A DNA stretch of 64,000 bases, taken from contig NW_026943819.1 in assembly GCF_035594765.1 (NCBI RefSeq), positions 14,930,703 through 14,994,702 on the forward strand. Reading direction: 5' to 3'. Positions within the stretch are counted from its first letter, which is position 1; each line of letters begins with the position of its first letter. A program made the position numbers and the translations under genes. Source of the stretch: Anolis carolinensis (lineage: Eukaryota). Positions 1 to 64,000 of the stretch are shown in pieces. Below the pieces are notes generated by a model. It had not been told where the DNA came from. It searched no databases and worked only from the letters and a program-made list of their open reading frames with translations.

Positions 1-13488
<13,488 letters not shown>

Positions 13489-16409
13489 AGCCACCCATTG
13501 CAGAACACAGTCACCAAGCTCTGCACACCATATGCTCTCAACAACATGTCACATCTACACACACACAAACACATAACCCCACCATCTCCTAACATCCCAG
13601 ACACTCATCCAGAGAGACACCTTGCCTCATATAATGGCAATGTCCAATGAGTCCTGCCAGTGAGACAGAACTGTTTGAAGGCAGCCCAAGGAACTTTGGT
13701 GATCATGTCATCATCCCATTTTGACCCAAATGGCCTCCAGCCTACCAAAAGGCTCCCATGGACCCTACGGCCGTTGGCTTTCGCCGCCTTGGAAATTCCT
13801 TTCTATGCAGGAAATAGAATGGTGGTGGTTCTGGAGAAGTAGTTGTGGGGAACATAATTCTTGAAGAATTAAATTTTTTATTCAGTTGCTCAGACCATGC
13901 CACAGTGCTCTCTCAGCCATAAAGCAGCTGTATTGTTTCTACTGATCCCGCCCCAAAGACATCCTGGAAACTCACAGTCAGGAAAGGAAGATGTGGAGCC
14001 AAATAGCTTCCGGTTATTTTAATAAAATTAACGGCTTTCCCCCATTTCCTCCTGCACATTAGTCTGGATCTTCATATTGGAGTGAGCAGCAACACTCTGA
14101 ACATGTCAAGCTACTGGATTAAAGTGGCTGCTCTTGTTTTTTGTTTATTTTTTTGTTTCTGGTGGTGTGTGTGTATATATATACACATACACACACCAAT
14201 GTTTTTAAAATCAGAAAGTTCCAAGTAAAGACAGAGGCTGACAGTATCAGAAAGAAATATATGGAGCTTGCTTGCTCTTGCATGTCACTGGACCTGCAGG
14301 CTTATGTCTGTCCAAACACCTTGTTTCAGAGATGGACATAGCAACTGCTCTCTTTTGGTTTTTGGTGGTTGGTTATTTTTTTGTTGTTTGATGGCTTCCA
14401 GCATCATGGATGTGCCAGAACAAACCCAAATCAGGATCAGAAAACCTGTCCTTTTCAGGATCAAGAAGCCCTCCCTCCTCCAAAGGTTTTTTTTCCTGTC
14501 AAAAGCCTTCCCAAGAGCTTGACCTGGATAACTCCCCCATCTCCATTTCTGCCCTTTGGATCTATAGCAGTAAAGAAGTGCGTCTCTGGCAAAAGAACCA
14601 CAGTTCCTTTGACACAACTTGACATACTGTCTCCATCAGTTGCTGGATCCGTCTACAAGCACAACGTTGTAAATAATGTAGGAACACTAAAGAAAACATA
14701 AGTGAAGGTGGGGAGGAAAAGGAGGGGAAGGGAAGAAAAATATAGCAAGCGCATCACTCTGTTGTAGTCTCCAGGGCTTCAAATCCTTGGGACAAAAGTC
14801 CTCTGTATAAATGTGCATATGCTTCTTAGATTGTAATATAGACCATTCCATGTGGGGCTGTGAGCACCATCCAGAGACCCGATGCATTTAGCCATAGCCA
14901 GGGACTGTCCCTTGCATTTTGACATTTGTGTGTCCCACCAAAATAGGATCTGGATGCTGAGAATTAATGCATTTTAATCCAAGCCCCAGAAATTCAGTGC
15001 AACAAGTCAGTCCAAACCACTGTGTGTGTGTTGACCTGCCATTCCCTCCCAATCCCTCTCAGGAACCTACTTCAGTTGAGGTTAGGTTTGAGATGATAAC
15101 AAAGAAATCCCAAAGTCTGTGAAGAATCAGACCCACTGCTCATGGCCAGGTTTCCTGAGGCAGGGAGTCCCTGTGTCCAAGTGCTGACAGCTCTGTTGAG
15201 TTTTGTGTATCTTGTTTCATTATTATATTAAAGGATTCTTTTTGGTGGGCCTCACCAAATAGCTTGCATAGTGTTGGTTTTGACATGCTTGCAATATCAA
15301 AGACAAATGTGTGGAACAAGGAGGGAATGCCGCTTCTCCCCCCCCCCTTTCTTGCTTCAGGGGTGTGCCATTAAGTTCTGAAAGAACTTGTCATGTTGTA
15401 AACCCAAGGCCTAAATTCCTAAAAACCAGTAGGGACTCATAGGGGTCAGGAATGATTGGCAATGTGATTTTAATTAGGAAACTGCCCTGACCTTCTGCAC
15501 AATCTATCAGTTGTCTGCATCTCACCAAAAAAAGGCGGGGAGAGCTGGGAGCTCTAAAAGTGTGGAGTTTGTTGAATTTCTTGTTCTAAAATTCCCAGAA
15601 TCCCACAGACTCAAGTAACTACCATTGAACCTATCCCAAGGTATTACACAGTTTATGATGGGTCAGGCTCCTTGTGATATATAGGGGAAAGGAAGTCTCA
15701 AAACAGGAAGAACTGAAAAAGTTGCATTAGACTTCTCCAACCATCTTGAGAAGAATCACCATTCGGTACCAGGTGGCCTGATTTACTTGCAGAAGGTCCC
15801 AGGTTAATTCCTGTGTGTGTGCCTTCAGGTAAAAGACCATATAGCAAATGAAAAAAGCTAATTTATTTTATTTATTTCCAGTATTTATATTCCGCCCTTC
15901 TCACCCTGAAGGGGACTCAGGATGGATCACATTACAATTAATTGATTAATTGGTTAATCAAGAAAAAACACAAAGCTGAATTTTGACATGACTAAATATG
16001 ACTGCCAAAAAGGAAATTGAGAGGAACTAAAAGATCAAAGGAGTGTGGCATGGGAAGGATGAAGAATGAAAATCTGGTGGATTCTCACATGGCAAGGGAA
16101 ACCTGAAAGGCCACTGTACATGGGGACATTTGAGCAAGATTACTCTTGCAGGGGTAGCAAATGAACCAAAAACAGGTGGGATGGGAGTTCCTGGTGAGAT
16201 TTTGAAGCTCCGTGGAGTATGAGTTTGCAGGAAGGCTTAGATTATGAAATCCTTAATGGCTGAAATGTCCCCACAGACACTGTGACTATTTTCCACAGCA
16301 ATGTGTGTGTGAAAGAGACAGGGAGGGAGGGAAGGGAATTGGCCCGCATAAGCATATTGAGCACCCAGAACCTGGAAATGTTTTGTGTCATTCTGAGAAA
16401 GGGTTCAGG

Positions 16410-16695
16410 CAGGCCTGTAGCCAGGATTTTGTTTCGGGTGGGGCTGGGATTTTGGGGGGTTTTTTTTTGGGGGGGGGGCTGAGTCTGAGCAAGAGAGGGT
16501 CTACCCTAGCAAACCTTTTGTATCGTTATCCCAATACCCCCATGCATATGGGATATATTGAGCATGGTGATCAGATCATGATATGAATAAACATAACAGT
16601 TTAAATAATAAATGTAAGGCCTTCTCACGAAACACCCTGAGAATTTGGGGAGGGGGCTGAAGCCCCTCAAGCCCCCTCCCCTGGCTCCATGCCTG
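16410..16695. mobile_element. hAT-type MITE
   Basis: TIR caggcctgtagccagg / cctggctccatgcctg; exact 8-bp TSD ggttcagg. Confidence 0.85.
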
Positions 16696-19600
16696 GGTTC
16701 AGGGATCAAAGATATTGATGTTTTCTGAAACAACATTGCACTACGAAAGGAAGATCATACGAGTGGTCATCCTAAAAAGTGTAAGTGTGTAATAAATGCT
16801 TAGAGTGATAACAAATAGCTAGGCAGATAGATTTCCCCAAGTGAATCAAAGCTGATTTCCAGCTTATTCATCAACAATGACTGGAAAACGCTTTATTATT
16901 ATCAGCATTAAGTATACTTGCAGATTCTGCAAACCACCTAGCCACTTTAATGGCATTAGCAGTTCACTACCAGTGTTTCCCCAGAGATGTTTAATCTTCA
17001 CCATTTGTCTGCCTTCTTATTCAACCATATATGAATAATGATTGAGAGCTCTGAGAAATCATTTAGGTGATGGCTCAGCTCAGATCTCTATATATCCTTA
17101 AGCAGATGTAGCCACTAGGAATCTCATCCCTATTGTATTTGCTAGAATATCGTCACCATTGTCTTATTTCCCTATAACCTGTGTAATCTGTGAGCCTTCA
17201 GCGCAGGCAATACTAAGCATTCAGCAACCATGGGATGGGATGGAATGATTTACCAAGCCCAGAGTGCTATGCCATCCCATGACAGCACATGAAAGGATTC
17301 TTACCTCAGCATCAGTGATGGAACTGAAATGTCAATGTTGAGATTGTTCACAGTCTCAAACCAAACATTCAACAGTAGTTCAGTCTTCGGGGTTTTTTTT
17401 AATTATTCCCTTGGAGGACATCTATGCACATTTATCGTCTGCAGATCAGTCTGTACAGCAATTGAAGCCAACACCTCTGTGCTAGAGAGAAGACTGCATT
17501 ACAGATAGATTGACTCGATCAAGGAAGTGATGGCCTTAAAAAGATGTTACCGTTCAAAACACATTTTTATAAATTATTGTCCAGGCATCCTATCTTGAAA
17601 GGCACATATCAGGTAAGTACAGCACTTCTGCATGCTGGGCATAATTGTGATTGAATTTGGCCAGTGCATATGGGAATTCCATTCAGTTTAAGTGTTTCAA
17701 TAAGAACTATCCACAAATTTGTACATATCTTTAGAAATAGAATACAAAGAATTAGGATTTTAAAACAAATGAAGATGGGGAAACTTTTCTGCACATCGCA
17801 AACCACCAGCAAGCAGAAAGGTAAAAAGAGTCTGAAACAAACATCATGCTGTGCTGTGTCTTCTTTTCTTTTTAAATTGGTGCTGAAAGCTCCATTTCAA
17901 TTAATTAAGAAAAATCTGTGGAGGGCAGAATGAAGTTGGCATTCTCTCATGGCCCTCTTGGAAAAGTGTTCACTGGGGAGCAGCTAACAAAAATCTCAGC
18001 CCAGCAGTCCAGTTGTCTTTGAGTCAGTAACATCATAAAATCTTGGCATCTGTTAGGTGGATTAAATCTGAAACTCACACATCACATACTAGGGCTGCTT
18101 GGCGCGCCTGACTGCAGTAGGCCACTATTCCCCCGAGGAACAGATGGCTACAATTCCACTTAAAGTGGCAGGTATAGGACTCATGCTTCTGCTTGGGGAA
18201 GTGGAGGGGTGGCCTCGAGGGAACAGGTGGGGGACATATGCTGTGCTCACTTTAGACAAGCCTAATTCCTAAGGATTATGTTTGCCTTCCTCTGAAAGCA
18301 CAGCTGTAGCTCTTGAGGCACATTAAGACATCCTAGGAGCTGCCTTCGTCTCCCTGGTCCTTGTCTGCTGCACTTAATCAAGACGGAGAGCACTGGCTTC
18401 AAATCAAACTACACTACATAATGATCCCCACAGATAGCCATTTTGATTCTAAGGTGAAGAATAAGGGAACAAATAACTTCCACAGTTATTGTTAACTGCC
18501 ACAAGTCTGACTTCGACTTAATCTAGTCATCTGGAATGCGGTGTCTCTCGTTTCCTGCTACCAAGCACATTATTGTCTTTTTACATAAGCTTTAGGCCAA
18601 CTCCCCCTTTTTCCTCTTAAGATTTCTTCCTGCAAGGAATATCATTCACTGCTTCAGCCTGTCTCAAAGAGCAGACCCATTTGTCACCAAGAAAAGAAAA
18701 TGGCCCTATTCCCAGTTCCTTGTGCAGTCTCTGGCCACTTCCGTTTTTAAGAAGCCTTTCCACTCTGCAGCTTGTGCTGTAGCAACACCTTAGTGTTATC
18801 TAAGGACAGCCACGCTAAAACAGTGAGGCACTGCCTGGTAGCTTCTATCACTCAGCCCAGAGCATGTAGCATTGCTGAGAAAAGCTTTTAGTGTTACTCA
18901 AACATTTGCCACTCTGACTAATTAAAAATAAGACTTGACCAAATCAGTGAATATTCCTTTCTCCCAGACATAGAGATTACTTTGTGGCAGGATAATGCCA
19001 TTATGCTTGCACCACAGTGCCACAGCTCTCCAGATTCATTGCTAGGAGGGCAGAGTTCTTAGCCAATTTCATACTATATCACTTTTGTTAACATCCCACA
19101 TGATTATTGCATTGGGAATGCAGCAACCAAATGTAACACCCCAACACACAAAAGCAGAATTGGTCCATGACTCTCAGTGCTGCTTAAAAGACAGCGAGCC
19201 CTATCTTTTCTAGGCCAGTATGTGTAGTGGTGTCAATACTGATATGGGACGTGGAAGATCAAGATTCAAGTCAACCTAGTAGGTGACTTCTGACCAGTCT
19301 GTTTCAGCTTGACCTAACCCATAGGGTTGTTGTGAAGCTGAAGTGGGTGATCTCACTGAAGGAAAGGCAAGACATGAACGCAAAAGCTAAATGGTCCTTT
19401 CGAAAAGGGTTCCCGTTAACGACTATCAGGGTACTATGTTGCATTTTACTGCAGGGAGAACTCCTCTATCCTTACACTTGCACACTCACATCATCTCCAG
19501 CAGAGATGCCCACATCTTTTACTGAAAAAATAAAACAAGAAAAGAAAATGTAAATGCATATTGCACTGGGAAATGCATAATGCAGGCTGTGGCAGGCTGT

Positions 19601-22600
19601 ATCTTGGCATATTACCAGAAACCTGAGAAGCTAGGGCATATGCTATCCTTGAATCGTCTGTATATCAGTGGCTAAGACATGGGAATAACTATAAGAAATA
19701 ATGCAAAAGAGCACACAGCTGCTAGTTTTGCACAAACACCACTTCCAGTTTTAACACCTGGCAAACTAGGGCTATTTTTTTATCTTCAAAACTTGTTTTA
19801 TGCCTAATGGTCATTGGAAAAACCAAATAGTTGTGGCCATCACAGCTTTGATGGCGATCAATGTTTTCTGTTGATTATATGCCATTTTATATTCCATAGT
19901 AGTTCAAGGGAATTATTCATAATGGCATGTGACTATAATAAAAATCTCAGATGGGCTCATGTGACCACAAGATAATTTGATACCTCTGGGGAATAGATGA
20001 ATTTGAGGCCTAGAAGAGGGATCATGCAGCCTCTGGAATGGCCTTTTAAGTGCCCTTTAATTCTTCATGCAGTTCTCTTTAAAGTATATAAAGATATACG
20101 GGGAAAATGAGCGGGTGACAACAATGTAAGTGTGCTTCCATGTCAGATGCATCCTAGAATAATTGTTATCATGAAGTAAGATTAATCTTGGGCAGCAGAC
20201 GGCTTGTCGGAATAGGCAGCCAATTGCTCAGTGTTGTATTTCCATTGCCAGAGAACAAGGAAAGCTAATAACGGGTTTTTCTGCAAATAGGTAATTTGGC
20301 TGGTTCCTCGTGCTATGTGGGGAGAGAGGCAAGAATGACCAAAAACCTTGCACTGTTTGAAATTAATTTATTGTTTATGAAATGAATGGTACATGTGAGG
20401 ATGAAATCAAGTTTCTGAGGCAAATATCAAATATGTCAGACTTATTGTTGTAGTGATTCTTATCACTCTAAAGAGCATTTAACTCTGCAGTGTGTTAACT
20501 ATTTACAGTTACTATTTCATTCATCACTAGGCATCTTCTTCTGTTCCTTTGGAAGTCAAGCACTTTGAGTTTGGAGCTTGGAGGACACCATTTGCGCCTC
20601 CACTTGGGGCTTGGGACAGCCGTTGATGTTTTTAAAGAAAACAAAGCATTCTGAAACTGACTTTGTACAATGGACAGAATGATGTCTTATTAACCATTGT
20701 CAAGAAACCAGTCTAGAAACAGGTGAGCGTCTAGAAAATCTGGGGTGCATCATTTCTACCCATTCTCTCCGTTGCATTTTAAAGTCCTTACTCTTCTTAT
20801 TCATGTCATGTTCTCAGTGCATTTTAACTGCATTGGAATTGTCAGCCTTTGATTCTTTATAGAAAGAGGAGAATGGGAATAGAAATAGTGAGTCCCTTGA
20901 AAGAATTGTGTATTAAATAAATGTAATAAAAACAAGTGCCATGACGTACATATATACAAGAAGACATATTTAAAATAATCAGTTTAATGTATAGTTAATA
21001 AATACTACAATGATAATTTTAACAACAACAATCCAGATACAAAGAAAAGTATCTTATAAAAATGAATTTTAAAACATAACTGGAAGTCTTGTCCCATTTC
21101 TAAATTAGGAATAATTCACTTTAGGCAAGAACTGTATATCTTTCCGCTGCAGTCCCCAAATACAATTTTCGCACAGCTGCCATAGATGACAGGCTGCTTC
21201 TACTCACAATTTCCCTTATTTTTGTGGAGGTAAACATGTACAGCTACAGAATGCTGTCACTTTGTATCAGAGAATCGAAAAAATGGGCTATTTTTAGAAG
21301 CTCACTTCAGCATAGGAGCTTTGCAAGGTACCCTGATGCTGCACAAAAAGCAATAGAAGGGGTATTGCCTCATTTCTTCTTAGCTGAGTCTGATAACAAC
21401 AAACATGGAAATCTCTGACTCATGATTGCATATCCCCACAAGGTTATTTAATTAAATCCATTGAAGAATTTAGTAATTAACTTCCTCTTCCATTAAAAAA
21501 CAACATAAAAGTTTTTTCAAGAACACATTTAATTATTTTATTGGTTTCATATTTTTATTAGGATGTTATTTTGTATGGTGTGTTTTAATGTTTTAGTTAT
21601 TGTATTTAAGGTTAGTTATCTTGATCATTAATTCGACTAGAAAGCCAGGATAGGCATACAGTGAATTAAAGATATTTACCCAAAGTAAAATAAGCATATT
21701 GAAACTGTTTATGAATCTGACATTCACCTGGAATGTTTTGGAAATTCATATATTTCATACAAAAAACAAAGGGAAAAGGCAGGGTCTTTACTGCAACAAT
21801 GCAGTGTTATTACTTGAGTTATGGGAACATTATCCCATACAGGAAAGTAGGACTCATGCTTCTGCTCTCACTTTGGCCAAAGCAGCCATCTCCCCTTCCC
21901 TGCAAAACACTAGGTCACCTATATATAAAACTGCTGCCTGTGCTGAAAAAACGCCTAAATCAGCAAAGCAGAAAAGAGAAAAAAAATCTAAAGATGATCA
22001 AACTGCTAGAACAGCAGCTAAAGAGCAACAAAGTCAAAGGGAGGAACAAAAGGTGCAACATACAATAAGCACAATTAATGAGCTATTCTTCCATCTGAGT
22101 TCAGCGAAATACTATTTGTACTTAATTCTGGTGTTTGCACTTCTTGTAAAAATCATCCAGTTCAAAGAAGATAATATGGATTATCTGCTTTGATAATCTG
22201 GATTATATGACAGTGTAGAAGGGGCCTAAATTACTGGTAAGAGCCAAGAAATCTTGATTTGAAGAAGTGGTTCCCGGATATTGTTGAATTTCAGTTTCCA
22301 ATAGTATACTTGCTTTGCTTTCAAAAATGGATCCCTCTGCTTCCATCAGAAGTAGCAATACACAAACACTTCTAAAACCTGGTCTGAAAAACCACCCAAG
22401 TTAAGAACAAGACAGGTTCTATAGGTTTGTTCTTAGGCTGAATTTGTTTGTAAGTTGGAACAAATATGCATATACATTTATAAATACATACATACATGCA
22501 TGCATATAAAAGCTCTGGATGACATAGGGAAAGGTTAATACCTCTCTGGTGTTCACTTTGCTGTCTGTGTCCCAGTTCAGAAGATTTCACCTCACTTTCT

Positions 22601-24154
22601 GTCCCTATGATAATTGGATTTTGTAAGATTTGTCTTGTTGAGGAAATAAGGATTGGTGAAAATGCTTCAGTGTAGACTCCTTTTTCCCATTATAACTCTT
22701 TCGGGAGTGAATTTCCTTTCTTAGGGATAGATTTCCTTCACTTCCTGTTGTCTCACCCTCTTTACTGGGAGTCGTTTGTAAATCGGATGTTTGTAACCCA
22801 GGGACTGCCTGTATGTGTGTGTGTATACACATGCACGCACATACATTTGCAGCCACAAAAAGCCACAGCTGGAGGGAAGAAAACATACATTTTCCTGGTA
22901 CTAGGTACCAAAGTACACCAACGAATATTGGCTATAAGATGTTTTCACTTTCTCAAACAGCTTTTAGGGATTAGTATGCCCTATACGCTTCGGGTCCAAC
23001 CTATCTTCGAGACCGCATCTCCTTTTATAAACCGTTGTGAGCTTTAAGATCTGCCAGGGATCCCAACTCCATCTCAAATGTGGTCGGTGGGGACGAGAGA
23101 GAAAGCCTTCTCAGTAATGGCCCTCCGGCTTTGGAATGCCCTCCTGAAGATCAGGTAGCCCCCTCCCTTCAGGCTTTCTGGACACAACTGAAAACATGCT
23201 TTTTTGATCAAGCTTTTGGACCATGATTACCATCTTACTCACTAAACCTGAAGCCTTGGTGATTGATTCCGTTTGTACTGTATGGACTAAGTCAGTACAC
23301 AGCCTGTTATACCTGCAGCTTTGAAACATTGTTGGATTTTAATCAGTAGGGTTGTATGTTATTTTATGCAATTATTGTTTTGTGAATTTGTTATTGTTTT
23401 GTTATGTATTTTATTGTATTTTGTGTGTTGTGCACTATTGTGTGCTTTTTGTGAGCCACTCTGAGTCCCTTTGTGGAGATAGTGGTGGGGTACAAATAAA
23501 GTTTTTATTATTATTATTACTATTATTATAAGGGGAGGCAGTATATCTGAAGGTCTCAAGTTCACTAATACTGAAGTGACCGGTTTGAAATCCAAATGCA
23601 ACATCACAGATAGCAGAAGGGTGAATGTATCCTGCAACACAAGGGCCAGTATAAATTCAGTTGCAGTGACAGGTCTCCTTTCTTCAGGAGCAAATGCACC
23701 TGACACTCCAGTCAAAAAATGTGTGAGATATGTCTACCTCTGTGCCAAACATACCACCCAAAGATGCTGTGCCCATGCAATCCAAGACAGCAGTCATGAA
23801 CAAGCAATGGATGAACAAGGAATGAATGAGCTTTGGAGGCATAATCCAAACAGGTAAAAATGCATCCACCCTAATCGCAGATCACATCCCCAGGGCAGAT
23901 GTTGAGAAGGCAGATACTGCCAGGTGATATGAATCAGTTTTGGGCCTGGGCTGGAAAGGCCTGCACTCAAACCAACATTGAGTCATGAATCCTCCATTGG
24001 GGAACCTTTCACCAGCCTCAGCGCACCTAACATACCTCACCAGACTGTTGTGAAGACAAAAAAAGATGGGAAAGTGGTACACTTCCCTGAATTGTTGATA
24101 TAAATTTATATCGTAATCTGAAACATCTGGAAAATCAAAGAGCCTTTAATATCT

Positions 24155-24260
24155 GATCTCACAACCTCTGAGGATGCCTGCCATAGATGTGGGCGAAACG
24201 TCAGGAGAGAATGCTTCTGGAATATGGCCATACAGCCCGGAAAAATTGCCGCAACCCAGG
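24155..24260 (+). mobile_element. Penelope-like element terminal-repeat fragment with hammerhead ribozyme motif
   Basis: CTGAGGA-T-GCCTGC-catagat-GTGGGC-GAAACGTC; five copies in window. Confidence 0.75.
24165..24205 (+). ncRNA. Hammerhead ribozyme motif (type I, minimal palindromic stem III)
   Basis: Core CUGAGGA 24168-24174, stem II 24176-24181/24189-24194, GAAA 24195-24198, GUC cleavage triplet ending 24202, stem I cct/agg. Confidence 0.75.
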
Positions 24261-24804
24261 CTACATGTAGAATCACAGAGTTGGAAGAGACCTTATGGCC
24301 CAACCTGTGCAACCTCCTGCCAAGAAGCAGGAAATCGCATATATAAAATACATATAGTAAAATGTATTTTAATATATGCATTTTATTGAATGTGTTTTAG
24401 GATGGTGATGTATTTTGACTGTAAATAGAGAGGCGGGTAACAAGTACATTATTAGTATTGTTATTAATGCTGTTCTCCTGTGGTCACATAATCAAGAGTC
24501 GGAAGAGACCTCAACAGCTTACACGTATGTGCTTTGAAGTGGTGCAGGGCCTTTCCGCGGCCTAACATCCGGGCCACTCCTTTTGCGTTCTCTGAGGGCA
24601 CTGGGATCCCACGTCTCCTTACTTAGGAAGCGCTGTAGCCGAAGACAAGAGGCCGAGGCCCTTTTCCTGCCGCCATTCGGCCTCCCTCCTTCTCAAGTGA
24701 AAAGCCAGCGCAGATCTCTCGCGGCTTCCCGCCTCTTGCGGAGAGACACCGCCCTTTTTCCTCACAGAGGCGCGGGGCTCGAAGAAGCCACCCTCGGCCC
24801 CGAT

Positions 24805-24980
24805 AAGAACCTCTGATTGGCTGGAGCCCCTTTCATTCTTCTCTGGGGCTTCTGATTGGCTGGAGGCTCTTTCACTCGCTGCACGTCCCTCGCCGCTATT
24901 GGCAAGCGTGGGCGGAGGCGGGGACTCGCAACCGCTGGCTCTATATAAGGTGCGGCGAGCGCCCTCTTGTCTTTCTCCCT
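24805..24980 (+). promoter_or_regulatory. PPIA CpG-island promoter
   Basis: Three inverted CCAAT boxes (ctgattggc x2, ctattggc), GC box gggcgg near 24910, TATATAA 24942-24948, pyrimidine initiator near 24971; YY1-like gccatttt/gccattt in intron 1. Confidence 0.8.
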
Positions 24981-25060
24981 TCCGCAGGGCTGGTCGGTGT
25001 CGGGCTTTGTGTGTCTCCCTTCCATCTCTTTCTGAGTCTTAACTTGAAGGCATTCCCATC

Positions 25061-28000
25061 ATGGCGAACCCAGTGGTCTTCTTCGACATCGTTGCCGGTG
25101 ACGATCAGTTGGGGCGCGTCACCTTCGAGGTAAGGAAGGCGGGGGAGTGACGGTTGGAGGGGGCACTGAGGAGAATTCTGGAGGAGGGAAAGGCCGCCAT
25201 TTCCTGTCAGGGAGGAAGGGAGAGAGAGAGAGCGCAGCGGGGCCATTTTGGGATCTTCTGATGGCAATGAAAAGGAAGGAGGGGGAATAAGGCGCGCGGC
25301 CTTCTCTGCGGGGCGGGGGCGGGAAGGGGGAGCTCAGCCTCACTGCGGCGCGGAAGGAGGTGCGCGCGCAGCTTTCTCCTCCACGTGGCCCGCCCTCGAG
25401 CGGGGAGGAAAAGGGAGGCCCAAGCCCGCCTTGCCTTGCCTTTCCTCCTCCGCCTCCCCCCCCTCCCGCCGCATCCTTTGTCTTCTGCTGCGGCCTGCCT
25501 GCATATATCCCTATGCGATTCCTACCTTTAGGAGTCTGATAATTGTAGAGCAGGCATGGGCCAACTTGAGCCCTTCCTCCAGGTGTTTTGGGCTGCAACT
25601 CCCACCATTCCTAACAGCCCCAGGCCCTTTCCTTTCCCCCCTCAGCCGCTTAAGCGGGCCTGAGGCTGTTAGGAAAGGTGGGAGTTGCAGCCCAAAACAC
25701 TTGGAGGGAGTGCCCAAGTTGGCCCATGCTTGCTGTAGATGATAATGATAGGAGAGGTTTTCTGCCGTGAATTTGCCTCCCCATAGCCTTGTCCCTGCCC
25801 ACTGGCCTTTTAATGCAGTTAATAATATAGTAGTATTACAGTAGAGTCTCACTTAATCCAAGCCTCGCTTATCCAAGCTTCTGGATTATCCAAGCCATTT
25901 TTGTAGTCAACGTTTTCAATATATCGTGATATTTTGGTGCTAAATTCGTAAATGCAGTAATTACAACATAACATTACTGCGTATTGAACTACTTTTTCTG
26001 TCAAATTTGTTGTATAACATGATGTTTTGGTGCTCAATTTGTAAAATCATAACCTAATTTGATGTTTAATAGGCTTTTCCTTAATCCCTCCTTATTATCC
26101 AAGATATTCGCTTATCCAAGCTTCTGCCGGCCTGTTTAGCTTGGATAAGTGAGACTCTGCTGTATTATAAAATTCCTTTCCAGACCACCCTCTTTCCCCA
26201 GAGGGATTCAGGCGGTTAACATACATATAAAACAGCAAACATCCAGTGCCACAACTGCATCACTTAATAATAATTTTATTTTTGTACCCTGCCTCCATCT
26301 CCCCAAGGGGACTCGAAGCGGCTTACATGGGGATGAGCCCAGTCAATATCATAGAATATAATCACATTAAAATACATGCACAGTGTCATAAAACAGAATA
26401 AAATAACAATTATAAACAGCATAGCAGTTGTGATAGAATAAAATATCAAAAAGTATAAAATCACATATTTTATAATAAAAAAATCCAGGTCAGAAAGAAC
26501 AATACATTTAAACGTAACAGTCAGTAAAAACATGATTGCACAGAGTGTATACCCGGACCAAATTAAAATGACCAAATTGCAGAAGATGTTCGGCATTTGT
26601 TGTAATTCCTCTTAGATCATATAAGGTGACTGTTATGTTAATCCTCTCTGTATGCTAAGGTGCATAGATGTGTCTTCAACTGTCTTTCTTAAGGGAGAGG
26701 AGGGTGGGGACCATTTTTATTTCTTTAGGGAGAGATTTCCAGAGGCGAAGGGATCACATAGAAGTTCTCATTCCCACCAGCCATGTTTGTAAAGGGGGGG
26801 GCAGGGCTTCTTCCACTGACTGAAGTGCCCAAGATGGTCTGTACAGGAAGTTGCAATTTTGACAAATAGCCTCAACCCGAACCGTTTAGAGCTTTATTGG
26901 TAAAGACCAGCACTTCGTATTTAGCTCAGAAACAGACTGGCAGCCAGTGGAGTGCCGCCACATGGGAGCAGTTATCTCCTTGTGTGGAGCTCCAGTTAGT
27001 AACCTGCCTGCTGATCTTTGAACTAGCTGTAGTTTCCAAACTGTCTTCAAAGGTAGCCCCACATAGAGAATTGCAGTAGTCCAAACAGGATGTGACCAAG
27101 ACATGGACTACCATGGCCAAATCAGTTCAAACAGTTTCAGACTTAACAGGCAGGCGACCGGCTCCTGCCAAAGCATACGAAAGGAAGCCCTTCATGCCCC
27201 TCTGGAGTTTGTGTGATTTCCAGCCAGGCCTTAAAGTGCTCCAGCTTTTCCTATGGAACTAACCCTCTGCACAGTGAAAGCACTTAATTCAACACTGGTT
27301 TTAAACTGCATTAAATAGTTTAATCTGTCCTCAAGTGTAAGTGAAGTGCAGAGCCCGGGAAAGTGCCCCCATTTTGATCCATGATGAGATCAAGAGAAGC
27401 AAATGTGGGTTTCATGGGGCCGTTTGAGGGGATGCCTGCTGCTGCATGTCAGATGACGCATTTCAGGGCGCAGTACATGGTGTTGCTCCAGAGCCTGTTA
27501 ACAAGCATTCTCAAAATTGTACAAGTTAGGAAGCTGTGGCATTCATTTGATAGAAATGAATTGGTAAAGATCAGGTTTGGGTGACATAGAATCATCCCTT
27601 CTGTTCTTTCAGTTCTGCAACAACAACAAGGCATGGTCTGATACTATATAGGCGCTATCTACACAAGCCATTTAATTCAGTTTGAAGGTAGCTTCGAACT
27701 ATCATAGTCGGACAACAAACTCGCAAAAGAAAGCCCTTAAAGTGGATAAATGTTCTTTGGTTTGCCATCCGAACCTCAAATTGGTTCCAGGATATGTAGA
27801 GCAGAATATTTTCTCCCAAATGTCAGGTGGCTTTTAAGTTTTTCCTTATAATTGTATGTTATTTATCTAGTCCCAGCAAAAGTACCAGATTGTGCCTGAC
27901 CCTGGAACCTAAGCAGGGTCAGATTTGGTTAGTATTTGGATGGCAGACTACCATGGCGTGACAAACTCTGTCTCAAAAGAGAAACTGGAAAAACCACCTC

Positions 28001-29856
28001 TGAGTATTCTTTGCCTAGGAAAATCCTATGAAGTTGAAGGAGTGGGGGCTGCCAAAAAGCAATAGGCGACATGAGGGGGTTGATGCCTCATTCAGAGATT
28101 CTGTTTACTAGAGCTCCTTCTAGACTCCATCTTAAGCCTGAAGTTGTAAGAGTGTTGTGCTAGTTGTCTTTTGTACCTTAAATCAATTGAGTGGATTATA
28201 GCTTGTATAAACATTAACACTCTCAGATAGTTGTAAGATTTTAGTAGAGTTGACTAAATGGACTTCGAGAGTTGTTAGTTGCTATGAACAGAATTTGGAG
28301 GCAGACACTGGAATATGAATATTAATTGTATAGAAGTTCTTAATTTGAATAGATGTGTTTTGACTATGCAAAAATAATGGCAGAGGGAATCACAAATCAA
28401 TGAATATTGGAACAGATATTTTGGAAATGAGCACTCTCAAGTTGAATATGGCATTAACAAATGTCTCGCTTTTTTGCCTCACAGCTGTTTGCAGACAAGG
28501 TTCCCAAGACAGCAGGTTTGTAATTGACAGTCTCAATTTGTTGCCATGTTAGCTTAAAACTTGAGTTGTCAGCCACCTAAGCAAATGTCCTGACTTATGT
28601 CTGGCTTTGATTTCAGAAAATTTCCGTGCTTTGAGCACTGGGGAGAAAGGCTTTGGATACAAAGGCTCCTGCTTTCATAGAATCATTCCTGGATTTATGT
28701 GTCAGGTACATAGTATATATTGATGTTCAATAACTTGTGGGAGAATAAATGTATTTTAGGCCCTCCACTTTCATGGGGGCTAGGAGTGTAGGACTCTTGC
28801 GAAAGAAGGGAAATTGCCAATTAAAATGTGTTTTTTTTTAACTTGTAGGAATCAGTGTGACTCAGTGGTTATCATCCAAACATTGACCCATGGAGTCACA
28901 CTGGATGAACCCATATTAAACTCTGGAAAATAAAACCTGCAAAAGTTAAGACACTCAAGTGTAGATGGTACACTGAATTTTATCTTCAACCTTGCTAGCA
29001 TTGTATTGTGTAATAACTAGAGATAAACAGAATTCCAAAAACCTAATGTTAAGTTTTAGTGCTCGGTTAACATTGCTTCACCCAGCATCTAGTTTCAGCA
29101 GTATGTATCTTGTTTTTTTGACAGGGTGGTGACTTTACCCGCCATAATGGAACAGGGGGTAAATCCATTTATGGCGAGAAATTCCCCGATGAGAACTTCC
29201 TCCTCACGCACACAGGCCCTGGCATCTTGTCTATGGCAAATGCTGGACCCAATACAAATGGGTCTCAGTTCTTCATCTGCACTGCCAAAACCGATTGGTG
29301 AGTATTTTTTGCTTGAGGGTTCATTTGCAAAGCAGGAGTTACTTATAGATGGCTTTCAGTTTAAGCAACAATGTGTATGCCTGAAATAGAATATTATTCT
29401 CTTACCTGAAGTTTAAACCTGTAGCCCTCCAGGTATTTTGGACTTCAGCTCCCAGAATTCCTGGTCATTGAATGTGCTGGGAAGGGCTTTTGGGTGGTTG
29501 AGGCACAAACACCTTGGAGGACTACATGATTGACACCTTTGCCATAGGTTATCTGAATCTTACAAGGGCAGTTAATGCTTGTTGCATTTAGTTGGGAATC
29601 TTTTGAGTTTTACCAAAATGGAAGCCCTCGAAAGTGAATTTGAAACAGCTTGATGGAATCACAAGCTATTCTAGATTAAAAATGATGTGCACAGGTGCCC
29701 TAATTTATCTAACTTCTTAGGTTGGATGGGAAACACGTGGTCTTTGGCCGTGTGAAAGATGGGATGAATATTGTGGAAGCCATGGAGCGCTTTGGATCAA
29801 GAAATGGCAAGACAAGCAAGAAGATCACCATCTCTGACTGTGGGCAGCTGTCATAA
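25061..29856 (+). CDS. PPIA: Peptidyl-prolyl cis-trans isomerase A (cyclophilin A), 165 aa, 5 exons
   Basis: Exons 25061-25129, 28485-28515, 28617-28705, 29125-29297, 29721-29856 (69/31/89/173/136 nt; total 498). [13 protein letters not shown]...[28 protein letters not shown]...[10 protein letters not shown]...DCGQLS*; no mitochondrial presequence. Confidence 0.97.
25551..25732. mobile_element. Palindromic hAT-type MITE (caggcatggg family)
   Basis: Long imperfect inverted arms; relatives at 35720-35853 and ~61546-61731. Confidence 0.8.
25839..26162. mobile_element. Tc1/mariner (Tigger-like) MITE
   Basis: Same TIR as 10753-11074; TA on both flanks. Confidence 0.85.
26270..27125 (-). mobile_element. 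Decayed L2-type LINE 3' fragment
   Basis: Minus-strand remnants [36 protein letters not shown] typical of the L2 ORF2 C-terminus. Confidence 0.75.
27878..28075 (+). mobile_element. 5S rRNA-headed SINE remnant (5S-Sauria-like) in PPIA intron 1
   Basis: ggaacctaagcagggtcagatttggttagtatttggatggcagac resembles the 5S A box/IE/C box region (GGAAGCTAAGCAGGGTCGGGCCTGGTTAGTACTTGGATGGGAGAC), followed by non-5S body. Confidence 0.65.
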
Positions 29857-30013
29857 AATTCCTTTTGTCTTAACAATCAACCATTCCTTCTGTAGCCGGG
29901 GTTAGTCCCCTGTAATCCTTGTGCTCCTGGTTTACTGCTGGTTTTCTATTGGGTTTCAATTTCTGCTTCCTCACAAGTCCTACTGGACTGAAGACAACGT
30001 TGTTTGCAAAACA

Positions 30014-30019
30014 AAATAA
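30014..30019 (+). terminator. PPIA polyadenylation signal AATAAA
   Basis: About 160 nt after stop, followed by ATTAAA and a GT/T-rich tract. Confidence 0.7.
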
Positions 30020-32359
30020 AACAAATTAAATCACATGCTAGTTTGTTGTTTTCTTTCCTCTGGTGAAGATTTTCCATGCTGTAATAGTTGTGTTCTAATC
30101 TTAAATAATGTGTTGCCAAATTTTGGGAATACATGTGGAGACTTTATAGCAGGCCTGTTGTCCTGCAGGTGTTTTTGACTTCAACTCACAGAATTCCTTA
30201 CCATTAAACAAGCTGACTAGGGCTTCTGTGATGTCATAGGCAAATTTACTTGAAATGACACTGTTCGTAAGTATAGGTAACCATATAGGAAAGTAATTTG
30301 CATCAGTCAAGCAAGAATTACCAGTTGGTGGCTTCTTGAAAAGAATTCCCAAGTTTTAAAGCTATTATGTAAAGATAGAAAGATAAAAGTAGGCAGGGGG
30401 TAAAAGTCCAAAGATGGTACTCCCTTTCATAGCCAAAAAAAAAACCCCCATTAAGAATAAAAGGTAATTAAAAGATGTCAAACGTGAAGATGTCGAAAAC
30501 AATTTGCTTAAAACTTCATGTATGCTATAGAACCTAGTACACTTTTTTGTTTCCATAACTGTTAGTATGTTAGGCTAGCACTACGGTTCTGTTACTTTAA
30601 CTGGCAAAATAACAAAATTTAATGGTTGTGCTAATTGATATTTGAGATTGGCAAAAAAAAATGTACGGCATGATCCTAACCCTGGTTGTTTTTCTTCCAA
30701 CCGTGCAGCTGTAAATTCCCAAGGGTTATCCAGGCTCCTCTGAATCGGCAAGTGTTCTCATTTGTTAAGGGACATGCTACCTCTGGCTAGTTGTGAATAT
30801 TGTGTTGTTTCTTGAACTATCCTGAGTCTCTTATAAAAGTTAGAACCTTTGTTGGAAATTTACTTGTTCTGATGTTACCTGTAGACCACAGGTAAATAAC
30901 CGCTTAGTAGGTTATTTACCTGTGCTTTCAAGCACAGTAGAATTTAATCTGGTTTCTCAAGGATTCTGCAACTCCCCTCTTAAGTGATCCCCCCAAAAAC
31001 TCAGTGATAGAGTTATCTCAAGGCAGAAATAACCAGAAGCAACATTAGCTACCGGTGACTTTGTCTACCCATCCATCACTGGAGTAAACAATAATGGGGC
31101 ACCTTCCCAGCAGTGTTGCCATCAGTTGCTCACTATTATAGGAAATAGAATTCCAAATGGTCTTCTTTGATTACAGTAGTAATTGACTAATAAGGCCACA
31201 TAAGTGTTGGAATTTGGTAATTGACAGTATCTCAAATGCGATCCTTTCATACTGGTTTTGCGACAGCTGTTATACAACAGCCCTGAATTACTGAGATGCC
31301 TGTTTGCCTTCCAGCAAAATTATCCTGTCTCGCCGTCAATGCCTTGTAAAAATTGAGTGGAGATCCATTTTCACTGCAGTGGACTTAGAATAGCGTATTT
31401 TGTGACTAGTTAATGCTGGTTGTATTTCCTCAAAATGCAGTAGTCATCCATAAAGCACAGTATATCAACTGATGGCATGTTATCTCTAAGTCTACATGCC
31501 TGATTGAAAGTCCAGGGTTTTTCTCTTAGATAAAAACTATCTAGAGGAGTGTTGCAAAGATAAATACAAAGGGGGTTAATGCTGAATCCAGTACTATACT
31601 GGTCTACCAGAGATCATTTTTGAAAGGAATAGAGAAGATTGCATGTGTTGGAAGGACAACTCCCATGAGCCCCAACATATAGGATAGAGATGATCAAGTT
31701 TGGAGAGGAGAAGCAGTTGGTTCCACCTACCTTGAACTAAGGGCTGTCTCATTTGTACTTCTGTTTGTGAAATATTAATAAAGAGAAAAAAATTACTGGT
31801 ATTCCAATAACCTCTGTAACAAAAACTGAAAAATCTTAATCTCAACTTCATTCTACACTGTTTTGACAATTCATAATCCACGCGTTCCCTTAACTAGGAT
31901 ACTGCAAGTGGAATACTGCTAATGTTAATATTCTAATTGGATTGGATAAATCAATAGCTCCCAGTGTGCATAATCTACAATCTGATTTGGTATGATCTCA
32001 TTAATGTCCTTGTTAATCTGTCTTTGTTGCCTTCTGCAGCAATTTATGGGAAATGGGTTTGCTGCTTGATAATTTTCAAAATGTACATCCGATTATGCCT
32101 GGTGCGTTACATCTCCCGAGGGATTGGGAGGTATCCACAACGTTCATGTTTGTCATACATTTGAGATTCCTATATCCTGCCCATCGAACCGATGGATGAC
32201 GTCACCATCCTAGACCTCTCTTCTCTGCCTGCAGGAGCCAGACGTGCAGATGCAGACGCATCTCTGGATGCTTTGCGGATGAAACAAGCAGAGCAGCACC
32301 TTCACAAAACAGACTTCCGGCTTTGGCTGGCCAGCAAAACAGCCTAGAAGTGCATCGGG

Positions 32360-32578
32360 TTGCTATGAGTTTTCCGGACTGTATGGCCATGTTCCAGAAG
32401 CATTCTTTCTTGACGTTTCACCCACATCTATGACAGGCATCCTCAGAGGTTGTGAGGTCTGTTGGAAACTAGTCAAGTGGGGTTTATGTATCTGGAAAGT
32501 CCAGGGTGGGAGAAAGAATTCTTGTCTGTTTGGAGGCAAGTGTGCATGGTGCAATTGGCCACCTTGATTAGCAATGAA
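32360..32578 (-). mobile_element. Penelope-like repeat copy with hammerhead motif
   Basis: Reverse complement of the 24155/32988 family; core at 32412-32446. Confidence 0.75.
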
Positions 32579-32987
32579 TTACAGTAGAGTCTCGCTTATC
32601 CAACGTTCTGGATTATCCAACGCATTTTTGTAGTCAGTGTTTTCAATGCATTCTGATATTTTGGTGCTAAATTCGTAAATACAGTAGTTACTACATAGCA
32701 TTAATGTATAATGAATTACTTTTCTGTCAAATTTGTATAACATGATGTTTTGGTGCTTAATTTGTAAAATCATAACCTATTTTGATGTTTAATAGGCTTA
32801 TACATACATATGTAATGTGCGTAATTCCCATGGAGTAAGCAACAAAATCACTGGACCAAATCACATCAAATTTGGCCACAAAAGACATTAATCATCCAAT
32901 CAATCTGCAGGCAGCAGCGTGTCACCAAAAATGGCTAGGTGTGTCAGTGCTGACACACGTATCATGGATTAGCCATCACTGCAGTAG

Positions 32988-33260
32988 ACCTTGAAGCTGC
33001 AAGGCCATTCAATGCTAATCAAGGTGGCCAAGTGCACCATTCATACTTGCCTCCAAAAAGACAGGAGTTCTTTCTCCCACCCTGGGCATTCTACAAGCGA
33101 TATAAACCCCCATTGCCTAGTTTCCAACAGACCTCACAACCTCTGAGGATGCCTGCCATAGATGTGGGTGAAACGTCAGGAAAGAATGCTTCTGGAACAT
33201 GGCCAGGCAGCGAGGAAAACTCACAGCAATCCACTGATTCTGGCCATGAAAGCCTTCGAA
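32988..33260 (+). mobile_element. Penelope-like repeat copy with hammerhead motif (longest copy)
   Basis: Core CTGAGGA 33143-33149, GAAACGTC 33170-33177. Confidence 0.75.
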
Positions 33261-33669
33261 GGCACAGAAGGGATAGTGTTTTTAAATCAAAGCTTTCCAT
33301 TAGTGACAACATCCTGATTCGAGGAGAGGTTTCCACCCAAGGTTTTTGCTCCTCCCCCCCCTTCCCTCCCCATGGTGTAGATTAGGCTTTCAGCCTCTGC
33401 AATGCTGCATGCGGGGCTGGCCAAGGCTTGCCCCAGAGCGGCAATAGCAGCAGGGAGGAGCCCCCCCTCCCCCAGGAGCCCCGCCCGCCCCGCGAGAGTG
33501 GAAATGTACTGCGCCCTCCTCCCCCTCCCTCCTTGCCTCGCCTTCGTCGCGGGGCGTTTCCCTTGAGAGCGCCGGAATGAAGTGCTGCAGCAGAACAGCG
33601 CCACCGCGCGGCCAATACAAGTACCGGCCCGAGAGGAATGCCTTATGGACTGTTGCAAATTTTATCCTT

Positions 33670-33920
33670 GAGTTGCTGTGAGTTTTCTGGGCTGTCTGGC
33701 TATGTTCCAGAAGCATTCTCTCCTCACGTTTCACCCACATCTATGGCAGGCATCCTCAGAGGTTGTGAGGTTTGTTGGAAACTAGGCAAGGAAGGTTTAA
33801 ATATCTGTGGAATGCTCAGGGTGGGAAAAAGAACTTTTCTCTGAGGCAAGTGTGAATGTTGCAATTGACTACCATGATCAGCATTGAATAGCCTTGCAGC
33901 TTCAAGGCTTGCAGCTTCCT
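33670..33920 (-). mobile_element. Penelope-like repeat copy, hammerhead cleavage triplet mutated (GUG)
   Basis: tcctcacgtttcacccacatctatggcaggcatcctcag. Confidence 0.75.
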
Positions 33921-33965
33921 GGCTTCGAAAACAGATTTATCCTTGAGATGAGTAACTTTTAAATA

Positions 33966-34766
33966 CAGTAGAGTCTCGTTTATCCTATGTTCTGTATTAT
34001 CCAACACAGTCTCCCTTTTAGTAGTCAAATGTTTTTGTAGTCAATGTTTTCAATACATTGAGATGTTTTGGTGCTAAATTTGTAAACATGGTAATTACTA
34101 CATAACGTTACTGTGTGTTGAACTGCATTTTCTGTAAATTTGTTGTAAAACATGTTTTGTTACTTAATTTATAAAATCACTAGCTGTGCCCGGCCACGCA
34201 TTGCTGTGGTGTAGTATGGTGGTATGGGAAATAAAGTGTTGAGGAATTGGTGGTAGTTAAGGTAAAGGGTAAAGGTTTTTCCCTGACATTAAGTCCATTT
34301 AAAATGGGTAATATAGCTGTGTGGAAGGGCCTTGAGTCTACACTGCCATATAATCCAGTTAAAATCAGATAATCTGTATTTTATAGGCAGTGTGGAAGAG
34401 GCCTAAGCGAGGCCTAATTCTGCTGTCCCCTGGGCTGAGTGGGTTGCTAGGAGACCAAATGGGTGGAGCTTAGCCTTCTAACTGGCAGCAATTGGATAAA
34501 AACAATTAGTCCTCTCCCTCTAATTAGGACTTTATTTTTCTTTTCTTTTTGTTGTATGAATGTAGAGGCATGGATGAGGGGTTGTGTTTCCAAGTTTATT
34601 GTTTTGTTGTTTTGTCCTAGGTCGAAATTTCATTACCCTTTTATATATATAGATGACGTAATTTGATGTTTAATAGGCTTTTCCGTAATCCCTCCTTATT
34701 ATCCAACATTTTGGCTTATCCAATGTTCTGCTGGCCTGCTTATGTTGGATAAATGAGACTCTACTG
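33966..34766. mobile_element. Tigger-like MITE interrupted by a Helitron
   Basis: Both TIRs and TA flanks present; internal sequence resumes after 34653. Confidence 0.8.
34180..34653 (-). mobile_element. Non-autonomous Helitron carrying SINE-tail and MITE fragments
   Basis: Minus strand TCTATATAT...CTAG; splits host aaaatcA^Tgacgtaatttgatg with no TSD. Confidence 0.82.
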
Positions 34767-34840
34767 TATGTTTTCTTTTTATCCGTGACTTCCTCTTATT
34801 GTATATACTGTGTTGTGATTTTGTTGTTATATGCCAATGA

Positions 34841-35170
34841 GGAGCTCCCAGTGGCGCAGCGAGTTAAACCGCTGAGCTGCTAAACTTGCAGATCAAAAGG
34901 TCAGCGGTTCGAATCCAGAGAGCGGCATGAGTTCCCACTGTTAGCTCCAGCTTCTGCCAACCTAGCAGTTCGAAAACATGCAAAGGTGAGTAGATCAATA
35001 GATACCACTCTAGTGGGGAGGTAAGGGCGCTCCATGCAGTCATGCCTGCCACATGACCTTGGAGGTGTCTACGGACAACGCCGGCTCTTCGGCTTAGAAA
35101 TGGAGATGAGCACCAACCCCCAGAGTCAGAGACAACTAGACTTAACATCAGGGGAAACCTTTACCTTTAC
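34841..35170 (+). mobile_element. Sauria SINE
   Basis: tRNA-like head (gtggcgcagcgagtt A box, ggttcgaatcc B box), ACCTTT-repeat tail; second copy 56030-56362. Confidence 0.85.
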
Positions 35171-35719
35171 TTATACCACACCATAAACTGCAAACTGACT
35201 TGGTATTAATATTGACATACTGTAATTAAAACCAAATGAAAACAAATTAAGACAAACTTAACTATGTAACACAGTTTTAGTGTATTGTTGAAGGCTAGTT
35301 TAATTTTTGTTTAAAATATTATTTTTTTATTTTTGCCAGTTGCTTGAGAGTTCCAGAGTCTACTGTGTATGGATTGAGCTCTGGTAAGATAATATTTATC
35401 TCTTTCATTTATGTTTATGAGCAAATTCCCAGCAGGATCCCTTCACAGCTAGACCTTATGTTTGATGCTAGTAACTTTCCGGAGCTGTGCTTTGAAGCCT
35501 GACATTTTCCAGGCGTCTTCTCTGTCTCTTTGACCTTTGTTTCTATTTCTGCCAGAAAGAATGGTAGGCCCTTATCTATTGTGAAGGTGTAGTGAAAACC
35601 AAGAGAAGAATGCAGTTTGACAACAGAGAGAGGGATCCAAAGACAAAGCTTTGGATCAAGTTGTTTGAGGAAGGCGAAGGACCAAACATCACGTTTCATC
35701 GGAGAATTAATCTCTAGAG

Positions 35720-35853
35720 CAGGCATGGGCAAACTTGGGCCCTCCAGGTGTTTTGGACTGCAACTCCCACAATTCCTAACAGCCTACCGGCTGTTAGGAA
35801 TTGCGGGAGTTGCAGTCCAAAACACCTGGAGGGCCCAAGTTTGCCCATGCCTG
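35720..35853. mobile_element. 134-bp near-perfect foldback hAT MITE
   Basis: Exact 8-bp TSD ctctagag (35712-35719, 35854-35861); arms differ at about one position. Confidence 0.9.
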
Positions 35854-38639
35854 CTCTAGAGAGAGAGAGAGAGAGAGAAAACCAAGGGAGATTGCATAGG
35901 AAATGTTCTATGGGTTCCACAGTATTATGGAGGGGAAATTATACCCTTTGGATATGATTCCACTCATATCCTCCACCTGTCTTAATTTGGCAGGGACATT
36001 CCCTATTCATTCCTTGTCATCCTGCTTTTCCCACTGCTTTTAAAGTGTCTGAGGCCCCTTCTACACTGCCATATAAAATCCAGATTATCTGCTTTGAACT
36101 GAATTATCTGGCAGTGTAGACTCACCCCTAATGTGGATTATCTTCTTTGATAATCTGGATTATATGGCAGTACAGAAGGGACCCCAGTTCTTTCTCCTAC
36201 TCTCCCCTCTTTCCCTCCATTGGTGGCAGACTGAGTTCAAACTACCAAAGTTAGTTTGTACTCAGTTAACTCAAATGGTTGGAAGAGAAAAGATGGTGCA
36301 AAACTCTTTCCGATTGGCTCATTAGAGCCATTGTGGAGCATTGGTTTGAACGTTGGACTATGACTCTGGAGATGAGAGTTCGAATCCACAATCAGCCCTG
36401 GAAATGCACTGGGTGACCTCTGGACATGATCCAGCTTGTCAATATTTTGGAAAATTGCATTCACAACAATTTGGAGACCATAGCCTTTTTGAAAAGTTTG
36501 ATCTTTCAGAGAAGAGCCAAAAACCCGTTTGAATAGAATCTTCTCATGTGATATATAGCCAAATGTAATATGCAAGGCAATGTCTTCCATTGTTAGATTG
36601 AACCTATTGTCTCTGATCTGTTAGGAAAACAGAGAATATACCAATGCACAAAGTAGCAGATTTCAGAAGTGTTTTTTAGTACCCAAAAATATATATAAAG
36701 CAACTAGTCTTATATTGTGCACTCAAGAGACTGCAATGAGGTAGGCTTTGGTAAAATAATGTATTTGGTTTACTCAAGACCTTCATGTGTTCAGCATATC
36801 TTAGGGACCGTCTCTCCTTCTCCCATCATCGGAGGTCGCAACGACCATCCCAACGAGACTTACTCTATGTACTGGATCCTAGAGAAGTGCACTTGGAGAG
36901 GACCAGGCGCCGAGCTTTTTCTGTTTCTGCCCCTGCCTTATGGAATGCCTTGCCGCCCTATATGAGAGCCATGCGTGAGTTGGGGCCTTTTACCCTTGCA
37001 CTCAAGACCTGGCTCTTTACTAGAGCTTTTAATCTATTTTGTATTTTGTATGTATGTATTTTTATCCTTTTTTATCTTGTAAATCGCCTAGAGCATCGTG
37101 GATGGAGGGCGATTAATAAGTAATTAAATGATGATGATGATGATAACACAAATACATATCTTGTCGGTCCAGTTTCAGATATGTTTGAGATGGTTTCTCT
37201 GTGCAGATGACCCAGGGCCTCTTTCTTACAACATCAAGCAAGTGTTTGCTCTTTACAGTCCAAAGTCTAAGAAGAAACTAAAATGGAGCCTGAGGTCTGA
37301 GCAGTCTCAGATCAGATCATGTGGTCTGCAGCCCCTCCCACAACCTCTCAGAAAACATAGAGCAAAACAAGCTGCATACCAGAACATACGTACAAAACAG
37401 TAAGCAAACAGAATAATAGATTGACAAATTACTAGAGGAGGCTTGAAGAAGGTTGTAATTTCCAACACAGTATCCTTGAATTGTGGTGCCCAGAACTGTA
37501 CACAGTAATCCAGATGAGGCAAGTCACAGTCACACTCTAGTCTCACCTGGAACAACACTGGATCCAGTTCTCAGCATTACAATTCAGTGAAGATATGGAC
37601 AAGCTGGAAGGTGTCCAGAGGACGATCAAAATTATCAAAGGTTTGGAGGCCAAGACTATGAGGAATGGCTTAAGGAGCTAAGTATGTTTAGCTTGGGAAA
37701 AGACTGAGGGGACATGATAGCCATGTTTACATATTTTAAAGGATGTCACATTGAGGCATGGGTGGCAATCATGGGAAGTTTGGAGGATGCCATCACTCCC
37801 ACCCACCTCTCCTATGCCCATCTTCAGCCTCCTGATGTTGCCTTGGGTGCAATGGAGAACCATATATCTCTGGAATTGAAGTGAAATTCAGCTGCTATTC
37901 TAGTTGACTTCTTTGGGAAAAACAGAGGCAAGAAGACACCTTGCCTGTCACCTGAAAAATCAGAACGGCTTAGGCTGAAGCTACAGATAATGTGAAAGTT
38001 AGCCCAAATCTCTCTGTACGCGTATGTATCATGAGCCCTGCTCCAGTTTCCCAACCTCACCTTTGCTCTAATCCTGCAAGGTAATGCAAATTTTGTCACT
38101 GTATTTGAAGAGGGGGTTGGAAAAGGCCACCTAGTGAGTTCAAGCTTTATTTCTGCTATGCTTCTGCGACAAAGCATCCAGAGCTGTTTCTGTAAAGCCA
38201 ATTCAGCGAACAACAATGTGAATAAAGCAAATTAGAAAATAAAGTAATATCAAATATTTTATAATATATTACTTACCTGGCTGACTGAAAAGGAGCAGGT
38301 TGAAAATTGCATGATAAAATGGGCCCAAAATTTAAGAAGGCCAGTCCAGATGAAAGAATTGTGGAACAAAAAAATTAAAATATACATATTTATTTATTTA
38401 TATTTCAAACTTATATGCCACCACTCCCCTAGGGCTCGGAGCGGCTTACAAGAACTGGCTAAAATCAACAATTTAAAAAACATCTTAAAAACATCTTTAA
38501 AAAACATCTTAAAAAACATCCTAAAAGCACCTTTTAAAACATCAACAACAGAACTCAAAAGCCTGTCAAAACAGGTGTGTCTTGCATGCCCTGCGCAAGG
38601 CCGACAAGTCCCGCAAGGATTTGAAAGAAAATTGGATAA

Positions 38640-39335
38640 AAATGTTCCACAGATGGTATACTACACCAAAACAATTAGCCAAAATGTACAAAACAGTTTC
38701 TGTTAAGTGTTAGAAATGTAAAGAAAAAGTTGGCTCCTTCTATCACATATGGTGGTCTTGTAAAGAAGCAACAAAGTTTTGGATGAAGATTCATGAAGAA
38801 TCACAAAAGGTTTTAAAGAGAAACTTTATAAGAAAACCAGAATACTATCTATTAGGATTTACAGATTTAGACTTACAATTGACTGAACAAGAAGATAAAC
38901 TTTTCACTTATATTATGACCACCGCTAGCATTGTTTTCGCTAGAGAATAGAAACAGGAATCAGCTCCACCAATTGAGGAGTGGGTGGAGAAGATAAGAGA
39001 AATAATGGATATGGACGAACTGACTTTTTTGTTGAAGAAAAATACAGGCAAGATAATGAAAAGAACGAATTGGGACAATTTGAGAAAATGAAGATTACGA
39101 GAGACAATTTTACTATTTTTTTCTTTAGTAAGGAAAAATATTATTGAATAATAAGAAAATATTGTCCAAGAAGATGGAATGGAAGTCACTTTTTTGTTTT
39201 TTTGTGTGTGTGGGTATATTTTTGTAGATTGTAGACCTTTATCTTTCTCTCTTTTTCCTACTTTTCTATACCTTCGTTGTTTTCTCTCTTGCGATGTAGT
39301 ATAAAAAATTTAATAAAATTCTTTAAAAAAAAACA
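38640..39335 (+). mobile_element. Decayed L1-clade LINE 3' end
   Basis: C*KCKEKVGSFYHIWWSC zinc knuckle near 38708-38762, disrupted frame, AATAAA and A-rich tail near 39312-39333. Confidence 0.7.
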
Positions 39336-39839
39336 ATGTGGATAAAGCAAATAAGCACATTAGTGTTATATCCTGAACATGTTATAGCTTAAAATGGGAA
39401 CATGTCAGAGTGTAGCTGGTTACACACAAGCTAGAAGAGGCTGCAGAAGTTTGCTTCTGTCTAAACCCACTGGGATGGGCAAGACTCTGTGCCCTCCTGT
39501 CCCCGGCTATTTTTGTGCAGCTGCCTTTTGCATTGCAAACTCAGTGTGCAGCAATGGAAGTAAAGTAAGGTCGAAGAGGGCAATGAGAACAAGAAGAGAG
39601 GAACTGGGACACTTTAAAAGCAGCTGCAAAGCTATGATGGTGGAAGGTTAATCGGGACTGTTGTCAAACCAGGACACTTGGGAAATACTGTCCAGTTTAA
39701 TCTGTATTTCTCTCAAGGTGTGAGTCCCAAGACTAGATAAAGTATTTGGATGATAACTAATGAAGGAGATGGGCCAGTCACATGATAATGCCTTTTATGT
39801 GCCCCTCACATTTACTACCTGGAGCAAATCTATTTTATT

Positions 39840-40325
39840 ATTTATTTAAGGTATTTATATTCCGCCTTTCTCACCCCGAAGGGGACTCAAGGCGGATCAC
39901 AATGTACACATACATGGCAAACATTCAATGCCATATGAACATAGAGACAGAGACAAAAACAGACACAGAGGCAATTTAACCTTCTCCAGCTTCCAGCTTC
40001 CTGAGGGTATGCTTGATTCCGGCCACAGGGGGAGCAGCTGCATCATTATCCACTGTGATGTCGAGTCCTCAGATACCTCCTCATTCCAAACACTGCTGGA
40101 TGATTTTTATGGTGTCGTAAATTAAATTAGCCTCCCCACATAAGTGATACCTAAATTTCCTACTTGATAGATGCAACTATCTTTCGGGTTGCTTAGGTCA
40201 ACAACGAGCAGGGCTATTTTTTATTGTAATGGTTGGGTGCTCACTCTGACAGGGGTTGGCCTCGAACTCATGACCTCTTGGTCATAGTGATTTATTGCAG
40301 CTGGCTACTAACCAGCCTGCACCAC
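39840..40325 (-). mobile_element. tRNA-headed SINE (Sauria-related), minus strand
   Basis: B box gagttcgagg on minus strand near 40260-40269; (TTTA)n tail near 39835; similar copy 56800-57180. Confidence 0.6.
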
Positions 40326-40364
40326 AGGCTGGTTATCTAAGTATCTATCAATCTAGAACTCAAA

Positions 40365-40533
40365 TTCTTCTTCGTGGTGCTTCTGTGGAAATCGCACATA
40401 TGGGATTTTCCCTGCGCCTGCGCAGTGTTCCGGAACCTTCTAGAATCTCTAAATGAAACATTTTGGCGGCAAGCCCCGCCCACTCTCCCCAATAGAGTAT
40501 ATATAGCCCGGTGGGCGGGGCTGGCCCCAGTTC
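40365..40533 (+). repeat. DIRS left inverted terminal repeat
   Basis: Inner ~140 bp is the exact reverse complement of 46122-46263. Confidence 0.95.
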
Positions 40534-40746
40534 TTTTTCTCCGCCGCTCAGCAGCAGTTAGGAACCTTGAGTATCTCAAACTTTATTTTTGGCCGACTGG
40601 TTTGACCTGGACTGTTTTTTGGACACCCGTTGCCTCTCTCCTGCCTATTTGATCTCGGAAAGTACCTCGGAAAAGATCTGATTTGCCTCTCTCCGCCCTA
40701 CAGACCTAGGAAAGGACTTGACTACTCTTAATTAAGGCCAGTATTA

Positions 40747-42912
40747 ATGGCGTCCTTCTTTAAAAAATGTGATGCGTGTGGGGGCACACTCCCTGAGGCG
40801 GATGGCCACGCCAAATGCCTCCTCTGCCTGGGGGAGAGCCATAACCCTCAATCCTGCCAAGTCTGCAGAGGTTTTACCCCCCAAGCGAGGAAAAATAGAG
40901 AATCGAGGCTTAAAGCCTTGCTATATGAACAGGCGCTAGCCCCAAATGCCCCAGGGGCCCAGGAGTCCCGGCCAAGCCCATCGGCCGCTGGAGGTGATGA
41001 GGCCGTTGAGCCCTCGTGTCCACCACCTCGAGAGGCCTTGCAGAGTATCACCCAAGAGGCGCCCGGATTAGAAGAGCCCACCACTGTGGCACAGCCATCT
41101 AAGGGCCTGAAGGAAGGCAAAAAGAAAACCAAGAAAACAAAACATCTCAATAAGGCCCCACGGGCCAAGCCGCTGCCTCAGTGCCAATCGAGGGCAAGCC
41201 TCTCTCCAAGATCGGACAACCCCCCTCCCTTGACTCCGATCGAACCTCAGGCCTCGCAAGCGCTTTCCTTATCAGGAATTATCCCTGCCCAGCCGGTGCC
41301 GTCACCACCGAGCGTACTGCAGGAGGCGCGGAACCGAGAAAGAAGGGGCAGAAGGTCTAGCTCCAGCTCCAGCTTGAGCAGCCCCCCTCCCTCTCCTAAG
41401 CGCCCCAGACGGGGTCGATCAACCCGCCGCCGGCGAGGAGCTGCCTCAGCCAGCTCTGCTGACTCCTCATCCCCACCTCGTGAGGGCTCTACTTACCGGT
41501 ATGGCAGGGCCAGCTCCTCAGCCCCTTGTCTTCCATACCCTTTTTATGGACAAGGGCTGCCTCCATACCCATTTTTTCCTCCTGGATTCGACCCTTGGGA
41601 GCCCTATAGGCAGTTTGCCGTTGCCTCGGCACCGGCGCGAAGCCACGCCTCCATGGCGTCGGGCCCGACAGCGCCATTGGAAGACAGCCGCCATGGCCAC
41701 GCCCCCACAAAGCCAGCGCCATTGGAGGAGGCCAGCCAACGCCACACCCCAGCGATGCCTATGGTGCGCATGCGCCCAGGGACTGAAACGCAGGCTGAAA
41801 TGGCATCCACCTCCGGAGCTTCCCTTCCTAGGACGCCTGTCCCTCCGCAGCAGGAAGAAGCCCCTAGTGGAGTTGAAGATAAGTCACTGGAAGCCCAGGC
41901 AGTAGTTTTAGACCCCCATGATGTTACTGACCCTGGGTCTGGGGAAGATTTTAAGACTTTCTCAGCGCTTCTAGTTAGACTCTCGCGGGCCCTCAATCTG
42001 CCGGCTCCAAAGCCTGTTAAAGTTGTTGAGGATCCAGTTTACCCCTCTTCCAAGCAGCATGGGCCTCTAACTACATCCCTGCCGTCACTGCCATATCTCA
42101 TAGAACTGGTAAAGAATGAAGGAGTCTCCCCAGCCTCCCTTCCTGCAACCCCCAGGAGGGCGGAGTTTTTATACAAGATTGAGCTTTCAGGGGCCCAGTG
42201 GCTAGCAGAGCAACCCAGACTGAATTCTAAGGTAGTAGACGCTACCCAACCTAAGGCAGTGCAGAGGTCTCAACCAACTCCAACCGATAAAGAAGGAAAA
42301 AAGCTAGAAAGTATGGGCAAAAAGTTTTATTCATCAGCATGCCTATTCGCTCGGATGGCACACTTCACAGCCTATACAGGTGCTTATCAATCCTACCTGT
42401 GGGAGAAGATGGCTCCATACATTGATCTACTCCCAATGCAGGACCAGGCGCTGGCAAAGGCGTTCCAGCAAGAGGCGTGTCTTTTGTCGGAAGTACAGAA
42501 GGAGCTGGCTAAGAATGTGGCTGATGCCTCAGGCAAACTCCTAGCTGGGGCCATATCCCTACGACGGCATGCCTGGCTCCGGGCCGCAAACCTATCCCCA
42601 TCGGCTAAGTCTGTCATCGAGGACCTTCCTCTAGATGAGGCAGGTATTTTTAACCCGGACACAGATGCCCAAATTAAAGACACACACGAGGTGACACAGG
42701 CAGCTCACAAGTACGGTGTTCAGCAGACCTACTACTATCAAAGACGTCGATGGGGACAGTATTATCGAAGTAGAAGATCCTCATCTCCAGCGTTTAGAGG
42801 GCGGCAGAGGCCTTCCTTTCGTCCATCGGGATCCAGACGTCCTTCTTTTCCCTTCAAGTCTCAGCACCGAAGTGCAGGAAAGCAGGGTGAGAAGCAGAGG
42901 CGCCGGTTCTAG
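40747..42912 (+). CDS. DIRS ORF1 Gag-like protein (N-terminal Cys/His finger, LAP2alpha-like helical C-terminal region)
   Basis: 721 aa; CxxC-x9-HxxCxxC-x4-H-x4-CxxC at the N-terminus; DKEGKKLESMGKK...RRHAWLR...IEDLPLD motif typical of vertebrate DIRS1 ORF1. Confidence 0.88.
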   Translation: MASFFKKCDACGGTLPEADGHAKCLLCLGESHNPQSCQVCRGFTPQARKNRESRLKALLYEQALAPNAPGAQESRPSPSAAGGDEAVEPSCPPPREALQSITQEAPGLEEPTTVAQPSKGLKEGKKKTKKTKHLNKAPRAKPLPQCQSRASLSPRSDNPPPLTPIEPQASQALSLSGIIPAQPVPSPPSVLQEARNRERRGRRSSSSSSLSSPPPSPKRPRRGRSTRRRRGAASASSADSSSPPREGSTYRYGRASSSAPCLPYPFYGQGLPPYPFFPPGFDPWEPYRQFAVASAPARSHASMASGPTAPLEDSRHGHAPTKPAPLEEASQRHTPAMPMVRMRPGTETQAEMASTSGASLPRTPVPPQQEEAPSGVEDKSLEAQAVVLDPHDVTDPGSGEDFKTFSALLVRLSRALNLPAPKPVKVVEDPVYPSSKQHGPLTTSLPSLPYLIELVKNEGVSPASLPATPRRAEFLYKIELSGAQWLAEQPRLNSKVVDATQPKAVQRSQPTPTDKEGKKLESMGKKFYSSACLFARMAHFTAYTGAYQSYLWEKMAPYIDLLPMQDQALAKAFQQEACLLSEVQKELAKNVADASGKLLAGAISLRRHAWLRAANLSPSAKSVIEDLPLDEAGIFNPDTDAQIKDTHEVTQAAHKYGVQQTYYYQRRRWGQYYRSRRSSSPAFRGRQRPSFRPSGSRRPSFPFKSQHRSAGKQGEKQRRRF

Positions 42913-44932
42913 CTCACAGCCTAGAACCCACTCCCGGTTGCCATCCAGTTCAAGTTTAAGTTCTCCAAGTTTATGTGGTTCTGTTTCTAGTTACGGGCAA
43001 ATGTTATTGCCTCGACATGTTGGAAAGCAGAAAGGGCACCCCACGTTCCTAAATAGACTGGGCCCGTTTATAGGTGCGTGGAGACAGATAACGTCGGATG
43101 CATGGGTCCTCAATATTATTGAGAGAGGTTATGCGATTGAATTTGAGTCCCTACCCCGCACTGGTACCCTCCGTCCTACCAGACCCTCACAGTGCCTCCG
43201 AGATGAGGTAACTACGCTGTTTGAGAAAGGAGCAATTTCCAAGTTTTCGCTCGGGAGGGCTCACAAGTGTTTTTTCTCAAGATATTTTCTTATAAAGAAG
43301 AAAGGTGGAGGCCTACGCCCCATCTTAGACCTGAGAGCAGTCAACAGACACATCAAAGCTCGGAGGTTTAGAATGGTCACCCTCGCCACCATTCTCCCCT
43401 TCCTCCGCAAGGGAGCATGGTTTGCAACGGTAGACCTTCGTGACGCCTACTTCCATATATCGGTGAGGCGCTCCCATCGCAGGTTCTTGAGTTTCCTTAT
43501 TGGGGATGTGATTTACTCCTTTAACGTCCTCCCATTTGGTTTAGCCACAGCGCCACGGGTTTTTACCAAATGCATGTCAGTCGTCGCAGCCGCCCTGAGG
43601 CAGAGGGGCATCACGATCTTCCCGTACATCGACGACTGGTTGCTAGTCTCTGACTCAAGACCCCAACTTGAATTTGATGTGTCCTTCACCTTGTCTTTCT
43701 TGCAGGGACTTGGCTTGATCATCAACGAGGAAAAGTCCCATTTACATCCGTCACAAACGATCCAGTTCATAGGAGCTCTTATGGACTCTATCGCCGAAAG
43801 GGCTTACTTACCAGAGGAACGGTTCCGTTCCATCCGTGCTTCTATTTCACAGCTCCGTATGTCTGGACAGGCGTCGGCGTGGCACGTCCAGTCTATCTTA
43901 GGCCATATGGCCTCGACAACATCTCTAGTAGACCTGGCCAGACTGAGGATGAGACCACTCCAATTCTGGTTTCTAAAAGTTTTCAACCCGTTGTTCGACA
44001 GCCAACGGACACTTCTGAGACCACCAGCCAGCGTCCTGGAATCCCTGGAGTGGTGGCTGAAGCGTCACAACCTACTAAAGGGCCTGCCATTCCACCCCCC
44101 GACACCATCACTCGAATTGACGACAGACGCCTCTCAAGACGGATGGGGGGCCCATCTCAACGGCATGACAATAAACGGTCGTTGGTCAGCTCAACACCGC
44201 ACCTTGCACATCAACCTGTTGGAACTACTGGCAGTGGAGAGAGCTCTGCATGCATTCGATCGCCTGCTCCGGGGCAACACTGTCAGATTGGTAACAGACA
44301 ACACTACAGTAAAGTTCTATCTGAACAAGCAGGGCGGGACGCATTCCAGGCTCCTGCTACAAATTTCCATGAGAATCTGGGACTGGTGTGTGGATCGACG
44401 GATAAACCTCCAAGCCGTCCACCTTCCAGGCAAAGACAACGCCTTAGCGGATGCCCTAAGCCGAACGACCACCTCCAACCACGAATGGCAGCTAAACAAC
44501 AAGGAGTTTCGACTCCTGGCGCGCCATTGGGGGTGGCCGGCAATAGACCTGTTTGCATCGCCGGAAAACACTCACTGCCCCAACTTCTGTGCCCGTCTTC
44601 GCCCGAATGCGACCCCAGGGTGCCTAGGAGATGCGTTTCGTTTTGTTTGGACAGGAGATCTGCTATACGCATTCCCACCCCTTCCTCTGATCGGCAGGGT
44701 GGTCACGAAGATTCTACGCGACGACTCCAACTGCATCCTAGTGACTCCGTGGTGGCCTCGCCAACCGTGGTTTGCGCCACTATGGAGGGCAGCCAAGGGC
44801 AGCTTCATCAGGTTCGACAACTCTCCAGACCTGCTCACGCTTCATCAGGGCAGAGTCCGCCACCCAGAATTGGCAACTCTACGACTTACAGCTTGGAGGA
44901 TCGAACCCAACAAGGACTCTCCTCCCCGGTGA
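42716..44932 (+). CDS. DIRS ORF2: reverse transcriptase - RNase H - adenine methyltransferase-like domain
   Basis: GGLRPILDLR, VDLRDAYFH, LPFGLATAP, YIDD (43625-43636); RNase H TTDAS/INLLEL/TDN/ADALSR; MT-like IDLFAS (44543) and YAFPP (44666); first ATG 43001. Confidence 0.95.
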   Translation: MFSRPTTIKDVDGDSIIEVEDPHLQRLEGGRGLPFVHRDPDVLLFPSSLSTEVQESRVRSRGAGSSSQPRTHSRLPSSSSLSSPSLCGSVSSYGQMLLPRHVGKQKGHPTFLNRLGPFIGAWRQITSDAWVLNIIERGYAIEFESLPRTGTLRPTRPSQCLRDEVTTLFEKGAISKFSLGRAHKCFFSRYFLIKKKGGGLRPILDLRAVNRHIKARRFRMVTLATILPFLRKGAWFATVDLRDAYFHISVRRSHRRFLSFLIGDVIYSFNVLPFGLATAPRVFTKCMSVVAAALRQRGITIFPYIDDWLLVSDSRPQLEFDVSFTLSFLQGLGLIINEEKSHLHPSQTIQFIGALMDSIAERAYLPEERFRSIRASISQLRMSGQASAWHVQSILGHMASTTSLVDLARLRMRPLQFWFLKVFNPLFDSQRTLLRPPASVLESLEWWLKRHNLLKGLPFHPPTPSLELTTDASQDGWGAHLNGMTINGRWSAQHRTLHINLLELLAVERALHAFDRLLRGNTVRLVTDNTTVKFYLNKQGGTHSRLLLQISMRIWDWCVDRRINLQAVHLPGKDNALADALSRTTTSNHEWQLNNKEFRLLARHWGWPAIDLFASPENTHCPNFCARLRPNATPGCLGDAFRFVWTGDLLYAFPPLPLIGRVVTKILRDDSNCILVTPWWPRQPWFAPLWRAAKGSFIRFDNSPDLLTLHQGRVRHPELATLRLTAWRIEPNKDSPPR

Positions 44933-45930
44933 AGGCCATTCTTCGGGCAGCCCAAAAGTCTTCCACGAAGCAATCGTACAGATACAAGTGGTCTAGGTTT
45001 TGTAAGTTTGCAGAGGCAAGAGGCCTAGACCCCGTCTCGGCCCCAACGTCAGAACTCCTAGACTTCTTATTACACCTATCCACCTTGGGCCTCTCGCTTG
45101 CCTCCTTGAAATGCTACCTGGCGGCCATCTCCTGGTATCGGAGGGGATTCGACGGTCAGTCGTGCTTTCAGGATCCCTTAGTCAAGCTCTTCTTTAAAGG
45201 TTTCAAAAACTTGCACCCCCCGGTGACCCCACCCGCACCAGCGTGGAGCCTGGAGTTGGTACTATCTCAGTTGTCCAAACCCCCATTTGAACCCATGGCC
45301 TCGTGTGATATTTCGCACCTCTCCTGGAAAACGGCGTTCTTAGTGGCGGTCACATCAGCAAGAAGGGTGTCTGAACTTTGCGCCCTCAGGGCGGACCCGC
45401 CTTACTTGAGATTTCATAAGGATAAAGTGGTCCTGAGAACTGACGTCACTTTCTTACCCAAAGTCGTTTCTAGATTCCACATGAGCCAGGATCTAACTCT
45501 GCCAGCATTCTTCCAGAACCCCTCATCGCCCCTGGAGGTGGCATTGCATTCCTTGGACGTGAGGAGGGCCTTAGCATTTTATACCCAAAGAACTTCGGGC
45601 CACAGGAAGTCACCCAGGTTATTTTTAAAATACCGAGCGGATGCTCTGGGGACCCCAGTCTCCTCTCAGCGCTTGGCATCCTGGATAGTGTCGCTGATCC
45701 GATTAGCGTATAAACTAGCAGGCCAAGATCCTCCACAGCGGATAGTCGCCCATTCCACGAGGGCGTTGGCTACGTCTCAGGCTTTTCTTAAAGGAGTTCC
45801 GTTGGAGGATATTTGCAAGGCGGCAACATGGTCTTCTTCATCCACTTTCGCCACGCACTACAAGCTGGACATCCTGGCGAAGAGAGACGCAGCGTTCGGA
45901 AGGGCCGTCCTCTTCTCATGCGTGGCATGA
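43879..45930 (+). CDS. DIRS ORF3 tyrosine recombinase (with long N-terminal frame overlapping ORF2)
   Basis: SARRVSEL (Arg), HSTR (45751-45762), ATW...FATHY (Tyr 45859-45861); recognisable domain starts near 44900; true start codon uncertain. Confidence 0.93.
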   Translation: MARPVYLRPYGLDNISSRPGQTEDETTPILVSKSFQPVVRQPTDTSETTSQRPGIPGVVAEASQPTKGPAIPPPDTITRIDDRRLSRRMGGPSQRHDNKRSLVSSTPHLAHQPVGTTGSGESSACIRSPAPGQHCQIGNRQHYSKVLSEQAGRDAFQAPATNFHENLGLVCGSTDKPPSRPPSRQRQRLSGCPKPNDHLQPRMAAKQQGVSTPGAPLGVAGNRPVCIAGKHSLPQLLCPSSPECDPRVPRRCVSFCLDRRSAIRIPTPSSDRQGGHEDSTRRLQLHPSDSVVASPTVVCATMEGSQGQLHQVRQLSRPAHASSGQSPPPRIGNSTTYSLEDRTQQGLSSPVKAILRAAQKSSTKQSYRYKWSRFCKFAEARGLDPVSAPTSELLDFLLHLSTLGLSLASLKCYLAAISWYRRGFDGQSCFQDPLVKLFFKGFKNLHPPVTPPAPAWSLELVLSQLSKPPFEPMASCDISHLSWKTAFLVAVTSARRVSELCALRADPPYLRFHKDKVVLRTDVTFLPKVVSRFHMSQDLTLPAFFQNPSSPLEVALHSLDVRRALAFYTQRTSGHRKSPRLFLKYRADALGTPVSSQRLASWIVSLIRLAYKLAGQDPPQRIVAHSTRALATSQAFLKGVPLEDICKAATWSSSSTFATHYKLDILAKRDAAFGRAVLFSCVA

Positions 45931-45962
45931 CCCACCGCCATTGGTGAGTAGCTTGTCAGTCT

Positions 45963-46061
45963 CCCATATGTGCGATTTCCACAGAAGCACCACGAAGAAG
46001 AAGATATAGTTGCTTACCTGTAACTGTGTTTCTTCGAGTGGTGTTCTGTGGAATTCGCACA
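45963..46061 (+). repeat. DIRS internal complementary region (ICR)
   Basis: First half is the reverse complement of 40365-40404; second half is the reverse complement of 46257-46315. Confidence 0.95.
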
Positions 46062-46121
46062 ACCCGCCCATCCTCCCCGCGGTACTCATGCCACAGTGCT
46101 CAGCTGCTTCTTCGCGGCTGG

Positions 46122-46315
46122 GAACTGGGGCCAGCCCCGCCCACCGGGCTATATATACTCTATTGGGGAGAGTGGGCGGGGCTTGCCGCCAAAATGTTTC
46201 ATTTAGAGATTCTAGAAGGTTCCGGAACACTGCGCAGGCGCAGGGAAAATCCCATATGTGCGAATTCCACAGAACACCACTCGAAGAAACACAGTTACAG
46301 GTAAGCAACTATATC
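46122..46315 (-). repeat. DIRS right inverted terminal repeat plus right extension
   Basis: Inverted copy of the left ITR plus ~27-nt extension ending caactatatc. Confidence 0.95.
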
Positions 46316-47430
46316 GTCTGTCTGTACTGCAAAGGCTGTTGCTAGTGAAGTAATACATGCCAAGAGGAAGGCCCGTCAAGCCAACCCTGACTGGGACCGC
46401 CTTCCACCTGGAAACCGATGTCCTCAATGCGGGAGAACATGCAGATCAAGAATAGGTCTCTTCAGCCACCTAAGAACCCACCCCCAAGACCCCACAGATG
46501 GAAGACAATTGTCCTCGAACTACGAGGCACCGCCTAAGAGAGAATACGAAGGCATTGTCCTTCCTATTTAAGAGTCCTTCCAGACAGGCCCTATATTCCA
46601 GGATCTGATCCCAGGTTTTCTGTTTATCCCAGATTATCTGGCAGTGGGGACTCATATATTTAATCCAGTTTAAAGCAGAAAATCTGGGTCAGATCCTGGG
46701 ATATAGGGCTTGTCTGGAAGGGTCCTGAGTTTTCTCTTCCCCACATCAAAAATTTCCTTCAGTCCCCTGGTTCGTAACATTGCATTAAATGAGACTTGAG
46801 CATTTAGACATACAGCAGAGGCAGCCAAAGTGATTGAGGGAAGGCCGTCTCTGGGTCCTTGTGATGGAATCTAATGGAGAAGGCAACTGGCTTCCGAATC
46901 CCAAGTCCTCTGACCCAGTTCTGCCGCTCATTTGCATGCTGCAATATGATTGGATTAAAAAGCCAGCCGCAGACAGGACTGAACCACGGAATGAATATTT
47001 TTTTTTCCTTCTGCAAATAAATATGGAATGAATTAATGGTCTGCAGCTCCCATCGTCTCAACCCTGGATAGAATTGATAGAAGCCGTAGTCCAATATTGA
47101 GAAGACTTCATCTTCTGCCTCATGGGCAAACCTGCCTAATGCTTAAATGCAGTAGACATAGTGTCACAATTGTTATGCTCCCTGAGCTCAAGCAAGCCAA
47201 ATATAGCCACTAACTATCAACTGTGACTCAGATGTCTTATCATAGTGGTTAAGCACCTTTATTTACTTAGTCACCTTTATGTATTCTCTCTCTGTTTCTC
47301 TCTCTCTCTCTCTCTCTCTTTAATTTCTTTTTAAAAAGTTTTCCAAGTGTAGTAATTGAGTTTTGTGATTTCATCGTGGACCAGTCTTGTACGAGAAGAG
47401 AGTGAGCTACTGTTTCTATAAACATTTTTA

Positions 47431-47745
47431 GGTACTGTTCCATTATCCGGTCGGAGGCCACAAGAAGGCGCTAGAGAGAGAAGGATAGTTCATTTTACAG
47501 GGGTGGAGGGTGGGTTGAAGAAGGAAAACCATTTACCCCATTTTCCTGTTATTCCCCCCACCCATATCACTGTAGTGGAAACAACCCTAGTTTATAACAT
47601 GGGAAGGAAGAGGGGGGGGGGGGGGGAATAACCAGCGAAAACAAGGGAAATTGTTTTCCTCCTTCAACTCTCTCCCTGTAAAATGGACTCTCCTTCTCTC
47701 TCTACTGCCCTCTTGTGGCCTCCGCCTGAATAATGGAACAGTACC
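47431..47745. mobile_element. Foldback MITE with ~110-bp imperfect TIRs (superfamily unassigned)
   Basis: ggtactgttccattat ... ataatggaacagtacc; same terminus recurs at 61500-61519. Confidence 0.8.
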
Positions 47746-47859
47746 AATTTTTTATTATTGTTACTAGCTTGGGTTATTTGAAAGTCAGTTTTTTTAATTG
47801 TTGTTAAAGGTTGTAGCTTAACTGCAATTGACATCATGAGAAACTCCCTCAGTACTTAA

Positions 47860-48700
47860 AGTTTTTTTTATGTTGGGCAAGTTTGCTCTAGTAGATGCAT
47901 CATTGGTGGGGTTCAGTGTGCTCTCTGGCTGTAGGGTAAACTACAACTCCCATTATGGTGACTCAGACCCCTCAAACCCCTTCAATAGGTTAAGTTAGTC
48001 ATGGGGGTTCTGTGTGCCAAGTTTGGTCCAGGTCCAGCATTGGTGGAGGTCACCGTTTCTCTGGTTGTAGGTGAACTTTAACTACCAGAAAGGAAAGTCA
48101 ACCCCCACCCCCCAAACCCCTTCACTAATCAAATTTCAGCATATCAGATCTGTGTGCCAAGTTTGGTCCAGATCTATCAGTGTCTGGGTTCACAGTGCTC
48201 TCTGGATGTGGGTGAACTACAACTCTCCCAAATCAAGGTGAATTTCCCCCATAGACCTCCAGTTTTTTCTTTGCTGGTCATGGGGGCTCTGTGTGCCAAG
48301 TCTGGTCCAATTCCATCTTTGGTGGAGTTCAGTTCTCACTGATTGCTGTTGAACCCACAACTCTAAAATGCCCAGGCCAATCCTCAAACCTCACCAGTAT
48401 TCAAATTTGGGTACATCGGGTATGCATGCCAAGTTTGGTCCAGATCCCCATTGTTTGGGTTCGTAGTGCGCTCTGGATGTAGGTGAACTACAACTCCTAT
48501 AAATCCCTCCAAAGATCTCCAGTATTTTTTCTTGGTCATGGGGGTTCTGTGTGCCAAGTGAGGTCCAGGTCCATCATTGGTAGAGTTCAGAGTGCTCTTG
48601 GATTGTGGGTGAGCTATACACCCCAGTACCAACAACTCCTATAAATCATGATGAATTCTCCCCAATTGTCTCTAGTATGTTCAGTTACTGATCAATTCCT
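47860..48700. repeat. Degenerate tandem array (~120-150-bp units with gtgccaagtttggtccag and ggtgaactacaactccc), possibly Helitron-associated
   Basis: Motif recurs near 48013, 48153, 48293, 48426, 48550. Confidence 0.6.
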
Positions 48701-49564
48701 TTGTTTGCTGTGTGACATAGAAAACAACAGGAAAGGGTTTGGGGAGAGGCAGTGGGCGGGGTGATGCAAATTCCACACCAATGGAGAGACTAAGAAACAC
48801 TGGGATGTTCGTGGTGGAGGAAACACAGATTCTTTAGAATCTGTTTCACTCTCTTTTTATGCAGTATTCAATGGCCACTTCTGAAGGAAGGAAGGAAGAA
48901 ATCCATAGTCACCTTAAGTCACTAATTCAGGAGAAAGGCAGGATTTTTTTTTAAAAAGTAAATCAATACATTCAAATGGTTTAAACAGAACAAAAAGTAA
49001 ACTTAATTCTGTTCAAAATTAAATTTCAGTGAAAAGGCAGCTGCTCTTTGACTTGAATGAGAAGTTGAAAAGTTTGCAAAGATGGAGATGTTCATGTCAT
49101 CTACGGAAACCAACGATTATCGTGTCTTTGTTTTGAGCGCAACAAATGCTCCAAGGTACGTGGTGGGATACAGAATCATGGGGCGCCGTACCTCATTCAT
49201 GCGCTTCCTAAATCCTACTTGATCATATTGAAGCTGGCCTGGGAAGTGTAGAGCTCAGTCTGACTCAGTGTTGGAATGAAACGGATGATTTCCCTACCTT
49301 CATCACACTGTTAAATGTATCAGTGGCACTCAGCATTCTTTCAATAGATTTGGCACCACACTTTAATCATTAGGCACCACCCACCACCTCCCTCCCCCCC
49401 CCCCCCCCCCCCCGTTCTTTGTGGGAAAAACCCTCCTCTCTTTGAAATGTCAGCTGTTACGTGCCTTCAATTCCAGAAGCAAGGAAGCAGGGAGGGAAGA
49501 AAAGCTGTGATGCGTATTCCCCCCCCCCCTCTTTCTCTAACTCTATCTCTCTTGGCTGCTCCAC

Positions 49565-49874
49565 TGAGAAGAGTGAGGTCCTTGGAAAACTATAACTTCC
49601 AGGACTGCATAGTATGGAGCTATGGTATTTAAAGTAAGGTCAAGCTGCATTCATTCCATAGTGTAAATGCGCCAAGAGAAGGGTATGGATCTTGGGAAAT
49701 TATAACTCCTAGGAGGACTCCATCGCATGGAGCCATGGCATTTGAAGTGGGGTGCAAGAGCATTCGTTCCATAGTGTAAATGCACCAAGAGAAGGGTATG
49801 GACCTTGGGAAGCTCTAACTCCCAGGACTGCACAGCATGGAGACATGGCATACTACTACTACTACTACTACTAC

Positions 49875-49912
<38 letters not shown>

Positions 49913-50134
49913 GCATTTAAAATGGGTCCTGACTGCATTTATTCTCCAGTGTAGATACATCCAGAGAACGATATGGACCTTGGGAAACTATTAACTCCCA
50001 GGACCACATAGTATGGAGTATGGTATTTAAAGTGGGGCCCAAGAGCATTCATTACATGATGTAAATGTATCAAGAGAAGGGTATGGACCTTGGGAAACTA
50101 TAACTCCCAGGACTGCACAGCATGGAGACATGGC

Positions 50135-50178
<44 letters not shown>
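49565..50178 (+). repeat. Tandem ~110-bp repeat with embedded (TAC)n/(TAA)n expansions
   Basis: gagaagggtatggaccttgggaaactataactcccaggactgc unit repeated about 5 times. Confidence 0.75.
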
Positions 50179-51291
50179 TCTGCCACTTCTGTGACGGTTC
50201 ATTTGGGTTTTGATGATTCCGTAGCCCACTTGTTGATGGATGTCCAGAATCAGCAGCATCCACCGCGGTCCTTTTTATCCTGGGCGACGACCGAGCCAGT
50301 ATAGACTTCGTTTTGGTTTGATTCTCCATAATGCTAATGGGTTAGGTGCTCTTGGTTCCACTCCTCAGCTGAGGCCTCTCTGGCCTGGTTGGACCTGCCG
50401 GTAGTTACACTACCGCCAGCACAGCCCTCAGCGTCCTCGGAATGGTCAAGCCCCCCCACCACGTCAAGGTGGCACCTGTGGGGGAGTTCCTTGACAAAAT
50501 TGAAGGAAAAGCTGATAAGGAGAAGACCTGGCTCTGGCTCATGAATGGGACCCTGAAGAAGGAGACAGAAGACCTGATCCTTGCAGCCCAGGAGCAAGCC
50601 ATCAGAACAAAGGCAATTAAGGCCAAGATCGAAAAATCAGCTGATGACCCAAAATGCAGACTGTGCAAGGAAACCGACGAAACTATTGATCATCCCCTCA
50701 GCTGCTGTAAGAAAATTGCACAGACAAACTACAAACAGAGGCACAACTATGTGGCCCAAATGATTCATTGGAACTTATGCCTCAAGTACCACCTCCCAGC
50801 AGCAAAGAACTGGTGGGATCACAAACCTGCAAAAGTATTGGAAAATGAACATGCAAAGATACTGTGGGACTTCTGAATCCAGACTGACAAAGTTCTGGAA
50901 CACAACAAACCAGACATCACAGTTGTGGAAAAGAAAAAGGTTTGGATCATTGATGTCGCAATCCCAGGTGACAGTCGCATTGATGAAAAACAACAGGAAA
51001 AACTCAGCCGCTATCAGGACCTCAAGATTGACCTGCAAAGACTCTGGCAGAAACCAGTGCAGGTGGTCTCGGTGGTGATCGGCACACTGGGTGCCATGCC
51101 AAAAGATCTCAGCTGGCATTTGGAAACAATAGACATTGACAAAATTACGATCTGCCAACTGCAAAAGGCCACCCTGCTGGGATCTGCGCGCATCATCCGA
51201 AAATACATCACACAGTCCTAGACACTTGGGAAGTGTTCGACTTGTGATTTTGTGATATGAAATCCAGTATATCTATCTTGTTTGCTGTGTC

Positions 51292-51292
<1 letters not shown>
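50179..51292 (+). mobile_element. Dong/R4-clade non-LTR retrotransposon, internally deleted, inserted in (TAA)n
   Basis: CRLC-x7-H-x4-C knuckle, RHNYVA, restriction-like endonuclease KPDI...IIDVAIP...EKLSRY; one in-frame TGA at 50874-50876; (TAA)n on both flanks; no RT core. Confidence 0.85.
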
Positions 51293-51339
<47 letters not shown>

Positions 51340-51340
51340 G

Positions 51341-51501
51341 ACATACAGACACAGTACGACACAGCAAATGAGATTTATATGTTGGATTTCATATCACAAA
51401 AGCACAAGTCAAACACTTCCCAAGCGTGTGATGTATTTTCGGATGATGCGTGCAGATCCCAGTAAGGTGGCCTTTTGTAGTTGACAGATCGTAATTTTGT
51501 C

Positions 51502-51502
<1 letters not shown>
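51341..51502 (-). mobile_element. Second Dong/R4 3' fragment, inverted
   Basis: Minus strand DKITICQLQKATLLGSARIIRKYIT, flanked by (TAA)n/(TTA)n. Confidence 0.8.
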
Positions 51503-51560
<58 letters not shown>

Positions 51561-52106
51561 GTAGTGTTCTCTCACAGTTTTCCCGTTGAATAAAAGGCAC
51601 AGACATATCATGGAAGGAAGGGAATGGAAGGGAAGGAAAGGAAAGGACCCAGAAAGGCTATGTTTTAAAAAGAAAATGTTCTGTCAAAGTAAAAACTTGG
51701 TGAGCAAAAGGTAATGCTTTCCCTAACAAGGGTAGTTTTGGCTCTTCCCACCATTTCCCCTCCCACAAATTGGGGAAACGTTTCATTTTAAACCTGGGAG
51801 AAACAAATGCCATCACATTAGAAAATTGGCCAAACATCCAGATCGTTGCCAAAAATCCGCTTCCCCACCAACTCCTGAAACGTCGTAAAGAATGCTGGCC
51901 CCCACGCTTAAAATACGCAAAGAATGCTCTATCCTACACTTGAAGCCAAACTCGTGTGATGGGAACAGGGGCTTCCCGGATTTTAAGTGTAGCGCTCACT
52001 GGAATTTAGTAAATGTGATGAAGTGAGTCCGCAGATCACAGGCAAAGTGATCCTGGTTTGAACATAATTTAGGCATTCATGGCACTGTAATGACTTGAGA
52101 ACAAAG

Positions 52107-52350
52107 TCTATATATATAAAAGAGTGATGGAATCAGGGCACCGGACAAAACAGCAAAACTACAGGCCCCCCAACTTCGAAATTTGACAACACAACCCATC
52201 ATCCACGGCTCTAGGTTGATACAACAAAAAGACAAGAAAAATGAAGTCCTAATTAGAGGGAAAGGAATAATTGTGTTTATCCAATAGCTGCCAGTTAGAG
52301 GGCTAAGCTCCGCCCACTTGGTCTCCTATCAACCCATTCAGCCCAGGGCC
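52107..52350 (+). mobile_element. Helitron 5' fragment
   Basis: tctatatatataaaagagtgatgg..., closely similar to 6414-6640. Confidence 0.75.
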
Positions 52351-53384
52351 TCAGTTTCGCTGTTTAGTTTAAATTAGAAATGGTCAGAACATTAGAGACT
52401 CATCTCTGGTTGCTTGAGAGTTTGTATTAATGCTATGACAGGCGACTCTCATTTAACCGGCACCCGAGAGGAGTGGTTGATGCCGGATAACTGAGAGTCG
52501 TCTTTGGTTGCTTCAGAGTTTGTATTAATGCTATGTTAGTCAACTCATTTAACTGGCACCCGTGGGGAGCGGTCGATGTCGGATAACTGAGAGTCATCTC
52601 TGGTTGCTTGAGAGTTTTAAAGGCACCATGCTAGAGCTGGCCATTATTATTAAGGGAAAGCAGACTCATAGGACCACAGTGTGGATTTCCAGCCTGTCAA
52701 AGTCACCAAGGTGCAAAGAGCAATCGGAGGAGGAGGAGTCTGTTCAGCAAGCCCTGCTTCTGCCTGTGTGCTGGCGTAGCTGTTTTTCATCCTGACAATA
52801 TATATACATATATATATACACAATACACACACACACAAAAGGGAAGACGTTAATCCTATGGTGAGTAATAGGCATGTGTTTATGCAAAATGTTTGTTTTA
52901 TGAATAACTTGTAATGATTTGTTTTCGTTAGTAGATAATGTGATCATGTTGGCATGGATTGGATAGGACAGAACTTGTTCGAAGTTCAAATGAGGGCAAA
53001 CAAAGCTGCCAGTTCTGGAGCAAAAAGTGTTTTTTGTATCTTTTAGCAGAAGGAAAGAGGAAGCTCCTCACATTTTTGGGTAGCATATGGACCTAACAAA
53101 CCAAGTAGCGATTTCTATTATAAAAAGAAAGGAAAACAAATGGCGTTTCTTTGGAATGAATATAATCTCATCATAATTTCCTGGTAAAGGCATGTGGAAT
53201 TGTGCCACCTTGTGGCCCACGGCTAAGTGCTCAGACTGTTATGTAGTATGCATATATGCATGTGTGTTATTGCAAGCTTTATCTGTACTGCAGGGATGGG
53301 AATTGTGTGGCCACCTGAATGTGCTTGAATTACAAGACCCAGAATCCATAACCAGCATAGCCAAGGGAGAAGGATATTGTGTGG

Positions 53385-53585
53385 TCGAAGGCTTTAATGG
53401 CTGGAATCACTGGGTTGCTGCGAGTTTTTCGGGCTGTATGGTCATGATGCAGAAGCATTCTCTCCTGACATTTCACCCACATCTATGGCAGGCATCCTCA
53501 GAGATTGTGGGAAACTAGGCAAGTGGGGTTTATATATCTGTGGGATGACCAGGGTGGGAGAAAGAACTCTTGTCTGCTTGAGGCC
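53385..53585 (-). mobile_element. Penelope-like repeat copy with hammerhead motif (CpG-decayed stem III)
   Basis: cctgacatttcacccacatctatggcaggcatcctcag at 53464-53501. Confidence 0.72.
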
Positions 53586-54609
53586 TTGTGCCAGCTGAAC
53601 TGCTGACTTGAAGATTGCCGGTTTAATCCGCGGGATGGGATGAGTTCCCATCTGATCTGATAATGCACAAAAATCTATAATACAGAACAAAAATGTATGT
53701 GTATATACACTCTTGTAAAAATCCCAAGAAATGTAATACAAATCAGGTTTCTACAACTCTATATTAAAGTAATTCTATATTGCATATAACAAAATTGCTT
53801 TCAGGGTATCTTTAATACTTTAATATAGAGTTTATATACTTTAATTACTTTAATATAGAGTTGTAGAAACCTGATTTGTATTACATTTCTTGGGATTTTT
53901 ACAAGGTTGTATATACACATACATTTTTGTTCTGTATGAGTTCCCGTCTGTCAGCTCTAGCTTGCGAGGACATTAGAGAAGCCTCCCAGCAGGATGGTAG
54001 CACATCCTGGCATCCTCTGAGCAACGTCTCTGGATGGCCAATTCTCTCACACCAGAAGCTACTTGCAGTATGTTCTCAAGTCGCTTCTGACATGATAAAA
54101 AAAAGTGATGAGGAGGATGAGTGACCATCCAGATGCTATTGGGCTGAAATTCTTGCCAGCCCTGAAATCCCAGCCAATTGAGAGGGATTATAAGAGCTGT
54201 CCTTTCACAATCACTGCATGTTTCCCAACTCTACTTCAAGAGTTGAATGGCCGATATTATACTGTCATACTGTTACCCTGTTCCAACTTGTCCATTTCTG
54301 CTTTCTCTAGCCTGGTGGGTGAGGGCTTGGAAAAAGTTACCTTTCTGAACTACAACTCCAAGTAGCCATGCTGGCTGAGGGATTCTGGGAGTGATGCTCT
54401 GAAAGGTAATGCTTCCAGGCTGCCATCTGTCCAAGAGACAAACTGCAACAGCGGTAGCATGGCAATCCATTCAAAGCCTTTGCTTCAAGCCTGGGGCAGC
54501 TTGTTGCCCAGAAGGTAAGCCAGAGTTTAACAACTCTCCTTTCCTTTGAGACAGAAGAGAGGAGCAACTTGTATCTCTGTTTCCCATCCCTCCCCTGGAA
54601 ACAGGCTGT

Positions 54610-54830
54610 TCAGAGAAAAGGTCACAGCCTTTCCAGCTATTTCTGGACTAAATGGGAGGGGAAGCCTCTTCATTTCTATCACTTGCAAAGTGGGATCTCA
54701 GCCAGAATGGAAGATGTATGGTCTCACTCTTCACGAATGGCTGCCTGCTGCTGTCAGTCTTCTCCAAAACGGAGTAGATTGGCCCCAAGGGGGGGGGAGG
54801 TGGGACAGTAAGGAGAGAAGAGTATAAATG
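54610..54830 (+). promoter_or_regulatory. PGAM2 proximal promoter
   Basis: TATAAA 54823-54828; NBRE AAAGGTCA 54617-54624; weak MEF2-like ctatttctgg near 54637. Confidence 0.6.
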
Positions 54831-54913
54831 GTGTGAGCCTTTGGGTGGTTCAGGGCCAAGGTTGTCTGTCTCTGCCTGTTGGGGTTCCCACCGTCTTCCT
54901 CTCTACTAGAAAA

Positions 54914-56724
54914 ATGCCAACCCACCGGCTTGTGATTGTGAGGCATGGAGAGAGCACCTGGAACCAGGAGAACCGTTTCTGTGGCTGGTTTGATGCCGAG
55001 CTGAGCGAGAAAGGGCAGGAGGAAGCCAAGCGCGGGGCCCAGGCTGTCAAGGATGCTGGCTACGAGTTCGACATCTGCTACACATCCGTGCTCAAAAGGG
55101 CCATCCGCACTCTGTGGTACATCATGGATGGCATTGACCAGATGTGGCTGCCCGTGGTGCGCACCTGGCGCCTCAACGAGCGCCACTATGGGGGCCTGAC
55201 CGGACTCAACAAGGCCGAGACGGCAGCCAAGCACGGGGAAGAACAGGTGAAGATCTGGAGGCGTTCCTATGACATCCCACCGCCCCCCATGGATGAAAAC
55301 CACCCTTACTATCAAATCATCAGCAAGGTCAGTGCACAACCTGTATATGCTTTGCAACCAAACCTGGCTCAGTCTCAGTTAAGATTCATTTGCCACCAAT
55401 CCTCCAAGGACTGGCAAAAGGCAAAACATTTTGGGATGGTCCTATTCCCAACAATGGATTTTTCAGCTCTTGTTATCTCCATCAGTGGTACAGGTATAAT
55501 TGCTGAACTAAATGCATATGCTCAGACCAGGAGACTGCTTTCAGAAGCAAAATGAGCACACCTTCTTCTTTATATGTAGTAGATTTGTGCACCCATTGAT
55601 CTGTCCTGCTCCCTCTCAACTTTCTTGATTTTGGCAGCATTGAATCATTCTTTATTGTTGGTATTGTTAAATCACCAGATGTAAGAAACCCGTACTGATC
55701 TTCTGTCAAGCATTATAAAATCAAACTGTGGTTTCTGACTTATTTTCTGACTACACTGACTTTCCAGCAACCATGTTAATTTGTCTGAACTAGGAATTCT
55801 GTCAGTTTTGCTTTCCCCAATAGAAATTTGACTTCGTACATTGAAGCCCTATAATTATCTGCCCAACCCATGACCCAGAAACACTCAGCATGAGAGATAG
55901 GTAATTTTTATCTTCCGGACTACATAGCTTTGGCTAACCCATGGCACTAATTCATTTGTTCAATGTAAAAATAAAGTCTATCCATCTGTAATACAGTCTT
56001 TTCTGTTTTCTGATTCTGTATACTATGTATGGAGCCTCAAGCGATGCAGTGGGTAAAACCGCTGAGCTGCTGAACTTGCTGACGGAAAGTTTGGCGGTTC
56101 AAATCCGGGGAATGGGGTGATCTCCTGCTGTTATCCCCAGTTTCTGCCAGCCTAGCAGTTCAAAAACATGCAAATGTGAGTAGATCAATAGGTATCGCTC
56201 AAGCGGGAAGGTAACAGTACTCCATGCAGTCATGCTGGCCACATGACCTCGCAGGTGTCTCCGGACAATGCCAGCTCTTGAGCTTAGAAATTGAGATGAG
56301 TACCAATCCCCAGAGTCAGACACTACTAGATTTAATGCCAGGGGAAAACGGTTACCTTTCCCTATACTAAGTACGTATATTTGTTACATGCAATAATATT
56401 ATTATACACAATTCATATGCTTTTCATTAGCCAACATTAGCTACTGTGATTTATAATGTGGAGAATGGAAAGCAACAACTGTGTTGCACCTGAGAACTAA
56501 TGACACCAAATGATAACAAATGGAATCTGCTTTCTTATAAAGCTGTTGGTTTTTACATCCCTTCAGTTTCCCAAGATTATAAAGAGGATTCTTCTTAACC
56601 TGAGAAGCACTCATCCTGCTTCTATTGTAGATATTATTGCCATGTTTTCCCATGCCAGATTGAAACTGGGAAAGCATGATCACTTCTCTGATTCACAATA
56701 TATATTTGTTCTACGATCAGTACC

Positions 56725-56805
<81 letters not shown>

Positions 56806-59746
56806 TATATTCCGCTCTATGTCCCTGAAGGGACTCAGAGCGAATTATAGGTACACATATGGCAAACATTCAATGCCGTTATTAAATTGACAAAGAAAGT
56901 ACAGTACATAAACAGAAGCAAGGCTTCCTTTTTTTTTCCATCCCCGGCATCTGGAGGCTGTGCTCGACCCGGCCATTAGATGTGCTGTTGTTCCATTCTT
57001 CCATGCCGAGGAGCTTGTAATTTGTGGACACCTTCCTGATTGAATCGTTGGCATGTTTTTCAAACTGCTAGGTAGGCAAAAGCTAGGCTGACGGAAGGAG
57101 CTCACCCTGCCTGTGGCTTGAATTGCTGACCTTCCGGTTGGCAAAATCTTCTGTAGCTGGTGGTTTAACCCGCTGTGCTATACGCCTGTAACTTTAGGCT
57201 GATGAAAATGTATTTATGCTTGTTTCCTGCCTCCTTCCATCTGCAACTGGTATTTTCCGTCTCATTATTTTATTCATGGATCCAAAACCCCACTACAAGA
57301 TTTAACCATTCCCTCTTTTCCTTTGCACCATCCAGGCCCGACGTTATGCTGCTTTGAAATCTGGAGAACTGCCTTCTTGTGAGAGCCTCAAGGATACCAT
57401 TGCTCGTGCCTTGCCCTTTTGGAATGATGAGATTGCTCCCCAGATCAAAGCCGGCAAGAGAGTATTAATTGCTGCCCATGGCAACAGCCTTCGAGGGATT
57501 GTCAAGCACTTAGAAGGTAAGGGTCAACCTATGCAGCACCTGTCTTGAACATACAGTGCCAGTATTCTTCCATTCCACCTGTCTTGAAACCTTCAGGGAA
57601 AGGAGCCACTAAGCAGAGTTGGGACTCTTAAAAGATAGAGAAAGATAGCCTCATAGAATTATGGAGTTGAAAGAGACCACAAGGACCATCCAGTCCAACT
57701 CCCTTCTGTCATTGCTCTATGTCCTAGGGCCCTTCCATACAGCCATATAACCCAGAATATCAAGGCAGATAATCCACAATAACTGCTTTGAACTGGTTTA
57801 TCTGAGTCCACGCTGCCATATAATCGAGTTCAGAGCAGATAATGTGGGGTTTTATACAGCTGTATGTCTCCAGAGCAGCAGAAAATAAACTTGTCTACTC
57901 CTCAATACCCTTTCAAATATTTAAACATGTTTCTCACATCCCCTCTGGCAGCAGAAGCCGATGAGACAGTGAACAGTGGTAATGTGTTCTAAGACAGACT
58001 TTGCATCCTACCCAGCCTGTTCTACTCCTATAATTGCAATAGTTTGCGCCATTACCAGTGTTGTAATGCAATTGAATTACCAACCTGTTGGGCTTCAAAG
58101 TATGAAACTACAAGACGAGCACGCCTTCAAAGACTGGTTTAGTAGGAGATGCTTGCAGAGCGTCCCCGAGGCCAGGGTATCAGAAAAGACGGCTGTGCCC
58201 ACTATCATGAAAAGCTATATCACTTACAGGTGACCTTTAGTTAGGCTGATGGCCAGGGCTGTGGCTTCCCAGTTATGCACTCAGACTCTTTCACTTGGAC
58301 ATTTACGGCTCTTGTCAGTCTTGGGAAACACTTTTATCTGTCTTGCTGCAGGAAACAATCCTGAATAGCACAGGGCACCTTCCCTTATGGAAGGGAAAAG
58401 TAGTCATGTTGACGATAAGAAAATTTTTCAAGAATTCCTATGTGTGTAAGGCCAACCACAAGCACACAAAAATTAGTGTATACATTTCAGATCTTTGGAT
58501 CTCCTTTCTCAAAAGGTGGAGAAACAGACATGATGTTGAAATTGTAGCATTGTTATGATGTTTTAGGATGGAATAAAACAAGGAAGGTCTGCTCAGATTC
58601 AAACCAGGCTTTATTGCACAAGATTAGGCAACCCCGGATGCAGGAAGGGCTGGGGAGTATATTATTCTTGCTTGGGAAAACATAAAAAGACCAGTTTACT
58701 AGTAAAAAAATGAATGGCTATAAGCAGACAGCGAATTCACATGTCTGCAGCAGTGCGACAGATGACATGGGGTGCTTCTTGTCAAAGCAAAATCCTTAGC
58801 TGTTGATAAAAGAGCCCAGTGCTCTTTGACACGCAGGCTGCTGAAGGTTGCATTGCTATTTCCAGTCTGGAGTTGCATTACAAGATTTAAGTCTAGTACA
58901 GCAGAGGAAGGTCTCCTTCCCAGGCTTGGCAACTACTTTCTTCTTATTATCAGTCCCGGCCGGTAGCCTTTCTGCCTACTGCCTCTACCCTAAGATTTTG
59001 TTTCCCTGACCTCTGTGAATGCGCCTGTCCCAAATGTCACAGCCATTCCATGAAGGCTTGCTACAGTTTGAGAAGAAGAAAAGGCACCGAATGGTAGAGG
59101 TCAGGCAAGGTGACACACTCCTGTATGTCTGCAATTCCCATAATGCCCTCTGCTGGTGGCTTCCTAAGAGACTTCATCTCCTCCAATGGAATTTGCAAAA
59201 TGCACGTAGCTTACTGTAATCAGTAGAAGTGTGCAAAGCTTTTTGGGAAAAAAAACATAACTTTTTGGAAAAGGATGGAAATCATAACCTTATTGAAAAA
59301 TGATGTCATATCCGTTTGGCAAATATGAATCTCCATAGACATCTGGAGACCACCTTTTGAAAACCACTAGTCAAGAAAAGGCATGGCCTTGTTAAAATTC
59401 AATCCTTTGAACAAGTGACTTCTGGGATCTAATTTGTATTTCACAAAAAGTTAGTTTTGATCACTAATAAAAACAGTGCAGGCTAGTTACTTTCGTGAGC
59501 CTATTGCAAAATCTGGTTTTGAGAGAGAATAGGAGAGAATTGTTGACCTGTTTCACCCCCCAACCCCTTCCCCCAGGGATGTCTGATGCAGCCATCATGG
59601 AACTCAACCTTCCAACTGGGATTCCCATCGTGTATGAATTGGACGACAACCTGAAACCTACGAAGCCCATGCAGTTCCTGGGTGACGAAGAAACCGTAAG
59701 GAAGGCCATGGAAGCTGTGGCAGCCCAGGGCAAGGTCAAGAAGTGA
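54914..59746 (+). CDS. PGAM2: Phosphoglycerate mutase 2 (muscle), 254 aa, 3 exons
   Basis: Exons 54914-55327, 57336-57516, 59577-59746 (414/181/170 nt). RHGES phosphohistidine motif, [15 protein letters not shown]; [11 protein letters not shown] and 3-exon layout favour PGAM2 over PGAM1; AATAAA 59773-59778. Confidence 0.95.
56030..56362 (+). mobile_element. Sauria SINE in PGAM2 intron 1
   Basis: Colinear with 34841-35170. Confidence 0.8.
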
Positions 59747-60231
59747 GAAGAAGAGGGACAAGGCATTGGTGAAATAAAACATCTGAAAAACTCACTTGCA
59801 TGATTGAGATTTGTCCAGTCAAGGGAGAGGTGTGGCTGACATTTTGGTGTGTTGATTATAGAATCATGCTATATGTACATTACTGGGAAAGAAATAAGAA
59901 TGTGTCATAGCTGAGGAAACGGAGTTTGCACATGGTAAGATACTGTCAGTGGCCTTCATTGGAACGGGTGTCCTTGCTTCATTTGAAACATGCATAGTTC
60001 ATCCTCAGTGACGAATAACTAATTTCCATTTTGTAGGGTAGTTTGGGGGCATTTTAATAAATTACATTCAAAGTACAAATACACATTGAATAATAGAATG
60101 CACCGCATAATTTCAAAAGGAAAATAACAGCAAAGCACTTGTATAGAACATGAAAAGCAATAGATCACTCTTGAAAAATGGTGTGCCATAAAATTTGATT
60201 GTAACCTGTACTCAAGACAGGAGGCTACTGT

Positions 60232-61250
60232 TAGGACTTCTCCTGAATTCCCCACCTTGAGGACTATTCCCGTATTCCCCATCTTGAGGACTACTCCCGT
60301 AATCCCCATTTTGAGGACTACTTCCGTAATCCCCATCTTGAGGACTACTCTCATATTCCCCACCTTGAAGACTACTCCCGTATTCCCCATCTTGAGGACT
60401 ACTCCCGTAATCTCCATTTTGAGGACTACTCCCGTATTCCCCACCTTGAGGACTACTCCCGTATTCCCCACCTTGAGGACTATTCCCATATTCCCCATCT
60501 TGAGGACTACGCCCATAATCCCCATTTTGAGGACTACTCCCGTAATATCCATTTTGAGGACTACTCCCGTAATACCCATTTTGAGGACTACTCCTGTATT
60601 CCCCATCTTGAGGACTACTCCCGTAATCTCCATTTTAAGGACTACTCCCGTATTCCCCATCTTGAGGACTACTCCCGTAATCTCCATTTTAAGGACTACT
60701 CCCGTATTCCCCATCTTGAGGACTACGCCCATAATACCCATTTTGAGGACTACTTCCGTAATCTCCATTTTGAGGACTACTCCCGTAATATCAATTTTGA
60801 GGACTACTCCCGTATTCCCCACCTTGAGGACTACTCCCGTAATCCCCATCTTGAGGGTTACTCCGGTATTCCCCATTTTGAGGACTATTCCCGTAATCTC
60901 CATCTTGAGGACTACTCCCGTAATCTCCATTTTGAGGACTACTCCCGTATTCCCCATCTTGAGGACTACGCCCATAATACCCATTTTGAGGACTACTTCC
61001 GTAATCTCCATTTTGAGGACTACTCCCGTATTCCCCATCTTGAGGACTACTTCCGTAATCTCCATTTTGAGGACTACTCCCGTATTCCCCACCTTGAGGA
61101 CTACTCCCTAACCCCATCTTGAGGATTACTCCTGTATTCCCCATCTTGAGGACTACTCTAATCTCCATCTTGAGGACTACTCCGGTATTTCCCATTTTGA
61201 GGACTACTCCCGCAATCTCCATCTTGAGGACTACTCCTGTATTCCCCATC
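60232..61250. repeat. 27-bp minisatellite, about 37-38 units
   Basis: Unit ttgaggactactcccgta(t/a)t(c)(c/t)cca(t/c)(c/t); produces the 9-aa periodic ORFs on both strands. Confidence 0.97.
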
Positions 61251-61851
61251 TGTTCTGTTTAATTGGGGGAGTGGCATTTGAATGTGGATGCAAGGCTTGT
61301 AGAAAGGATGCCTTACCTTAAAATGTCATTTCATCTTTCTCCAACCTCAGAACCATAAGGGTTGTGGGGTTGCAATTCCCATTATCCCCAATCCGCACGG
61401 CAGATAATCCAAAGTGATTGGGAGGTGTCATTCAATAACACCTGGGGACCCAAACTGGGTAAAAACTAAAGAGCACCAACCACGATGCATGTCCATAAAG
61501 GTACTGTTCCATTATCCGGGCAGACTTCAAAAAGGGGCCTAGGCTAGGCATTGGGCCTTCACTCCAGGTGTTTTGGACTCCAACTCCCACCATTCCTAAC
61601 AGCCTCAGGCCCTTTCATTTTCCCCCTCAGCCGCTTAAGCGGCTGAGGGGGAAAAGGAAGGGGCCTGAGGCTGTTAGGAATGGTGGGAGTTGGAGTCCAA
61701 AACACCTACCGGGCCCGTTTGCCCATGCCTGATGTATGTGTGTGCGTGTGTATGATATATTCACACATATATACTTATACACAGTATAGTTGTCGCTCTG
61801 CATCCAGGGATCCTCCCTCCATGAATTCAACAGCCCTTTGAAGACAACCAT

Positions 61852-62000
61852 GGGCCCTTCCACACAGCCATATAACCCAGAATACCAAGGCAGATAAACC
61901 ACAATATCTGCTTTGAACCTGGTTATCTGAGTCCACACTGCCATATAACTCAGTTCAAAGCAGATCATGGGGGATGGTGTTCAGCTGTGGGGAAGGGGCC
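61852..62000. mobile_element. Short GGCCC-terminated MITE (Harbinger-like)
   Basis: ggcccttccacacagc ... gctgtggggaaggggcc; relatives near 36053, 46585, 57728. Confidence 0.6.
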
Positions 62001-62029
62001 TGAGTTAAACCACTGAAACTCCACGCTTT

Positions 62030-62229
62030 CCACTTTTCTGAAGCGGAACCATTCCATTGGCTCGAGAGGAAGCCATTGCGGACGGCTTTTCCCGACGGAC
62101 TCGGAACCGGAAGTGTCCGTCGGCGCAGCAGAGCCGAGGTTGCCGTGGTAGCGGGAGGGAGGGAAAAACGGGGGTTTAGGCCCTTCTTCCGGTTCGGAGG
62201 AGTCCCGGGGTTGCCGCTTCTCGGGTGCC
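62030..62229 (+). promoter_or_regulatory. NUDCD3 CpG-island promoter / 5' UTR
   Basis: CpG-rich, TATA-less; ETS site ACCGGAAGTG 62106-62115; X-box-like GTTGCCGTGGTAGC 62139-62152. Confidence 0.7.
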
Positions 62230-62415
62230 ATGGACATGACGGACATGTACGACCAGGCCTTGCTGGGCATCCTGCAGCACGTGGGCGACGTGCAGGGCTT
62301 CCTCCGCGCCCTCTTCGGCTTCTTGTACCGCAAGACGGACTTCTACCGCATCCTCCGGCAGCCCGACGACCGGCTTGGCTTCCCCCCCGGCGTGGCGAGG
62401 AGCATGGCCCTCCAG
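62230..62415 (+). CDS. NUDCD3: NudC domain-containing protein 3, first coding exon
   Basis: MDMTDMYDQALLGILQHVGDVQGFLRALFGFLYRKTDFYRIL...GFPPG; Kozak gccATGg; cag|gtgagt donor. Confidence 0.93.
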
Positions 62416-62654
62416 GTGAGTCGCCTTCGGGCCCGTGTGAATATTGCAATTGGCCAGCTTGATTAGCATTGAATGGCCTTTCAGCTTCAAAACCTGGCTG
62501 CTTCCTGCCTAAGAAAATCCCTTTTTTTTTTGGAGGTGTTATCTGGCTCTGATTGTTTCCTGTCTGGAATTCCCCAATTTTTTTTGAGTAGTCTTGCCGT
62601 TCTGGGATAAAAGTGGCATATAAATTAAGTCATAGAATCATAGAATTGTAGAGT

Positions 62655-63335
62655 TTATTTATTATTTATTTACATCACTTTTACCCCGCCTTTCTCTCCG
62701 AGGAGACTCAAAGCGGCTTACAGTAAATAGGCAAAAATTCAATGCCTAAAAACAATGTAAAAACAACAATTCATATAAAACAATCTACAAAACAACAGTT
62801 CATATAAAACAGATACCATTACAAAATAAAATCACATTATATAAAATTTTAAGAATGTCCAAGATTAAAATCCATTCATCCAGAATCCTCAAGTCTTTGT
62901 ACAGGTCATGTAAAGTCCATGTTCTCATTCATTAAAAGCTTGCGTGCACAACCATGTCTTTAAGGCTTTCCTGAAGCCTAGAAGAGTTGGTATCTGCCGT
63001 ATGTTGCTGGGGAGGGTGTTCCACAGCTGAGGAGCCACCACCGAGAAGGCCCCGTCCCTCGTTCCCACCAGCCTTACCTGCGAGCCCCCCCCCCCCCCCC
63101 AATGATTTAAGAGTTCTAGAAGGCTCATAGGGGGAGATAAGTTCAGACAGGTAAGATGGGCCAGAACCATTTAGGGCTTTGTAGGTCAAAACCAGCACTT
63201 TGAATTGGGCTCGGTAGCATATCGGCAGCCAGTGGAGCTGACTCAACATGGGAGTAGTACACTGTTATTAGTCTGGCTGCCGCCCGTTGTACTAGTTGGA
63301 GCTTCCGAGCTGTCTTCAAAGGCAGCCCCACGTAG
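62655..63335 (-). mobile_element. L2-type LINE 3' fragment
   Basis: GLPLKTARKLQLVQRAAARL, LHWLPICYRAQFKVLVLTYKALNG, (TTTA)n tail. Confidence 0.8.
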
Positions 63336-63339
63336 AGAG

Positions 63340-63836
63340 CGTTGAATTGGAAGAGACCTCACAGGCTATCCAGTCCAACCCCCTGCAAAAAGCAGGAAAA
63401 TCTCATTCAAAGCATCCCCGACAGATGGCCATCCAGCCTCTGCTTAAAAGCCTCCAAAGAAGGAGCCTCCACCACACTCTGGGGGATAGAGTTCCACTGC
63501 CAAACAGCTCTCACAGTTTGCGTCCTAGTCTGCAGGGCAGCAGCAAACAAGCTCGCTCCCTCCTCCCTATGACTTCCCCTCACATATTTGTACATGGCTA
63601 TCATGTCTCCTCTCAGCCTTCTCTTCTGCAGGCTAAACATACCCAGCTCTTTAAGCCGTTCCTCATAGGGTTTGTTCTCCAGACCCTTGATCATTTTAGC
63701 TGCCCTCTTCTGGACGCTTTCCAGCTTGTCAACATCTCCCTTCAACTGCGGTGCCCAGAATTGGACACAGTATTCCAGGTGTGGCCTGACCAAGGCAGAA
63801 TAGAGGGGGAGCATGACTTCCCTGGATCTAGACGCT
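63340..63836 (-). mobile_element. CR1 LINE 3' fragment
   Basis: LYSALVRPHLEYCVQFWAP...LESVQKRAAKMIKGLE...YEERLKELGMFSLQKRRLRGDMI. Confidence 0.9.
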
Positions 63837-64000
63837 AAGTTAATCAGTCAGGCCCTTTGAGAGGCCCTCGGCATATGGTCTGGGATAACAGATTGTCCTC
63901 TCTATGAATCAGCTGACCTATTTGCCAGGCCTCCTATGCTTATAGGTTAACCATTAGCTTCCGATTTGATTTCTAACAATTTCAGGCTTTCAAAAACTTT

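Follow-up and report, generated by a model that had tools for sequence, protein, structure and literature searches.

The window, i.e., the whole 64-kb stretch of Anolis carolinensis DNA that was analyzed, contains an element of 5951 bp between positions 40365 and 46315. It very probably represents a full-length, autonomous DIRS1-like tyrosine-recombinase retrotransposon that belongs to a young, probably low-copy family, was inserted recently and has not decayed. The features of the element are compiled in Table 1. Its three ORFs are the three longest of the window and, as had been described in the initial annotation, all of them are free of stops. Features of the DIRS1 group that were found are RT and RNase H, a Dam-like methyltransferase (MT) domain, a tyrosine recombinase (YR), terminal repeats (ITRs), the ICR together with the right extension (rE), and the lack of a target-site duplication. 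The earlier view of a complete system of RT plus recombinase was supported in this respect domain by domain.

Table 1. Features of the DIRS1-like element and their positions in the window.
Feature	Position	Strand	Remarks
Left terminus, divergent part of left ITR	40365..40391	+	27 nt; exact match is the left ICR, not the right ITR
Left ITR, conserved part	40392..40533	+	142 nt; 100% complementary to 46122-46263
ORF1	40747..42912	+	721 aa, ATG start; gag-position protein
ORF2	42716..44932	+	738 aa open frame, +1 relative to ORF1; first ATG 43001
RT domain	about 43292-43774	+	Pfam PF00078, E 1e-23; YIDD
ORF3	43879..45930	+	open frame of 683 aa, shifted by -1 against ORF2; recombinase from ATG 44782
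RNase H domain	about 44105-44350	+	Pfam PF17917, E 3.5e-7; acidic residues in TDAS / LE / TDN / ADALSR
Dam-like methyltransferase domain	about 44468-44905	+	predicted, alignment to relative
SAM-like core-binding domain, ORF3	about 44959-45129	+	
Catalytic domain, ORF3	about 45316-45861	+	R496 K528 H625 R628 W651 Y661
Left ICR	45962..46002	+	41 nt; reverse-complementary to 40365-40405 throughout (41/41)
Right ICR	46003..46061	+	59 nt; reverse-complementary to 46257-46315 throughout (59/59)
Right ITR, conserved part	46122..46263	+	142 nt; mirrored TATA/GC-box module, inward-pointing on minus strand
Right ITR, divergent part (26 nt), and rE (26 nt)	46264..46315	+	right tip

The element is surrounded by repeat-rich non-coding DNA. 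Its flanks are unique, the window contains no N, and the sequences adjoining the element (left, ...AACTCAAA; right, GTCTGTCT...) carry no repeat that would indicate a target-site duplication. The 3' boundary was placed at 46315; a right boundary 3 nt further on is equally valid according to the trinucleotide-junction convention (Piednoel 2011). Pfam analysis of ten flank ORFs located up to about 6 kb from the element yielded only a LINE zf-RVT fragment and placed no host exon beside the insertion. A search of the entire 64-kb window against Rfam returned zero families at gathering score. A scan for bacterial promoters and terminators stayed at chance level, the underlying models being irrelevant to a vertebrate host.

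ORF1 takes the gag position. It encodes a protein with a Cys-rich N-terminus and a long middle part rich in S, P and R, for which no Pfam match was obtained, even at E 10. Over its C-terminal half (about aa 389-657) the protein looks like clusters of LAP2alpha and DIRS ORF1 proteins (feature score 0.95, structure TM 0.70), a resemblance that serves as a lead but is no alignment; only 11-22% of the members of these look-alike clusters carry PF11560.

ORF2 is an open frame without an ATG at its start, which corrects the initial annotation. The RT and RNase H motifs could be aligned residue for residue with a relative. Among the 924 homologs the named ones derive from reptile, amphibian and fish genomes. 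Behind the RNase H a Dam-like methyltransferase domain is predicted to be present: residues of about 585-730 are colinear with the C-terminal region of the relative that matches PF05869 (Dam) with 36.4 bits, above the cut-off. The domain of this copy itself gave only a sub-threshold Pfam match (PCIF1_WW, 21 bits).

Within ORF3 all six catalytic residues listed in Table 1 are present; they are invariant in an alignment of nine sequences and invariant or at least 90% conserved in an alignment of 25 sequences. The YIDD of the RT, the acidic residues of RNase H and the R...HxxR...W...Y of the recombinase, all of which had been noted before, were confirmed here by Pfam and alignments. For the recombinase an AF2 model with a pLDDT of 81 was obtained, whose best PDB matches are Cre/Tre (E 1.8e-10, TM 0.65/0.73), and the fold is predicted to be Cre-like. 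Families of DDE integrases (rve) or aspartic proteases (RVP) were found by Pfam in none of the ORFs. The first 322 codons of ORF3 overlap the coding region of RNase H and MT and contain 0 stops, compared to 9.8 +/- 2.5 in synonymous shuffles (0/5000). This upstream extension has no Pfam match; predicted proteins of other squamate DIRS copies possess N-terminal extensions that can be aligned with it. A single reading frame for gag and YR was considered as well and was rejected; ORF1 and ORF3 share the same frame but 14 stops lie between them. Other squamates, too, apparently keep the 322-codon overlap stretch open in their DIRS copies.

At the termini, the inner about 140 bp of the ITRs had been described as identical, which agrees with the two conserved parts in Table 1. 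When the pair is stretched to 153 nt one mismatch occurs, and the outer 26-27 nt are complementary only in part. Left and right ICR together (45962-46061) form the exact reverse complement of the end-to-end junction, that is of the right end joined to the left end, and the match of the right ICR takes in the 26-nt rE. The stem formed by the right ICR and the right tip has a folding z of -16.9 relative to shuffles. Direct repeats within the element are confined to two pairs, one of 45 nt in tandem inside ORF1 and one of 25 nt, which is an echo of ICR and ITR. The left ITR harbors a module of GC box, CCAAT (40489), TATA (40498) and a further GC box, from which an RNA start near the inner edge of the left ITR is predicted. 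Canonical AATAAA or ATTAAA signals are present neither at the element's 3' end nor shortly past it. The rE contains CAG/GTAAGC, a 5' splice-site look-alike.

Several observations concern the age of the insertion. The CpG o/e amounts to 0.66 in the element vs. 0.27-0.30 in the flanks and the remaining window, in line with the earlier statement that CpGs are retained in comparison with CpG-poor flanks. The 242 paired nucleotides of ITRs and ICR show 0 mismatches, and three intact ORFs would be expected with a probability of at most 5% beyond about 0.3-0.7% neutral divergence. Intactness of the ORFs and mismatch-free repeat pairs bound the neutral decay of this copy to roughly 0.3-0.7%. The internal 5.4 kb were recovered with 99.7-99.8% identity and different flanks in contigs from four public runs (four studies, same organism), where 7 of 3807 nt and 4 of 1572 nt deviate; these contigs therefore represent sister copies at other loci. 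Several unlike flanks adjoin both element ends in the contigs, the termini are far more abundant there than the body, and about 0.9 of the element's 31-mers were found in 20 runs from six studies. The classification as a recent copy was borne out by the mismatch-free ITRs and ICR, the intact ORFs, the CpG retention and the sister contigs, which differ at 0.2-0.3% of sites. No joint of right end to left end turned up in the contigs; short contigs could not display one in any case, because the ICR mimics this junction over 100 nt. The single joint detected connects 46039 to 46276 in one contig with a 25-nt side and is uninterpretable.

The closest annotated relatives are from A. carolinensis (YR 81%, gag 76%), followed by A. 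sagrei (71%). For A. carolinensis, 775 DIRS copies in 42 families with the same terminal layout are described (Piednoel 2011, PMC3266345), of which AcDIRS1 and AcDIRS2 stem from the same host lineage and have 5938 and 5997 bp compared to the 5951 bp found here. Divergent ITR, conserved ITR and rE measure 27/142/26 nt with an ICR of 41 + 59 nt, similar to 26/140/26 and 40 + 58 nt in these relatives; with the present element included, the ranges are 26-27 nt, 136-142 nt and 26-28 nt, with an ICR of about 40 + about 59 nt. Common to all of them are also the domain order gag - RT/RH/MT - YR, the motifs DLRDAY and ADALSR and the accordance of end and start trinucleotide at two of three positions; the long ORF overlap is shared with AcDIRS2. 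In contrast, YIDD, LTTDAS, AFPP and HSTR of our element are replaced by YLDD, ITTDxS, LFPP and RSTR in AcDIRS1/2, and it starts with TTC instead of CTT or TTT. Membership in AcDIRS1 or AcDIRS2 was rejected based on motif strings and start trinucleotide. Judged by the motif strings that set it apart, the element is a sister family and another one of the 42 reported.

DIRS-1 of Dictyostelium discoideum (Cappello 1985; Malicki et al., 2020, PMC7192593) likewise possesses ITRs and an ICR complementary to both termini, RT/RH/MT and YR in overlapping ORFs, and a left-ITR promoter whose mirror image lies in the right ITR. Its ITRs are longer (about 316 nt vs. 169 nt here) and its YR overlaps the front of pol, whereas the YR follows pol in the element from the vertebrate host. 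The essential role of the ICR and the single-stranded cDNA intermediate are experimentally established for DIRS-1 and are predicted for the present element. With Cre/Tre and phage-type tyrosine recombinases the element shares the predicted two-domain fold and the R-K-H-R-W-Y active site; however, identity is only about 15%, the coding sequence belongs to a retroelement, and for the recombination sites there is only a 3-nt junction model. Ngaro, PAT, VIPER and Cryptons also use a tyrosine recombinase in place of a DDE integrase. Ngaro, PAT and VIPER carry split direct repeats, whereas our element has ITRs and an ICR and no long direct repeats; Ngaro and VIPER are furthermore devoid of an MT domain and Cryptons of an RT. 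A Ngaro/PAT-like class was rejected, as the arrangement A1-B1 ... A2-B2 of split direct repeats was not found.

The element is not novel, and young and polymorphic DIRS elements of anoles are already well documented: in green anoles 6,873 polymorphic Dirs insertions were reported (Bourgeois 2020, PMC7561263). The rarity implied by the initial annotation was overstated in this regard, since recently mobile DIRS of A. carolinensis had been published (PMC3266345, PMC7561263). The element itself is real. The existing picture of the green anole, the textbook case among amniotes for an abundance of young DIRS families and for segregating insertions in the thousands, is unchanged. The value of this copy lies mainly in its use as a clean reference specimen, in which the whole DIRS1 machinery of an amniote element is preserved undamaged in a single copy, with an exact geometry of ITRs and ICR. 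It could aid the study of cDNA completion and insertion of YR retroelements, which have so far been tested only in Dictyostelium.

A replication cycle can be proposed, in which the steps of transcription, cDNA synthesis, end joining and insertion are deduced from the anatomy of the element and from Dictyostelium DIRS-1, and the translation step reflects coding capacity only. Pol II would start at the TATA/CCAAT/GC-box module of the left ITR, near its inner edge, and read through past the right terminus. The gag/LAP2alpha-like ORF1, ORF2 with RT, RNase H and MT, and the YR of ORF3 would be translated from overlapping frames, either by frameshifts (+1 from ORF1 to ORF2, -1 from ORF2 to ORF3) or from internal starts at 43001 and 44782. 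The RT would then synthesize a single-stranded cDNA, for which the right tip, folded back on the right ICR over 59 bp, possibly serves as the primer. In DIRS-1 the ICR is essential and the cDNA single-stranded (PMC7192593). By acting as a bridge between both cDNA ends the ICR could allow the termini to be restored and joined, and the body of the left ITR would be copied from that of the right ITR, which would explain the identity of the ITRs. Finally, the Cre-like recombinase may insert the joined form where the target shows a short match to the element (element TTC, site GTC), and no target-site duplication would arise. The circular intermediate that had been assumed earlier is in accordance with the classical model; the experiments in Dictyostelium, the only ones available, revealed mostly linear single-stranded cDNA (PMC7192593).

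The reading as a young, complete and possibly active element is supported, with the possible activity being an inference. A more far-reaching interpretation is that this copy or near-identical sisters are at present a retrotransposition-competent source of a small, very young family and that the 322-codon stretch genuinely extends the recombinase at its N-terminus or is part of a frameshift fusion; we consider this doubtful and put it forward only tentatively. If competent for retrotransposition, the element could provide the first amniote DIRS that is amenable to experiments. Slightly more weight, though still short of a probable explanation, is given to a copy that is young but already dead or silenced, with an intact structure disabled by private amino acid changes or by host silencing via DNA methylation or piRNAs. 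About 17 sites distinguish this copy from the majority contigs. The change is non-synonymous in one or more frames at about eight of these, and the copy may already be slightly impaired. Six of the differences are losses of CpG (to TpG or CpA) on this copy, which methylation would lead one to expect. Moreover, RNAi keeps DIRS-1 under tight control in Dictyostelium (PMC7192593) and Dirs insertions of anoles are under purifying selection (PMC7561263). No RNA evidence was obtained among the public runs, none of which is recorded as RNA ('RNA?' flags are guesses), and nothing specific on the expression of anole DIRS was found in the literature. However, every catalytic residue that could be checked is intact and the changes are located mainly in the fast-evolving ORF1 (five non-synonymous differences, compared to two in ORF2 and two in ORF3, one of the latter being synonymous in ORF2). 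Each change may have gone in either direction, as the contigs are a majority path rather than an ancestor.

Two further explanations for the open frames are much less probable. A domesticated, host-retained set of DIRS-derived genes, kept open by host selection, has a precedent in DIRS1 ORF1, which became the LAP2alpha domain in mammals (PMC4495291), and the protein collection includes the ORF1 of this copy among its called proteins. We nevertheless consider domestication extremely improbable: the non-coding parts that serve transposition only (ITRs, ICR, rE) are perfect, near-identical copies exist at other loci, CpGs are kept throughout the element including the UTRs, which points to youth, and the best match among annotated A. 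sagrei proteins (71%) is no close ortholog. An assembly artefact, in which reads of sister copies were collapsed or polished into a consensus-like intact copy, is invited by a multi-copy family with more than 99.7% identity and by termini that are far commoner than the body. It is scarcely more credible than domestication, because about ten variants of this copy are absent from the majority contigs of all four runs, contrary to what a consensus would show. The unique flanks and the window free of N likewise speak against an artefact, and the sequence is part of a chromosome-scale contig of 30.9 Mb.

The unit at 40365-46315 comprises 5951 bp with a G+C content of 54% compared with 42% in the background, and lies in a window containing neither N nor soft-masking. 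A scan of the whole 64-kb window located its three longest ORFs, all of them open, inside this element. The initial annotation of an intact DIRS1 element with three long stop-free ORFs was confirmed. ORF2 is offset by +1 relative to ORF1 and ORF3 by -1 relative to ORF2; ORF1 and ORF3 are separated by 14 stops despite their common frame.

Coordinates and lengths of the reading frames and terminal repeats of the element
Feature	Position	Length	Basis
ORF1 (gag position, possibly LAP2alpha-like)	40747-42912	721 aa	ORF scan
ORF2 (RT/RNase H/MT)	42716-44932	738 aa	ORF scan
ORF3 (YR)	43879-45930	683 aa	ORF scan
Inverted pair	40381-40533 with 46122-46274	153 nt, 99%	repeat search
Inverted pair	40365-40405 with 45962-46002	41 nt, 100%	repeat search
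Inverted pair	45999-46061 with 46257-46319	63 nt, 98%	repeat search
Divergent left tip	40365-40391	27 nt	global alignment of both ends
ITR inner part, identical in both	40392-40533 and 46122-46263	142 nt	global alignment
Divergent right tip		26 nt	global alignment
Right extension	ends 46315	26 nt	global alignment

ORF2 matches the Pfam families RVT_1 (E 1e-23) and RT_RNaseH (E 3.5e-7). Its alignment with the related protein P0092 covers 629 residues, including the YIDD/YLDD motif and the acidic RNase H positions noted before, and extends across the C-terminal domain; in P0092 this domain matches Pfam Dam above threshold. The recombinase is encoded by ORF3 from an ATG at 44782 and showed weak Pfam matches to Phage_integrase and a SAM-like core-binding domain. 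In an alignment of 25 recombinases from squamate, turtle, amphibian and coelacanth relatives the catalytic residues R, K, H-x-x-R, W and Y are invariant or at least 90% conserved, and all of them are present in the element, as initially described for all but K. The best solved-structure matches of the AlphaFold2 model (pLDDT 81.3, pTM 0.68) were Cre/Tre (E 1.8e-10, TM 0.65/0.73). For ORF1 no Pfam match was obtained; the atlas clusters that its C-terminal half most resembles (score 0.95, structure TM 0.70) include members of the LAP2alpha family, for which an origin from ORF1 of DIRS1-like elements has been described (PMC4495291). The low-complexity middle of ORF1 contains a 45-nt tandem pair (41669-41758, 73% alike). 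A 6-nt insertion behind 41076 in the contig of one public run suggests that gag length varies among copies.

Ahead of the recombinase core the ORF3 frame runs for 322 codons without a stop (43879-44781), across the RNase H and methyltransferase regions. Synonymous-codon shuffles of ORF2 gave 9.8 +/- 2.5 stops in this frame and none of the 5000 trials was free of stops; where this frame lies over the initial 387 ORF2 codons, it contains 15. N-terminal extensions aligning with this stretch occur in predicted DIRS proteins of other squamate copies (A. carolinensis, A. sagrei, Sceloporus, Pogona, Phrynocephalus, and Eublepharis). The putative extension itself has no Pfam match. Half of all annotated elements of the DIRS1-like type, AcDIRS2 among them, show long overlaps of their ORFs (PMC3266345).

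The inner part of the ITRs, initially described as about 140 identical bp, was delimited by global alignment of both ends, and the outer 4 nt of the 63-nt pair are a chance 3/4 extension into the flank. On the plus strand the internal complementary region (ICR) consists of the left tip in reverse complement and, directly after it, the right tip in reverse complement; it thus corresponds, reverse-complemented, to the junction of right end and left end (41/41 and 59/59 matches). As RNA, the 3' region would form a perfect 59-bp stem between right ICR and right tip (-204 kcal/mol, z = -16.9). Comparison of the flanks revealed no target-site duplication common to both. The element starts with TTC and is directly followed by GTC, which would fit the trinucleotide-junction model at two of three positions, like AcDIRS1/2. 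A look-alike of the consensus 5' splice site, CAG/GTAAGC, lies in the right extension (46296-46305), with its complement in the right ICR (46012-46023).

Several measures support the earlier interpretation as a recent element. CpG o/e is 0.66 over the element, UTRs included, compared with 0.27-0.30 around it, in agreement with the CpG retention noted initially. None of the 242 paired ITR/ICR nucleotides is mismatched, and per-lineage change is therefore at most about 0.6% at 95%. The stop-creating share of substitutions is about 3.8% in 5090 coding sites; with indels set at 5-15% of the substitution rate, the probability that all three ORFs stay intact is at most 5% beyond 0.3-0.7% neutral divergence.

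Twenty public runs, generated in six studies of a single organism, contained 0.85-0.92 of the sampled 31-mers of the element; none of these runs is catalogued as RNA. Contigs of four runs (four studies) were aligned to the element, and those of 3807, 3234, 2782, 2406, 1612, and 1572 nt covered its interior with 0.2-0.3% differences. About ten differences were common to all four runs and are therefore private to the window copy. Among 17 examined sites 15 were transitions, CpG losses fell six times on the window copy and three times on the contig side, and about eight altered the encoded protein in one frame or more. A 31-mer share of about 0.9 is what about 17 private variants would leave, so that no run demonstrably contains this very copy; its own flanks were in none of the listed contigs of the four runs. 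Contigs that continue past both ends into unlike sequence show other insertion sites. The summed contig depth, which is not a copy number, was 25-40 over the coding body vs. 100-1300 over ICR and termini (45940-46339 and 40365-40539) in each of the four runs, and most of the 39-185 aligned contigs fall in the termini. Qualitatively, termini at least 95% alike are far commoner than the element body; other families may share these ends, or non-autonomous derivatives may account for the excess.

The type of element represented here was known before, as were its host and its recent mobility. A. carolinensis harbors 775 DIRS1-like copies in 42 families, among them AcDIRS1 (5938 bp; terminal parts 26/140/26 nt; ICR 40+58 nt) and AcDIRS2 (5997 bp; 26/136/28 nt; 39+60 nt) (Piednoel et al., 2011, PMC3266345), and 6,873 polymorphic Dirs insertions with a mean frequency of 0.15 were found in green anoles (Bourgeois et al., 2020, PMC7561263). 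The terminal parts of the element (27/142/26) and its ICR (41+59) are nearly the same as in both named families. Its motif strings differ, which makes it a sister family. Among annotated relatives, predicted proteins of A. carolinensis come nearest (YR 81%; gag 76%, over half of its length), followed by A. sagrei (71%, 67%, and 63%) and then other iguanians; ORF1 itself is already among the recorded proteins. The best matches of ORF2 reach only 48-57%, including Pogona and A. sagrei, which says little since TE proteins are rarely annotated.

Established for the element are its coding capacity and repeat geometry. At 40476-40520 lies a compact module of GC box, CCAAT, TATA and GC box, from which RNA would start close to the inner border of the left ITR; the mirrored module of the right ITR may direct an inward antisense RNA, as known for Dictyostelium DIRS-1. 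Neither AATAAA nor ATTAAA occurs near the 3' end (45931-46700); such hexamers are confined to the internal positions 44170 and 42673. The ICR of DIRS-1 is indispensable at a stage later than first-strand synthesis, and the cDNA of that element is single-stranded and for the most part linear; the postulated substrate of integration is still a double-stranded circle, but this form was never amplified (PMC7192593). Among the contigs of the four runs no joint of right end to left end was present.

The insertion site is repeat-rich: only repeat debris and no recognizable host exon was detected in the roughly 6 kb to each side. The left neighbor is a tRNA-like, SINE-looking stretch (40200-40330), the right one a LINE-like coding remnant (46390-46450), and 4 kb downstream there is a zf-RVT fragment (about 50442-50876). 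Two further plus-strand ORFs of the window, one with a histidine-phosphatase (phosphoglycerate-mutase-type) domain (54833-55555, E 4e-27) and one with a weak FAM60A match (21699-22193, E 3e-5), may represent host exons or retrocopies.
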